From: Phycisphaerae bacterium
GTDB taxonomy: Bacteria; Planctomycetota; Phycisphaerae; UBA1845
Length of the DNA stretch: 64,000 nucleotides
Assembly: GCA_963666835.2 (NCBI GenBank)
Contig: CAXXGO010000001.1
Coordinates: 1,248,001 to 1,312,000 of the forward strand
Direction: 5' to 3'
Shown here: positions 1 through 64,000 of the stretch, one piece after another
Position numbering within the stretch: the stretch's first letter is position 1
Layout of the letters: each line of letters begins with the position of its first letter
Translations under genes and position numbers: made by a program
Notes under the pieces: generated by a model
What the model was told of the DNA's origin: nothing
Databases searched by the model: none
The model's input: the letters and a program-made list of their open reading frames with translations, nothing else

Positions 1-1058
1 ATTGCCGCCTCCGCGGCCTCCCGGGCCGCGTCGATCCGCCAGCGCATGCCATAGCTAAGCGACAGCGCGATCTGAGCCCACACGCACTGCGGGTCGATCT
101 CCACGGCCTCTTCTGCGGCGGCTATCGCGTTGTCGAAGTCGCTCTTGTTGAAAAGCGCCAGGGACTGAGCGGCGCGGACCGAGGCTGACTCCGGATCCAG
201 TTGGCGGGCGCGGCTGGTGTCCCTGATCGCGCCCTCTATATCGCAGAGCCAGACTCCGGCGATACCGCGCCACGTGTATGCCGCGGCATTCCGAGGTGAT
301 CGGGCGATGGCCTCATCGCAATCGATCACCGCGTTTTCATACTCGCCCATTTCGATAAACGCCTCAGCGCGCTTCACATAAGCCTGAACCAGTTCCGGGT
401 CTCGCTCAAGCGCTTCCGTCAACAGCGACACCGCGTCTCCGTATTGCCTTACAAGCAGAGCTTCGGCCCCTTGCTCGGACAACCGCTGGGCTTTGGAAGG
501 ATACGCCGACCACAGCGTTACACCCACTACCGCGACCAAGACCACCGACAGTCCAACGAGGGCGGCACGCCTTCGTCGGGGGCGGCGGACCCGCGCCGCC
601 GGTACCGGCTTCGCGGCCGAGTCTGAAGTATCGGGCTTGGGGTCTGCGGTGCGCGGTGCCTCGATCAGGGTTCTCATCCGCGCGGCCAAACGGGCCAGAT
701 GGTCCTCCAGCGGTGGAGTCATCGCATCCAGCCAGTGTGAAGAGCTTATGAAGTACTCGAGCGATCCGGATGGCTTCACGTCGTGAATGCGCACCGGGAT
801 AATCGGCACGCCTTTGTTTACGGCACGCTCCACCTCGCGAAGCACCTGCGGGGAGGAGTTGGCCTCAGCCGAGAATATCAACACCATAGCGCGACAGCCG
901 CTGATGGCTTCGATGATGCTCTCGGCCCAATCTCGACCCGGGGCGATGTCGCGCGGGGCCATCCAACAACCGACGCCGCAACTCTCGATCGCGGCGCAGG
1001 CGGCCTCGGCGACCGTCTTGTCTTTCGATGAGTAGCTTATGTAGACATCTTGGTTCAA
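1..1058 (-). CDS. TIR domain - single TM - TPR repeat protein (3'-partial, runs off window)
   Basis: Manual translation from TTG at 1058 (GGAG upstream): MNQDVYISYSSKDKTVAEAACAAIESCGVGCWMAPRDIAPGRDWAESIIEAISGCRAMVLIFSAEANSSPQVLREVERAVNKGVPIIPVRI (TIR_2-like), then TM AALVGLSVVLVAVVGVTLW and TPRs (ALERDPELVQAYVKRAEAFIEMGEYENAVIDCDEAI). Absent from the ORF track because there is no stop in the window. Confidence 0.9.
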   Translation of the reverse strand, partial: MNQDVYISYSSKDKTVAEAACAAIESCGVGCWMAPRDIAPGRDWAESIIEAISGCRAMVLIFSAEANSSPQVLREVERAVNKGVPIIPVRIHDVKPSGSLEYFISSSHWLDAMTPPLEDHLARLAARMRTLIEAPRTADPKPDTSDSAAKPVPAARVRRPRRRRAALVGLSVVLVAVVGVTLWSAYPSKAQRLSEQGAEALLVRQYGDAVSLLTEALERDPELVQAYVKRAEAFIEMGEYENAVIDCDEAIARSPRNAAAYTWRGIAGVWLCDIEGAIRDTSRARQLDPESASVRAAQSLALFNKSDFDNAIAAAEEAVEIDPQCVWAQIALSLSYGMRWRIDAAREAAEAA

Positions 1059-1320
1059 TGAACTGACTCCAACCTGGCACTACTCTTTTCTGGTGAAATG
1101 GGCAACGCCCGTCGAACGGAAGCCGATTGGCCGGCGGCGGTTGCCGAGATCCGGTAGCACACAGCATAGCAGAGCCGGCGCGCGGAGCCTAGTGAAGGCG
1201 AGGCGAGACGCGCGGAACGATAGCCTCTTCGTTCTGATTCGAGACATCATTGTCGGTTTTGCTCGGTTTGCGGCCGGGGGGGCTCCGGAGGTTTCCCCTT
1301 ATTGGGTTTGAGCGTTCCCT

Positions 1321-1587
1321 CTAACGGCGGACCGGTTGGTCTACTACCCCCTGTCCGGTGCGGCGGTGAGTCTCGACCGGGCGGGGAGAACGTGGTTTCC
1401 GGGCGGCTTCGCGGGCAGCGTCGCCGTCCTGCCTACCCATGTCGGAAAGCTGGTCACGCTGGGTCCGTTCCTGCGGGGTTTGCGCGTCTTTCTGTGCGAT
1501 GCTCGGAGTGGTGGTGGCGCAGCCGGCGCCGAACAACATTGCCCCGGCCATTGCCCCCAGGGTTCTTGCGACTAAGCTTAAACGCAT
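1321..1587 (-). CDS. small putative lipoprotein (88 aa)
   Basis: ATG at 1587 with GGGAG upstream; MRLSLVARTLGAMAGAMLFGAGC signal peptide and lipobox; Arg-rich tail. Confidence 0.6.
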   Translation of the reverse strand: MRLSLVARTLGAMAGAMLFGAGCATTTPSIAQKDAQTPQERTQRDQLSDMGRQDGDAAREAARKPRSPRPVETHRRTGQGVVDQPVRR

Positions 1588-1697
1588 GGTTCGATCTCCC
1601 GAGACTGACGGAGCGGACGCGGTCCGGTGCTTCTTCGCGCCCGGACTATCGATGAGCGTCGAGTGGATGGTATGAGGTCCTTCAGGTACGGTCAAAC

Positions 1698-2165
1698 ATG
1701 AGCATGTCCAATCCGCACCACGCAAGCATACTCCGGTTGGGCATTACGATTGCAGTGCTCTGCGCCGTTGCGGGGTCTCCGGCCGGTTGCGGAACGCAAC
1801 TTGCGGCGGGGCCTGCTACGGACCAGGAGGTGCTCGTTAGCGTGATGAACGTCACCGCCTTTGACGTCTCCGTGTTGTTAAGCGGAATCCTCGACGATGC
1901 CGTGGATACGGTGTCGGAGACGATCGGGCCGTCCGGCAATGTGGACGTGACCTTCGTTTGCATAGACGAGCTGGTGGTCGGCGACCCGCTGGACGCGGCC
2001 GTCGCTGGTGTTACGATCGATGTAGACGGCGACCCGGCCGAGATGGCTCCGTTCTCGATCGCCCGGGCGGAGTCGTTCGACTGCGGCGACGTGATCGAGA
2101 TTATCGTCAGCGGTAGTGAGCCCGGCAGCTTCGCCGTAGACGTATTTGCCCTGACCTTGCCCTAA
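1698..2165 (+). CDS. hypothetical secreted/lipoprotein, acidic
   Basis: 155 aa ORF with hydrophobic N-terminus ending AGCG; beta-rich acidic body with a Cys pair (FVCID ... FDCGDVI). Confidence 0.7.
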   Translation: MSMSNPHHASILRLGITIAVLCAVAGSPAGCGTQLAAGPATDQEVLVSVMNVTAFDVSVLLSGILDDAVDTVSETIGPSGNVDVTFVCIDELVVGDPLDAAVAGVTIDVDGDPAEMAPFSIARAESFDCGDVIEIIVSGSEPGSFAVDVFALTLP

Positions 2166-2168
2166 CCT

Positions 2169-4154
2169 CTACTGCGGACCGGTTCCCGTCAGCGTCAACG
2201 TGACCGAATCGGACAAACCGGTATCTGCCAGAGTCAGCACGAACACATAATCCCCGGCCACGGCCGGTGCGATTATGAAGGAGCTGGCCAGAGCGTTCGG
2301 GCTTCGAATGAACATCTCCACTCCGGTCGGACCGCTCTGGTACGTCCAGCGCACGGCCGGAGAGGTCTGCTCCGGACAGACTGTGCCGGAGAGGTTGTTG
2401 CCGTTGATGGAGCTATCGTAGGTTCCTTGTCCGCTTACTTCGCCCGGTGACAACGTTCCGGCATCGATCACTGTGGGGAAGCCCTCACATTCGTCCGGCA
2501 CCCCGTTGAGATCGCAGTCGTTACTCGTTCCCTCGGCAATGTCGTCTTCATCGGCGACATCGTTGGCGTTACAGTCTGTGATGCGCACCGGCGGGCCCGC
2601 ATACTCCATGACGCTACGGACCGTGTCGTTCACCCCGTCGTTGAGTTCGAACCCATAGAAGCCCGCCCCGTAGGCGAATTCAGTGCAATCCGTCGAGCTG
2701 CCGGACTCGACAAACACGACGGTTTCCCCATCCGCGTCACCGGCGGGAATCTCCAGGACTTCGGTCGGATCGTCGAACACGAGCGCCTCGGTTGCTGCAA
2801 AGGTGACGGTTAACGCGACGGTCTCCGCACCGTTATCGTCTGCGAAGGAAACGGTGACTGCCTCACGCTGAGTCTCCTCCGTGCCGCACGTTTGATCGGC
2901 CGCGGCAGGATCACTCTCAAAACGTGGCGAGGTGTTCACGATAAACGTGCGGTAGGCCGAATCGTGGTCCTCGCTATCGGGCAGCTCTGTTTGATCAGTT
3001 CCGTCGTCGGCCAACACCCCCCAGGCCCAGGTTCCCGCCACCAAGCCCAGACCCGCTCGCTCGGCAACCAAATCGGCCTCGAGCACATCCGCGGTAATCG
3101 GTAGGGTTACGTCGGACTCAAACAGCGCCGTCGGTTCGCCTGATTCACCCAGTAGCTCGAAGTACACCGTACAACTCAGCTCATCCTCGCAGTTGCCGGC
3201 ATCCGCCGTCCAGGAGAGGACGAAGGCTTCCGCATTGTCTGCCAGGACGTCGGCATCGTCCGGACTCGCCAGCTTGCCCGCGGGCGGCGTGTTTTCGGCC
3301 ACCAGGAACGAGTTTCCCAGTTGGCCTTCGAAAGTGAACTGGACTTCCTCCGCCGTCTCGATCCGCAGTCCCCAACTGAGCTGCTCGCCCATCGGAAGTG
3401 CCTCCGTCTCGGTCAGTGCCCGGGACGTGGCCGTGGGCTCAGGCACGTCGAAAACGCGCAGCGGGGAATCGAACGGGTTATCCTGCCCCGCGCGGCTTAC
3501 GAATACCTGCGCACGGGTAGGGACTGTATCCCCCAGGGACCACGAAAAGGTTGTCAGTGACCGGGCCGGTTGCGTTTCGCGCGGACACAGTAGCAGGACA
3601 TCGTCGGCTCCGATCACGACAGACGCCGTCTCGCTCACCTCGAAACTAAACCCAAAACCGTCCGCCGGGAGCTGCACCGTATTGACCCCGTCCGTGACCT
3701 CGACACCCCAATAGAACGTTCCGGCATCAGGTAGTCGAATGGATAGGCTATGTTCCGTTTCTTCGGGGGCCGTCCGAATGCCGAGGCTGGCGAACGAGTC
3801 GTTGAATACATCGGGTGTTCTGCCGACCAGAACCGTGCTGTCGAGGTTGGTCTCGTTGGCGTCGGTGGCTTCCCAGCGGAAGGCCACATCGCCTTGAGCT
3901 ACGGACACGTCTTCCGGTGGAAACAGCAACTCGCCGGTTGGCGGTATGTTATTGACGGTGAACGGTAGCGCTGCCGGAGCGGCGAGTCCGTTGTCCTGGA
4001 AACCTCCCGTTTCACCGCCTCCATCCCCGTTGGTATTGTCGTTGTCTTGGCCGTTGCCGCCGTTCGTCGGCTGCAAGGCACAACCCAGCCACCCGGCGGC
4101 TGTCAGCAGGGCCAACGATGCCAGTACGATCAAACTGATCCGTCGAATTCCCAT
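2169..4154 (-). CDS. acidic surface lipoprotein with tandem Ig/FN3-like repeats and Ca-binding-like DCN motif
   Basis: Signal ending WLGC; internal repeats NIPPTGELLFP..GTFYWGVEVTDG and NTPPAGKLASP..GTWAWGVLADDG; DCNANDVADEDDIAEGTSNDCDLNGVPDECE; PKD-like C-terminus. Confidence 0.8.
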   Translation of the reverse strand: MGIRRISLIVLASLALLTAAGWLGCALQPTNGGNGQDNDNTNGDGGGETGGFQDNGLAAPAALPFTVNNIPPTGELLFPPEDVSVAQGDVAFRWEATDANETNLDSTVLVGRTPDVFNDSFASLGIRTAPEETEHSLSIRLPDAGTFYWGVEVTDGVNTVQLPADGFGFSFEVSETASVVIGADDVLLLCPRETQPARSLTTFSWSLGDTVPTRAQVFVSRAGQDNPFDSPLRVFDVPEPTATSRALTETEALPMGEQLSWGLRIETAEEVQFTFEGQLGNSFLVAENTPPAGKLASPDDADVLADNAEAFVLSWTADAGNCEDELSCTVYFELLGESGEPTALFESDVTLPITADVLEADLVAERAGLGLVAGTWAWGVLADDGTDQTELPDSEDHDSAYRTFIVNTSPRFESDPAAADQTCGTEETQREAVTVSFADDNGAETVALTVTFAATEALVFDDPTEVLEIPAGDADGETVVFVESGSSTDCTEFAYGAGFYGFELNDGVNDTVRSVMEYAGPPVRITDCNANDVADEDDIAEGTSNDCDLNGVPDECEGFPTVIDAGTLSPGEVSGQGTYDSSINGNNLSGTVCPEQTSPAVRWTYQSGPTGVEMFIRSPNALASSFIIAPAVAGDYVFVLTLADTGLSDSVTLTLTGTGPQ

Positions 4155-4306
4155 CGGCCACTCTCCGTGTGCGTTATGCCAGACCGTTTCTCGCCGCTGC
4201 CGCGCCGCGAGCCCCGGCGTCTGGTAAGACTATCGCCTTGCCGTTGGTCCGGGCAAAGCGAAACGGCCGGGCCGATTCACGGCGCCCGGCAAACCGGCGA
4301 CGCCTG

Positions 4307-6469
4307 TCATCGCGGCGTAACCCGTCCGATATGTCGGCGCGTCGGCGGCGTTACCAGTTCGCGAATCAGGCGCCCGCCACCAGCGCTGAGCGAGCGCGAC
4401 TTCAATATTCTGGTGGTTGCCCGCGAGTGCCCGCTGCGGATTACAATCCCGCGATGCTTGAGACCGTCGTTTGTGCGGACCAGTCGGCCCGGAGTGCGGC
4501 GCAGTTGCCGGGGGGCCGACGGGGCCGTTTGAGCCATTGCCGGGCCGAATGCCGTTAGCGTATCTGACGGAACCAGTTCGTTGACCTCTTCACCAATCAA
4601 GGCGAACAGCTCGTTGCGCAGCTCCGGATAGTCATTCAGGTCTTCCAGTTCCAACAACTCACCGTCGGCCCCGGTTACCCGTGCGTCCGCGCGCCATTGG
4701 ATAATGGTGTATCGATCCCCACGAACCACCTCAAAATGGTCGCTGGCGTCCGAGCCCGCGCCGCTCGGATTTCCCATGCCGGAATGATGGACAATGGCGA
4801 TAGTCGAACCTGTGGCGGCGAACTGAAGACCAACGGTGTTGTCGAGATCGGCGCCGAGGGGGGTGGCCAGCCCGGCTGCTCCGCTGTTGTCCGTCTGTAC
4901 CGTACGATCACCCGGCAGGTCCAATTCTGTCGGGGCGATGGCATCGCCCGTGAAGTTAAACGCGCTCCCGTTCGCGTCAGTCTCCCCATCGGACAAGAAG
5001 ATCAACTGGGGGCCGACCTGATCAAGCTGTTGAGGATCCTGCCCGCTACCCAAGGCAGCAATCTGGTCACTGACTGCCTCGCCCCCAACGGTGAGCCCCG
5101 TCGTATCGCCGGCCTGATCCAACAACGGGTAACCGGCCGGCTGGTCCGGGTTGAACTCGACATCACCATCCGAGATGACCGCGAACGCGGAATCCGTATC
5201 TACCCCGTCCCCGCCGATCGCACCGTTGCCACTCAAGTGCTCTCCCAGGGCGATAGCCTCGATTCCATCGGTCACCACGGCCACCAGTCTCGAATCCGGA
5301 TCGAAGTCGGAGTCCCCCAGTGCCATTTGGGGAGTGTAGATCGCCCACCCGGATAATGCGTTTGCCTCGGCGGCCAAGAACGTCTCACCGTCGCTGTCCA
5401 CCAGTTCCGCACCTGCCCCGGCGAACTGAATGTAGCTGAAGCCTCCGTTGGCGAACTGGGTCAAGTAGGTGGGTTGAAAGGCCGGATTACCGTCGACATC
5501 CGTCAGAAACTCGTTCCACGCCGGGTCGGCGGGAATGCCGTCGATACCTACGAACTGGGCGGTTGCCAGATCCGGAGTTCCCGCAGGGATCACCCGCGGG
5601 CTGGCGATTGCATAAACCACTTCAATCTCCGGCAAGATCAGCTCGTCGAACGTGTCGTATTCCAGGGGGAGACGATCCTGGTTGGCTGAACTCGTGTCGA
5701 TGATGAACTGACCTTCGTGCTCAATAACGTCTTCGGGAAGAGACTGCGGAATCAGATCGGCGGCGGTCAAACCGGTGATGTCGACGGCGTCGGCGTGGGC
5801 TATCTCGGCGGCTTCGCGGTGCAACCTCTGGCGCAGCTCGTCCGCCTCATTACGTTCGTCGCCCTCTTCGGGTGCTCCGGGGATTTGCCCGTCGACGATT
5901 CTCCAGCGCTGCCCGGCTTGGAGCAGATAAGGACCGGCCTCCGGGACAATCCCGGCAACTTGCGCAGCCCCCTCCATGGCAGCAAACGTGCTGACCGCGG
6001 GACTGATGTTCGCTTGTTCGGGGTCGTGTCGTATGGAGAACCAACCCGATGCTTCTTCTGCCGTCAGACCGGGAGACGAAATAAGCCTCCCGAAGGGCGT
6101 CTCGGCAACAACGGTAGTTTCGGTGTCAGGTTCGGTATAGACAACCACATAGCCCTTTTCAACCAGGATGCGCTTGCCGCCGGGCTCTTCCAGAACCGTC
6201 ACCTCCGAGTTCGAACCGATGTGGATGACAACATCATCCACTAACAGCCCGGCCGCGTCCTCCTCGCCGGTTTCCAATACCCGGCCGGAATAGACTGCCT
6301 GTAAAGGCCGGATCGACTCACCCACCATTCGGGGCATACCTGCCATCAGGGTGACTCGCCCGATCTCCGTCTCAGCCCGGGCTTGGTGGACCGCCCCCGC
6401 GCATGGAATCACTGCACCTAAGGCGACTACGAGCATGTTCGGACGACCCCAACGAAGCCGCTTGTTCAT
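4307..6469 (-). CDS. secreted protein with N-terminal FecR-like domain and long acidic region
   Basis: ATG at 6469 with AAAGGA RBS; signal peptide; IGRVTLMAG...VLETGEEDAAGLLVDDVVIHIGSNSEV...VAETPFG resembles FecR domain. Confidence 0.7.
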   Translation of the reverse strand: MNKRLRWGRPNMLVVALGAVIPCAGAVHQARAETEIGRVTLMAGMPRMVGESIRPLQAVYSGRVLETGEEDAAGLLVDDVVIHIGSNSEVTVLEEPGGKRILVEKGYVVVYTEPDTETTVVAETPFGRLISSPGLTAEEASGWFSIRHDPEQANISPAVSTFAAMEGAAQVAGIVPEAGPYLLQAGQRWRIVDGQIPGAPEEGDERNEADELRQRLHREAAEIAHADAVDITGLTAADLIPQSLPEDVIEHEGQFIIDTSSANQDRLPLEYDTFDELILPEIEVVYAIASPRVIPAGTPDLATAQFVGIDGIPADPAWNEFLTDVDGNPAFQPTYLTQFANGGFSYIQFAGAGAELVDSDGETFLAAEANALSGWAIYTPQMALGDSDFDPDSRLVAVVTDGIEAIALGEHLSGNGAIGGDGVDTDSAFAVISDGDVEFNPDQPAGYPLLDQAGDTTGLTVGGEAVSDQIAALGSGQDPQQLDQVGPQLIFLSDGETDANGSAFNFTGDAIAPTELDLPGDRTVQTDNSGAAGLATPLGADLDNTVGLQFAATGSTIAIVHHSGMGNPSGAGSDASDHFEVVRGDRYTIIQWRADARVTGADGELLELEDLNDYPELRNELFALIGEEVNELVPSDTLTAFGPAMAQTAPSAPRQLRRTPGRLVRTNDGLKHRGIVIRSGHSRATTRILKSRSLSAGGGRLIRELVTPPTRRHIGRVTPR

Positions 6470-6684
6470 AGTATGTCCTTTCCGAGAGAAGCCGGGTATT
6501 GCCGCTTCCCAGAAGGTACTCATCCAGCCCTCACCTTTTAACCAAGGTCGAGGGCAGTCGTTACGTTGCGTGCTTGCCGGAGGTTCGGAACACGTTGGAT
6601 CATGTCAGTTGCCCCCACGGGCAAGCAAGTTTGCCCCCACTACTCCGTTTTCAGGCCACCCCAGTCCACTCTGAAGCCTCGAAA

Positions 6685-8301
6685 TCAGAATCTATACAGT
6701 ACGTTCACTCCGTATACGATCCGGTCATGCGAGAAGAACTCCTGCCCCGAGTCATCGCGGATACTGGAGTCATCGTTGGTCAGGCTCATCAAGAACCTGG
6801 CCGACAGATGCTCGCTGAACCGCTTTGTGAGGGCGAACACGAACGTGTGAATGAAGTCGCGGCGTTTGGACCGGTCCAGGTCGAACAGACTTCGGTGCCG
6901 GTAGTTTTGAATCTCGAACTCGCTCAGGAAATCGAACGTGAAATCGCCCGGCAGAGGCATACCCGCCTCGAGCGCAAAGATGTGGTTGTCGGTGGCGAAT
7001 TCGGTGCCGTCCGTTCCGACATCCTCGAACCGGTAACTAAGAGCCAGAGTAAGGGGCCGGTTGTAGATTTCCGCCAACTTGAAGCGCTGCACGACTCCGA
7101 ACGCGTGAGTTATTCCATCACGGTCGAGCCGCCAATCGTCCGGTTGATGATAGTAGTTGCGGCAATCAAACTGATAGAACAGCGTGCCGCCGGCCCACTC
7201 CGATTCCCGGATGTCGACTTGAGGAGTCAGCCGGTGCCGTGCGAGGAAACTCCGGCGGTCTACCAGGGCGAAATCCCAGTCGTAACGTACGGAAAGCGTT
7301 AGCCAGTCCGCTTCGGCGGGAGTATGGGCCAAGTAGGCATTGGCCCCGTAGTCCTGTACGTCGAAATCTTCGATCTCCCCATGCCAGGAATTGAACGTAT
7401 TCGCTCCTACCCCGAGAACGAAATCGTCGTTGTCAATCAGACGATAGGTGAAAGCCGAGCTGAGCCCGAAACGCCAATCCACCCCGGTATTCTCGCCGGA
7501 CAGCCGCTGTACGTGGTCCCCGCGGAGAGTCACGTTAGTGTCATAGTCCAACCCCATTTGGAGCGACAACTCCCACGGACGGCGATCGACTATCTGATCG
7601 AGAATGTCCTGACTGCGCCTGCCGATATCCGAATCCGGAGCGAGGTCGACACTTTCCTGCAACGCCTGCCGGGCCGCCTCGCGATTCCGCTGTTGAAGAT
7701 GCACCAACCCGCGATAGAACCGGATATGGGCCTCGATAGATCGGTCGGTGACACCGGAGCGAATGAGGGCTTGCTCGGCACTGTCGAGGTTTTCGATAGC
7801 CTGCGGCAGGTGACCGGGATCATCCAACGCCTGTCGATAATGTGCCACGGCCAGAAACAGATACGGAAGAGGGTCATCCGGGCGCTGCTCCATAAACGCC
7901 TGGAAGCCGGATTCGGCCTCCTCGAATCGCCCCAGGATCACCTGAGCGATTCCCGTGTCCAAATGTGCCAGAATCATCTGCGGATCGCGCAAACGAGACT
8001 GCTCGAACTCGGCCACCGCCCGCTCGAGTAACGCCCGCCGGACCGTGGGTCTTGTGGTTTCCGAAGCTGATTGCAGCAGCGTAAGACCAAGGAAATAGTG
8101 CGACGCGGCGAAGTCGGGATCCTTAGCCAACGCGGCCTCGAAGTGCCGGCGAGCGGCGCTGTAGTCCTCGGCCATGAACGATTCAATACCGCGATTGAGG
8201 GAGACCTCGGCGGCACCGGAATTCTGCGCCAGCGCCGAAGCGCCCGTCGCAACCAGAGCCAACTCGCAACAAAGCACCACCAATGTTCGTCTGAGCACCA
8301 T
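6685..8301 (-). CDS. TPR-containing outer-membrane beta-barrel protein (Slam/DUF560-like)
   Basis: ATG 8301 with AGGA RBS; signal peptide ending ALA-Q; N-terminal TPRs; barrel begins WELSLQMGLDYDTNV, shows alternating aromatic strands and ends YGVNVLYRF (BAM beta-signal-like terminal Phe). Confidence 0.8.
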   Translation of the reverse strand: MVLRRTLVVLCCELALVATGASALAQNSGAAEVSLNRGIESFMAEDYSAARRHFEAALAKDPDFAASHYFLGLTLLQSASETTRPTVRRALLERAVAEFEQSRLRDPQMILAHLDTGIAQVILGRFEEAESGFQAFMEQRPDDPLPYLFLAVAHYRQALDDPGHLPQAIENLDSAEQALIRSGVTDRSIEAHIRFYRGLVHLQQRNREAARQALQESVDLAPDSDIGRRSQDILDQIVDRRPWELSLQMGLDYDTNVTLRGDHVQRLSGENTGVDWRFGLSSAFTYRLIDNDDFVLGVGANTFNSWHGEIEDFDVQDYGANAYLAHTPAEADWLTLSVRYDWDFALVDRRSFLARHRLTPQVDIRESEWAGGTLFYQFDCRNYYHQPDDWRLDRDGITHAFGVVQRFKLAEIYNRPLTLALSYRFEDVGTDGTEFATDNHIFALEAGMPLPGDFTFDFLSEFEIQNYRHRSLFDLDRSKRRDFIHTFVFALTKRFSEHLSARFLMSLTNDDSSIRDDSGQEFFSHDRIVYGVNVLYRF

Positions 8302-8566
8302 GATGTCGTCCTGCGAAGAGGTTGACGGGTGGGCGGAGACCCGCCCGGCCACGCCATTATCAGAAACCCTGCTGGGACGCCGCGACGTATTCTGTTCGTC
8401 GACGTCGCGTTTGGCAAGGGGGCTGCGGATCAGGCGCCCTTGCGCAGTTTGACATTCTGCTTTCTCAGCCCGCATCCTCCTGCGTTTGTGGATGTCAGCT
8501 CGATTGGCCGCGTGTGCCCGGTTGTATCGACGTGCCGCCACCTCTACTATTGTCCTCGGTGTTAAC

Positions 8567-10681
8567 GTGCGGATCATTGAACGAAAACCAAGCCTGATTC
8601 TGATGTGCGGCACGGCGTTGCTGCCGGTAGTCGTTGGAGGATGCGCGTCTCCGGGACACTCGGCCCCGGGTAATCTGCAGCGGGCGGACCAGGCTAGATT
8701 CGAGAGAGTCCGGGCGGATCGCATGCTCCGGGACGGTCGGTTCGATGAAGCCATCCGAGCTTATCTCTCGCTGTTGGAAGAGGTGTCTGACGATACGGCC
8801 GACCCGGCCACCATTCATCTGCATCTGAGCAAAGCGTATTGGGCACGGGCCGGGAGAGTCGCGGAGCAGGATGCCACGGCGGAGACGCTGGCTGCCGATC
8901 AACAGCGTGCGATAGAATCTGCGCGTACGGCCTATTCCGCGTTGCGAGACTCGGTCGAGGAATCGAAGCGGGATCTGCTTGGCCGGGCGGGTCGGACGTT
9001 GGGGGGGTATCTTCATGCCCAAGACCGACTTGACGAGGCAATTGACGTCTTCCGTAGCGTCTTGACCACAAGCGACACCAATGACGTGGGGCGTCTGCGC
9101 ACGCTCTACGAACTCGGAAACGCCTGTCTAGATCGCAGTCGGCGGCGGTCCGACCGCGCCGGCGGCAATGACGATTCGCCCGACGACCTGATTTCGGCTT
9201 TGCGCTACCTGGACGAAGCCCGGGAGATTGCTCGGCGGGTCGAAGATTGTCCGCCTGAGCTGCTGGCTTCGATCTGCAATTCGCTGGGTCTGATTCACAA
9301 CGTCCAGCTTCAGCCGGCCCTTGCGGTCGAGCGCTTCGCTCAGGCGGAGAGTCTGTGCCGTGAGTACGGTTTGACTGCGATTCATGCTGATGTCTTGCAG
9401 AACCTAGTTCTGGCGCTTGTGGAAACGGGTCGTTACACCGAAGCCCGAGAGCGATGCAAACAACTGGAGGAACTGCCTGCGACGGCGAGCGATCCGAGAG
9501 CGATGGTTGCCCTGGGCTTGGCGCTGCTGAAGCTCGGAGACTTGCCGCAGGCCCAAGAGCAGTTCGACCTGGCGCGGCACATCGTCTTGCAAGATCGGGA
9601 TTCCGGGACGGATCCGGACTTCATGGCGCAGTTGGCATGCAACGCTGCCACGGTTGCCCAAGCTATGGGGGCATTCGATGAGGCCGAACGTTACCTGAAG
9701 GATGCTAAGCGCGGAGCCGAAGCCGGTACGGTCGACCCGCGAACGGTCGCGGTGATCCAGGCCAACCTCGGGCGGATGTACCTGACTATCGAGCGTTTGG
9801 ATGAAGCCCAGACGCAGTTAGATGAAGTCCTCGAGACCTTGATTCGTCTGCAGGGTGCCCAGCATCCCGACACCCTCTTGGTACGCTTGGACCTGGCGAA
9901 CCTGGCCCGCGCTCGCGGGTATCTGGTCGAGGCGGAAGAGCAGGGTGAGGCCGCCCTGCGGGGGTTGGCATCCGCCCTCGGCAACGACCATCCCCAGACG
10001 GCTGCCGCTCGGTTGGAACTGGCTACGCTCTATCGCGATGACCGGCGTTGCCCGGAGGCAGTGGCGTTGGCGAATCAGGCCCTTGCCGCCCTGGATGTCC
10101 GGCTTGGCGAGAACCACAAGCTGGCCGTGCTGGCATGTCTGAAGGCGGCGTTGATTGCCGCGGATTGCCGGGAGGAAGGTACGGAGGATTCCGAATTCCG
10201 CCGGTTGCAGGAGGAGGCCGGACGACGCTTTGCACATTTGCGCGATACCTTGGGCTCCAAGAACATTGAAGTTCTGCGCGCGATGGTGTACTTCGCAGAG
10301 GTTTCCGCCAGGACCCCGGCCGCTCACGCCACGGCGTTGGAGCGTTTCCGTGAGGCGGAGGAGGGGTTCCTTGCTTTCTACACCGATGGTGCCAGATCCA
10401 TGGCAGCTCTACGTTTGAAGCAGGGTCGATTATTGGCGAGAATGGGCCGACTTGACGAAGCCATGCGCGTGTGTGACCGGGCGTTGCGGCTCATGAATCG
10501 CGACCTCCATCAACAACCCATCCACGCGGAGCTTCTTGCGGTCCTAGGTGACATTCACGAGTCCGCCGGTCGCCACGACCAAGCGATAGAACGCTGGCGC
10601 GAAGCGCTGGGGATCCTGACCGCTGCGTACGGTCCGGACCACCCGCGCGTCCTGAAGTTCCGCGAGCAGCGCGTTCCGTAG
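8567..10681 (+). CDS. TPR repeat lipoprotein (kinesin-light-chain-like TPRs)
   Basis: Lipobox-like VVGGC; repeats GAQHPDT, GNDHPQT, GENHKL, GPDHPRV; start uncertain (8486/8567/8603). Confidence 0.8.
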   Translation: MRIIERKPSLILMCGTALLPVVVGGCASPGHSAPGNLQRADQARFERVRADRMLRDGRFDEAIRAYLSLLEEVSDDTADPATIHLHLSKAYWARAGRVAEQDATAETLAADQQRAIESARTAYSALRDSVEESKRDLLGRAGRTLGGYLHAQDRLDEAIDVFRSVLTTSDTNDVGRLRTLYELGNACLDRSRRRSDRAGGNDDSPDDLISALRYLDEAREIARRVEDCPPELLASICNSLGLIHNVQLQPALAVERFAQAESLCREYGLTAIHADVLQNLVLALVETGRYTEARERCKQLEELPATASDPRAMVALGLALLKLGDLPQAQEQFDLARHIVLQDRDSGTDPDFMAQLACNAATVAQAMGAFDEAERYLKDAKRGAEAGTVDPRTVAVIQANLGRMYLTIERLDEAQTQLDEVLETLIRLQGAQHPDTLLVRLDLANLARARGYLVEAEEQGEAALRGLASALGNDHPQTAAARLELATLYRDDRRCPEAVALANQALAALDVRLGENHKLAVLACLKAALIAADCREEGTEDSEFRRLQEEAGRRFAHLRDTLGSKNIEVLRAMVYFAEVSARTPAAHATALERFREAEEGFLAFYTDGARSMAALRLKQGRLLARMGRLDEAMRVCDRALRLMNRDLHQQPIHAELLAVLGDIHESAGRHDQAIERWREALGILTAAYGPDHPRVLKFREQRVP

Positions 10682-10793
10682 ATCGAAGGGAATGTCGAGA
10701 TTGGAAACCACGGGGTCTCGCAGGCATCTCGTGGACCGTTGCAGCCATCCTGGGAATAGGACACTCCGATGCGGTATCTCGCCAGCCTGTCCC

Positions 10794-13592
10794 TCACTCA
10801 CCATCTATGCGGCGTTGATTCTCTCGTTGGAGTTTCCGGAGTTCTTCGGCGATTTCCGGATTGCCCAGGTCGGGGTACAGGTACTTCTGTTGTTCGATTA
10901 CCTTTATTATTCCGTGGGGGGGATGGTTTAGCGCCGTGCGGCATTGCAGGTCACGCAGAAGAGCCTGCCAGCGGATCGGGTCATTTGCCGGGAGCTGCGT
11001 GGCCACCTCCGCGAAACCGGGCAGGGCGGCAGCGAAGTCGCCCAACTGATACTGAGTTTCCGAATACCCCAGCACCACGCGCAAGTCATCCGGCTGCTTC
11101 GTCGTGGCTTCGGCGGCCGTGGGGCCCCGCAGTTTGCCGAACAGCTTGGCGGCTTCAGCGTATTGACCGGCGGCTAGATGCGCTTCGGCCAGTTGCACCG
11201 CCCACGCCCGGTGTTCTGCAGCGGGAGTGTCGGACGCATAACGATCCGACCAGGCGACAATTTGCTGGGCCAGCAGCAACGCGACTTTCGCCTTCTGGAG
11301 TGACGCCTCGGAGACATTGCGGCGCTCGATCCGCTCGGCGTCGGCGGCCAGCGTGGCGTACAGTTTCTGCAAGGTCGGGCCGGCGTTCTCCGGGTCTGCG
11401 GCTACGAATTCGGGAATGGCCCGCTCCGCTTCCTCCAATCGCCCGAGCCGTTCGTAAGCCAGAAGACGAACCCGCCAAACCCGCGCAAGCAGACCGGCCT
11501 TCGGCGAATCGGTCGTTTCGAAGTCGCGCAGAGTATCCAACGCCGCCACCGCCCGATCCATCTCGGGAATAACCTGTACTTCAGCCGCAAGCACTTTGGC
11601 CTGTCCCCGAAGCTTCCGTAAGAGGGCGGCGCGTTCGGGCTCCGGTGATGCTCCGAGAACATCGCCGGCCAGCGAGATGAAGCGACGTTGGGCCTTGAAG
11701 AACTCCTCGCCTTTGCGGCGAAGAACTAACAGGTCTTCGGTAGACTCGGTGCGGTGCTGCTGCAATGCCGACGCGAGGCATTTCACCCGGGCGAAGGTGC
11801 CCTCGACGTAGTGCTCATGCTCTTTGTGAACGAGGGCGTATTGCTCAGCGGCGGACTCGTGTTCACCAAGTTCATCAAGCAGTTGCGCATAGTAAAACCG
11901 CCAGTACTCTGCCGCTGCGGTGTCAGTGAAGCCCTCGATCAAAGCCCGCAGCGCGTTCCGATAGAGCTGCTGCGCCTCCGGGTGATCACGCAGGGATGAG
12001 TCATTATAGAGGTCTGCGGCCAACTGCACCGCATAGACCGCCGCCTGCTCGGAGCCCTCCCAAGTGGGGCAGTCCCGCACTACTTTGAGAAACCATCGCG
12101 CCGCTTCCACCATTCGACCGCGACGAAACTCCGCAACCGCTACGTTAAACAGGACTTCGGCAGTCAACGTCCGCCCGCGTCCCGTGACCGTGGCCAGAAA
12201 CCCCTTTCCCACCTCGACCACCTGCGCCAACCGCGGATCGTCCGGAGCGGCCGTCTCACCGGCGTCGAAGAGCAGACCGGCGATAAGCGCCATTCGATCG
12301 AACGAATCCATCTGATTGACATCGGCATCCGCCCCGTTGATCTGATAGACCGTTGCGTAGATCTCGTCCCGATGGTCCGGGCAGCGGTTTGCAAGTTGTG
12401 CCAACGCCTGCCAGGCGTCTTCACGGTATTGCCTGGCGTCGGCGGTTCGTCCGGCGCGCTCGGCCTGTTCTGCCCGGCTGCGGAGGATTGACCGCTCGGT
12501 CAAAGCCGCGACCAGCGACATTCCGAAGTCGTCCTTCGCATCGGCTCGGGTCGCCCGGCGGAACCGTTCAAGGCCGGCGAGCGCCGCGTCGAACTGCCCG
12601 TCGTCCCGCTCGTTACGGATACCCTCTACGTGAGCCAGCGTGACGGCCCACCGAACCGCCGCGCGGTCCTTGCGGCTGAGTCGCTCCGCGACCAGCAGAG
12701 CCCGACCGAGGTGGTGCCGCGCCGCCGTATGGTCGTTCAGCAGCCGTTCAGTCAGCCCGGCCAGGACCAGTACCTGCACCTGAACATGGCTGACGTCGTG
12801 CGGGACCTCAAGCAGCGTGGGGTTAGCGGTCAGGTAGGTCCGGATCTGATTGAGCCGGCGCACGCGGATCCGATCGGCTTCGTCGCGGGGCAGGGAGTCA
12901 TAGAGCCGAGCCCATTGCATCAGATACTCCGCCTGCGGGCCGAGCCGGTCGATCCGTTCAACGTACCCCGTGCGTTCAAGCTGCTCGAACTGCGGGATGG
13001 GCAGCGCGTCTATGCGGTTGTACTCCGCCTCCAGCTCTGCAAGCAGCGTGTTGAGAACGGTCAGGGCATGCTCGGTCAACGCGGTTAGCCGGCTGCGTTC
13101 GTTTGGATCGCCGCCGCGATACAAGGCGCTCGTAATCAACGGCTCCGCTTCATCATACAGCAGGGAGTATGCCAGCCGATACTGCCAGTCGTAACGTCGT
13201 TCGTCATTGGCGTGACTTTCGATGAGCCGTTCGAGGATCCGGTTTCCTTCGGTAATAGCGGCGCGGCGCTGGGACTCAGGCCGGTTCGGATCCGCCGACT
13301 CCGCCAAGCGGATCTCACGCTGCATCAGCAGAGCTTCCACCTCGCCGCTGGGGGGGAAGTCGAGCAGATGCCGTTCGAGCAACTCGGTCAGCCCCCGCTT
13401 TTTGAGCCCTTCCCGGAACACCTTACGATTGAGCCGTTTCTCCTCCGCCGGTGGGGCCGGACGGTCCCTGTCCGCATCGGCCGATGCGCTTGCGTTCATC
13501 ATGAAAGCCAGCAAGAGCGCGCCGGTCAGCAACGGAATGGGCCGTATGATGGCCCGGTGGGCGATAGCAACTGGGTCGATTGGCTTCGGCAT
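10794..13592 (-). CDS. large secreted alpha-helical/TPR-like protein
   Basis: Long ORF; start 13592 lies 11 nt after the exbD stop; signal-like segment LLTGALLLAFMMNASASA; TPR-like motifs. Confidence 0.75.
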   Translation of the reverse strand: MPKPIDPVAIAHRAIIRPIPLLTGALLLAFMMNASASADADRDRPAPPAEEKRLNRKVFREGLKKRGLTELLERHLLDFPPSGEVEALLMQREIRLAESADPNRPESQRRAAITEGNRILERLIESHANDERRYDWQYRLAYSLLYDEAEPLITSALYRGGDPNERSRLTALTEHALTVLNTLLAELEAEYNRIDALPIPQFEQLERTGYVERIDRLGPQAEYLMQWARLYDSLPRDEADRIRVRRLNQIRTYLTANPTLLEVPHDVSHVQVQVLVLAGLTERLLNDHTAARHHLGRALLVAERLSRKDRAAVRWAVTLAHVEGIRNERDDGQFDAALAGLERFRRATRADAKDDFGMSLVAALTERSILRSRAEQAERAGRTADARQYREDAWQALAQLANRCPDHRDEIYATVYQINGADADVNQMDSFDRMALIAGLLFDAGETAAPDDPRLAQVVEVGKGFLATVTGRGRTLTAEVLFNVAVAEFRRGRMVEAARWFLKVVRDCPTWEGSEQAAVYAVQLAADLYNDSSLRDHPEAQQLYRNALRALIEGFTDTAAAEYWRFYYAQLLDELGEHESAAEQYALVHKEHEHYVEGTFARVKCLASALQQHRTESTEDLLVLRRKGEEFFKAQRRFISLAGDVLGASPEPERAALLRKLRGQAKVLAAEVQVIPEMDRAVAALDTLRDFETTDSPKAGLLARVWRVRLLAYERLGRLEEAERAIPEFVAADPENAGPTLQKLYATLAADAERIERRNVSEASLQKAKVALLLAQQIVAWSDRYASDTPAAEHRAWAVQLAEAHLAAGQYAEAAKLFGKLRGPTAAEATTKQPDDLRVVLGYSETQYQLGDFAAALPGFAEVATQLPANDPIRWQALLRDLQCRTALNHPPHGIIKVIEQQKYLYPDLGNPEIAEELRKLQRENQRRIDGE

Positions 13593-13602
13593 AAGGGTGG
13601 GC

Positions 13603-14118
13603 TCAGGATTCTCCGAAGACAATACTCTCGCAGCCGGCGCGCAATGCGGCGTTCCAACAACCCACGACATGATCCCACGGGACGTCGTCCTCCGATACGA
13701 CGACGACGGGAGTCTCCGCATCGAATCCGGGCTGTTGGTGGATCTGGCGGAGAACATCGGTTAGTTGTCCGAAATCCGTGGGCCGGTTATCGAAGTGGTC
13801 TATCCGGATGCGATAGTCATCGTGTTCCAGACCGACTCGGTCCAGCCGCACCACGATTGGGCTGAGTGGCAGGGCGACGGACGGAGCCTTGGAATCCTGC
13901 GGCATCTGCGAAGCCAGGATCCCCTCGGCCCGCTCAAACGTCGTGGTTACCAGAAAGAAGATCAACAGGAGGAACGTCACGTCGATCATCGGTGCGAAGT
14001 TGACGGCGATCGGAACGCCCCGGGGCTCGTAGCGCCGGCGAACTCGCTGCGAGTGAACGGCGTGATCCGGATCCTTGCGTTCGGTCTCGTTCACACCGGA
14101 GTATTGTGTCGGGCTCAT
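13603..14118 (-). CDS. exbD: biopolymer transporter ExbD/TolR family
   Basis: VNFAPMIDVTFLLLIFFLV TM with conserved Asp; VPWDHVV motif. Confidence 0.9.
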   Translation of the reverse strand: MSPTQYSGVNETERKDPDHAVHSQRVRRRYEPRGVPIAVNFAPMIDVTFLLLIFFLVTTTFERAEGILASQMPQDSKAPSVALPLSPIVVRLDRVGLEHDDYRIRIDHFDNRPTDFGQLTDVLRQIHQQPGFDAETPVVVVSEDDVPWDHVVGCWNAALRAGCESIVFGES

Positions 14119-14119
14119 G

Positions 14120-14575
14120 TCACTCATCCTCCCCGACATGAGCCACCACATTGAGCATCTCGATTCCGCTCCGGGCGATCACCCGCATGACTACGCGCAC
14201 GTCGGAATAGGGCAGGCGGCGATCCGCCCGCACCACGACCTTCAGCTCGGGAGACTGCTGCTTCATCGAGATCAACCGTTCGGCAATGGTGGCCAGGGAT
14301 TCCGGCTGGTTCGGCCCGATGCTGTACAAAACCGCTCCGGATGTCGGATCGCTCGGGTCCGCGGGGCGGCAGTTTACCACGACGCGCTCGGGCATTCGCG
14401 TTACTTGCGCCCGGCTGTCCTCGGGTTTGGGGAGCTCCATCGCGACCTGCTCGGCTGAAGAGAAGCGGCTGACCAACATGAAGAAGATCGTGAGCAGAAA
14501 GATCACGTCCACCATGGGGGTGGCATTGAAGCCCAAAGTACGCGGGCGTCGATGATGGTAGCTCTCGCGACGCAT
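14120..14575 (-). CDS. exbD: biopolymer transporter ExbD/TolR family
   Basis: FNATPMVDVIFLLTIFFML; VVRADRRLPYSDV; start overlaps the exbB stop (TGATG). Confidence 0.92.
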   Translation of the reverse strand: MRRESYHHRRPRTLGFNATPMVDVIFLLTIFFMLVSRFSSAEQVAMELPKPEDSRAQVTRMPERVVVNCRPADPSDPTSGAVLYSIGPNQPESLATIAERLISMKQQSPELKVVVRADRRLPYSDVRVVMRVIARSGIEMLNVVAHVGEDE

Positions 14576-15354
14576 CAGGCTTCCCTTGGAGCGCTCTTGC
14601 CGGGATTGCGCGTCTGGGCGGTTGCCCCCGGTTTGAAGACGGCCAGAATGTGCTCCGCCGCCAGCGCACATTCGGCGGTCAGCACGTCGATACGATTGCG
14701 GAAGATGGCGTAGATGCTCAGAGCGGGAATCGCCACGGCCAGCCCCCAGAACGTTGTGATAAGAGCGACCGCAATGCGATCGGCGACAATCCGTGCTCCG
14801 GGAAAAGCGTCCGCGGCGTGGATTTGCGCGAACAGCAGGATCATACCGGTGACGGTCCCGAGAAGCCCGATCATCGGCGAGACATTCCCGATGATGTTGA
14901 CGTATTCGATTTTGCGGAACAGCCGTGCCGAGTGCTCGTCCAGGGTCTCCTCCAGAGCTCGCTGCATCGCCGAATATCCGTTCGAAGCTTCGATCAGCCC
15001 GGCGTTGAGCACTTGTCCGACCATACTGGGGTCTTCCGCCGTGAACTTGATCGCCTCGAGATACTCCTTCTTGTCGATAAGCTGCCGGGTCTGCTCGGCC
15101 ACCATTGGCGGCACCATCGTAAGCCGGCGAATCGTGAGGCAGTGTTCGATCGTCAGGGCGATGGTCACGATCGAAAGCGCGATCAACCCGAAGCCGATGT
15201 ACCCGCCCTTGACTACGAAGAAGTCGAAGTACTTGATGTCGTCCGCTGCCGCGGTGGGGTCGGTCGGCCCGTTAGTTTGCGCCACTGCGGGCAAGCCCAC
15301 CATCATCAGCGTGATCACGGCCAGGAAGCCCAGTAGGTAGATTACACGTAGCAA
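14575..15354 (-). CDS. exbB: MotA/TolQ/ExbB proton channel family protein
   Basis: SPMIGLLGTVTGMI and IAVALITTFWGLAVAIPA TM motifs. Confidence 0.93.
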   Translation of the reverse strand: MLRVIYLLGFLAVITLMMVGLPAVAQTNGPTDPTAAADDIKYFDFFVVKGGYIGFGLIALSIVTIALTIEHCLTIRRLTMVPPMVAEQTRQLIDKKEYLEAIKFTAEDPSMVGQVLNAGLIEASNGYSAMQRALEETLDEHSARLFRKIEYVNIIGNVSPMIGLLGTVTGMILLFAQIHAADAFPGARIVADRIAVALITTFWGLAVAIPALSIYAIFRNRIDVLTAECALAAEHILAVFKPGATAQTRNPGKSAPREA

Positions 15355-15414
15355 AACGATGTCCTCCCGTTTTCGGCGGGACCGTTGTGGTCCAATCGCC
15401 GAAGGTTACCAAAC

Positions 15415-16611
15415 TCAATCCGTCCGCGCCTCGTGCAGTCGCTGCCGGGCCTCCTCGGCCGCCAGCCGGGTTTCCTCCTGCAGATGCGCGTGTTGCAGGC
15501 ACTCGTCAAGTAACTCAAACGCCTTTCTGCGGTTGCCCAGACGACCAAGCACCTGAGCCGCTCCGACTAGCCCCTCGGCCGCCCGGGGATCATCCGGAAA
15601 GTGGATGGCCACCCGCATGAAAGGCCAGCTTGCTCGGATCAGATCCTCTCTAGTCGACGCGGCCTTCAGAAGCAACCGCCCTTTGAGCAAAAGGAAGCTG
15701 GGCAGCGCCGCCGCCGGACAGTGTCGAATCGCCTGGTCCAAAGCGGCCTGAGCCTCGGGTGCGAAGCCCTCGGCAGTACTCTGCTCGAGGGCGGCAAGCT
15801 GTATCTCATACGCCCGCGCCGAACCTTGTGACTCGGGTATGGCAATTGCGGCGATGCGCGCCGCTGCATTCAAGGCCCCCGGCATTTCAGCCGAGCGAAG
15901 CAGTTCATAACGCAACAACTCGAGCGGCAAGAGCTGGTCGGCCGATGAGGTTTCCGCAATCGCCCCGTCCAGATGCTCGACGGCGCGGTTGACCTTAGCA
16001 CTCTGGACCCGAGGCAGCTTGCGCGGAAGAAGCCGAACTGCCGCGGACGGACCGGACCGTTCGCTTCGCACCAGACGAACGAACGTGAGCGTTGCCTGGT
16101 CGATTCGCTCCGCCCGATCACAGGCCGTCAGCAAACGGGCGGTAATGAGATCCGTCCAAAACCCCTCACTTAATCGCAAAGTGCGTCGGTACCGCACGAT
16201 AGCCTGTTCGGCGTTCCCCTCGGCCAGATACCGCTCGGCCTGATTGAAGTCTGCGAACATCCCCCCGCGATCGACAACCACCAGATCGACATCGCTGATC
16301 CACGCGGACTTCAGCTCGTCCATGGACGGGCGAAACACGAGCTTCCCGCCTTCGAATGCCGACACAACCGCCCCCCGGTAGTTGGTTCCACGGACGATCA
16401 CCTGATCGCCCCGGGCATGCGCGCTCGGAAGAAACAGCACTAACCCGACCAGCAACACCGCAGCCACCGCCACCTTGCTGTTCGGGAATACGCCGTGGGT
16501 GTTTCGCCCAATAGCCCAGGGTCGCCGCGAACCGGCTGCCACAGGATCACGGTCCGAGGGTAAGACGGCCCCAACGGGGTTACGCCTGGCTGATGACATC
16601 CTATGCCTCAA
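15415..16611 (-). CDS. secreted TPR-like hypothetical protein
   Basis: Signal-like segment VAAVLLVGLVLFLPSAHA; C-terminal TPR (FMRVAIHFPDDPRAAEGL); true start probably downstream of 16611. Confidence 0.7.
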   Translation of the reverse strand: MRHRMSSARRNPVGAVLPSDRDPVAAGSRRPWAIGRNTHGVFPNSKVAVAAVLLVGLVLFLPSAHARGDQVIVRGTNYRGAVVSAFEGGKLVFRPSMDELKSAWISDVDLVVVDRGGMFADFNQAERYLAEGNAEQAIVRYRRTLRLSEGFWTDLITARLLTACDRAERIDQATLTFVRLVRSERSGPSAAVRLLPRKLPRVQSAKVNRAVEHLDGAIAETSSADQLLPLELLRYELLRSAEMPGALNAAARIAAIAIPESQGSARAYEIQLAALEQSTAEGFAPEAQAALDQAIRHCPAAALPSFLLLKGRLLLKAASTREDLIRASWPFMRVAIHFPDDPRAAEGLVGAAQVLGRLGNRRKAFELLDECLQHAHLQEETRLAAEEARQRLHEARTD

Positions 16612-16626
16612 TTGCGGTCACCTCGT

Positions 16627-17601
16627 TCACGGCAGATCATTCTCCGAGATGAACTTGAATTCACCCCCGTGCTCGCGGGCGATGTCCTCGAGTAGTTCCG
16701 CCCCGCTGCGGTCGAAGTACGCGATAGTGAAGATTCGCACGCGACGGCTTCGATTCCACTGGTCCAGTTGGGCAATCAACGATCGATCGAACTCGCCGTC
16801 AGTGAGAAAGTACACCAAGTCCGGTTCGGTCGCCAATGCGCGCCGCATGGCCGGGCCGGGGTCCGTGCTGCCCTCCGGATACACCTCGGCGAGGAACTCG
16901 AATAACGCCTTCTTCTGTGCGGCGATTGCGGAGACCAGTTTTTTCGGCGGGTTCTCCATCGGCTGACCCGAATTGAAGAAGATCACATGGAACTTCTGGC
17001 TGCGCCGCAGCTTCGATATGGACCGTTTCAGTTCCGTGCGAACGTGAATGAACGTATCGAGCATCGAACCGCTACGGTCCACCACGTACACGATGCGTTG
17101 TGCCCCGCGCGCCGAGGCCCCCAGCCCGAAGAAATCTGCCGAAGCGACGTGTCCGGCATTGAGGCCATACTCGGAGAAATCGCCGCCGCCCGCGCCGACT
17201 CCGATGATCGTAAGGTCGGGCTTCCGCGATCCGGCTAGCTCTGACAGCTCCTGATAATCCTGCGGAGTGAAGCGAACATCAACCGGCTCGGCCAGCGAGG
17301 ACCGTTCAGGGGTGTCCGGGATTTCTGACGGCGCAAACGAATGGCTGGTGGGGTCTCCGATAAGCTCCACCCGGGTCATTGCCGGGGGGGCTTCCTTGCG
17401 CGGGTTGAACGGGAATACCAGAAACAACAACACGATCAACCCTGCGGTGTGCAGGGCTATGGAACCGAACCACACCAATAGCGCGGTTCGCCCGGTTAAC
17501 CGCATCGGGGCCGAACCGTGATGCGGTGTGGTCGGCGAATCGGCATCGGAATCACCGGCGATGCTGACACGGCTTGTCATTGTCTGATGGACCATCGACA
17601 C
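16627..17601 (-). CDS. membrane-anchored vWA domain protein
   Basis: TM SIALHTAGLIVLLFLVF, Pro-rich linker, MIDAS VYVVDRSGSM, GSTDP, YFLTDG. Confidence 0.88.
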   Translation of the reverse strand: MSMVHQTMTSRVSIAGDSDADSPTTPHHGSAPMRLTGRTALLVWFGSIALHTAGLIVLLFLVFPFNPRKEAPPAMTRVELIGDPTSHSFAPSEIPDTPERSSLAEPVDVRFTPQDYQELSELAGSRKPDLTIIGVGAGGGDFSEYGLNAGHVASADFFGLGASARGAQRIVYVVDRSGSMLDTFIHVRTELKRSISKLRRSQKFHVIFFNSGQPMENPPKKLVSAIAAQKKALFEFLAEVYPEGSTDPGPAMRRALATEPDLVYFLTDGEFDRSLIAQLDQWNRSRRVRIFTIAYFDRSGAELLEDIAREHGGEFKFISENDLP

Positions 17602-18087
17602 CGAGCCCGCAGGACTCGCTCAAGATACCTCCCTCATACCAGGGGGGGATATAGGGGGGTCCGTTCGAACTTGAGCAGAACCTCCCGTTGCCTTTCACCC
17701 CTCACTTTCGACCGGCAGTTCGGCCGGTGACCACCGCCCTCAGGCCGGTCTCTGATCCGGTTCGAGCCCCACCGAGCACCATATGAAGTGTAGACCCACG
17801 TTGGCGCACGGTCAAACCAACGCTTTCCGACACCCGTTCGGCTGTGGACGCGTCACCCTCCGTAACATCATGTAGCATCCTCCTGCGGGTGGAGTGTCTC
17901 CGTATCTCGTGTACGGTTCGGCAAATGCTGCGCACAGTATCGTCCCGCCATCCGTCATGAACGGCGATAGCTCGCGGAATACCACGCAGGCGATGCCTTC
18001 TGACGCCACATCGACCCGCAGTGCTTTCGCCGAGTGGCCGTCCTCGATAAACTCGAGCTTACGGTTCCTCAACAACGGGAGTCTGTG

Positions 18088-19203
18088 ATGCCCTCTATCT
18101 TGAAAGCCTCTGCCGTCGTGGTTCTCGCCCTTTTCGTTCCGGGTGCGCTCGCGCAACCTGCCGCAGACGAACCCACCACGCCCAACAGCGCGCTGCCCGA
18201 CCTTCCCAACGCCCAACTGGCTTCGCCCGGCGGTCCTTCCAGCCCGCCGGCGCTCGCTGAAGCCTCCGCCGGGCGCGTGTCCGAGCTGACCAAACAGGCG
18301 GACGCGACCGCGGACCCGGCCTTGCGCGCTGAACTGCTTTCGACCGCCGCAAACGAGATTCTCGCCTATCAGGTTGCCTGGGCTTGCACTTGTCGGTTCT
18401 TGTCGATAACGGTCGATCGGGGCGCCCCGCCGGAAGGTGAGTCACGCGCCGCGCTGGATCGGGTCGATGCGTTGTTGACCGCGGCCGGCGGCGCCGCGAA
18501 AGAAGCCCCGTCGAAACCAGAATCAGCGGCGGACCCCGCAATCACGCCGGAGAGTCCGCCGAAAAGCGAGCCCGCGTTGGAGACTTCGCGCGATTTGCTC
18601 CGGGAAGTCGAAACTCTCCAGGCCTTCGCCCGGGCGCTTCGGGTCTACCTGTCCAACGATGCCGACACCGATGCGGTTCGCGCCGCGGCGTCGGAGCTGT
18701 CCGTGCTGTTGGAGGAATCGGACAAACGTGTGGTGGCCGCGGCCGCGTTGTGGCAGGGCTGCTTGCGCAACCGTACGAGCGAGCCGTCCCGCGTCTTGAC
18801 TCTGCTGGCTCCGGCTCTGGCCGACCCCACGCCGGAAGGTATGCCGTTTGCGCTATTTGCCCGCCTGCTGCGCTGTCGAGTGCTGGCCGCCGAGGATGGC
18901 CACGCCGTGGCGTTGGCGCTGCTCACCCAAATCGACGAGCGCTGCGAGCGCTGGTTCACCGATGACTCCGACCGGGCAAACGCTCGCCGGACAATCGCAT
19001 TGGTACGGATGAACATCCTAGCCGCATGGTATGACCGTCTGACCAAGCCCGAAGACTCCGCCGCCCGCCAATGGTGCGCAGATCGCATAGAGATGCTCAA
19101 GACCGAGTACTTCTCCGACGGCCCGCCTGTGATCCTGCCAATCGCCCCGGCCGTGCCTATGATTGCCGCGACGGCCCCGGTTGAACCGGGCGAGGGTTCA
19201 TAG
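18088..19203 (+). CDS. secreted alpha-helical hypothetical protein
   Basis: ATG 18088 with GGGAG RBS; signal MPSILKASAVVVLALFVPGALA-Q. Confidence 0.7.
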   Translation: MPSILKASAVVVLALFVPGALAQPAADEPTTPNSALPDLPNAQLASPGGPSSPPALAEASAGRVSELTKQADATADPALRAELLSTAANEILAYQVAWACTCRFLSITVDRGAPPEGESRAALDRVDALLTAAGGAAKEAPSKPESAADPAITPESPPKSEPALETSRDLLREVETLQAFARALRVYLSNDADTDAVRAAASELSVLLEESDKRVVAAAALWQGCLRNRTSEPSRVLTLLAPALADPTPEGMPFALFARLLRCRVLAAEDGHAVALALLTQIDERCERWFTDDSDRANARRTIALVRMNILAAWYDRLTKPEDSAARQWCADRIEMLKTEYFSDGPPVILPIAPAVPMIAATAPVEPGEGS

Positions 19204-19302
19204 GATACCCGGACCGACTGAACGGTTAGACCTCCGCCAGTCTGCGATTGCCCGGCGTTCCGCCCGCCCACAGCCGGTTAACGCCGGAATCCCGCCCGGC
19301 CT

Positions 19303-19320
19303 GTTTACACACCGTTTACA
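19303..19320 (+). promoter_or_regulatory. tandem direct repeat GTTTACA-N4-GTTTACA, candidate OmpR/PhoB-family binding site
   Basis: ctGTTTACAcaccGTTTACAtc, 11-bp period, upstream of the gene run encoding an OmpR-type regulator. Confidence 0.55.
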
Positions 19321-19542
19321 TCCCCACCGCCGGTTATGGCGTACGCTTAAGTAGTCGAACTTACAGACTCCCGGTGGGGCGGATCCTGCCGACAACGCCT
19401 GACCAAGGCGTGGCCGGTTCAGCCGACACCGTTTTGGAATGTCGGGCCGTTCGACGACCGGCGAAGAAGTGAGACCAGGTTGAGTGGAACGAACGCCGTT
19501 TCGACTCGGCAACGAGACCCAAACCCAATAGGAGACACGATC

Positions 19543-20826
19543 ATGACAGTGCCAACAAACACCACCGCAACCGTGCCGTCGACCGCCAAGCGGGCGTGCC
19601 CGCGTTCCCGTTTACAGCTCGGTAGGGTCCGCTGTGCGGACCGAACTTCACAGAGAACCTCGGAGAATGTAACGGCCCGCCCAGCGGGCGTCACGCGTGC
19701 GGTCTTATTCGCCGCCGCCTTGTGTCTGATCATCGCTCTTGCGGCCCAGGCCCCGCGGGTTTCCGCCACGACGATTGACGAAGCCCGTCCCGTCGATCTG
19801 GTCATTGCTCTCGACACATCCGGCAGCATGACGCAACTGATCGACTCGGCTCGTGCCAAGCTTTGGGAGGTGGTTAACGAGCTTGCCCTGGCCAAGCCCA
19901 CACCGCGGCTGCGGGTGGGTCTGCTGACGTACGGCACGCCGCAACTGTCTACTGCTGCTCAGGGTTGGGTCGTGCGGCAGATGGACCTCACCGATGATCT
20001 GGACACGATCTACGCCAGAATGATGGCCATGACGACTGACGGTGGCGATGAGTACGTCGGATGGGTGCTCAACGACGCCGTGAAGACCATGAGCTGGTCA
20101 ACCGACCCGAAAGCCGCCCGGATAGTCTTTGTTGCAGGCAACGAGTCCGCCGATCAGGCGGCCGAACACTTCAACTTCCGCCAGGTCGCTGAGCACGCTC
20201 GGCAGCTCGGCATCATTATCAATGCGATCTACGCCGGCGGTGAGGCCGCCGGGATCTCTGAGCATTGGAACGAAGTGGCTCTCCACGGGGGCGGCAGCTA
20301 CACCGCCATTGATATGGCACAAGGCACAGTGCAGATCGCCACTCCGCATGACAAGGTCCTGGTTGAACTGGACGTCGAGCTGAACGCCACCTACATCCCC
20401 TACGGAATCAGAGGAGCCCAAGGTAAGGCCAATCAGCAAGCCCAGGATGCCAACGCCGCGAGCATGGGTGAGCAGTCCCGGGCAAGCCGGGCCGGTGCCA
20501 AGGCGGGCAAACTCTACAACAACGCCTACTGGGATCTCGTCGACGCGTGCCGCCAAGAGGGGTTCAAACTCGACGACGTCCGCAAGGACGATCTGCCCGA
20601 GAAGATGCGATCCATGACCATCGCGGAGCGCAAGGCCTATGTCGACGGGATGCTCAAGAGTCGGGAGGCGGTGCAAAAACGTATCCAGGAGGTTAACATC
20701 GCCCGCAGTCAGTTCCTGCAAGACGCTCAACGCGATTCCGGCAAAACCAGCCTGGACGATGCCCTTCGCCGGGCGATTCGCGAGCAGCTCCAGTCAAAGG
20801 GGTTCACTTTTTCGGATGAGCGGTAG
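19543..20826 (+). CDS. secreted vWA domain protein
   Basis: AGGAG RBS; DLVIALDTSGSM MIDAS; GGDEYVG; FVAGNE. Confidence 0.88.
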   Translation: MTVPTNTTATVPSTAKRACPRSRLQLGRVRCADRTSQRTSENVTARPAGVTRAVLFAAALCLIIALAAQAPRVSATTIDEARPVDLVIALDTSGSMTQLIDSARAKLWEVVNELALAKPTPRLRVGLLTYGTPQLSTAAQGWVVRQMDLTDDLDTIYARMMAMTTDGGDEYVGWVLNDAVKTMSWSTDPKAARIVFVAGNESADQAAEHFNFRQVAEHARQLGIIINAIYAGGEAAGISEHWNEVALHGGGSYTAIDMAQGTVQIATPHDKVLVELDVELNATYIPYGIRGAQGKANQQAQDANAASMGEQSRASRAGAKAGKLYNNAYWDLVDACRQEGFKLDDVRKDDLPEKMRSMTIAERKAYVDGMLKSREAVQKRIQEVNIARSQFLQDAQRDSGKTSLDDALRRAIREQLQSKGFTFSDER

Positions 20827-20933
20827 GCGACTGTCGGGGGCGTTCGAAACGCCAGTCGGCCGGCCCACTCATGGGATCGGCCTCAGGCAAACGTGACGGT
20901 GACGCAACTCACGGTTTTTTGGCAGGGACGATC

Positions 20934-23045
20934 ATGTTAACAACACCACGCATTTCAATAATTGGGCAAACGATGGTTGCTGTTGGTCTTGTCGTACTCG
21001 CCTCGGCCACTATCGCATCGGACAACAGCCCCGCGCTTCCACCCGAGATCGATGCGGCAACGACCGACGGACACGTTCCGGCTAGCTGGTCGTTGATTAG
21101 AGGGGCGATCTTCCAGGAGCTACGCACGACCGATTTGCTGGACTTGGCCGGACGGTTGGCGGCGGAGCCGGTCCCACAGGATCCGGTGGAGATCGTGCGG
21201 CGTTTCACTATCTTCCTCCTCGCGGGGTACCGGACACACGCCGCGGCAATGCTGGACCGTCTGGACGACAAGACGGTGGAGAGTTGGGAGCTCTTCGATG
21301 TTGTGAGTTTCCTGGCTGACCACGGGGAATGGGCTCTGGTTCGGCGTATGCAGGAACGGTATCCGCAATTGGGGCACATGCGGGCCTACGACGCCATCAA
21401 TGAATGGATCGCGACCGGGGAGCAGCCGGCCGTAATCGATGATTGGCTGGCAGCCCGGGCCGAAGCGGAGCCCGATCTCTGGGTTCCGATGCGGATGTGG
21501 TTCCGGGCGAGCATGGGAACTCAGGAGGAACTCCTGCAATCGCTCGAAGAAGACTGCAAGGCCAATCCGACCGACGGAACCAAAGCGCGCGTCTACCTCC
21601 AAGAAGTGGGGCACGCGAAATCGCCCCCGGCGTTGGATTGGATGGGTGAAATCTGCCGGCCTGAGTTTGCTCGGGACAGCTACCGGATTGGCGAGATGTT
21701 GTGGGCTCGAGGCACTCCCGGCGCGGCGTGCCGGTTGCTCGAGCACTCGCTAGCCACTCCTATGACCTGGCAAGACGTCGTCCCCACGCAGAGGGTGACT
21801 ACGCAGCAAAGAGATACGCGATCATCACCGGATGAGAGCTTGCTCCGTGATATGACCAATCGTGCCTTGCTGAAATGCTACGGAGAGCTGGGCTATACCG
21901 ACAAGTCCGAGAAGTTGATGGCGGAGTTGCTTCAGAACGAGGGCACCAAGGAATCCCCTCGACGCTTGGTGGACTTAGGCCGACTGTCCGGTGAGATTGG
22001 AGCGAAGCGGGCTCGCGCCCACGCTGGTGATCTCCTGCAAAGCCGGGAAAGCGAAGAAGGAGATTCGCCCGAGTATTGGCTCGCTCGTGCCCGCAGTCAT
22101 ATCGATTGCGGACAGACTAAGGAGGCGCTTGATGCCTTCATTAGGAGTCTCCAACTCGCACCGTACGAACCGCACCGCAGAGGAAAGGTCCCGGCAAGCA
22201 CGCGCTGTATGGCGCTGAATGCCTATTGGCGGTATCTCTGCGAGATCAACCAATCAGATAAGGCCTACCGGTTTCTGCGAACGGAGCTCAGAAGGGCGCC
22301 GGATGGCACGCAATCGGCCCATCGTACCATGGCATTCCTTCTTCAGCTTCATCGAGATTCCGGGCGGCCGATCGACCCCGATGACGATCTTCTGTGGGCC
22401 TACTTCGCAAATAATACCAAGTGGCGCTATCCAGCCAGGAATCTCCTGCGGAGCATGCTTCTTGAGACGCCGTCCGAACAACGCGATGCATTCTGGACCC
22501 GCGTTGAGAAGCTAACCCGGAACGCGGATCCCACCCGGACGCTCGAGCTGGCCGAAGTCATGTTGGATGCAGGCGAGGCCGTCCGAGCCATACCAATCCT
22601 GCAAGACCTGGCAAAGCGGGCTGATCCGAAACGCGATGGCCCTGCAATTGCAGAACTCCTGTTTACGTGCCACCTTCGTGTGCAGGATTGGCGGGCGGCG
22701 GAGAAGATCTTCGCCGATTCGGAAGGTAGGGAGCACTCTCGGACGATGGCTGGCTTACGCCAACTAGCCACCGCAGCCGGGCAGGGCGGGGCGGCGGAGG
22801 ATGCGCTGCGGTTCTGGAAGTCACGAGCGGGTCTGGACTTCACCGACCTTAACGGTCTGAAAGAACTGGCCGAAATGGGCTTGAGGGAACGCCTGCAGGA
22901 GTACTACACTGCGACGATGCAGCGGGCTCCGGACAGTTGGGTGCCTGCGAAGGCGCTGCAACTCCTGAGCGAAGAGGAGCGAGATGACCAAAACGTGCAT
23001 CCTGGTAATCGAAGACGACGCGGCCATTCGCGAGGGGATCGTTGA
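20934..23045 (+). CDS. secreted alpha-helical/TPR-like hypothetical protein
   Basis: Long ORF with signal peptide; 3' end overlaps the response regulator by 62 nt. Confidence 0.7.
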   Translation: MLTTPRISIIGQTMVAVGLVVLASATIASDNSPALPPEIDAATTDGHVPASWSLIRGAIFQELRTTDLLDLAGRLAAEPVPQDPVEIVRRFTIFLLAGYRTHAAAMLDRLDDKTVESWELFDVVSFLADHGEWALVRRMQERYPQLGHMRAYDAINEWIATGEQPAVIDDWLAARAEAEPDLWVPMRMWFRASMGTQEELLQSLEEDCKANPTDGTKARVYLQEVGHAKSPPALDWMGEICRPEFARDSYRIGEMLWARGTPGAACRLLEHSLATPMTWQDVVPTQRVTTQQRDTRSSPDESLLRDMTNRALLKCYGELGYTDKSEKLMAELLQNEGTKESPRRLVDLGRLSGEIGAKRARAHAGDLLQSRESEEGDSPEYWLARARSHIDCGQTKEALDAFIRSLQLAPYEPHRRGKVPASTRCMALNAYWRYLCEINQSDKAYRFLRTELRRAPDGTQSAHRTMAFLLQLHRDSGRPIDPDDDLLWAYFANNTKWRYPARNLLRSMLLETPSEQRDAFWTRVEKLTRNADPTRTLELAEVMLDAGEAVRAIPILQDLAKRADPKRDGPAIAELLFTCHLRVQDWRAAEKIFADSEGREHSRTMAGLRQLATAAGQGGAAEDALRFWKSRAGLDFTDLNGLKELAEMGLRERLQEYYTATMQRAPDSWVPAKALQLLSEEERDDQNVHPGNRRRRGHSRGDR

Positions 23046-23691
23046 CGCCCTTGCCTTCCAGGGCTTTGCGACCCTGCAGGCGGGCGACGGGGTGACCGGG
23101 GCGGAGATGGCCGCGTCGGGCGAGTACGATCTTCTGCTACTCGATCTGGTTCTGCCAGGTCGCGATGGTCTGGAGATCCTGCAGGAGCTGCGGAAGCTCC
23201 GCCCGACGATTCCGGTGATCATTCTCACCGCCCGCGGAGGAGAGCAAGACCGCGTCCGGGGGCTTCGGCTCGGCGCAGACGACTACGTAGTGAAGCCCTT
23301 CAGTGTGGACGAGCTGCTGGCCCGGGTTGACGCCGTGTTGCGTCGATCACCGGAACGACCCTCCGACGTGAGTGGCATTCGGTTCCCCGGCGGCGAGGTC
23401 GATTTCGCCAGGTGCGAAGTGCGTTACGACGGCGGCGAACGCGCAGAGTTGTCCGAGCGGGAGCGGGAGTTGCTCCGGTATTTGGTCTGCAACAGCGGCC
23501 GGGCTATCTCGAGAGAGGAGATTCTGTCGCACGTTTGGCGTCTTGATCCGCGCGGCGTTACCACGCGGACTATCGACGTGCATATTGGCCGACTTCGCGA
23601 AAAGCTCCGCGACGACCCGTCCGACCCGCGGGTTCTTCTGACCGTGCGGGGCAAGGGCTACATGATCGCGAAGATCGAGGCTTTGCCATGA
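22984..23691 (+). CDS. OmpR/PhoB-family response regulator
   Basis: ILVIEDD, LLLLDLVLPGRDG, GADDYVVKPF; winged helix RTIDVHIGRLREKL...TVRGKGY. Confidence 0.96.
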   Translation: MTKTCILVIEDDAAIREGIVDALAFQGFATLQAGDGVTGAEMAASGEYDLLLLDLVLPGRDGLEILQELRKLRPTIPVIILTARGGEQDRVRGLRLGADDYVVKPFSVDELLARVDAVLRRSPERPSDVSGIRFPGGEVDFARCEVRYDGGERAELSERERELLRYLVCNSGRAISREEILSHVWRLDPRGVTTRTIDVHIGRLREKLRDDPSDPRVLLTVRGKGYMIAKIEALP

Positions 23692-25463
23692 GCCGCCCCT
23701 GGCAAGTCTGGATGCTCTTTGCCGCGGGCTTGGCTCTGGTGCTGGCGGCCATGGGGTGGATCAGCCTCATCGCATTCCGGCTGGAGCGATCGGAACACCA
23801 AGCCCGGTGTAATGCCGTGCTGGAGGAGAACGTCCAGTTAGCTCTGTGGCGAATGGAGGCGGCTCTGGCTCCGATGATCGCCGAAGAGAACGGGCGGCCG
23901 TATGTCGCCTACAGGTCCTTCTTCGACCCGGGACAGGCCTACGCTCGGTACCTGGACGGGGCGGTTTCCAGCGAGACTCTCGTGCCGTCTCCGCTGCTTA
24001 CCGGTCGCCCGGCCAACACGCTCGTTCACTTTCAGATCGATCCGCAGGACCGTCTTTCGTCGCCGCAAGTGCCGGCGGAAGAACTGCGGAAACCGGCGGA
24101 GAGCAAGTACCTTGCTGCGGAGGTTGTTGCCTCCTCGGCCGCGGAGTTGGAGGAGCTGAAATCACTGCTCGATGTGCCGAAACTGCGCGAGCTGCTTTGC
24201 CGGCCGTTCCTCACCCTCGGCCCGGACGCGCCAATAGAACGTTCCGATACGCAACTCGATGAGGTCTTCGGTCAGATGATGGCCGAGCAGTCGCAGATGA
24301 AGCAGGCCCGGCAGCGAGGCCCCACCGAACAGCGTGCCCGTTTCCAGCAGGCTGCTTCGAATGTAGTGGTTCCCGCGGCGCCGCTGACCGACGATCGGAA
24401 AGCAGTGGGCAGCCCGATCAGGGCGTTGTGGATGAACGGTGCGCTCATGCTGGCCCGACGAGTGCAGACGGACGGGGGGGAGTATGTTCAAGGCTGTCGG
24501 CTCGATTGGCCGGCGATCGAACTAAGGCTCAAGGAGAAGATCGCCGATCTCCTTCCCGATGCTGATCTCGAGCCGGTTCAGGCTGAGACGCCCTCCGCCG
24601 AGACTCGAATGCTGGCCGCACTGCCGGTTCGACTCGTTCCGGGCGGATTACCCGCCGCGGTGGAGCAACGGCTATCGGTAATCCGCGTATCATTGGTCGT
24701 TGCGTGGATCGGGGTGCTGGTGGGGGCTCTCGCAATCGCCGCTTTGTTGGGAGGCGCTGTCTCGTTGAGCGAGCGGCGGGCGACGTTCGTTTCGGCCGTA
24801 ACTCATGAGCTCCGCACACCGTTGACCACGTTGGGCATGTACACGGATATGCTGCAAAAGGGAATGGTCCCCGGTGAGGAGAAACGTCGGCATTATCTCG
24901 CCACCATGCAGACCGAGGTACGGCGGCTTACCCACATGGTGAGCAACGTACTCGCGTTTGCCAGGTTGGAGCGAACGAAGCCGCGCCAGACTGCCGAAAG
25001 AACGGCACTTATCGAGCTGGTCCACCGCCTGCAAGACCGCTTTGCCGCCCGGGCGGGATTGGCCGATATGCAGTTTGCAGTTGATGTCGAGCCTGCGGCA
25101 CTTGATCGACGGGTGATGGCCGATCCGGACCTCGTCGAGCAGATCCTGTTCAACCTGGTCGATAACGCCTGCAAGTACGCCGGTGGGGGCGAGAATCCCG
25201 TTATTCACTGGGAGATCTCCGCAACACGCAGAACTGTGGTCATGCGAATTCGGGATCACGGCCCGGGCATCCCGGACTCGGAACTACGGCGGATCTTCCG
25301 TGCTTTCAGCAAGTCCGCCAAAGATGCCGCCCATTCCGCGCCGGGCGTGGGTCTGGGTCTTTCGCTCGCCCGGCGACTGGCTCGCAGTGTCGGTGGCGAT
25401 CTCCAACTCGATCCCCGTTGCCGGGAGGGGGCGTGCTTTGTGCTCACTCTGCCGGCCGCCTGA
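23688..25463 (+). CDS. sensor histidine kinase
   Basis: Two TMs; H-box FVSAVTHELRTPL; NLVDNACKY; DHGPGI; GVGLGL; ATGA overlap with the regulator. Confidence 0.95.
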   Translation: MSRPWQVWMLFAAGLALVLAAMGWISLIAFRLERSEHQARCNAVLEENVQLALWRMEAALAPMIAEENGRPYVAYRSFFDPGQAYARYLDGAVSSETLVPSPLLTGRPANTLVHFQIDPQDRLSSPQVPAEELRKPAESKYLAAEVVASSAAELEELKSLLDVPKLRELLCRPFLTLGPDAPIERSDTQLDEVFGQMMAEQSQMKQARQRGPTEQRARFQQAASNVVVPAAPLTDDRKAVGSPIRALWMNGALMLARRVQTDGGEYVQGCRLDWPAIELRLKEKIADLLPDADLEPVQAETPSAETRMLAALPVRLVPGGLPAAVEQRLSVIRVSLVVAWIGVLVGALAIAALLGGAVSLSERRATFVSAVTHELRTPLTTLGMYTDMLQKGMVPGEEKRRHYLATMQTEVRRLTHMVSNVLAFARLERTKPRQTAERTALIELVHRLQDRFAARAGLADMQFAVDVEPAALDRRVMADPDLVEQILFNLVDNACKYAGGGENPVIHWEISATRRTVVMRIRDHGPGIPDSELRRIFRAFSKSAKDAAHSAPGVGLGLSLARRLARSVGGDLQLDPRCREGACFVLTLPAA

Positions 25464-25488
25464 TCGACTGCGGAAGCCAGACCAGTCG

Positions 25489-26274
25489 TTATTGCCCGAT
25501 CGTTCTCCCACCGTCGATGGGAAGGTTGACGCCGGTAACGTAGGAAGCGGCCGGGCAGGCCAGAAAGCCGACTACGGCCGCGAATTCTCTGGGGTCGGCG
25601 AATCGGCCGATTGGAACCGACGCGGCCATGCGCTGGGCGACCTCGTCCGAACTTACACCGTCGCGCTTCGCCCATACGCGGAGGATTGCCCGTAACCGGT
25701 CCGTATCCACGAAGCCCGGTAGCACGTTGTTGACCGTAATACCGAAGGGGGCCAGTTCCATAGCCGAGGTTTTGCCCCAATTCGCCACGGCCCCGCGGAT
25801 GGTATTCGATACCCCTAGCCCGCGAATCGGCAGAAGCACCGAAGTAGAGATAACGTTGATTATCCGGCCGAAGCCTGCCGCCTTCATCCCCGGCACCAGG
25901 GACTGCGCTAGACGCTGAAAGCAGAGCACGTGGTTGGAGAATGCCTGGGCAAGGTCGTCTGATGAAGCATCAAGCAGCGCCCCGGCCGGTGGACCGCCGG
26001 TGTTATTGACCAGAATGTGAATCGCCCCGGCCGCCCGAACATGCTTGTCGACTGCCTGCTGCAGGCCGGCCGGGTCCGATGAGTCGGCGCAAATGTAATC
26101 GTGAGTCTGCCCCGCCTCCGTGTTGAGATTCCCCGCCACGTCCTTGAGGGCCTTCGCATCGCGCGCTACCAACGTCACGGCCGCCCCGAGGTTTGCCAGT
26201 TGCTCCGCGCACGCCCGGCCTATCCCTCTTGATGCTCCGCCTACCAATGCTCGTCGACCCTGCAGCGAGTCCAT
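25489..26274 (-). CDS. SDR family oxidoreductase
   Basis: GASRGIG, LVNNTGGP, VNNVLPG, IDGG; AAGGAGG RBS; catalytic YxxxK replaced by SNTIR (atypical SDR subtype). Confidence 0.92.
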   Translation of the reverse strand: MDSLQGRRALVGGASRGIGRACAEQLANLGAAVTLVARDAKALKDVAGNLNTEAGQTHDYICADSSDPAGLQQAVDKHVRAAGAIHILVNNTGGPPAGALLDASSDDLAQAFSNHVLCFQRLAQSLVPGMKAAGFGRIINVISTSVLLPIRGLGVSNTIRGAVANWGKTSAMELAPFGITVNNVLPGFVDTDRLRAILRVWAKRDGVSSDEVAQRMAASVPIGRFADPREFAAVVGFLACPAASYVTGVNLPIDGGRTIGQ

Positions 26275-26479
26275 ACACAATACCTCCTTCTTGTCGAGCC
26301 CAAGGCTACGAGGGTGAGACCTGCTCCGCAAGCGGGGTACAGCGCGTTGGAGTCGGATAGCAGCTCAGCGCCCGAGCGTGCTTGCCGTTGGTCGGTTGGG
26401 CGGCTACCTTTCACGTGGTCTCTTCAAGCGGATAGCATGTGCGAGAGGGTACTTACGATCATTGACGGACAACCGGGCG

Positions 26480-27574
26480 ATGGTAAACGGGCGGGTAGGT
26501 GCAGAAAGGACGGATGAACCGGCAGCGCGGAAGCGCCGGTGCGACACTTCCTCGCGGTTGTGGCGGGAGTGGTGCTTCGTTCGGGCTGCTTTCATCCGCT
26601 TTCGCGGTCGCCTGCTGCTGATCGCCGTGATTCTGTTGGGCGGGGGGCTGCTGTTCCAGCGCCTGGAGCCGGAGAAGGGGCACTCGTTACTTCAGGCGAT
26701 GTATTTTACGTGGGCTCTGGTCTTCGGTGAGCCGCCGGAGGCTTTCCCGCAGTCTCACGTTCTGCAACTGCTGTTCTTCGCGGTGCCGGTTCTGGGGCTG
26801 ACCGTCATCATCGAGGGAATCGTCGACCTGGCTTTTCTTCTTCGTGATCGGAAACGCTATGAACGAGGGTGGTGTTGTATGATGGCTTCATCGATGTCCG
26901 GTCACGTGGTTCTCGTCGGTTTCGGCAAGCTGGGGTTCCGCACGTTTCTTCATCTAAGAGACCTGGGCTCGTCGGTTGTTGTTATTGAACGAGATCCCGG
27001 CAACCAGTTTCTCGAGGACGTTCGCCAGGACGGATCACCTTTGCTGATCGGTGACGCCCGACGCGAGGCGATATTGCACGACGCCAACATCGCCAAGGCT
27101 CGGGCGATTGTACTGGCCACCGACGATGACCTCACCAACTTGGAGGTGGCTTTGGACGCGCAGAAGATCGCCCCCGACATCCGAGTGGTTCTGCGGATGT
27201 TCGATCAGAACATGGCGGACAAGGTGGCAGACAGCTTCAATATTCACGTGGCCATGTCTCAGTCGGCGATATCCGCACCGGCCTTCGCGACCGTGGCCGT
27301 CGAGCCTTCGGTCATCTCCGGCACGGTGGTCGGCGAGAATCTGATCGCGATTCAGCGCTGGCATGTCCGGGCCGGTGGCCCCCTGTGCGGCAAAACGGTG
27401 GCCGATGTCATGGTCGACTACCACCTGGGGGTGACGGAGCACCGCTCAAAGGCGGCGGGGGCGACTCTTTTCCCACCTCCCGACACTCCGCTGGTTGACG
27501 GCGACGAACTGCTCGTCCAGGGGACGCTTGAAGGGCTCAAGTCGCTCAAGATCGCCGTAAGCGGCGTTGTCTGA
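26480..27574 (+). CDS. potassium channel-like protein with TrkA-N/TrkA-C (RCK) domains
   Basis: Two TMs with pore-like segment; HVVLVGFGKLG; IGDAR; TDDDLTNL; C-terminal GDELLVQG. Confidence 0.85.
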   Translation: MVNGRVGAERTDEPAARKRRCDTSSRLWREWCFVRAAFIRFRGRLLLIAVILLGGGLLFQRLEPEKGHSLLQAMYFTWALVFGEPPEAFPQSHVLQLLFFAVPVLGLTVIIEGIVDLAFLLRDRKRYERGWCCMMASSMSGHVVLVGFGKLGFRTFLHLRDLGSSVVVIERDPGNQFLEDVRQDGSPLLIGDARREAILHDANIAKARAIVLATDDDLTNLEVALDAQKIAPDIRVVLRMFDQNMADKVADSFNIHVAMSQSAISAPAFATVAVEPSVISGTVVGENLIAIQRWHVRAGGPLCGKTVADVMVDYHLGVTEHRSKAAGATLFPPPDTPLVDGDELLVQGTLEGLKSLKIAVSGVV

Positions 27575-27596
27575 TTGCGGGGAAGGGATGAAGGCG

Positions 27597-28346
27597 TCAG
27601 AGCGGACGGGCGAGGATTCCGTCCACCACGTTGAAGAACTCCTCCGGCTTCTCCAACATCATAAGATGACCGGTTCCGGCGATTTCCGCATCTGATCGGG
27701 CGGCCGCACGTACGAAGTCGGGCACGTCCCACGCCGCGGCCGATCGCTCGCCTGCGATCAGGTGGATACCGATGCCGCCGTCGACGACGCTTCGCACCAG
27801 TGCCATGTACGCCGGATCGCCGGTTTCCTTCACAATAGCCCGCGACATTGCGTGGAGAGTTCCTGCCGGTTGAAAGTCCAGGATGCCGGCCGCCCAATCG
27901 ATGCGCGAAGGAGTGGGCTCGAGACCCCATCGTGTCAGCGTGGCGGGTACGTCGGCTTGCATGGCCTGACAGTCCTGTGACCACCGTTCAGGGGTCTTGG
28001 CCGCGATGGAGCCGGCCCAGAAGGCGTCTTTCAACGTGAAATTGCCCTCGACGTTGATGATTCCCAGGACCAACTCAGGGCGAAGGTCCGCCATGATCAT
28101 CGCCACTGCTCCGCCCATGCTGTGCCCCAGCAGCCACACCGGTTCGGAACCGGCGCCTTCGATTACCGACAGAACGTGCTCAGCTTGGCTCCTGAGAGTC
28201 AGACGCCGCTGATTGATATCGCGATAGGATCCGTAGCCGAGCAGATCGACCGTACGCACGTTTGCCCGAGGTAGGCGCAATGCGGGATCGACGCAGTCCA
28301 GCGTTCCGATCAATCCGTGGATTATCTGTAAGGTGGGGCGGTTCAC
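27597..28346 (-). CDS. alpha/beta fold hydrolase
   Basis: IHGL, DLLGYG, GHSMGG nucleophile elbow, GHLMMLEKP. Confidence 0.9.
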   Translation of the reverse strand: MNRPTLQIIHGLIGTLDCVDPALRLPRANVRTVDLLGYGSYRDINQRRLTLRSQAEHVLSVIEGAGSEPVWLLGHSMGGAVAMIMADLRPELVLGIINVEGNFTLKDAFWAGSIAAKTPERWSQDCQAMQADVPATLTRWGLEPTPSRIDWAAGILDFQPAGTLHAMSRAIVKETGDPAYMALVRSVVDGGIGIHLIAGERSAAAWDVPDFVRAAARSDAEIAGTGHLMMLEKPEEFFNVVDGILARPL

Positions 28347-28500
28347 GGTTCCTTCCGCAGACCGGAGGTTCTTCGATGTTGCAATACGATCACGCTGGAG
28401 AGTATGACGGGTCCGAGGCGCGCGGACAAGGCGGACCCCGGGGTATGTCCGGTGTCCGCCCCGCCGTTCAAACAGAATCCTCTTCGCCTCTGTGCCTCCT

Positions 28501-31500
28501 TTACGGGCCGGAGATCGTGATAAGGCCCGGAATCAACGTAATCGGCAGGATTGCGTTGTGGTCGCCATCGCCCATGACGGTAACTTGCGTGTCCGGATTG
28601 AAGCCGATCGTGAACGTCCCCGAAGCATCCGAAGAGACATCGACAATAAGCGTGCCGGCGTACTTCTCCGCTCCCGTATCGGCAACGGGCAGGACGGGGT
28701 TGCCCGTGAGAAGCGACGCTATATACAGGTTAACGGGATTAGCTACCGGGATAACCGCCAGATCAAAGAATACGTAGTCGGGGTCGTAAGGGTCAACATA
28801 GTAGGCGGCGTGCGCATCACAGAAGCCGCTCCCTTCGCATGACGAGGGCGGAACATGGTTGGGTTCAGAGCAGTCCTCGTCGCCCTCGCAGGGAATCTCC
28901 GCAAGGCCGAGCATCCCAGTCGAACCACTTGTGAAACTACCCTCACTGACCCCCGTTGCGAAATACTCGAGCAACGGATCCCCGTTATGGTCGGGATCCC
29001 AGTTCGCGACGTGCAATTCGATCGTTACCTGAGCTCCGCCGGGCGGGATGATAATCTCGTTGTCATTCAGGGTGTACGCCCCGTCCGATTCGACGGGACG
29101 CCAGATCATGCGCGCGGCCGGGGCATCCGGACACGTACAATGACCGGCGCAGCCCGCTGACTCCGGCGGGCAATCCGAGTTATCATCGCACACGATCGTT
29201 GTGAAGTCCGTATACTCGCAGGAACCTCCGACGCACTCGTCAAGCGTGCAGTCGTCTCCATCGTTACACACCATCGGATTGTGGCTCACCTCGCCCGTCT
29301 CCGGGTCGCACACATCGATCGTGCAAGGGTCGCTGTCGTTAATCATCGTCGTAACGCCCGTGTCCGGATCGCAGCAACGGGTTACCGGGTTGTAATTGAG
29401 CTCGTTAATGCAATCTCCCGTTTCGATGTCGCAGGAATCGTCCGTGCAGGCGCTGTCGTCGTCGCAATCGACCGGATAGCACATCGGGCAGTCGCCCCAA
29501 TCGGGGCAGAAAGAATCCGCATCCCGACCCTGGAAGACCATCAGCGTCCATACAACGTCAACGAAGTTCATCAATTGGTTCGGAACGCAATCATGAAGAT
29601 CCATCCCGGCCAGGGTTATGCTCAAGTAGTTGCCCTTGAAAGCCTCGACCCCGAGCAATACGTCCGTGAAGTTCACGACCGTGTTGTTGTCGACGTCCCC
29701 GAGCTTCCAAGTCCACGCGGTCGTCATGTCCGAATATGCCGGGTTGCCCGGCCAGCCGCAGTCCGCCCAAACCTCGAACTGCGTCGCCGGAGTCACCGAC
29801 TCGCCGGTGATGTAGACCGGATCACCCCACTCCGCCGGAGTCAAGAACACCGCATCCGCCGGATCGTCCACCAGAACCCCCGCCTGAACCGTCGGGCCAC
29901 TGTAACCCAGCACTTCAAACGGCACCGGGGCGCCGACGTAACGGGCTATCCCGGCCGTACAGGCCCCCCGTACCATAATCGCCTGCGGAGCCTCGGAATC
30001 CGGGGGCTGTAACGAAACCGCCAGATAACGCGGGCCGGCCGCTTCCACGATCGGAGCGTCGCACAGGCAGGTGTCCAGTTCTTCGTCACATGGTCCGCCG
30101 CACGGATTGCCCGAATGGTCGCAACCGACACCCACTACGCAGATCTCGTCGCCGTTGCAGAACAGGCCGTCGTCCGGGCACTCCTCGTGGTTCGGCGTGT
30201 TAACGCATTCATCGATGATGTCGTTGCACGAATCGGAGGTGCAGTCGATCTCGTCGTCGCAGTCCACCTCCGTACCGTCCTGACAGTCCTCGATCGGATC
30301 ACACCACTCGAACCCGTCGCACCACAGGCCGTTGTCGCAGTTCGCATCGTTGGGAATGTTGCGGCAAACATCCGCGACGTCATCGCAAGAGTCGTCCGTA
30401 CAGTCCACCAGGTCATCGCAGTCCGGAACGGTGCCGGGACTGATCACGCAGTCGTCGATCGGGTCGCAAATCTCCACCCCGTCACACCACTGTCCGTTAT
30501 CGCAGTTGGCATCGTTCGGTTCGTTGTAACAGACGTCGAGAACGTCATCGCAGGTGTCGTCGGTACACGAAACATCGTCGTCGCACGCAAAGGAACCGCC
30601 GGAACAGGCGCCCGAAAGGCACGCCTCGTCTATCGTGCAGAACAGACCATCGTCACACGGGTCTCCGTTATCCGCATGATTAGCCAGGCAAGTGCCCGTA
30701 CTGTTGCAGGTGTCCGGGTCCGTGCAATCCGTATCACTCGGGTCTCCACAACTTGTCCCGAACGGTTCGTCGTTTGGATCACACCCGCCGGATCCGTCAC
30801 AGGTATCCGGATCGGTACAATCCGTGTCCGCCGAGCTGCCGCACGGAGTGCCTGCCGAGGCGAAGTTCTCGATACACACCGCGGAGGCGTTGCAGGTGTC
30901 TTGAGCATCGCAAGGCCCCAGCGGTGGGCCGCCGCAATCCGTACCTTCGGGCATGGGATCATGGCTTACCGAACCGTCCGCCGTATTGCAGACGTCGTCC
31001 GTGCAGTCGTTATCGTCATCCAACGGTTCGAGATTCCCGGTCGTCGGATCACAACATTCGACCGAATCGTCGTAGTTAATGGGGTTATCGCAGAGCTGCG
31101 AGGGCAAGCAGTCGTCACCGGTGCAGAGGTTGCCGTCGGCGCAGTTCGCGTCGGAGATGCAGGCCACGAATATGATCGCCGGCGATTTATCCAACGGCTC
31201 GATCAAGAACCCGATTTCGTCGCGGATGAAGGTGAAACTGTCATTATCGACCACGTCGATCGTGTAGACCCCATTGGCACCGGCCGGTACGTCGATAAGT
31301 AGCGTACCGGCGTAATAATCCAACCCGCCGTCGGTCTTGCCGCTACCCATGATCACCGCACCGTACTCGTAATCGAGCGTGATTGTGGCCACGGCGGGAA
31401 TGCTGGTTACTCCGTTGAAGACGTAGTCCGTCCGGCTCGAGTCGATGAAGGCTCCGTTGGCAGGTGTGGCGGGCCAGCCCGTCGGCACCAGCGGGTCACC

Positions 31501-31764
31501 GTTCCCGCTGCTATAGCCGGTTCCGTCGATGGTAAACTGATATGCCCCTAGAGGAGGTCCGTCCTCCTCCGGATCCCACCCGGAGAGCTTCATCTCCAGG
31601 GTAACAGTCTGCCCGCCGCCCTGTAACGTGATCATGTTACCGTCGATGCTGTGGGAACCGGTCGCTTCAATCGGCACCCAGAAAAAGTCCGCTCCGTAAC
31701 TCGAAATCGACGTCAAGCCGATCACCAACGCAAACACGCCGTACCTATACCGGGAACGCAACAT
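28501..31764 (-). CDS. large secreted Cys/Asp-rich repeat protein with dockerin-like motif and duplicated terminal beta-sandwich domains
   Basis: AGGAGG RBS; signal peptide; many CDD..CT.D.C repeats; GDVDNNTVVNFTDV; homologous N- and C-terminal domains. Confidence 0.85.
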   Translation of the reverse strand: MLRSRYRYGVFALVIGLTSISSYGADFFWVPIEATGSHSIDGNMITLQGGGQTVTLEMKLSGWDPEEDGPPLGAYQFTIDGTGYSSGNGDPLVPTGWPATPANGAFIDSSRTDYVFNGVTSIPAVATITLDYEYGAVIMGSGKTDGGLDYYAGTLLIDVPAGANGVYTIDVVDNDSFTFIRDEIGFLIEPLDKSPAIIFVACISDANCADGNLCTGDDCLPSQLCDNPINYDDSVECCDPTTGNLEPLDDDNDCTDDVCNTADGSVSHDPMPEGTDCGGPPLGPCDAQDTCNASAVCIENFASAGTPCGSSADTDCTDPDTCDGSGGCDPNDEPFGTSCGDPSDTDCTDPDTCNSTGTCLANHADNGDPCDDGLFCTIDEACLSGACSGGSFACDDDVSCTDDTCDDVLDVCYNEPNDANCDNGQWCDGVEICDPIDDCVISPGTVPDCDDLVDCTDDSCDDVADVCRNIPNDANCDNGLWCDGFEWCDPIEDCQDGTEVDCDDEIDCTSDSCNDIIDECVNTPNHEECPDDGLFCNGDEICVVGVGCDHSGNPCGGPCDEELDTCLCDAPIVEAAGPRYLAVSLQPPDSEAPQAIMVRGACTAGIARYVGAPVPFEVLGYSGPTVQAGVLVDDPADAVFLTPAEWGDPVYITGESVTPATQFEVWADCGWPGNPAYSDMTTAWTWKLGDVDNNTVVNFTDVLLGVEAFKGNYLSITLAGMDLHDCVPNQLMNFVDVVWTLMVFQGRDADSFCPDWGDCPMCYPVDCDDDSACTDDSCDIETGDCINELNYNPVTRCCDPDTGVTTMINDSDPCTIDVCDPETGEVSHNPMVCNDGDDCTLDECVGGSCEYTDFTTIVCDDNSDCPPESAGCAGHCTCPDAPAARMIWRPVESDGAYTLNDNEIIIPPGGAQVTIELHVANWDPDHNGDPLLEYFATGVSEGSFTSGSTGMLGLAEIPCEGDEDCSEPNHVPPSSCEGSGFCDAHAAYYVDPYDPDYVFFDLAVIPVANPVNLYIASLLTGNPVLPVADTGAEKYAGTLIVDVSSDASGTFTIGFNPDTQVTVMGDGDHNAILPITLIPGLITISGP

Positions 31765-31832
31765 GGGTATGCCTCCTGATGGGACAGCCGTAATCACAAA
31801 CCACTTCCTCGCTTGAAATGGCACGATACTGC

Positions 31833-31861
31833 TGATTACACATTCTAACAGAGTGTAATCA
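31833..31861. promoter_or_regulatory. inverted repeat TGATTACAC-N11-GTGTAATCA, candidate operator
   Basis: Perfect 9-bp arms in an AT-rich intergenic region about 70 nt upstream of the Cys-rich protein start. Confidence 0.4.
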
Positions 31862-32063
31862 CTAATGGAAGGAATTTTCGGACTCCAACGGAACAAACCG
31901 GCGGGTCGCCTCGATGTGGTCAACAGATGGCCCCCGTGGTATGCTGTCTTGTGCAAGAATTAACGCAGGCTTTCTTTTGTGCTGTTGGAATCGCGTATTG
32001 CGGATGGAAATGGGCGGTGCGCGTTGCGGCGGGACTACGAGGACACATTAGCGAGGCGAAGCA

Positions 32064-32249
32064 ATGCTTGAACGGGAACGGATCGACTTACTGCGGAGGT
32101 ACTCTGGAGAGATCATGGCGGCTATTGTCGGGACCAGCGTGGGCACCGAGGCTCTGCCGCGGCCGGACAAGGCGGCCAAGCAGGCGTGTGTCCTGGCCGG
32201 GGCACTCCTGCAAGAGGTTGAAAAGGCGGAAGCAAAACTGGCGACCTAG
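32064..32249 (+). CDS. small hypothetical helical protein
   Basis: 61 aa ORF with GAGG upstream; fills an intergenic gap; protein-like composition. Confidence 0.45.
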   Translation: MLERERIDLLRRYSGEIMAAIVGTSVGTEALPRPDKAAKQACVLAGALLQEVEKAEAKLAT

Positions 32250-32500
32250 TGCCACCTATCGGAAGGTCGTTCACGGTCCTTCACTACCTGGTAAGGGGCG
32301 GAGGAAGATACACGACGACTTTGTTGAAGACAACCCGGCTCTGTTGCCTTGGGGATGCGCTGACGACAGCCCCGCCACTGAGATGTCATGCAGTGGCAGG
32401 GCTGTCGTAATACAGTGGCCACGGTCAAGAAAGTGGGCCGGCTCCGACCCGATTCGCCCTTGGATGATACTAAGATGCGCCCGTACCCTCTCGCAACGGG

Positions 32501-34201
32501 CTAGGGCTTTCCGGGTCCTCCGCCCGCCGACCGCAGGATCTTCGCGGCCCCCGCTTCCTCGAACCGGGATAGATCGGTCCAGAAGGTCCCGTCCCCGGCG
32601 AAGAAAAGCTGAATCGACTCGGGTTCGAAGTTCTCGGCGAAAGTGTAGAGATTGTACGCCGACCCACTACCCAGGGCGCCAACCAGCAGCCGATATCCGT
32701 CGGCCTCGGCCTGTTGAGCCATTTTGTCCACGTCCGCGTTCGCCTGCCCGAGAATCTCGATACGTTGCGCGTCGAGCCGGGCGACTTCCTCTTGAATCGT
32801 AGCCACTTCCAGCTTCGCCTGGGCATCGATTTCCGCCGCGCGCTTCTCGCCATCGGCCGTTACGTTGGCGACCATCACCCGGGTTTCGGCCTGGATCGTC
32901 TCACGAGCGATATCGATCTTCTTACGTTCCTCTTCCAGTTGGGCGCGGACTGTGGCCGCCTCCCGCTGTTTGTCCTTGGTGATCTGTTTCTCAACCGCCG
33001 CATAGCTTTGCTGAATCGTACGCTTCAGATCTTCCGTAACTTCACCCTCGGCCATCCCGGACGACGGCGCATGCACCTCGATTTCGCGGACCAAGGCGAT
33101 AAGCACTTCGATGTTCTTGCGGCCGCAGATCCGTTGCAGCTCCGCGGTGAGGTCGCGTTGGAACAGCTCGCGTTTCTCGCCGTGGATGAAGTCCCTGGCG
33201 TCGTAGGTCGATCCGATATTACGGCAAATCGAGCGCAGTTGCGGGCCGATCACCTTGTCCAGTACGCGATCTACGTTTCCGAACTCGTTGATGATCTCCG
33301 CCGCGTGTTCCGGATGGACGCCCCACACCACGGTGACCCCGACGCGGATCAGGTATCCGGTGTCCGAAGGAAAGGAAATCCGAAGATTCTCGGCTTCCGA
33401 GACCTTTGTTTGAGAATACTCGTTGAAGCCGATCTCGATCAAGGTGACCTTCTGCAGTCTCGGGTTGATGAAGTAGACACCAGGCTGTAACACGTCGCGC
33501 AATGTGCCGCGCTGGCCCTTGTCAGCTAAAGGCCGCACGAAGCTGTGATAATCCTCGGTGTCTCCCGACTCCGCGCCGGATGCTACCGAGCTGTCGACCG
33601 GTGCAAGTTCCGGAGGATCGTCACCGAAGAGGTTCGTTACGACCCCGACGAATCCGGCCGGAATGACCACGGCCGGATGGAGTTCGACGTCATAGACGTA
33701 CGGGTTGATCCGGTATGTCCCCGGTGTCAGGACTTCTCGCAGAATACCGCGTACCCCGGACTCGCGGGTGACAACCACTTGGCCCGGAGCGGGATCGGCG
33801 CCAACCTTGCGCGTAACCACCCCGATTTTTGGGAAGTTCCCCTGGAATTTAAAGGTGCCGGAGCGCAGCTCGTCTCGCTGACTCTTGTTGAGGGAGTGGA
33901 TCCACTCCCAAGTGCTCGGGTCCCCGGATGGGATCTGCTGTAGGGGGTGCAGTTCGGCTTCCCAGATGATGGGCCAGCGAAAGTGCCGTCCAGGCCCGAG
34001 CACGTCCATCTGGATTCCCTTCTGCCCCGGCGCGGTGGCTACGGCTTGTCCTTGTGGAAGTTCCGTCCCGGTCTTCCGGGTGAGCACGGCACATTGGTCC
34101 TCCGGCACGTAGATCCGGCACGCAAACCAGGCAAACAGACCTGACGCGGCAAGCGCCGTACACAGTAGACCGAGCCCAAGGATGATTCTTCGATACATCA
34201 T
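32501..34201 (-). CDS. SPFH/band 7 domain protein
   Basis: N-terminal TM, three G...VL.PG.Y..NP repeats, SPFH core (FPSDTGYLIRVGVTVVW), AE-rich coiled coil. Confidence 0.9.
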   Translation of the reverse strand: MMYRRIILGLGLLCTALAASGLFAWFACRIYVPEDQCAVLTRKTGTELPQGQAVATAPGQKGIQMDVLGPGRHFRWPIIWEAELHPLQQIPSGDPSTWEWIHSLNKSQRDELRSGTFKFQGNFPKIGVVTRKVGADPAPGQVVVTRESGVRGILREVLTPGTYRINPYVYDVELHPAVVIPAGFVGVVTNLFGDDPPELAPVDSSVASGAESGDTEDYHSFVRPLADKGQRGTLRDVLQPGVYFINPRLQKVTLIEIGFNEYSQTKVSEAENLRISFPSDTGYLIRVGVTVVWGVHPEHAAEIINEFGNVDRVLDKVIGPQLRSICRNIGSTYDARDFIHGEKRELFQRDLTAELQRICGRKNIEVLIALVREIEVHAPSSGMAEGEVTEDLKRTIQQSYAAVEKQITKDKQREAATVRAQLEEERKKIDIARETIQAETRVMVANVTADGEKRAAEIDAQAKLEVATIQEEVARLDAQRIEILGQANADVDKMAQQAEADGYRLLVGALGSGSAYNLYTFAENFEPESIQLFFAGDGTFWTDLSRFEEAGAAKILRSAGGGPGKP

Positions 34202-35787
34202 TTACCACCTCCCTGCGAGGCCTCGCTCTCAAAGGTCTGCAACTGTTTGAAGATCTCGGCGAAAGGACCTTCTGTGTTTGACAATATGGACTTGATCGAC
34301 GGTGCAATCTTCCGCAAGAACGACTGTTGAGCATACGTAGTTCCGTCGCCGAATGCCTCCACCGCCGCCGCCAGCGGCTCCGCCTGCGCCTCGTATTCGA
34401 AGAGTACAACGTTCGCTTCGGCCCGCCCCCGCGCTCGCGTAGCCGCCGCTTCCTTCTCGGCGGCCTGCAGCACGAGTTTCGCCACTTCCAACTCTCGCTG
34501 GGCCTGGGTGACCGCGATGATCTTGCGCTGCTCCGCCTTTTTGGTTACGGTGACGACGTCGCGCCGGGCGTTGCCGATAGCCTGGTTTCGAGCGCTTAGC
34601 TCTTGTTGCTCTACGAGCTTCACTTCGGACTTGGCCTCTTCCATTTCGTTCATGGAGCGCTCGATCTCCTGATCGGCCTGCTCCCGTTGGCTGATCAGCG
34701 CGGCGATCTCGGCCGGCGGGATGATGTCCCGCACCAGGGCGGCCTTGATGTCGATACCACCCTTGCTGCACTCGCGGCGCAACTCGTCCAGCAGGCGCAC
34801 CTGGAACGCCGTTCGGGTCTTGCCGCTAATAAAGTCGCGGGCCTTAAGCTTCGATCCCTGGATGCGAGAGATACTCCGGGCGTTCGGCAGGATGATCTTG
34901 TTGAGGATGTCGGTCTCGTCTCCGTACGCCACCGTCACCTCGGCCACTCGATTGGGCAGGATGGCCCACTCGATCGTCCCCTCAATCGTGATCGTGAAGC
35001 TATCGTACGAGGGGAAGTGAATCGCGTCGTCGCCCAGCATGTCATACTTGTGACTCCGCACGTCGACGATCTCGATCTTCTCTAGATACGGGTTGTAGTA
35101 CTCCAGACCCGGTGGACGAGTCCGGCGCTGAACGCCCTTCTCCCCGGGTTCGACCGTCCAAGTGTTTCGGGTTACCGGATCCTGCCCGCTGAGCAGGGTG
35201 ACCACGCCTACATGGCCTTCCGGAATCTGAATGGCGTCGAATTGTTGAACATCGTAGGCCAGCAAGTTGATGTTGTGACGCGCCGGCTTCAGGATTGCTT
35301 CGACCGGCCCGCGTTCGTCAGGCTCCGTGGCCACCGTCTTGGGAAACGGTAGCGGATTCCCGTAGCGGCGAACCAAGACCCCGATCCTATTCTGCTTGAT
35401 GAGCGTAGCCCGCTGTTTGATGGCCTTGTATTTGTACGGGTTGGGGAAGTAACGCCCTTCGGTCAAGACCTCGTAGCGGATTCCCTTGTAACCTTCGCGA
35501 ACCTCCTCTTCCGTTTCCCCGGTTACCTCGGCGATGCTCCGAACCAACTCAGGATAGAGCACAACCTGGTCGGAGAACTGGTCCGCCAGCTCCTTAGGAA
35601 TGGTCCGGCCGGTCTTGTTGACCAGCACCAGCAACTCGTTTGCCTCGACCTCCACACGAATCAGGAACCAGTAGATGGCTCCGGTCAACAGCAGCATGAA
35701 GAGCGGCACGGCCACGATCGCCGCCACCCCGGGCAACGGGGAGCGCGGAATCGATGGTCGGACAGGGGTAGTATCGTAGTCCGGCAT
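34198..35787 (-). CDS. SPFH/band 7 domain protein
   Basis: AAAGGA RBS; TM; SPFH core (FPSYDSFTITIEGTIEW ... ALVRDIIPP); coiled coil; 4-nt overlap with the downstream paralog. Confidence 0.9.
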   Translation of the reverse strand: MPDYDTTPVRPSIPRSPLPGVAAIVAVPLFMLLLTGAIYWFLIRVEVEANELLVLVNKTGRTIPKELADQFSDQVVLYPELVRSIAEVTGETEEEVREGYKGIRYEVLTEGRYFPNPYKYKAIKQRATLIKQNRIGVLVRRYGNPLPFPKTVATEPDERGPVEAILKPARHNINLLAYDVQQFDAIQIPEGHVGVVTLLSGQDPVTRNTWTVEPGEKGVQRRTRPPGLEYYNPYLEKIEIVDVRSHKYDMLGDDAIHFPSYDSFTITIEGTIEWAILPNRVAEVTVAYGDETDILNKIILPNARSISRIQGSKLKARDFISGKTRTAFQVRLLDELRRECSKGGIDIKAALVRDIIPPAEIAALISQREQADQEIERSMNEMEEAKSEVKLVEQQELSARNQAIGNARRDVVTVTKKAEQRKIIAVTQAQRELEVAKLVLQAAEKEAAATRARGRAEANVVLFEYEAQAEPLAAAVEAFGDGTTYAQQSFLRKIAPSIKSILSNTEGPFAEIFKQLQTFESEASQGGGK

Positions 35788-35957
35788 AATGTGAAGTCCT
35801 TTCAGTTTACCGACAAGTACGCGAGTATTTGCACGTCCCGCACCAAGGACGCCTTGGAGAGGTCGCTCGCCGACAGACACGGCCCACCGCGACCGGAACT
35901 TGACCGAGAAGCCCGGAAGAGAATCCCGCGGCTTCACCGGGCTCAATCAACAGACCG

Positions 35958-36149
35958 TTAATCCAGCGGGTTGCCGCACTGGGCGCAGTATTTGGCTCGC
36001 ACCGGATTAACGGCGCGGCACCGGGAGCACACCTGGCGGCGCCCCGCCCGCGCGCGACTCCGCCACGCCCGCCACATCAGGCCAACTCCTACGGCGAAGC
36101 AGCCCACCAGCGCGAGCGCGACAATCTGCGTCATCGGGCCTGCGAACAT
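35958..36149 (-). CDS. small membrane protein with C-terminal zinc ribbon
   Basis: TM followed by CSRC...AKYCAQCG. Confidence 0.7.
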   Translation of the reverse strand: MFAGPMTQIVALALVGCFAVGVGLMWRAWRSRARAGRRQVCSRCRAVNPVRAKYCAQCGNPLD

Positions 36150-36408
36150 GTAAGGGTCCTCGTTTCGTACCAACTGATCCGCCGGTAATATACCACACGC
36201 CCCCGACGGTGCCATTTACAATTATGCGCGTACTTTCGAACCACCACCCGAGCCGGCGAACGCCGACCTGAAACGTGCCGACATGGGTGGCGGCGGGTTT
36301 TCGCTCGCTGGCCTGCTCGGATACGATAGAAGTGCGATTGTGCCGGCTGGCCCCTCTTCAAAGGTGGGGGACTGGCGTCACTTTCTCCGTTGTGCGAAAC
36401 ACGGCCGG

Positions 36409-36508
36409 GTGGCCCACGTCCTTTTGATTTGTGCGGATACTCTGATTGGTTGAGGGTCGTTCAAGGCTATGTCGTCTGGACGTGGGGGAGCCGATGATAT
36501 ACCCTCCC
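36409..36508. repeat. structured ~100-nt dispersed repeat, copy 1
   Basis: Aligns with 38205-38308; outer stem CCCACGTCC/GGACGTGGG. Confidence 0.8.
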
Positions 36509-36534
36509 GTGCACGCCGACGCATCTTCGCTCTT

Positions 36535-36706
36535 GCCCCGAAGGAGCCCAGGTGTGTAGCCAGGGGGCGCAAGCCCCTGGTGAGGGTGCCGCCAATGTCG
36601 ATTAGCCCCGAGAGGCGACAGAAGGAAGAGGCGACCATGGGCCAAACGCTCACCTGTTTGCACTACCACGTTGTGTTCAGCGGGTAGGGCAGGTCGTCGA
36701 CCTGCC
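36535..36706 (+). mobile_element. IS200/IS605-like left-end palindromes, tnpA 5' remnant (36637-36687) and GTAG REP
   Basis: ccagggggcgcaagcccctgg palindrome flanked by gccccg hairpins; ORF MGQTLTCLHYHVVFSG* resembles a Y1 TnpA N-terminus; stop lies inside GTAG-GGCAGGTCG-T-CGACCTGCC. Confidence 0.7.
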
Positions 36707-36785
36707 ATCGGGATCGAGGTCGATTTGAACGTCGTGACTCAGTGCTGGGGAGAAGATGCAAAGGAACGCGCGATCGGAGAAGGCT

Positions 36786-37523
36786 ATGCGAGATTGGTGG
36801 ACCAACAGAACGAAGAGGCCCATCCTACTCGCAGCGGTCTCTCTTCTGGTGATTCTCGTTTATCTGTGGGCGTCGGCGATCAAGAGCGACGTTCCGGTGT
36901 TCGACGTGCCGCGTCTGTTTGGAGACTCGTTAATGCTGCGTTATGAGTCGGAGGATGGCGGCGATCTTCTGATCACCCGTACTCGGCTGCACTACCAACG
37001 CAAGGGCGGCGTTCATCCCAATCCGGTTTACCGGTATGATTCCGCGGACGGGACCCTGGAAGAAGGTGGTGGCAGAGATTGGGACATGGCAGCGGGTGAG
37101 ATAATCAAGACTTTCTCCACGGGATCGGCGACGGATGCGCGTCTCATCGTGAAAGACGGGCGGCTGCGTCATTGGGGTAAGGCCATCAAATCTCGCACAA
37201 TCCTGACAAAGGGGGAAACTGCGCTGGGAGTGTGCGTGGACTCTCCCGGACGACTAACCGCAGTCTTCTCGGCAGACGGACGGAAGCGGCCGGTGTTGAG
37301 GGGGTGGTTTGTCTCAGCCGGTGGCGGCTACAGGGGGCAGCACTATGTTGAGTTCTTCGAGTTGCCCTCTGCCGAGCGGATTGGAGATGCCGTTCGAATT
37401 CCCTTTACTACGGCGGAGGGAATGGAGTCCGGCTGTTGGTCGGAAGATGAAAAGTACTTCGTATTGGCGTCGCACCGGCAGATGCGCCTATGCGTGATTC
37501 ATGTCGGTCATAACGGGGAGTGA
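36786..37523 (+). CDS. membrane-anchored hypothetical protein (partial beta-propeller-like)
   Basis: N-terminal TM ILLAAVSLLVILVYLWA; C-terminal GCWSEDEKYFV. Confidence 0.65.
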   Translation: MRDWWTNRTKRPILLAAVSLLVILVYLWASAIKSDVPVFDVPRLFGDSLMLRYESEDGGDLLITRTRLHYQRKGGVHPNPVYRYDSADGTLEEGGGRDWDMAAGEIIKTFSTGSATDARLIVKDGRLRHWGKAIKSRTILTKGETALGVCVDSPGRLTAVFSADGRKRPVLRGWFVSAGGGYRGQHYVEFFELPSAERIGDAVRIPFTTAEGMESGCWSEDEKYFVLASHRQMRLCVIHVGHNGE

Positions 37524-37647
37524 GAGGCATGCAGCCCGGTGGCAGACAGCGTTGGTGTCTTTCCATGGAGCCGCGGTTCGGTTAGTCTCCCGGCAGAGTG
37601 TTGAGTTCGATCTGAAGAACAAGGAACCACTTCACGGAGGCTCACGA

Positions 37648-38058
37648 ATGAAACTGGCGGTGTTTCTCATTGTCGTTGTTGGGGTTGTGGTTGCGGTCAT
37701 GTACATCGGAGGGTCATCGACGGAGGATTTCGATCCGACGGAGCAGGGTTTGCAGGCCCGCGCGGCTGTCAAGATGGGCGTACCCTGGACCGAGGTGCTC
37801 GAGGTCGCCGGAGAACCGCGTCACTGGCGCGACGAGCCCAGTGGGTTCGACTTCCATTATGTAGATCGGTTCGATTCCAACGCGCGCGAGGTGATCGCCA
37901 AGGGTATTGAGGAGGACGACTATCCGTATGGGTTCAGCTTCCTCTACCGGTTTTCTGATTCCGCCACGTTCGCAGTGAATTTCGACCGCAAGGGCATGAG
38001 CGTTAACATCCAGGACAAAGAGAGTAAGAAAGACCTGATGGAAGATCTCGGCGGGTAG
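37648..38058 (+). CDS. membrane-anchored hypothetical protein
   Basis: GGAGG RBS; N-terminal TM; VKMGVPWTEVLEVAGEP is reminiscent of the BamE/SmpA-like fold. Confidence 0.7.
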   Translation: MKLAVFLIVVVGVVVAVMYIGGSSTEDFDPTEQGLQARAAVKMGVPWTEVLEVAGEPRHWRDEPSGFDFHYVDRFDSNAREVIAKGIEEDDYPYGFSFLYRFSDSATFAVNFDRKGMSVNIQDKESKKDLMEDLGG

Positions 38059-38110
38059 GGCGATCGGCGGCCGTCGGCTGCGGTCGAGGGTGGTGCGAAC
38101 CGTCGAAGCT

Positions 38111-38308
38111 CTTGCCCCGAGGGGGCTCGGGTGTGTAGCCAGGGGGGGCAAGCCCCTGGCCGCGTGGCCCGTGCCGTTCTGAATTGCGCGGATATTCCGA
38201 TCGAGTGGCCCACGTGCTTTTGACTTGCGCGGATACTCCGATTCGTCGAGAATCACGCGAGCCTATGTTGTCTGCACGTGGGGGAGCCGATGACATACGG
38301 TCTCCCCC
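38111..38308. repeat. IS200-like palindrome copy plus partial and full copy 2 of the structured repeat
   Basis: cttgccccgagggggctcgggtgtgtagccagggggggcaagcccctgg matches 36532-36580; 38164-38203 is a partial and 38205-38308 a full copy of 36409-36508. Confidence 0.8.
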
Positions 38309-38368
38309 GGGCCACCCGGCCGTTACGTAAGGACCGTGGCAGGCATTGGCACTTACGGTGCAGATCGA

Positions 38369-38791
38369 TCACTCGGGTGTGTATTGGTCGAGAAAGCTCT
38401 GCAAGATGACCTGGGCGGCCACGCGGTCCAGGCGGGCCTTCTTCTTCTTGCGGGTTAGCTCGGCGGGTAGAAGCAGCTCCTCGGCTGCGAAGCTCGAGAG
38501 CCGTTCATCGAAGTAATGGACCGTAAGAGCGGTCAAACGCGTCAGTTCCGCACCGAATGATCGGGTGATCTTGGCCTGTTTGCCTTCCGTGTCATCCATG
38601 TTGAGCGGCAGGCCGAGGACGAAGGCGTCCACGTCGTATTCCTTCGCAAGGGCGACGACGGCTGCGGCGCTTTCAGCCGGGGTCCCGCGGGTCGGCAGGG
38701 TGGTCAGTGGGGTGACAATGCGCGCATCGGCGTCGCTAACCGCCAATCCGATCCGCTTAGTGCCGTAGTCGATGCCAAGAAAGCGCGCCAT
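38369..38791 (-). CDS. ruvX: Holliday junction resolvase RuvX / YqgF pre-16S rRNA nuclease
   Basis: FLGIDYGTKRIGLAVSD, VLGLP, DERLSS, DRVAAQVILQSFLD. Confidence 0.95.
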   Translation of the reverse strand: MARFLGIDYGTKRIGLAVSDADARIVTPLTTLPTRGTPAESAAAVVALAKEYDVDAFVLGLPLNMDDTEGKQAKITRSFGAELTRLTALTVHYFDERLSSFAAEELLLPAELTRKKKKARLDRVAAQVILQSFLDQYTPE

Positions 38792-38842
38792 GAATTCACC
38801 CGGGCGAACCGACTCGGACCACCCTCCATCGAACACTCCGCA

Positions 38843-39914
38843 TCAGGCATACTCCTGGTCAAAGGTCTCGTGGATACCTTCCACCATATCCTTGAGGCGA
38901 TGCGCCTGGTCCTTTCGACAGACCAAGGTGGCGTCCGGAGAATGCACCACAATAAGGTCTTCGACTCCGATCGTAGCCACCAGGTGCTTCTCCTCCGAAA
39001 CAACGATATTGCCCCGCGAATCCAGGTGCCGCACGAGCGCGCCGGCGGTGATATTGCCGTTGGTGTCCGCGTCGATCACGCCTTCTATCGCCGGCCAGGT
39101 GCCCACGTCCACCCAGTTGCAGTCCATTTCGACGACCAGCACGCGCGGGGCGTTCTCCATTACCGCATAGTCAATACTGATCTTCGTAAGTGACGGATAC
39201 AGATTCCGGAGCTTCTGTTGGCGGGTATCGGTAAGCCACGCGGACGCAATCTCGCCGATGGCCGCACGCGAGGGAGGCAACTGCCGTTCCAGCTCGCCTA
39301 GGATGGTCGACGCCTGCCACGCGAACATGCCGCTGTTCCAGTAATACTCCCCGCTGGAGAAGTACTCCGTGGCCGTGGGCAGGTCCGGCTTCTCCTCGAA
39401 CTTCGCGACCTCATACAGGCCCTCGGCCAGACGTTGCCCTCGGCGGACGTAGCCGTAGTTGGTATCCGGACGAGTCGGTTTGATACCCATGGTCACCAGC
39501 GTGTCACCGTGCTCCTCGGCCGTGGCGAAGGCGTGGTTGACCGCCTTCTGAAATCGGTCTGGGGGGGGTGATGATATGATCGGCGGTGAACATCCCGATC
39601 ACGGCTTCGGGATCGCGCTGAGCTACTACGGCGGCCGACAGCCCGACGGCATTAGCGGTATCGCGGCCTACCGGCTCACCGATGAGATTGTCCGTGGGAA
39701 GTTCCGGGAGTTCTTTCGCCACCATGGGCAAATGATCGTCCGCGGTGATGATGTGAATCTGTTCGGGAGGCAGCAATGCCGCTACCCGTTCGTACGACTG
39801 CCGCAGAAGGCTGGTTCCGTCGAAGAGCCTGAGCAGTTGCTTGGGGCGTTGTTTTCTGCTCAACGGCCAGAGTCTGACTCCGGCCCCGCCGGCCATGATT
39901 ACGGCGTGTCGCAT
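38843..39914 (-). pseudogene. manC: mannose-1-phosphate guanylyltransferase, split by a +1 frameshift in a G8 tract (39561-39568)
   Basis: N-half AVIMAGGAGVRLWPLSR..PKQ..EPVGRDTA..ADH; C-half GIKPTRPDTNYGY..FEEKP..WNSGMF..ISIDYAVME..WVDVGTW; deleting one base fuses them as IITPPDRFQKAVNHAFATAEEHGDTLVTMGIKP. Confidence 0.85.
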
Positions 39915-39942
39915 GGTGAACAGTCCTTATGTCTTTGTGATG

Positions 39943-42111
39943 TCATTCTATCTCGTCGAAATCCACGCGCTTAAGCTGGGCGAATTCCAGCACCCACGAC
40001 TTCCGAGCACCGCTCTTGAACAACACATCCACATGCGAGCGTTTGAACCCGCGGTGCATGGCTAAGACCTGGCCGAGCCCGAATTCCGGATGCTCTACCA
40101 AGGTGCCGATGCCCCATTGCTCAATATCATCGGGCAGGCGGCCCCGTGCGGAGTCGGACCGGTGTCTGACCGACTTGGGTTCGGGGGCGTCCCAATGGAG
40201 CTGATCCCGCGGCAACTCGTCCAGGAACGGGCTGCGCACCGTTCGGCTGGTTTCGCCGCGGAGCATGCGATACCGAGCCCGCGAAAGGGTAAGGTGCCGC
40301 TTGGCTCGCGTCATCCCCACGAAGAGCAGCCGGCGTTCCTCCTCTTCGTCCGCCGGCTCTTCGTCGCGCCGCTTGAACGGGAGCATCCCGTCTTCGAGCC
40401 CCATAATGAACACGGTTTCGAACTCGAGGCCCTTGGCGGCGTGGAGGGTCATCAAGGTGACAGTTCCGCCGTTCTCCCGGACCCCGTCCACGTCGCTGAG
40501 CAACGCGGTATACTCGAGCCAATCGCGGACCGTTGCGTCGGCGTGTTCCTGTTGGAAAAGGGCGGCGGCGTTGAGCAGTTCATCGAGGTTTGCCGCCGGG
40601 GCGTCGTCCACCCCGGTGGGGTCGTGGTACAAGGCCCGCAGACCGGATCGGCTCATGACCATCTCCAGGGCCTGACGCGCCGGAAGGGTCGGCGCCGGGG
40701 CGAGTTCCCGCAGGAGTTCTCCAAACTGACGCACCTTCGCCGCAGAACGCCCGAGAGCAGCGAGGTCCTCGCCCTGCAGAGTTTCGTAGATCGACCGGCC
40801 GGACTCCTGAGCCCGCTCGGTCAGCCGGCGGACGGTTGTCGCTCCGATCCCGCGGGTGGGCGTGTTAATGATTCGCAGCAAAGAGACCTCGTCGGCCGGG
40901 TTAACCAGCACGCGCAGGTAAGCGAGGACGTCCTTGATCTCCTTGCGGTTGTAGAACTCGACCCCGCGGGCGACCTGGTACGCGATCCCCTGGTGCAAGA
41001 GCGCTTCCTCAATACCGCGACTCAGGGAGTTGATCCGATAGAAGACCGCAATCTCGGACGGAGCCACCCCGTGGCGAAGCTGCCTGCCGATCTCGCGGGC
41101 GATGGCGGAGGCTTCCTCGTTGCCGCTTTCACTTTCGACCACGTGGACGGGGCTGCCGTCGGCGCCTTCGGTCCAAAGGGTCTTCTCCTTGCGGAGAGTG
41201 TTGGCCGAGATGAGCCGGTCGGCGGCGTCCAGAATGAGCTTGGTAGAGCGGAAGTTTTGCTCCAGGCGGACTACCTTCGCGCCGGGGTAGTCGCGTTCGA
41301 AGGTCAGGATGTTCTCGATGTTCGCCCCACGCCAGCCGTAGATCGACTGATCGGGGTCGCCGGTGGCACAGAGGTTCTTGCGTTGTTCGGTGAGCAGCCG
41401 GGCGATGGCGTACTGCGCGGCGTTGGTGTCCTGATACTCGTCGATTAACACATATCGGTACCGATCCTCCAGGCGCCGGCGTAGCTCGGAGTCGTGTTTC
41501 AGAAGGATCGCAACCCGCATCAGCAGGTCATCGAAGTCCAATCCGCCCATCTCCGTCAGAGCGGTTTCATAGGCTGCGTAGATGCGCGCGATGGTCCCGT
41601 GTCGCCAGTCGTTTTCCGTCTCGGCGAAGTCGGCGGCGGTCAGCATGTCGTTCTTGGCGTTGCTGATGTCCTGCTCGACCCGGGCCGGGCTCCAGTTGTC
41701 CGTGGAGAGATTGCACTCCGCGATGGCCTTCTTCAGCACCTTCCGGCGGTCTTCGCGGTCAAAGATCGTGAAATCTCTGGGGACGTTTGCCCGATCGTGG
41801 TGGATCCGTAGGAGCCGGGCGCACAGGGCGTGAAAGGTGCAGACGGTCATGCCTTCACCGAAGCCGAGGGCCGCGACGCGCTCGTACATCTCGCGGGCGG
41901 CTTTGTTCGTGAAGGTGATTGCCAGGATGTCGCGCGGCTCTGCCACCGTGGAGGCCAGATAAGCCGCCCGGCGCGTAACGACCCGGGTCTTCCCGCTGCC
42001 CGGTCCGGCGAGGATCAGCAGAGGCCCATCGGTGTGGACGGTCGCCTCTCGCTGAGGGTCGGTGAGGTCCTTAAGGAGCCCGGTCACAGTAGCATCCGTG
42101 CTGGTTCGCAT
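39943..42111 (-). CDS. pcrA: UvrD/PcrA superfamily I DNA helicase
   Basis: AGPGSGKT, TFTNKAA, DEYQD, GDPDQSIYGWRGA, TLHAAKGLEF, EERRLLFVGMTRA; C-terminal Tudor-like HPEFGLG. Confidence 0.96.
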   Translation of the reverse strand: MRTSTDATVTGLLKDLTDPQREATVHTDGPLLILAGPGSGKTRVVTRRAAYLASTVAEPRDILAITFTNKAAREMYERVAALGFGEGMTVCTFHALCARLLRIHHDRANVPRDFTIFDREDRRKVLKKAIAECNLSTDNWSPARVEQDISNAKNDMLTAADFAETENDWRHGTIARIYAAYETALTEMGGLDFDDLLMRVAILLKHDSELRRRLEDRYRYVLIDEYQDTNAAQYAIARLLTEQRKNLCATGDPDQSIYGWRGANIENILTFERDYPGAKVVRLEQNFRSTKLILDAADRLISANTLRKEKTLWTEGADGSPVHVVESESGNEEASAIAREIGRQLRHGVAPSEIAVFYRINSLSRGIEEALLHQGIAYQVARGVEFYNRKEIKDVLAYLRVLVNPADEVSLLRIINTPTRGIGATTVRRLTERAQESGRSIYETLQGEDLAALGRSAAKVRQFGELLRELAPAPTLPARQALEMVMSRSGLRALYHDPTGVDDAPAANLDELLNAAALFQQEHADATVRDWLEYTALLSDVDGVRENGGTVTLMTLHAAKGLEFETVFIMGLEDGMLPFKRRDEEPADEEEERRLLFVGMTRAKRHLTLSRARYRMLRGETSRTVRSPFLDELPRDQLHWDAPEPKSVRHRSDSARGRLPDDIEQWGIGTLVEHPEFGLGQVLAMHRGFKRSHVDVLFKSGARKSWVLEFAQLKRVDFDEIE

Positions 42112-42165
42112 CCTCCTCTGTATAGCCGCTGAATCCGCGAGCGTCCACCCACGGCGCCTGGGAGA

Positions 42166-42813
42166 TTAAGGGCGGCGGTCGCCTTGCATGATGCGCACGA
42201 CTCTGCTGACCGTTTGCTGATCGGCAGCGGTGGCCTTGACGGTGAGGTGTCGTTCCCCGCGGGATACCAGCACGGGGACGTCATCGGCGGCGAGTATGCG
42301 GTACAGAGCTCGCGCTTTGGACTTCGGCATCTTGTACGTGCGGGTCGTATTCCACTGACCATGCAGTTTCCCGACATGGTCCTTCACAGTCTCCGGGGCC
42401 ACGTCGGCATGTCGGCCGAGGAGTTCCGCAAAGGCTGTCAACGCATCGATCTCGTCCGATGTGCCGGTAAGGACCAGACCACTCTCTTGACGACGGCCGA
42501 CCACAACGCGGATGTCCTTCGGGGCCAGAAGATCGTATACGCTGTCAGTCTTGGAAGGAGACAGAAACGGAGTGGCGCTAAGGGTGGGTAGGTTGGAATA
42601 GTCTCGCTGGGACTGCCCGGCAGACCGGGCCGCTCCGAGGACGGCCAGGGTCGCTGCTATGGTCACAACGATCGCCAGCAGCACGGCCACACTGCGCAAC
42701 TCGGGAGCGGGGCGAGACGTCGACTTCGACGGCATCAGGGGACGGCCGCACGTAACGCAGAACCTCGCTTGAAGCGGATACGAGCGATGGCACGTTGTAC
42801 AGATCATGTTCAT
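42166..42813 (-). CDS. zinc-ribbon - TM - periplasmic domain protein (NolW-like repeats)
   Basis: CTTC...ARFCVTCG, TM, then LVLTGTSDEIDAL and LTVKATAADQQTV. Confidence 0.65.
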   Translation of the reverse strand: MNMICTTCHRSYPLQARFCVTCGRPLMPSKSTSRPAPELRSVAVLLAIVVTIAATLAVLGAARSAGQSQRDYSNLPTLSATPFLSPSKTDSVYDLLAPKDIRVVVGRRQESGLVLTGTSDEIDALTAFAELLGRHADVAPETVKDHVGKLHGQWNTTRTYKMPKSKARALYRILAADDVPVLVSRGERHLTVKATAADQQTVSRVVRIMQGDRRP

Positions 42814-43288
42814 CGAGAACCGCCGCTGTTGTCGAAAGACCTCTGACCTCCGCGGGGATTGTATCGCCGATCCCGGCCGAGTGGATATTACAATCTCCGG
42901 CGAAGCCTGTAACCGGCGTGGGGGGCCGGCGGAACCGGCAACCTCGACGGCAGAGGGTTGACGCGCAGAGGCACCGGTTCCGAGCCCGGCCCGATTCACC
43001 AGTGCCGGTCAGGGTACTGGCTTATTCGAGAGGCAAGTCCAGAATATTGCGATCGTAGCGTGCCCATTTAGACTCCCGCGTGGAAATGCGGCAACGGACT
43101 CCCAGTCGACCCGTCTGTTGTTGTCGTGGGGCGTCGAAATACGTACATCGATCGTTGATATTGGTGCTCAGGTATCGAATCAACCGTTATGATGAAAGCG
43201 GCTATCGGCACGCGGCCGGTCCGGGATCGGATAGGCTGCGGCCGAGAGGCTGATTCGTGTCACTCGATTGCTGCAGGGGACCTTCGCG

Positions 43289-44080
43289 GTGTCGGAGCTG
43301 GTCAAGCCAAAACGGGCGGCTGTCCGATTATCGGACATTCCGCTGACGCTTTTTGCCCCGAGGCGGGTGTTCGCACGGGTTGAGGACGTTGCGGGCTATG
43401 GGTGGCCTCTGGCTCTTCTGCTGGTCACGGTGACTATGGTCGGATTCGCGACTGTCGAGACGGGTCTCATTGACCGGGAGGTCGACCGAGCAGTCCAGCG
43501 GAGTATTGCCGATATCGAGCGGGAACAGTTCGACATCGTCGAGCGGTCGGCGCTTAGCCAGATGATCGAAGAGAAGCGGAAGGAGGGCGAGTTCCTTCGC
43601 TTGATGGCGCGGGTGCGGGTAGTGGCTGCTCGACCGATAGCTACGCTGGCAACGGTGTTGCTGCTGGCGGCCTTCTTCTATGGTCTGGTGGCGCTCACTG
43701 GGCGGAAGCCGGAATGGCACACGCTGCTGACGGTCTTTGTTCTGGCGAGCTTCGTTAGCGCACTCGGGCTTGTGGTGAGGCTGGGGCTGATGCTCTGGTA
43801 CCGGACGCTGGAGGTCGATACGTCCCTGGCGTTGCTGAGTCGATCGTTCGTTCCGCAAGAGGCTGCCAATAGGATGTCGCTTGCGGTGTCCTCCGGGTTG
43901 TTGTCGGCGGTGGACCCGTTTCGGATGTGGTTCTGGTTTGTGATAGTGGTGGGGCTGACCGCGACCTCACAGCTTCGAGGGTGGAAGGTCTGGACCGTGT
44001 GTACTCTGTTGTGGCTGTCCGCGGCGGGCGTGCGGACAGCGCTGGCGTGCGGAATGGCGGCCGGGAGTGTTCCGGCATAG
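43289..44080 (+). CDS. Yip1 family membrane protein (YknW-like)
   Basis: LFAPRRVFARV; multi-TM; VDPFRMW; first gene of the ABC exporter operon. Confidence 0.8.
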   Translation: MSELVKPKRAAVRLSDIPLTLFAPRRVFARVEDVAGYGWPLALLLVTVTMVGFATVETGLIDREVDRAVQRSIADIEREQFDIVERSALSQMIEEKRKEGEFLRLMARVRVVAARPIATLATVLLLAAFFYGLVALTGRKPEWHTLLTVFVLASFVSALGLVVRLGLMLWYRTLEVDTSLALLSRSFVPQEAANRMSLAVSSGLLSAVDPFRMWFWFVIVVGLTATSQLRGWKVWTVCTLLWLSAAGVRTALACGMAAGSVPA

Positions 44081-44132
44081 GCGGAGCGGAGTTTTCCAGG
44101 GAGACGCCGGCTGGTATCGGCGGGATGCGACC

Positions 44133-45503
44133 ATGAAGACGCTTCTGGGGATTATTCTGTTGGGCGGGATGATCGTAGCGCTGTTTGCGCTCAACGGTTA
44201 CACTCGTCGAGAAGACGGCAAAAGCGTGCTGAACGTGGCGGAGGAGGTTCCGGTTACGGTTGAACTGGCCGAGCCTCAACAGCGCAGCATCGTTCGTACG
44301 GTTCAGGCTCCCGGTGACGTGGAGGCTTACTCGGAAGTCGACATAAGCGCCGAGGTCGTAGCGAAGATCCTGGAAATGCCGATCGGGTCGGGTTCGGTGG
44401 TGAAGGCCGGCGACCTTTTGTGCCGCCTCGATGACGCTGACTACCGGGCCCGAATCGCTTCCTCTGAGGCTAACGTTGCGAAGTTGAAGGCCATTATTGT
44501 CCAGGCCGAGGCGGATTTGGAGAAGGCCGACCGCGACTTCAAGCGACAGGTCAGGCTCTCCGAGGCCTCGGCTACGTCTTCGATCGAGCTGGCCGACTAC
44601 CACACCATGCTGATCCGCGCCCGGGCGGCGGTCGAGGTCCGCCGGCAGGAGCTCATCGAGGCGGAGGCGTTTCTGCAGTCCGCCCGGGAGGATCTGAGCA
44701 AGACGGTAATCACGTCACCGATGGACGGAGTGGTCTCGCAGCTCTTCGCTAAACAGGGTGAAGTTGTAGTGACCGGGACGATGAACAACCCCGGAACGCG
44801 CATCATGGTGATCAGCGATCTATCGCGCATGCAGGTTCGCTGTCGCGTTGACGAAACGGACGCGGCGCTGGTGATGGACGACCAGCCCGCGCGGATTTAT
44901 CTGCAGTCGAGTATCGAGAAGGCGGTGCCGGGTCACGTGGCGGCGGTGGCGACGAAGGGCACCAAGCCTCAGGGGCGCGATGTCGTAACGTTTGAGACGT
45001 TGGTTCTTGTGGATTCCGACGATGTGCGCGTCAAACCGGGGATGACCGCGAATGTCGAGATCGAAGTCGCGCGGAGTGACGAGGCCTTGACGGTGCCTGT
45101 TCAAGCCGTTGTCCACCGCAAACGTCGAGATCTGCCGGAGGAGCTTGTGGCCCGGTACGACGAGGCAAAAGCGGAGCGCGCCGTCGCGAATGTGCCGCGG
45201 GTTGCCGAGTATCTGAAAGTGGTCTATTGCGTGGAAGATGAAGTGGCCCGTCCCCAACTCGTCGAGACCGGAATCAGTGATCCGACCAGCGTGGAGATTC
45301 TAAGCGGGCTTGCCCTCGACGACCGGGTCGTGATCGGTCCCTTCCGCAGTCTGGACCAACTCAAGAAGGAATCCCCCATCTCGCTGGAGGATGCGAAGAA
45401 GAAGGAAGGCGAGGATTCGGAGCAAGAGAGTGATGAGGCGGATACACCGCGGGAAGACGCTCCCGATGTCGAGGAGGCCACCGCGCGGGCGGAGGAGGGG
45501 TGA
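44133..45503 (+). CDS. efflux periplasmic adaptor subunit (MacA/YknX-like)
   Basis: ISAEVVAKI..VKAGDLL; ITSPMDGVV; VDETD; KPGMTANVEI. Confidence 0.92.
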   Translation: MKTLLGIILLGGMIVALFALNGYTRREDGKSVLNVAEEVPVTVELAEPQQRSIVRTVQAPGDVEAYSEVDISAEVVAKILEMPIGSGSVVKAGDLLCRLDDADYRARIASSEANVAKLKAIIVQAEADLEKADRDFKRQVRLSEASATSSIELADYHTMLIRARAAVEVRRQELIEAEAFLQSAREDLSKTVITSPMDGVVSQLFAKQGEVVVTGTMNNPGTRIMVISDLSRMQVRCRVDETDAALVMDDQPARIYLQSSIEKAVPGHVAAVATKGTKPQGRDVVTFETLVLVDSDDVRVKPGMTANVEIEVARSDEALTVPVQAVVHRKRRDLPEELVARYDEAKAERAVANVPRVAEYLKVVYCVEDEVARPQLVETGISDPTSVEILSGLALDDRVVIGPFRSLDQLKKESPISLEDAKKKEGEDSEQESDEADTPREDAPDVEEATARAEEG

Positions 45504-46276
45504 TGGTCTCCAGCACGCAGTCAAGTAATCCGCCGCCGGTCATCGAGCTGATCGATGTCCACAAGATCTACCGGGTCGGTACGGAACTCGTGCATGCGCT
45601 GCGGGGGGTCTCGCTCACCATCAGAGAGAACGAGTACCTTGCCATCATGGGGGCCTCGGGGTCGGGTAAGAGCACGATGATGAACATCCTGGGGTGTCTC
45701 GACGTTCTGACCGAGGGTGAGTACCGCCTCCGGGAGCAGAATGTGGCGAGGCTCTCTCAGTCGAAGCTGGCTCGGATTCGCAGCCGGCAGATCGGGTTCG
45801 TCTTTCAGTCGTTCGAGCTGCTCCCACGGATGACGGCGTTGAAGAACGTCGAGCTACCCCTGGTATACAGCCGAACGCCGCGGCGCCGGCAGCGGGCGAT
45901 TGAAGCGCTCGAGCGCGTCAACCTGCTCGATCGGGCCCATCATCGCCCGAACCAGTTGTCCGGTGGGCAGAAGCAACGGGTGGCGGTGGCTCGGGCACTT
46001 GCCCAACAGCCCGACCTCATCCTGGCAGATGAACCGACCGGAAACCTGGACAGCGCTACCGGCCGGGAGATCATGGAGGTTTTCGACAGGCTTCACGCGG
46101 AGGGGCAGACGGTCATTATTGTCACTCACGAAGACCACATCGCCGAGCATTGCCGGCGCGTCGTTCGGTTGATGGACGGGCAGGTCGTGCTGGATACGAC
46201 CGACCATAGGACATCCACTCCGGCGGCCGTGCTCCCGGCGCAAGCGGTGACCGGCAAGGAGAGCATTGCCCCATGA
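45500..46276 (+). CDS. ABC transporter ATP-binding protein (MacB/LolD-like)
   Basis: [32 protein letters not shown]. Confidence 0.95.
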
Positions 46277-47541
46277 AGGCTCTCCGGATCATCCGTAACG
46301 TCTTGTTCTTCGTTCCAAACCAGTTCTTTTCGCTGGCACAGAATGTGGCGACGGCTTTGATCCAGGTGTGGGCCAACAAGGTCCGTTCCCTGCTGACCGT
46401 GCTGGGGATTATCATCGCAGTTACTTCGATCATCAGCGTGGTGTCCTTCGTTCAGGGCTTCGGTGATTACTTCACGAACTTCCTCAGAGGTCTGGGCACG
46501 AACCTGGTGGTCGTCTACCCGGAGTGGGTTCGCGGTCCGCGGGGGGAGTATCTCAAACGTGCGGAGATGAGCATCGAGGACATCAGGGCGGTGGACAATT
46601 TCGCCGAGGGCATTCGGCGGACGACCCCTGCCATCTACACTCGAGCCTCGATCGAGTACGGGCGGCAGCGGATCGACGGGGTCAACGTTCGTTGCACAAG
46701 CGAGCTGTTCCAACCGATTCGGAACTTCTATGCGGATCGGGGACGGTTCTTCAGTGCGGTTGATGTCGAGAACGCGGCGCAAGTTTGCGTACTAGGGCGC
46801 GAGATCCTGCGGAAGCTCGAGTGCGACGAGACGGTGGTCGGCGACTATGTACACATCGATGGCCAGCGTTTCAAGGTTGTCGGATTGCTTGAGGCCAAGG
46901 GGAGTTTCATGGGGGACAACCAGGATGAGCTGGCGGTCATTCCATGGACGACCGGGCTGAAGATGTACCCGCGCTCGCGCGACTACCTGGCGTTCTACGT
47001 GGAAGCCGCCGGCGAAGAACAGATCCCGGAGGCCGAGGGGCAGCTCGTTCGCATTCTGCGGCAAAGGCATGGGCTCAAGCCGGGCCAGCCCAACGACTTC
47101 GGCATCTTTAAACAGGATCAGATCCTCCAGGAGTTCAACCGCGTCAAGGTCATTGCCACCAGTGTGCTGGCGGGGATCGTGAGTATCTCCCTGTTGGTCG
47201 GCGGTATCGGCATCATGAACGTCATGTTGGTGGCAGTTACCGAACGAACTCGGGAGATTGGTTTGCGCAAGAGTGTCGGGGCGCGACGACGGGACATCCT
47301 CATGCAGTTCCTGACCGAAGCCGTCGTCTTGAGCACCGTCGGAGGAGTGATTGGCATTGCTCTGGGCTACGGGGTCGGCGGGATCGCCTCCCTCCATCCA
47401 CGCATGGTCGAAGTACACGTGCCGATGTGGTCGGTCGCCCTCGCTTTGGGGTTCAGCGCCGGAGTCGGCATCTTCTTCGGCATCGTCCCGGCGTTCAAGG
47501 CGGCTATCGTGCACCCGATAGACGCTCTCCGGCACGAGTAA
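46273..47541 (+). CDS. ABC transporter permease (MacB/YknZ-like)
   Basis: RSLLTVLGIII; GGIGIMNVMLVAVTERTREIGLRKSVGA; PIDALRHE. Confidence 0.95.
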   Translation: MKALRIIRNVLFFVPNQFFSLAQNVATALIQVWANKVRSLLTVLGIIIAVTSIISVVSFVQGFGDYFTNFLRGLGTNLVVVYPEWVRGPRGEYLKRAEMSIEDIRAVDNFAEGIRRTTPAIYTRASIEYGRQRIDGVNVRCTSELFQPIRNFYADRGRFFSAVDVENAAQVCVLGREILRKLECDETVVGDYVHIDGQRFKVVGLLEAKGSFMGDNQDELAVIPWTTGLKMYPRSRDYLAFYVEAAGEEQIPEAEGQLVRILRQRHGLKPGQPNDFGIFKQDQILQEFNRVKVIATSVLAGIVSISLLVGGIGIMNVMLVAVTERTREIGLRKSVGARRRDILMQFLTEAVVLSTVGGVIGIALGYGVGGIASLHPRMVEVHVPMWSVALALGFSAGVGIFFGIVPAFKAAIVHPIDALRHE

Positions 47542-47704
47542 GCACCGAAAGTCGTTTCATCCGTGCCATGCTTCCCTGCTTCTGCCAAGGTCTAGCGCCC
47601 CCTGCGCGGGCGGGCCAAGCCTGTCTTTGTTTCGGTAGTTTAATTGTGGTATCATCTCTGATGAAACTTATCTGCTGCGTGAATGTCAAGGAGAGGAAGG
47701 CTTC

Positions 47705-50700
47705 GTGCGCGTTCACTGGCTCATCGCGAGCACTTTGCTCTTTGTGTTGCTTCAGCCCTTCGGCGGAGGTGTTGCCCGAGGTGTGGAGTACCCAGTGAAC
47801 GGCTTCGATCGCCTGCACGGGGTTGTGGTGCGGGCGTTCCATCAGGATTCCCTCGGCTATCTCTGGCTGGCTACGGATAGTGGGGTGTGGCGGTGGTGCG
47901 GGGGACGCTTCCAGCGCCTCCAGGAGAGTATTCCGACTCCCGCTCCGGTCAACTGCCTTCTAGAGGATGCCCATCAGACTCTGTGGATCGGAACGGATGA
48001 CGGGCTGGTCGGCGTTGACGTGCTGACCTTGCAGGTGCGGCCATACTCTCCCCTGTTGCCGGGTGTGCGGATCTACAGCGCTTATCGGGATGCTGAAGGC
48101 CAGGCGTGGATCGGGGCCATGTCGGGCCTCCATCGGTTGATGCACCGCAGCGATACCGATGCGGCTTTGTTGGTTGAGGGCTCCCGGACCCACCAGATTC
48201 TCGCCATGGCTCCCGGTTTGGATGGTGAGCTATGGGCGGGAACCCATCGATCGCTTCTTAGGGTGACCGGTGAGCAGGTGGTTGCCGGTTTTGAGGACCT
48301 GCTTTGTGGGGGACACATTCGGGGGCTGCTGCGGTCGAGTGACGGGGCGTTATGGGTGGGCGTGCGAACGCCGGGCGGTCTCTATCGGTTGCACGACGGG
48401 GAGGTAACCGGATTCGGTGAGGAGGAAGGTCTTCTCAATAACGAAGTCAATTGCATTGTCGAGCATCCCGACGGGGATATCTGGGTCGCCACGGAGGACG
48501 GGGCGTTTCGCTGGCGCAACGGGCGCTTCACGGCGTTGGATCGAACGAACGGCTTGCCAACCGGGGACATCCACGCCCTATACGTCGATCGCGAGGAACA
48601 CTTGTGGATTGGTACGTACGGGTCCGGGGCGTTCCGGCTGAGGTCGCCGGATATTGTTGCATATTCAATGGCCGACGGCCTGGCCCATCCGATGGTGACG
48701 GCGTTGGCGCGAGCAGGCGACAATCGGTTGGTTGTCGGAACGGTGCACGGAGCCGCGCTGTTTGATCTTGGGCTGTCCGGCGAGACTCGGCTCTTGGCGC
48801 AGGGGAACATCCGCGCCGTGTATGTCGATCACGCCGGGGAAATGTGGATTGCCGCAGACTCCGGGGTGATGCGTGCCCGTGACGGCATGCAGGTTGCGCC
48901 GGCATATCCTACCTGCTTGGGTGAGGATGCTACGGGAGGCTTGCTGATCGGGTACGACCGTCGGTTGTTTCGCTACGTCAATGGCGAGATCGGGCCTGTC
49001 AGAATCCCCGAGGAGATCATCGGACAGGTTCAGGCTATAGAACTCGGTGCCGATGGGGCGGTGTATGTCGGGACGGATCGAGGGCTGGGTCGTTTAGTTG
49101 ACAACGCCTGGGTGGTTCTGTTGGCCGATCGCGATATCCGCGCGGTTTACGCCGAAGGACCGGATGCGCTGTGGTTAGGGACGTTGAACGGACTTGTCTA
49201 CTGGAGTAGTTCCGGAGTTCGAGATGTTGTTGGTGACGGTGAGCACGGTCACCAGGTGCGCGACATAATCCGGGACGGGCAGGGGGCGATCTGGGCGGCA
49301 ACGGACCGCGGGGTGCTCCGGGTCAACGGTGACCAGGTGGAGCGGTTCTCGTACGCCCACGGGCTGCCGAGCGGTGACGTTTCCGGTTTGGCCACGGCGG
49401 CGGACGGGTGTCTATTCGCCGGTACGACGCAGGGCTTGGCCCGGATTGATGTTCAGCGGTTGAGACCCTGTGCTACGCGCCCGCTCTGCGTGGTGGGGAG
49501 CTTCTCTGCGGGGGGGCGGCGGTACTATCCCGGGCGGATCGTCTCGGAATTGCCGTTTAATCAGCGCGACGTGTCCTTTGAGCTCGAGGATCTGGGGTGG
49601 CGGTACGCCAGCGGATCACAGTACCAGTACCAACTGATCGGGCATGACAAGGGCTGGTCGGAGTGGATGCCGCGCGACGTTCGCAGCTACGTCGGCCTTC
49701 AGCCCGGACAGTACACCTTCCTGGCAAAAGTGCGTAATGAACGTGGGATTGAGGGGCGAACCCGGCCGCTCTCATTCGTTATCTTGCCTCCGTTCTGGCG
49801 GACCGCGTGGTTCGTCGGCTTGGCGCTTCTGACGCTTTTGATCGTGGTTGCCGCGTCGATGCGGGCTTACGTCAGGCGCTGTCAGTTGCGCCGGGAGGCT
49901 GAAGCGGCGACCCGGGCCAAGAGCGAGTTCGTCTCGTGTATGAGCCACGAGATCCGTACGCCCCTGGCCGTGATCCTCGGTTGTGCAGAGACCCTGGCAG
50001 ACCCGCGCCTTTCGCGCCGCCATCGAGCGGAACGCGTCGACACCATTATCCGGAACGGGCGCCACTTGCTCGAGGTGGTTAATCGGGTCATGGACCTTTC
50101 CAAGCTGAGCCGTGGAGGCTCTCGGCCGGAGTCCCTGCCGTTTGCCCTACGGAGTCTGCTGGATGATGTCCGCACCATTGCAGTGCATAGGGTGGCAGAC
50201 AAGCCGGTTGCCGTGGAACTTGATGTCGACGACCGGGTGCCCGAGTTCATAGTCAGCGATCCTACGAGACTCCAGCAGATTCTGGTCAACTTGATGGATA
50301 ACGCCGTCAAGTTCACTTCCGATGGGTTTGTGCGTTTGGGGGTCTCGCAGACCGGGGGAATCCGCGACGAGTGCCTGACACTTCGATTCATGGTCATAGA
50401 CACCGGGCTCGGCATTGCGCCGGAGCAGCGTGAGGCGGTTTTCGATGCCTTTCGACAGGCCGATTCGTCGATAACGCGCCGATACGGGGGGACCGGGCTG
50501 GGGTTGACCATTGCGCGGTCGCTGGCAGTATCGATGGGTGGGGAATTGCACCTCGTTAGCGAAACCGGTTGGGGTACGACGCTCACTCTCGATCTCCCCA
50601 CGCGAATTGCCCGAGAGGACGACGTTCTCTGTCGACTGGGCGAACAGGGTGAAAAGGAAGAGGGGACGTTGGCAAAGGTTCGCATTCTCGTTGCCGACGA

Positions 50701-51445
50701 CAGCGTTGATCTTCATCGCGTCCTCGAGGTAATCCTCGAGAATGCGGGGGCGGAGGTGCATGGTGCATCGAATGGCCGGGAAGCAATAGGTCTGGCCGCT
50801 CAGGCAGACTTCGATGTCATCCTGGTCGACATTCACATGCCCGATATGGACGGGTTTGCCGTTGTCCGAGAGCTGCACGAGCGCGGGGTTGATGTGCCCC
50901 TTATTGCGGTAACGGCCGATGCCACGGACGAGACGCGCCTGCGATGTCTGGAGGTGGGTTTCGATGACTTGATCTGCAAGCCGTTCGAAGGCCGGGATCT
51001 GATCTCACGCATTCGAGATCTTTGTCCGACGCGGCCGACGTTCCAGCCGGCGGAACGGTTCGCATCGAAACGGCCGGCTCCGGAGCAGGACGCCCCGCCC
51101 GGGGGAGGCGAAGAGACCGATGATGGCCCGATCTTCTCGTCGCTGGCGGGGCAGGGGGCGAGAATGGCCGAGGTTACGGACGACTTCGTCAGGAAAGTGG
51201 CTGAAGATGTTGCGCTGATGGAGGAGGCGCTGGCCGGTCGAGCTTTTGAGTCGATCGGTGACGTGGCCCATCGCCTGAAGGGTTCCGGGGGAACCACCGG
51301 CTACATGTGCGTGACGGAAGTAGCGGCCCGGATCGAGAAAGCTGCTTTGGCGGAGAAGGCCGCGGTGCTCGAGCAGCATATTCTCGATCTCCGCGTGCTT
51401 CACCGGCGGATGCTGAAGGGCATCGGGCAGCAGGAGGAGGTTTGA
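47705..51445 (+). CDS. hybrid sensor kinase: beta-propeller (Reg_prop) + Y_Y_Y + HisKA/HATPase + REC + Hpt
   Basis: Repeated D..G.LW.GT..GL; YQYQLIG..LQPGQYTF; MSHEIRTPL; GGTGLGL; DIHMPDMDG; AHRLKGSGG. Confidence 0.95.
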   Translation: MRVHWLIASTLLFVLLQPFGGGVARGVEYPVNGFDRLHGVVVRAFHQDSLGYLWLATDSGVWRWCGGRFQRLQESIPTPAPVNCLLEDAHQTLWIGTDDGLVGVDVLTLQVRPYSPLLPGVRIYSAYRDAEGQAWIGAMSGLHRLMHRSDTDAALLVEGSRTHQILAMAPGLDGELWAGTHRSLLRVTGEQVVAGFEDLLCGGHIRGLLRSSDGALWVGVRTPGGLYRLHDGEVTGFGEEEGLLNNEVNCIVEHPDGDIWVATEDGAFRWRNGRFTALDRTNGLPTGDIHALYVDREEHLWIGTYGSGAFRLRSPDIVAYSMADGLAHPMVTALARAGDNRLVVGTVHGAALFDLGLSGETRLLAQGNIRAVYVDHAGEMWIAADSGVMRARDGMQVAPAYPTCLGEDATGGLLIGYDRRLFRYVNGEIGPVRIPEEIIGQVQAIELGADGAVYVGTDRGLGRLVDNAWVVLLADRDIRAVYAEGPDALWLGTLNGLVYWSSSGVRDVVGDGEHGHQVRDIIRDGQGAIWAATDRGVLRVNGDQVERFSYAHGLPSGDVSGLATAADGCLFAGTTQGLARIDVQRLRPCATRPLCVVGSFSAGGRRYYPGRIVSELPFNQRDVSFELEDLGWRYASGSQYQYQLIGHDKGWSEWMPRDVRSYVGLQPGQYTFLAKVRNERGIEGRTRPLSFVILPPFWRTAWFVGLALLTLLIVVAASMRAYVRRCQLRREAEAATRAKSEFVSCMSHEIRTPLAVILGCAETLADPRLSRRHRAERVDTIIRNGRHLLEVVNRVMDLSKLSRGGSRPESLPFALRSLLDDVRTIAVHRVADKPVAVELDVDDRVPEFIVSDPTRLQQILVNLMDNAVKFTSDGFVRLGVSQTGGIRDECLTLRFMVIDTGLGIAPEQREAVFDAFRQADSSITRRYGGTGLGLTIARSLAVSMGGELHLVSETGWGTTLTLDLPTRIAREDDVLCRLGEQGEKEEGTLAKVRILVADDSVDLHRVLEVILENAGAEVHGASNGREAIGLAAQADFDVILVDIHMPDMDGFAVVRELHERGVDVPLIAVTADATDETRLRCLEVGFDDLICKPFEGRDLISRIRDLCPTRPTFQPAERFASKRPAPEQDAPPGGGEETDDGPIFSSLAGQGARMAEVTDDFVRKVAEDVALMEEALAGRAFESIGDVAHRLKGSGGTTGYMCVTEVAARIEKAALAEKAAVLEQHILDLRVLHRRMLKGIGQQEEV

Positions 51446-51638
51446 CCGCGGCCATCCGGCTCGCTTTCGGGAGTGCCCTATCCTCGGCGGTGTTTCTTAC
51501 CGATACGGCGCTTGAAGGGCTCGCCGGGGCTTGGTAGGGTCACGCCGGTTCTCTGCCGCATGTATTCGGTGGGGGGCGGTGGGTGATCTGATTGTGGCGG
51601 AATGACGGATTCGGTGGCGAACTGGGCGGAGTACGTTA

Positions 51639-52367
51639 ATGGGTGAAAAGAACTCGCAATCCCCGTTGTCTATCAGCGTCTTCTTCCCCTGCTACAACGA
51701 GGAAGCAAACGTCGAGAATACGACCCAAGCCGCCCTGTCTACGTTCAGGCGGGTCAGCGACGACTTCGAGATCATCATCGTCAACGACGGCAGCAAGGAC
51801 CGGACCGGCGAGATTGCCGACCGGTTGGCGTCTGAGCATCCGGAGGTTAGAGCGGTCCACAACAACCCGAACCTCGGCTACGGCGGGGCTTTGCAGCGGG
51901 GGTTTCGGGAAGCGACCAAGACGTGGGTCTTCTACACCGACGGCGATGGGCAATTCGATTTCGAGGAGATCGACAAGCTGTTCCCGTTACTAGATCAGTA
52001 TGACGTAGTGAGTGCCTATCGTCTGAACCGCCAGGACCCCTTCATTCGTAAGGTGAACGCTTTCTGCTGGACCACTCTGGTCAACGCCGTCTTTGGACTG
52101 TGGCTCCGGGATATTGACTGCGCTTTCAAGCTCTTCCCGCGTAAGTTGTTCGACGAAATCGACATGAAGTCGACCGGAGCGCTGATCGACGCCGAGGTTC
52201 TCACCCGGGCCAAGCGGATCGGGTATCGCATAGGCCAGGTGGGTGTCCACCATTACCCGCGCTCGGCCGGGGAGCAAACCGGCGCCGATCTTCGGGTGAT
52301 CGCTCGGGCGTTCAAAGAGCTGTTCAAGCTCCGGCGGGAGATCGTCAGGACCACCCGTCGATCATGA
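51639..52367 (+). CDS. GT2 glycosyltransferase (polyprenol-phosphate mannose synthase/DPM1-like)
   Basis: FPCYNEE, VNDGSKD, NLGYGGA, TDGDGQ, DIDCAFKL. Confidence 0.9.
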   Translation: MGEKNSQSPLSISVFFPCYNEEANVENTTQAALSTFRRVSDDFEIIIVNDGSKDRTGEIADRLASEHPEVRAVHNNPNLGYGGALQRGFREATKTWVFYTDGDGQFDFEEIDKLFPLLDQYDVVSAYRLNRQDPFIRKVNAFCWTTLVNAVFGLWLRDIDCAFKLFPRKLFDEIDMKSTGALIDAEVLTRAKRIGYRIGQVGVHHYPRSAGEQTGADLRVIARAFKELFKLRREIVRTTRRS

Positions 52368-52463
52368 GCGTTTCCGCCCCGGTTACAGATCGGGCGGTTC
52401 GCGAAGAGGGAACAGCGGAGCGTCGCCCGGCACGCTCGGAGGGCTACGGGATTCAGTTCTCAA

Positions 52464-54344
52464 ATGGTGTCATCTAAGAAGCAGGACGTGACGCGCAGGA
52501 AGAGGCGGGATGAGCAGAAGGACGCCCCGGCCGCTTTGCGCCGCTGGCCGGCCCGGTGGGTTGCCGGCGTGCTTCCCGTGCTCGTACTGGGGCTGGGGTT
52601 CGCGGCGTTTCTTCCGGCGCTGGATGCGAAGTTCGTCAACTATGACGATGACCGTTTGTTCGTGGAAAACACGTCCTATCGCGGGTTGAGCCCGGAACAT
52701 CTTCGATGGATGTTCTCGACGACGTTCATGGGGCACTACCAGCCGCTGACCTGGCTATCGGCGGCGGTGGACTATGAGATTTCCGGTACGAATCCTTCGA
52801 GCTATCACCGCAACAACCTGATTCTGCACAGCCTTAACGGCGTGCTCGTGTACTTCGTTTGTTTGAGACTGCTGGGAGCGGGTTTGCGGATTGCGCGGAA
52901 CGAGTATCCGACCATGCTGCGTCTGGCCGCTGGCGTGGGGGCACTGCTGTTCGCCGTACATCCGCTCCGGGTCGAATCGGTGGCCTGGGCTGCGGAGCGG
53001 CGCGATGTTCTGAGCGGGTTCCTTTTGCTCTCGGCGTTGCTGGCGTATCTACGCGCAGTCGACGTGGCCGAGGGTCCGTTGCGATCTCGTGGCTGGTTCG
53101 TCGCCTCGTGCGGATTGCTGGCGTTGTCACTACTGTCCAAGGCCTGGGGTATGTCGTTCTTCCTGATCGCGGTGGTCCTGGATTGGTATCCGTTGCGTCG
53201 CTTGCCCGCACAGGTCTCTCTGTGGCGGGAGCCGGAGCTGCGCGCCCTGTGGATGCAGAAGATCCCGTTCTTAATCCTGGGGCTGGCGGCGGCGGTAGTG
53301 GCCGGTTATGCCCAGCGATCGGCGCTCGATACGATGCGGAGCCTGGCGGATTGGGGGATCGGCGATCGACTGGTCCAAGCCGTCTTCGGTTTGGCCTTCT
53401 ACGTAGAGAAGACGGTCTGGCCGACGGGGCTTGGTCCTTGTTATGAATTGCCGTATCAGCTTGACGCCTTCGAGCCCCGGTTTGTGAGGGCCTATGTCGT
53501 GGTGGCCGTGGCTGGAGCGCTTGTCGTGGTGCTCCGGCGGAAGCTCCCGGCGCTGGCGGCGGCGGCAATTGTCTATGTCGTGCTCCTGGCTCCCGTGCTG
53601 GGCATTGCCCAGAGCGGTCCCCAATTGGTGGCCGACCGCTATTCATACTTGGCCTGCACGGGTTGGGTGATCCTCGCCGCCGGTGGGCTGTTGACGGTCT
53701 GGAGTGGGTCGACACGAGTGCGACGAGGTGTCGCGGCAATGGCAGTGGTGGTGATCGGAGTCCTCTTCGCGGCTACTTGGCGGCAGACTCGAGTCTGGCA
53801 CGATTCAAGATCGCTGTGGGATCATGCGGTAACCGTGGCCCCACCAAGCTCGTTGGCTAACTTGAACCGCGGGATCCTGCTGCGCCGGGAGGGGCAGGTG
53901 GATGAGGCGATAGCCTGCTACCAGGCGGCGGTGGAAGTCCGTCCCGATACGGGAAACGCCTGGTTTGCGCTGGGCAATGTCCTCAAGCAGGAGAAGAGGG
54001 ACTACGCCGCGGCCGAGCCGGCCTACCGCCGCGCCGCGGAGTTCATGACTCAAAAGCACCGTGCTTATCTAAACCTGGGGAACATGTACTACAACGAGCT
54101 TGGCCGGGTGGAGGACGCTATCGAGGCGTATCGCGCCGCGATTGCGCACGTGGAGGCCCAGCGGTCGAAGATGTTCACCCCGACGCCGTATCTGGCCCTG
54201 GGCATCGCGCTGCGCCGAGCCGGACAGTCTGCCGAGGCCCGTGAGGCCTTGGAGGTGGCTCGGAAGCACTCGCGCACTCGTGAGCGGGCGGAAGATGAAC
54301 TGCGCCGTTTGGATGAAGAAGCTCGGCTTCCGGAGGGGCGCTGA
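52464..54344 (+). CDS. TMTC-like GT-C membrane glycosyltransferase with C-terminal TPRs
   Basis: NYDDD loop, YQPLTWLS, HPLRVESVAWAAERRDVL, LLSK, ADRYSY, W.D...LW then TPRs. Confidence 0.88.
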   Translation: MVSSKKQDVTRRKRRDEQKDAPAALRRWPARWVAGVLPVLVLGLGFAAFLPALDAKFVNYDDDRLFVENTSYRGLSPEHLRWMFSTTFMGHYQPLTWLSAAVDYEISGTNPSSYHRNNLILHSLNGVLVYFVCLRLLGAGLRIARNEYPTMLRLAAGVGALLFAVHPLRVESVAWAAERRDVLSGFLLLSALLAYLRAVDVAEGPLRSRGWFVASCGLLALSLLSKAWGMSFFLIAVVLDWYPLRRLPAQVSLWREPELRALWMQKIPFLILGLAAAVVAGYAQRSALDTMRSLADWGIGDRLVQAVFGLAFYVEKTVWPTGLGPCYELPYQLDAFEPRFVRAYVVVAVAGALVVVLRRKLPALAAAAIVYVVLLAPVLGIAQSGPQLVADRYSYLACTGWVILAAGGLLTVWSGSTRVRRGVAAMAVVVIGVLFAATWRQTRVWHDSRSLWDHAVTVAPPSSLANLNRGILLRREGQVDEAIACYQAAVEVRPDTGNAWFALGNVLKQEKRDYAAAEPAYRRAAEFMTQKHRAYLNLGNMYYNELGRVEDAIEAYRAAIAHVEAQRSKMFTPTPYLALGIALRRAGQSAEAREALEVARKHSRTRERAEDELRRLDEEARLPEGR

Positions 54345-54347
54345 GGC

Positions 54348-55685
54348 TCAGCCGTCGCTTTCCGGCAGCACATCTGCCTCGCCGCTCAGGATTGCCAGAG
54401 CGTGGAGCAGTTGGCGATCGCGATAGACTTCCGGATACTCGGTGCCGTGCGTCGGGTCGCCGGTGCTTTCCGAATCACCGGTTACCAGTGGGGCCGAGTC
54501 CACCTGCCGGCGCGACTCCTGGATCAGACGTTTCTCATCGCGGCTCAGACGCACCTTTACGTCCGGGTGTACTCCCCAGGCATCGGTTGACGCCGCTCCG
54601 GGAGGACGGTGGATGATCCGGCCGCTCGGCAGGCGGTAATAGGTCGTCGTGAGCATCACGCCGGCTTTCTGCGTAGTCAGATACATCAGGAGCTGCACGC
54701 ATCCCTTGCCGAAGCTGCGCTCCCCAACCACCACGGCTCTTTGCCGATCCTGCAAAGACCCGGCGACGATTTCCGCGGCACTGGCCGACCCGCCGTTGAC
54801 CAATACTACGAGGTCCATAGCGGGCAGAGTGTGCGGGGCGGTGGCGTAATACTCCCGTTCTACCTGTCGCCGAGTAACGGTGGAGACGATCAGTCCGTCA
54901 CTCACGAAGCGATCGACGAGGTCCACCGCTTGGTCCAGCAACCCGCCGGGGTTGAAACGCAGGTCGATAACGATTCCGCCGACCTTCTGCCGGAGCAGGC
55001 TATCGAGAGCGCTCTCGAAATCCGGCATCGTGTTAACGTGAAAGCGGTTTATGCGAATGTACCCGATCCGCCGGTCCGGGTCGATCAGGTAGTCCCACGT
55101 TGCCGGAGAAGTCCGGCGGAAGCCGCGCACCGTGTGGATCGTCACGGCTCCGCGCGTTACGGAGAGTTCCGTCGAGTCATCCTGCCCGGTATGCAATACC
55201 GTGAGGTTTACTTGCGTGTCGCGCGTTCCCCGAAGCAATCGGCCGATGTCGAACACCGACATGTTCTCGACCCGGCGTCCGTCTACTGCCAGGATCACGT
55301 CACCGGCGGCTACTCCGGCGGCTGCGCCCGGGCCGTCTTCAGATGCGGCGATGACCGTCGGCTGACCATTGAGCATGCCGACATCGATTCCGATCCCGAT
55401 GTACCCACCGGCGGATCTCTGTTCGAACGCGACGAGCTCATCGGGGGCTAAGTACCCGCTGTAAGGGTCAAGCTGCGAGAGCATCCCGCGGATGGCTCCG
55501 TCAACCAGATGACGGTCTTCGATCGGTTCGACAAAGCGCTGTTTGGCGAGGGCGTCGACCTCGACCAGGGTGCGATAGGTGTTCACGACGGAATCCTGCT
55601 TGGCGACCATTGCCGGCAGGCGCAGGAACATCACGATTACTACGGCAAAGACGACTAGCCAGGTCAGGCCGTGTCGGTGCATCAA
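54348..55685 (-). CDS. S41 family carboxyl-terminal processing protease with PDZ domain
   Basis: LDPYS, GIGI, DLRFNPGG, SASAAEI, FGKG. Confidence 0.93.
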   Translation of the reverse strand: MMHRHGLTWLVVFAVVIVMFLRLPAMVAKQDSVVNTYRTLVEVDALAKQRFVEPIEDRHLVDGAIRGMLSQLDPYSGYLAPDELVAFEQRSAGGYIGIGIDVGMLNGQPTVIAASEDGPGAAAGVAAGDVILAVDGRRVENMSVFDIGRLLRGTRDTQVNLTVLHTGQDDSTELSVTRGAVTIHTVRGFRRTSPATWDYLIDPDRRIGYIRINRFHVNTMPDFESALDSLLRQKVGGIVIDLRFNPGGLLDQAVDLVDRFVSDGLIVSTVTRRQVEREYYATAPHTLPAMDLVVLVNGGSASAAEIVAGSLQDRQRAVVVGERSFGKGCVQLLMYLTTQKAGVMLTTTYYRLPSGRIIHRPPGAASTDAWGVHPDVKVRLSRDEKRLIQESRRQVDSAPLVTGDSESTGDPTHGTEYPEVYRDRQLLHALAILSGEADVLPESDG

Positions 55686-56725
55686 CGGCCTCCGCGCTTC
55701 CGGGCAGCGGCGCGTGCCTTGGCGTTCTTGAGATTCCGCCGGGCCTCGGCTACGCCCGCCCGGCTGGGACGAATGGGCAGCCCGACGATGGCGCCGAACG
55801 CCTGCGCGGCCAGGCGGGTGAATTCGTGATCGGTCCGCAACAGTCTGATTGTGATAGCCAACCCGGAATCATTGTGAAGACGTCCCAGGGCTTCGGCCGC
55901 GCGCAGTGCGACCTCCGTGTTGTTCTGACTGAGGAGTTCGCGGAGCGGTTCAATAGCCGTGAAGGCCTCGAGGCGGCCCAAGGTCTCGGCCGCCTCGGCC
56001 CGGATCTTGGCGTTGGGATCGCGAAGCAAACTGATCAGCGCGACCTGCGCTTCGTGGCCGCGGATTTCGAACAGGGCAGGGATCGTAGCGCGGCGAACGG
56101 CGTGATCCGCAGACATCGTCAGCCCGACGACTTGAGCGATAAGGTCTCTGGATGGGACCCCGTGCCGGGCGATTCCTCCCAGCATTCTGAGCGTACGGGC
56201 TCGCGCGTCATCCCGTGGTTGAGTGTCGTTGTCAGCGGAGGCCTCTTTAGGGGCTTCATCCGCGACCTGGTTTGCGGAGAGAGTAGAAGACCTCGGAGCT
56301 TCTGCTACGGTCTCACCGATTGCGTTTTCCAGCGTCTGCAGAGCTATCTCGACCAGATGCCAGCCCGGCTCCACCGCTTGAGAACCCATGACCTTACCGG
56401 TGAGTCTCACCTCGCGGTTCTCGGGCAGATGGAGCGTGATGTGCAAGCCGCCACCCGTGGGGAACTCGTACCTGGCCAGCAGCGTTACGTCCATCGTTGA
56501 GAGTTCGCGGGTGGTTGCCGGGACCTCGATTGTGGTTTGGTCTTTCCCGCAGTAGCGAAGGGTCGCCGCCACTCGGAACCGGCGCCGAGACGCAGCTCGG
56601 TCACCGGACGGTAGCCGTGACGGCATCGTGGACGACTGCGACCGGGCATCGAGCGCATCTAGGATGCCATTTGCGTGCCGGCGTTCAACGTCCGGGTCAA
56701 TTGAGCAAGTACGCGGATCTGGCAT
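55682..56725 (-). CDS. PilZ-like domain + HEAT repeat protein
   Basis: AAGGA RBS; DRAASRRRF (RxxxR) and beta-rich PilZ-like segment; HEAT repeats LRDPNAKIRAEAAETLG. Confidence 0.7.
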   Translation of the reverse strand: MPDPRTCSIDPDVERRHANGILDALDARSQSSTMPSRLPSGDRAASRRRFRVAATLRYCGKDQTTIEVPATTRELSTMDVTLLARYEFPTGGGLHITLHLPENREVRLTGKVMGSQAVEPGWHLVEIALQTLENAIGETVAEAPRSSTLSANQVADEAPKEASADNDTQPRDDARARTLRMLGGIARHGVPSRDLIAQVVGLTMSADHAVRRATIPALFEIRGHEAQVALISLLRDPNAKIRAEAAETLGRLEAFTAIEPLRELLSQNNTEVALRAAEALGRLHNDSGLAITIRLLRTDHEFTRLAAQAFGAIVGLPIRPSRAGVAEARRNLKNAKARAAARKRGGR

Positions 56726-57027
56726 GGTTAGTCCTTCGTCAGCCCGGCGAGGGGACTGGACTTTACGAACGGGTCGACCTGCGGCCAATAATGGTCCGAG
56801 AACATCACGCGTTCGGGGTCGAAATGCCTTTTGCATGGGTGGCGGGGCTGCTGCGGTTGCACGGGGTTATCCCTTATGGCGTGGTGTCAGGATGCGTCTT
56901 GGCCGGAAAGGCTCGACCTCAATGAGGGGCTCGCCTACATTATGGTGCATGGGACGATGGGGTGCGGCCGGTGTGGCGCGAACCTGTCGAAAACGCCGCA
57001 AGGGAATCCTGATCCGATTGGGCGGAT

Positions 57028-57474
57028 ATGTCGACGGACGATACGGGTGATGGCTCGGCGAGGGCATGGTATCGCGATGGGTTACGCTTTACCTGCACGC
57101 AGTGCGGCAATTGCTGCACCGGTGAGCCGGGTTACGTCTGGACGACCAAGAAGGAAATCCGCCTAATCTCCGAGTTCCTCGGTCGCGACGACGGGTGGCT
57201 GGACCGGGAGCATCTCCGGCGGGTCCGATTGCGCCACAGCCTCACGGAGCGGGCGAACGGGGACTGTATCTTCCTGACCCGCGAAAACGGGAAGATCGGC
57301 TGTGCGATATACCCGGTTAGACCTCTGCAATGCCGGACCTGGCCGTTTTGGAGCTACAATCTCAGCTCGATTGACGCCTGGAACGAGGCTCACACGAAAT
57401 GCCCCGGCATGAACAGGGGGGAGCGTCACGATTACGCTCAGATAGAGAAGATCCGCACGCAGAAGACCTGGTAG
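57028..57474 (+). CDS. YkgJ family CxxCxxCC cysteine cluster protein
   Basis: FTCTQCGNCC, CIFL, CAIYPVRPLQCRTWPFW, CPG. Confidence 0.92.
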   Translation: MSTDDTGDGSARAWYRDGLRFTCTQCGNCCTGEPGYVWTTKKEIRLISEFLGRDDGWLDREHLRRVRLRHSLTERANGDCIFLTRENGKIGCAIYPVRPLQCRTWPFWSYNLSSIDAWNEAHTKCPGMNRGERHDYAQIEKIRTQKTW

Positions 57475-57630
57475 GCATCGACGTGCTGGCGCGCGATTAC
57501 GGTCACCAGGTCTGCGGTCCGGCGCGGGATTGACATGGCGGTTGAGTCGATTATGGTGCCCCGTTGAGAATGTGGGGGTTTTCCGGCATGCTTGGCTAAT
57601 GCCGGTGTTCTCGCTCGGAAAGGACGTTTG

Positions 57631-57900
57631 ATGGCTCGCTCTGCTCGATTGACCCTGGCCGCGGGGATATTGGTTCTTTGCACTGTGTCCGGTTGCGCAA
57701 CCTGGAGCCGTACTCCGGCGCCGTTGGTTATGGCGAATTACCCGCATGCGGCGGAGGCCAATATGACCCAGTCTCCGCATGAGCATTTCAATCAGGTAAG
57801 GAATATTGCCGCTCAGGATGGACTAATGCTGTCAGAAGACATCGACCTGCTGTTCATGACTGATCGGCCGTCGCGCCTCAATCGCTGGCACACGAGATAG
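57631..57900 (+). CDS. small putative lipoprotein
   Basis: AAAGGA RBS; signal ending VSGC; followed by a terminator. Confidence 0.7.
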   Translation: MARSARLTLAAGILVLCTVSGCATWSRTPAPLVMANYPHAAEANMTQSPHEHFNQVRNIAAQDGLMLSEDIDLLFMTDRPSRLNRWHTR

Positions 57901-57922
57901 ACGATCTTACGACGTTTACAGC

Positions 57923-57962
57923 ACCCTTCGGCGGGTCAACACTGTTCCGCCGAAGGGTTTTT
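57923..57962 (+). terminator. intrinsic terminator
   Basis: ACCCTTCGGCGG/CCGCCGAAGGGT stem followed by a T run. Confidence 0.75.
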
Positions 57963-58132
57963 ACTGCGCGGGAGTCGTCGGGATCGGTTCGGGCTCCGGG
58001 ATTTCGATCTCTGAACGTGGGGTACGCGGTTGATTTTACTTGAGCGAGCTGTTCCGATAAGCAACGTCGGCTGACGCGACGGCGGGCGGATGAGCCCGCC
58101 TCGCAATCGGCCCTAGCAGAGGAGGTACTCGA

Positions 58133-59980
58133 ATGCGGAAACGGTGGGGCGCTGCGATGCGGCGGATTCCGGGCGTGGTTCTTGCCGTCGTTGTGGTCAT
58201 CTCGGCAGCGGGCTGCACGTCGACGTCGAGCTCGGCAGCGCGTTTTCAAACACACGTTGACATCCTGGCTCACGATGACATGGGCGGACGCGGGTTGGGG
58301 TCTCCGGGCATTGAACGGGCCGCAGCGTACATTGCCGCTGAGTTCGAGGCGGTTGGGGTGGAGCCTGCCGGGGACTCCGGTACGTACTTCCAGGCCTTTC
58401 CCGTTACGTTGCAGCGGGAGCTGACCGACCGTAGTCACCTCAAGGCCGGTACGAACGCGGCCGGTTGGGAGCAGGGGGTCGATTTCATGCCGCTCAGTTT
58501 TTCCTCCGGCGAGGAGTTTGACGGCGGCGTGGTGTTCTGCGGATACGGGATCGTGGCCCCCGAGAAGGAGCACGACGATTTCGCCGGGGTTGATGTGGAT
58601 GGTCGGGTTGCGCTGATTCTCCGCGGGGAGCCGGTATCGTGGGCGGATGAAGAGGGGGATATGACCCGGTTCGCCATGCTCCGGGACAAGGTCTACAACG
58701 CCAAGGACGGCGGGGCGGTGGCGGTTCTGATTGTCAACCAAAGACCCGAACCCGACGAGCCCGATGAGTTGATCGCTTTCAGGCCGGACAGTGCCGAGGA
58801 GTACGGTATACCGGCGTTTCACATCACCCGGAAGGCGGCCGATGCTCTGCTCGAGCGTGCGGGCCTCGATTCGCTTGACGACCTTCAGACGAAGCTTGAC
58901 CACGGTGACAACGTCTCGGCAGCATTAAGGATGGTCGCCGTCAGCGGGCAGGCCGTGTTCGAGAGAAAAAGCGCGCTTACGAAAAACGTGGTTGGAATCA
59001 TTCGCGGCGAGGGACCGCTGGCCGAGGAGTGTGTGGTGATCGGGGCACACTACGATCATCTTGGATTCCGCGTTCCGATGATGCGCAAGTTCAAGGGCGG
59101 TAAGCTCGTTAAGGAGGCCGCCGAGCCGCAGATCCACAACGGTGCCGATGACAATGCGTCCGGAGTCAGCGGGCTCATCGAGATCGCCCGCATGTTTTCT
59201 GAAGGTGAGACTCCGCAGCGCAGTATCGTGTTCGTCTCTTTCACCGGGGAAGAGGCCGGCATCTACGGCAGCAAACATTACGTCGATCACCCGGTGTTTC
59301 CACTCGAAAAGACGGTGGCCATGTTGAACATGGACATGATCGGTCGGATGAAGCGCGGGGCGCGGGAAGTGCAGGTGTTCGGAGTGGAATGCGGCGACAG
59401 CTTCGCGGAGATCCTCAAGTCCGCTGCCGCTCATAGTGGCATAAAAGTGTCACCTATTGCGGATCCCGGCGGGGCGAGTGATCATGCCCCGTTCGTGTAC
59501 CACGATATTCCGGCGTTGCACTTCTTCACCGGGCACCACAGCGACTACCACAAGCCCAGCGACGACAGCGATAAGATCAATGCCGCCGGCGGAATCAGGG
59601 TCGCCCGAGTTGTCTATCACACGGCCCGGGAGCTGGCGACGCGCGAGACCCGCCCCGAGTTTCACGTAGTTCGATCCAAGAAGAAACGCGACCCGGACGC
59701 CATGCCGAACTATCGCGTGGTCATGGGAATAGCGCCGAACTTCGTCGAGAACGAGCTGCCCGGAATGGGAGTGGACGGGGTGAACCCGGACGGTCCCGCA
59801 GATCTGGCTGGGCTCAAGCCCGGTGATCGCATCATCCGCATGAACGGCAAGGACGTGGCCAACATCTACGATTACATGGCCTCCACCCGCGGCAACAAGC
59901 CGGGGGACGCTATTGAGGTAGTTGTCATGCGCGACGGCAAGGAGCTTACTTTCCAGGTAGTGCTTGCTTCGGCGAAGTAG
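58133..59980 (+). CDS. M28 family peptidase with PA and PDZ domains (lipoprotein)
   Basis: SAAGC lipobox; GAHYDHLG, GADDNASG, GEEAG, NMDMIG, SDH, YHKPSD; C-terminal PDZ. Confidence 0.93.
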   Translation: MRKRWGAAMRRIPGVVLAVVVVISAAGCTSTSSSAARFQTHVDILAHDDMGGRGLGSPGIERAAAYIAAEFEAVGVEPAGDSGTYFQAFPVTLQRELTDRSHLKAGTNAAGWEQGVDFMPLSFSSGEEFDGGVVFCGYGIVAPEKEHDDFAGVDVDGRVALILRGEPVSWADEEGDMTRFAMLRDKVYNAKDGGAVAVLIVNQRPEPDEPDELIAFRPDSAEEYGIPAFHITRKAADALLERAGLDSLDDLQTKLDHGDNVSAALRMVAVSGQAVFERKSALTKNVVGIIRGEGPLAEECVVIGAHYDHLGFRVPMMRKFKGGKLVKEAAEPQIHNGADDNASGVSGLIEIARMFSEGETPQRSIVFVSFTGEEAGIYGSKHYVDHPVFPLEKTVAMLNMDMIGRMKRGAREVQVFGVECGDSFAEILKSAAAHSGIKVSPIADPGGASDHAPFVYHDIPALHFFTGHHSDYHKPSDDSDKINAAGGIRVARVVYHTARELATRETRPEFHVVRSKKKRDPDAMPNYRVVMGIAPNFVENELPGMGVDGVNPDGPADLAGLKPGDRIIRMNGKDVANIYDYMASTRGNKPGDAIEVVVMRDGKELTFQVVLASAK

Positions 59981-60029
59981 TGGGACGAGCGGCGCGGGGC
60001 GAGGTGTTCATTCTTCGGAAGGCATGCGT

Positions 60030-60731
60030 ATGAATGACGAAGCGGCGTTGCGGGACGAGATCTGCAATATCGGCAAACGTATGTACGCCCGCGGTTTCGT
60101 TGCCGGAAACGACGGGAACGTCTCATGCCGGTTGGCGGATGGTACGGTTCTCTGCAGTCCGACGCTGATCAGTAAGGGCGTTATGGAGCCGGCCGATCTG
60201 GCGGTGGTCGACCTCGACGGCAAACAGCTCTCCGGTTCACGCAAGATCACCAGCGAGATTCGTCTTCATTTAGCCGTGTACCGCGCCGACCCGGCCGTGG
60301 GGGCGGTGGTTCACTGTCATCCCCCGTATGCCACGGCCTTTGGAGTTGCGGGCGTTGATGTGCCAACCGGAATCCTGCCCGAGGCGGAGATCTTCCTCGG
60401 GGCAGTACCGCGCGTGGAGTACGAGACTCCCGGCAGCGAAGCCCTGGCCGCGGCGGTCGCCGGATTTGTTGGGAAAGCCAATGCGGTGATCTTGAGCAAC
60501 CACGGGACGGTGAGTTGGGGGCCGACGTTGGAGCGGGCGTATTGGGGCAGTGAGATTCTCGATTCCTATTGTCGAGTGCTACTGCTGGCCGACCGGCTCG
60601 GGCATGTCGGCCGTCTCCCGGCGGAAAAAGTGAAGGAGCTGCTAGCTCTGCGAGCGAGCTTCGATACCGGGGTGGACCCGCGCTCAACGGGTGAGGCCGA
60701 CCTGTTCGTCAACCCCGACTTCGGGCGGTGA
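60030..60731 (+). CDS. class II aldolase/adducin family protein
   Basis: GNDGNVS, TSEIRLH, HCHPP, NHG. Confidence 0.92.
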   Translation: MNDEAALRDEICNIGKRMYARGFVAGNDGNVSCRLADGTVLCSPTLISKGVMEPADLAVVDLDGKQLSGSRKITSEIRLHLAVYRADPAVGAVVHCHPPYATAFGVAGVDVPTGILPEAEIFLGAVPRVEYETPGSEALAAAVAGFVGKANAVILSNHGTVSWGPTLERAYWGSEILDSYCRVLLLADRLGHVGRLPAEKVKELLALRASFDTGVDPRSTGEADLFVNPDFGR

Positions 60732-60764
60732 GGCGGAGTTGATTGTGAGGCCCGGCGGAGGTTT

Positions 60765-61692
60765 GTAGGGCACGGTCGAGGTACGAGACCTGCCGCCGCC
60801 GGTTCGTTTGCCACGGTCCCGGTTCGTTTGCGACGGAGGTTTCGGATTACGTGGCTGACTTGGGGGCGAGGATCGCGTGTTGAATCGCGGTGGACGCCGC
60901 GGGCTGGGAAGAGCTGTCGCCCCCTGGCGGGGGCTGGAGATGCGGGGTCGGGTGTTGTGAAATCGTTGAGTGGCGCGCGAGGTCGGATGTTGTGAGAACG
61001 TCGCGTGGCCCGGCGAGGTTGCGGCAGGTCTCGTGCCTCGACCTGCCCTACAGGAGTGCCGTATTAGCCCGTCAGGGCGGAAGGTCTTCGAAGCCCGTGG
61101 CGTAAGCCACGGGAACGCGGGCGTTTGGTGAACGAAGCCCCGTCAGGGGCGGCAGATGCGAGGTCGGGTGTTGTGAAACCGTCGCGTGGCCCGGCGAGGT
61201 TGCGGCAGGTCTCGTGCCTCGACCTGCCCTACAGGAGTGCCGTATTAGCCCGTCAGGGCGGAAGGTCTGCGAAGCCCGTGGCGTAAGCCACGGGAACGCG
61301 GGCGTTTGGTGAACGAAGCCCCGCCAGGGGCGGTACTCGGTAAGGACGGCATTCGATATGTCGCATACGTGGCAGCCACGAACGTTCGAGAAAGAGTACG
61401 CGGTGCTGCTCGCGTGGCGCGGCGAGGTTGCGGCAGGTCTCGTGCCTCGACCTGCCCTATAGGAGTGCCGTATTAGCCCGTCAGGGCGGAAGGTCTTCGA
61501 AGCCCGTGGCGTAAGCCACGGGAACGCGGGCGTTTGGTGAACGAAGCCCCGCCAGGGGCGGTACTCGGTAAGGACGGCATTCGATATGTCGCATACGTGG
61601 CAGCCACGAACGTTCGAGAAAGAGTACGCGGTGCTGCTCGCGTGGCGCGGCGAGGTTGCGGCAGGTCTCGTGCCTCGACCTGCCCTACAGGA
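60765..61692. repeat. composite REP/IS200-end tandem array (BIME-like)
   Basis: ~152-bp core at 61001, 61182, 61410 and partial 61638 (periods 181, 228, 228); GTAG REP on minus strand at 61023-61051, 61204-61232, 61432-61460, 61660-61688 and inverted at 60765. Confidence 0.92.
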
Positions 61693-61734
61693 CTTGAGGC
61701 CGCGAGGGACCCGGTTTCGACTAAAGGTGTTGTG

Positions 61735-62148
61735 ATGGCTGATACGGGGATAGGTCATACCGGTGACGAGGTGGGCTGCGAATTTCGCGTGCGTTATGCG
61801 GAATGCGATGCGATGGGTTACCTGCATCACGCCAAGTACTGGGAGTACTTCGAGCACACGCGAACGGAACTGCTACGGAAGAATGGTTTTCGCTATCGTG
61901 ACCTCGAGGCCGCGGGCACGTGTTTCGTCGTGTACAAAGCCGCCTGTAAGTACATCGCCCCGATCCGCTACGACGAGGTGGTTACCGTAACCGCCCGGGT
62001 CGAACGCATCACCCGCACACGGGTGGACCACTCGTACCGGGTCCTCCGCGACGGCAAGCTGCTGACGGAGGCCTCGACCACGCTGGCCTGCGTAGGAACC
62101 GACGGCCGCCCGATCCTCATGCCCGATTCCCTATGGGGTGACGCCTAG
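61735..62148 (+). CDS. acyl-CoA thioesterase (YbgC/FadM hot-dog family)
   Basis: RVRYAECDAMGYLHHAKYWEYFEHTRTE; YIAPIRYDE. Confidence 0.92.
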   Translation: MADTGIGHTGDEVGCEFRVRYAECDAMGYLHHAKYWEYFEHTRTELLRKNGFRYRDLEAAGTCFVVYKAACKYIAPIRYDEVVTVTARVERITRTRVDHSYRVLRDGKLLTEASTTLACVGTDGRPILMPDSLWGDA

Positions 62149-62526
62149 GCGGCACTGCAAACGGGTGGCGTATCGCTTTAGCGGCGGGGGACTCCGCAAT
62201 ACGCCGAAGGCCGGGTGGCCCATGGCTTTGGCCGTGGCGGACTGGCTGGCCGGCCGGCACATCTTCTTGGCGGAGGGGAACTCCTCAATACGCCGAAGAT
62301 AGTGACATATGTCCACCGCGACCGTGTGGCGATCACCGGGGGCTTTGCCCCCAGACCCCCAAGGTTTGTCGCTTGGGAGCCAGAACAGGCCAGGGAGAGC
62401 GAGAGCCCGCCGTGCATGCAGACTCCCGCGCCTGTCCCGGCACTGGTACGAGCGCTCGGGGTGCTCCTCAGCAGAGCCCTGTCCTCTCGACCAGCACACA
62501 CAAGTCTGACGTGCTGTGCCATCGAG

Positions 62527-63300
62527 TCAAGCATGCTGGCCCTCCAACTCATGATCGATCTCCAGGTACTCCTGAACCAGGAAGATGCTGCAACCTAAAG
62601 CATGGGCTGTCTCCTTTGCCGTCAGCCCCTGAAGATGGCAGTGGCGGACGCGATCGTACTGGCCCAGGTAACGATCCACAGCCTCAAGGCTGTGGTACGT
62701 TTCCCGAGCCACTTCGTTAGCCGCTTTGCCTTCTGCGTAATGTTTGAAACAGATGATCCGTTTGTGCGTAAGCCCTGTGCCGACATCGTGGACAGTAGCG
62801 CGACGTGGGACGATCTGACCGGTCTCGCGTTCGTACGCCGCCAACAATCGCGAGACGTCCGACGCATTGACTGCTAACAACTCCGAGAGATCAGAGTTGG
62901 ACAGAACGCCCCCTTGTTCGTACGCCTGTCGGCATAACCTCAAGCTCTTTTGTAAGAGCAACTCTCCACGTCCCTTCTTCTGCAAACGCATCTCGATATC
63001 CTCGAAGGTACTCACGTCCAAGACCACCGGAAGCAGATCGGTATCCTCAATCCGTCGACGCTGACTCGGGGGATCTGCGCTGCTGATCGCCATCCAGAGT
63101 ATCTGACCATGTTGGATATGCTCCTTCGGGAGAACGTGGGCACCGATGACCTCAAGGATCATCTCTGCGCACAGGTTGCGAATCCGTGGGCCGCCTATGC
63201 GTGGAAACTCCGTTTCGATGCGGTGAGCCAACACGTTTCTCAGCGTTTTCGCCTGCAGGGGACTGTATCTTCTGCTGTTGGTGTCTCGCGGCTTACCCAT
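62527..63300 (-). CDS. DUF1670-like protein
   Basis: RLCRQAYEQGGVLSNSDLSELL; VPRRATVHDVGTGLTHKRII; ARETYHSLEAVDRY. Confidence 0.85.
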   Translation of the reverse strand: MGKPRDTNSRRYSPLQAKTLRNVLAHRIETEFPRIGGPRIRNLCAEMILEVIGAHVLPKEHIQHGQILWMAISSADPPSQRRRIEDTDLLPVVLDVSTFEDIEMRLQKKGRGELLLQKSLRLCRQAYEQGGVLSNSDLSELLAVNASDVSRLLAAYERETGQIVPRRATVHDVGTGLTHKRIICFKHYAEGKAANEVARETYHSLEAVDRYLGQYDRVRHCHLQGLTAKETAHALGCSIFLVQEYLEIDHELEGQHA

Positions 63301-64000
63301 CGGATCTTCCCTCTTCACCGAGCTCCTTTTTCCCCCCGCCACAACAACCCAGGCGCATCAGTTCTTCCAGGTGATAGCCCATGTTCTTGTCGACCGCGCA
63401 TTCGTCGAGGAGATCAAGGTACTGTTGTACCAACCGCTTGCCTCTCCGCAGAAGGAAGGCGATTTGCCCGACCTGCATACCTTTCTTTGCCAACTGCGCA
63501 CAACGGGTGAATGTCGAGACGTAGTTCGCTACAGCCGCCGGTGAATGGCGAAGCATGGTGCAGATCTGTGAGGTCGTCTTTCCCTCCAGAGCCAAACGCA
63601 CGATTTGGCTGCGATGAGTCAACACGGGACCAAGATCGTGTACGATTCCTCGCAGAGGAATAAGCACCCCGGGATACGCACTCCGGAGAGCGTTCAAATC
63701 GCGCGTAATGGTTCGTGGCGTAACAAAGAACATCCGGTAGGCCAGATCTTCGCGCGTGAGCAGCCCACCTTGACTCAGGGCTTCTTGGCAAAGCGGTGGG
63801 ATGCGGGCTTGTCGAAAGCCGACCGGCCCCTCCTCCTCCAGAAGTCGATCATCCTCTGCACCTCGGTGGATTGTCAGGCACACGTTCTGCTTCTGGCATT
63901 CGCAGACGGGTTTCCCGGCAGGCTCGTCGGCGTCGACGACGACCAAGCCAATCTTGCCAGGTGGGGCCTTGCCGGCGTGTTCATCGAGGTACGGGAAGTA
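63293..64000 (-). CDS. DUF1670-like protein (5'-partial)
   Basis: LCQEALSQGGLLTREDLA; IPLRGIVHDLGPVLTHRSQIV; HSPAAVANY; frame open to the window end (YFPYLDEHAGKAPPGKIG). Confidence 0.85.
   Translation of the reverse strand, partial: YFPYLDEHAGKAPPGKIGLVVVDADEPAGKPVCECQKQNVCLTIHRGAEDDRLLEEEGPVGFRQARIPPLCQEALSQGGLLTREDLAYRMFFVTPRTITRDLNALRSAYPGVLIPLRGIVHDLGPVLTHRSQIVRLALEGKTTSQICTMLRHSPAAVANYVSTFTRCAQLAKKGMQVGQIAFLLRRGKRLVQQYLDLLDECAVDKNMGYHLEELMRLGCCGGGKKELGEEGRSDG

Follow-up and report, generated by a model that had tools for sequence, protein, structure and literature searches.

A site- and orientation-specific insertion sequence with two DUF1670 genes and an optional structured RNA in a Phycisphaerae bacterium

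Introduction

Elements of the IS200/IS605 and RAYT/REP type insert without target duplication in a fixed orientation, have palindromes near their ends, use hairpin-associated targets and have small non-autonomous derivatives. RAYTs (REP-associated Y1 HUH transposases) cleave at CT. The IS1111/IS110 elements have subterminal inverted repeats, insert into a fixed site in one orientation without duplication, use REP targets and carry a downstream non-coding region; the extensions outside the repeats are asymmetric (7 and 3 bp in IS1111), and the seekRNA is essential and matched to the target (partial text of PMC11187229). ISPpu9 carries a dispensable hitchhiking small RNA, Ssr9 (partial text of PMC12288879). 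Strand-biased circularizing elements (SEs) and Tn554 use two related recombination proteins, are specific for their target and leave the spacer whole on one side; SEs have four genes, enzymes in which an RHRY tyrosine-recombinase domain can be recognised, and a 6-bp spacer that is taken along at each hop (partial text of PMC10214605). RIT elements are multi-copy units of ~3.5 kb with overlapping paralogous genes for three tyrosine recombinases and inverted repeats near the ends (partial text of PMC3414803).

The locus described here lies at the end of a window, the whole stretch of 64,000 nucleotides analysed from the genome of a Phycisphaerae bacterium (G000). It shares all the listed layout features of IS1111/IS110, and its 15-bp inverted repeat with GACATATGTC is separated from the left terminus by 8 bp and from the right terminus by 5 bp. 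However, it has two paralogous genes, and no DEDD/RuvC or PF02371 domain was found in either protein at E up to 1 with a Pfam library that finds both in the genome's true IS110; its RNA is optional and has no target match. The two related proteins, the target specificity and the one-sided spacer resemble SEs, whereas the spacer of 3-4 nt, the fixed left-end triplet and the lack of a PF00589 match do not. Overlapping paralogous genes, several copies and inverted repeats near the ends are shared with RITs, but two DUF1670 genes within 1,913 bp are not. With the IS200/IS605 and RAYT/REP systems, the element shares the lack of duplication, the fixed orientation, the palindromes near the ends, the hairpin-associated targets and the small non-autonomous derivatives; in contrast to those elements, it has inverted repeats as its ends and a full palindrome, rather than a tetranucleotide, as its target. 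OrfA and OrfB have no Pfam match to Y1_Tnp/HUH (PF01797), and their conserved His residues lie 23 apart. Unlike in DDE elements (IS630, IS3 and others), the repeats are subterminal and no target duplication is made, and the only IS630 match, over 38 N-terminal residues in NCBIfam, scores 12.7 bits against a cut-off of 100. By its proteins the element thus fails to fall within the IS110/IS1111, RIT, HUH or DDE families as these are defined. A literature search, with ISfinder, subscription papers and supplements outside its scope, found no paper on DUF1670 (PF07900) and, judging by titles and abstract openings, nothing on the element or its RNA.

Results

The element, its copies and its target

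The two-DUF1670-gene unit is almost certainly a real, active insertion sequence. The complete element measures 1,913 bp from TACCTTCC to ACTATC and contains two genes only (Table 1). It runs 210 bp beyond the window edge (L001:6001-6210), where the left end is located 66 bp before orfA and where the first 48 codons of orfA also lie. BLAST of the region against the whole genome showed six full copies on three contigs, of which three are identical within the strict ends and three differ by 3-4 nt. The sequence-only reading of the window had proposed a transposable unit at 62335-64000; the unit is genuine, but both of its ends lie farther out.

Table 1. Coordinates of the element, its genes, its RNA and its target. 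Positions above 64000 are in numbering extended beyond the window.
Feature	Position	Strand	Details
Complete element	62298 to 64210 (extended) = G000:C1:1310298-1312210; in-window part 62298..64000	minus	
Left end	L001:6188-6202 (inverted repeat)	minus	terminal TACCTTCC, then 15-bp subterminal inverted repeat TGACATATGTCCACC
Right end	62298..62317	minus	inverted-repeat copy 62303-62317 with palindrome GACATATGTC, then terminal CTATC
orfA, DUF1670, 283 aa	63293 to 64144 (extended); in-window 63293..64000	minus	start L001:6144
orfB, DUF1670, 257 aa from ATG	62527..63300	minus	overlaps orfA by 8 bp
OrfA conserved residues			R165, H177, R178, H200, Y208
OrfB conserved residues			R167, H179, K180, H203, Y211
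Structured RNA core	62363..62496	minus	two long stems and single-stranded tail; covariation
Predicted sigma-70-type RNA promoter	62503..62530	minus	-35 TTGACT overlapping orfB stop, 16 bp, -10 CAGACT
G/C hairpin GGGGGC-AAA-GCCCCC	62338..62352	minus	after RNA core; variable or missing in relatives
Left target arm ACGCC and ~200-bp REP-like host repeat	L001:6211-6422		beyond left end of element
Right half of target palindrome	62290..62297	minus	spacer TTC and arm GGCGT

All six copies interrupt the hairpin that ends a REP-like repeat, always at one and the same base, in one orientation and without target duplication. The target hairpin is ACGCC|TNC GGCGT, with the insertion between the left arm and the spacer; the left arm is ACGCC, once ATGCC, and the spacer is TTC in five copies and TAC in one. 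The host repeat, which has a weak match to Acido-Lenti-1 below the gathering score, has 54 empty ends in the genome, 7 filled ones (six elements and one scar) and 12 others. In the public run X3, one contig, in which two letters are ambiguous, connects both flanks of the window site and omits exactly 1,913 bp. Loose ends of the element in X2 and X3 map to repeat ends unoccupied in G000, one of them exactly and the other with a mismatch; the four public runs represent at most two samples, and one of them may be the source of the assembly. The six copies, the empty allele in X3 and the 54 empty repeat ends bear out the mobility and the empty sites that the sequence-only reading had envisaged. 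No circular end-to-end (back-joint) junction was found in the contigs of the four runs, in which rare forms are dropped. The family is patchy, being present in 10 of 201 genomes of the order and in 3 of 301 in the phylum, one of these three below the cut-off. The element is a site- and orientation-specific, recently active insertion sequence without a recognised transposase type.

The window copy (L001:4298-6210) and a second copy (L001:13276-15188) lie 7 kb apart in opposite directions with their left ends inward (G000:C1:1310298-1321188), enclosing a cluster of membrane-protein-like ORFs with CxxC motifs and no assigned function. This pair is a possible composite unit or inversion substrate. 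Elsewhere in the window, 60990-61690 is a tandem mosaic of REP-like repeats, with motif starts at 61024, 61205, 61433 and 61661, that includes empty targets of a 49-bp mini-element; the ORFs flanking it are presumably aldolase-like and thioesterase-like.

Relatives and gene-less derivatives

Eighty-nine relative loci were analysed, 9 from genomes and 80 of 433 metagenome matches, all of them close (53-68% orfB identity). The left end is present in 53 of the 58 relatives reaching that far, 52-302 nt before orfA, and the right end was found in 59. As in the window element, subterminal inverted repeats surround GACATATGTC. The last three bases of the right end are ATC in 49 of 57 relatives, and the left-end triplet is TAC at all seven genome junctions and in 40 of 53 relatives. 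A footprint carried along as in SEs was rejected, the left triplet being nearly fixed. The same ends occur in hosts labelled Thermoanaerobaculia, Deltaproteobacteria, Lentisphaeria and Planctomycetota; no relatives were found in the viral contigs or plasmids searched.

Both flanks are available for 33 relatives; a palindromic target, with arms of 4 bp or more around a spacer of 3 or 4 nt, was rebuilt in 28 of these and not in the other five. The spacer has 3 nt in 25 and 4 nt in 5, two being counted in both; the commonest palindrome is GCCCC|NNN GGGGC, and the cut lies left of the spacer in all 28. Cross-pairing of flanks between loci gave palindromes in 557 of 1,056 combinations, indicating that the relatives' targets are largely one consensus. 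Variant arms nevertheless remain self-complementary (GTCCC/GGGAC, TCCGCC/GGCGGA, GCCCT/AGGGC). The first target base after the cut is T in 40, G in 8, A in 6 and C in 1 of 55 relatives, and a fixed CT core as in IS110 was rejected on the 15 with a base other than T.

Gene-less derivatives with the same ends are present in the genome: four of 49 bp, two of 118 bp and two 25-bp single-core scars. Most of them follow a CCC arm at the cut point of the element, against 0 in the reversed-genome control, and one occupies a repeat whose empty form is found at window 61315 and 61543. The core of most is a sister sequence, GACAATTGTC, also found at the left end of a full element in G492. The occurrence of gene-less derivatives with the same ends at such sites suggests that the ends alone appear to be the cis requirement for movement. 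At G000:C5:242189-242230, the outer parts of two right ends meet head to head at the GACATATGTC palindrome; this junction and the two 25-bp scars suggest that deletions recur at the palindromic core. At G000:C6:1881239-1881287, a lone right end of 49 bp is joined straight to the REP-like repeat.

The DUF1670 proteins

The two overlapping paralogs and the motifs quoted for them in the sequence-only reading are present (QGGLLTREDL/QGGVLSNSDL, PLRGIVHDLGPVLTH/PRRATVHDVGTGLTH and HSPAAVANY/HSLEAVDRY), and both proteins match Pfam DUF1670 (E 1.8e-37 for orfA, 1.9e-49 for orfB). OrfA and OrfB are ~26% identical. The family is broad, with 1,213 clusters at 50% identity matching orfA at E up to 0.001, and natural single-chain DUF1670 proteins with two or about four repeats exist. 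In one protein, P0250, DUF1670 is combined with GGDEF, which may reflect domestication of a copy or read-through at an insertion.

Alignment of 66 diverse single-domain sequences showed near-invariance of R165 (66/66), H177 (64/66), K/R178 (66/66), H200 (65/66) and Y208 (66/66), so that Arg/His/His/Tyr are conserved at ~30% identity. The spacing in DUF1670 is 22-23 from the basic residue to His and 8 from His to Tyr, compared with 22-24 and 9-10 in nine tyrosine recombinases of the host. Profile alignment placed H200 on the LGH histidine over 55 columns with a score of 22.1, which 0 of 60 block shuffles reached. The hhalign comparison with tyrosine recombinases gave 2% and E 0.022, and the signature R, H-K/R, H, Y contains no HxxR.

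The AlphaFold2 model of OrfB has a pLDDT of 86.6, and the modelled structure is nearly all helical; the N-terminal model (pLDDT 57) was left out of the fold searches. These searches showed no tyrosine recombinase among the best 50 matches, and Foldseek returned nothing at E up to 0.001. No catalytic-domain match was found in the searches of PDB sequences, PHROGs, NCBIfam and the ESM Atlas, the last with scores up to 0.81. The interpretable matches in Pfam, PHROGs, PDB sequence and fold searches are helix-turn-helix (HTH) proteins only.

The invariant Arg/His/His/Tyr, spaced much as in tyrosine recombinases, suggests that the pair is the enzyme itself. We consider it likely that the DUF1670 pair is the catalytic enzyme of the element, and the catalytic role that the sequence-only reading had offered as one option is plausible on this conservation. 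That the chemistry is by tyrosine is the slightly favoured reading. It is unlikely that the pair is the enzyme of an autonomous element with another chemistry, such as a His/metal-dependent or a Spo11/TopoVI-like winged-helix nuclease-ligase. Rather improbable is an account in which the DUF1670 proteins are DNA-binding adaptors only and a host enzyme, such as a RAYT or a Xer-type recombinase, makes the cut. The exclusively HTH matches fit such adaptors, as do targets that are REP-like hairpins, the C|T junctions of the present copies and the Y1_Tnp genes in all five carrier genomes, a survey result that does not discriminate between the accounts. However, adaptors do not account well for catalytic-type residues kept at such low identity, for the base other than T after the cut in over a quarter of relatives, or for the same ends in such differently labelled hosts.

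Other coding features accompany the pair. Just ahead of the start of orfB (window 63328-63340, minus strand), a G-rich stretch precedes a run of A, as it does in 9 of the 9 relatives shown; the orfB frame is open across it here, so that frameshifting could yield an OrfA-OrfB fusion. In 24 of 35 relatives, the frame of an ATG that overlaps the stop codon of orfB (window 62527-62534) stays open as far as the right end, compared with 3 and 7 relatives for the other frames. In the predicted circle, this frame continues in frame and open into orfA in 10 of 23 relatives and apparently in the element here, making circle-specific translational coupling with orfA possible, in a set of relatives that are not independent.

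The structured 3' RNA

The stems and the G/C hairpin quoted in the sequence-only reading are in the sequence, and folding of the 234-nt 3' end beats 200 of 200 shuffles (z -3.82). The conserved RNA is encoded on the minus strand, like the genes, so that the hairpin, quoted on the plus strand, falls at the 3' end of the RNA. A module of ~135 nt is kept in 45 of 59 complete right ends and absent from 14. Conservation of the non-coding structure, also anticipated from the sequence, is seen as compensatory change in 29 of 36 pairs (0 of 500 shuffles) and as pairing in 93% of the alignment cells compared with ~42% for slid controls, in a set of 51 sequences selected by the module's own motif and related to each other, so that the shuffle figures overstate the signal. 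A -35/-10 pattern precedes the RNA in 32 of 67 relatives versus 12 of 13,400 shuffles; the -10 of the present promoter is weaker than the relatives' versions. The covariance models of Rfam 15 showed no match over 62363-62496 at E up to 1, and the plasmid search with the RNA gave no real match.

A model of the RNA (R1), built from DUF1670 elements alone, also matches five copies of an IS110 element in the same genome and has matches in 10 of 150 other genomes. A mobile-element enzyme is found near nine of those 15 RNA loci (IS110 1, rve 4, ISL3 2, IstB 1, integrase 1) and not near the other six; no DUF1670 was found near the 15 in the 50 of 66 ORFs scanned. Two matches in viral contigs are convergent to IS3-type transposases. 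Thus, the module is optional and common to unrelated insertion sequence families (IS110, IS3-type, ISL3 and IS21).

The IS110-family element concerned (G000:C6:1566813-1568639 and four more copies) measures ~1.83 kb with a 560-bp 3' region, in which the module is antisense to the transposase. At G000:C6:796203-796400, the RNA and promoter pattern lie beside a lone left-end-like sequence with GACAATTGTC and no DUF1670 gene nearby. In two relatives without the 3' RNA, orfA is preceded by a leader of 300 nt (L003:1800-2093 and L004:130-427) that contains a different, hairpin-rich sequence.

It is very unlikely that the RNA is a bridge- or seek-like guide required by the DUF1670 pair and supplied in trans where an element lacks it. 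The IS1111-like layout, with subterminal repeats, a downstream non-coding region and a fixed target (partial text of PMC11187229), would suit a guide, as would the promoter pattern, the strong covariation and the retention of the module in most right ends. However, the consensus target is used by 13 of 14 elements without the RNA versus 34 of 41 with it, and the longest match of the RNA region averages 6.7 nt to its own target and 6.9 nt to other targets (n=22). Since RNA-less elements use the same target, own targets are not enriched and the module also stands beside unrelated transposases (IS110, rve, ISL3, IS21 and integrase genes), the RNA is very probably not a targeting guide. The same results tell against the guide-like RNA matching its target sites, and against the required single-stranded recognition site, that the sequence-only reading had suggested. 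The folded segment is instead likely to be a passenger RNA, predicted to be transcribed separately; Ssr9 of ISPpu9 may be compared with it by analogy only.

The paralogous genes overlap by 8 bp as in RITs (4-8 bp; partial text of PMC3414803), but the three-gene RIT-like unit driven by an upstream tyrosine recombinase that the sequence-only reading had proposed is refuted for this element, with virtually no probability left to it, by the mapped left end before orfA. Against it are also the absence of a third gene inside the ends or of a recombinase in the extended sequence, the length of 1.9 kb, and the positions of the 14 PF00589 matches in the genome (nearest >100 kb away for five copies, none on the contig of the sixth).

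Discussion

On balance, we favour the full account of an insertion sequence whose DUF1670 pair is a tyrosine recombinase and whose folded 3' segment is a passenger RNA. In the mechanism that we propose, OrfA and OrfB would assemble as a 2+2 complex, with the helix-turn-helix domains binding the GACATATGTC inverted repeats and the target arms. At each end, one strand would be nicked by Tyr208/Tyr211 acting with Arg-His-Lys/Arg-His, and joining of the right end to the left end would give a circle. Recombination between this circle and the target would follow at the same strand position, with the product completed by replication or by a second exchange. Cutting and exchange at the same strand position would leave the whole spacer at the right junction.

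A broader proposal is put forward tentatively. DUF1670 may represent an unrecognised class of compact, RNA-independent, HTH-built phosphotyrosine recombinases, acting as an OrfA/OrfB heterotetramer (one chain in the four-repeat fusions) that inserts scarlessly into short palindromes with ~25 bp of end, and many insertion sequence families may carry around one and the same undescribed structured RNA of ~135 nt, which would be driven by a promoter of its own and would modulate transposition or the host.

An uncatalogued RNA module that accompanies at least five unrelated mobile-element families opens a new question about how insertion sequences are regulated. It also cautions that a structured RNA next to a transposase need not be a guide. 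The DUF1670 system is small, with two small genes, ends of ~20 bp, a 13-bp palindromic target, candidate catalytic residues and natural 49-bp mini-donors, and small proteins that insert DNA precisely and without duplication would be attractive for genome engineering. If the proposed account is true, DUF1670 would gain a function, and a new class of DNA breaking-and-joining enzymes would stand beside the DDE, DEDD, HUH, serine and canonical tyrosine enzymes.
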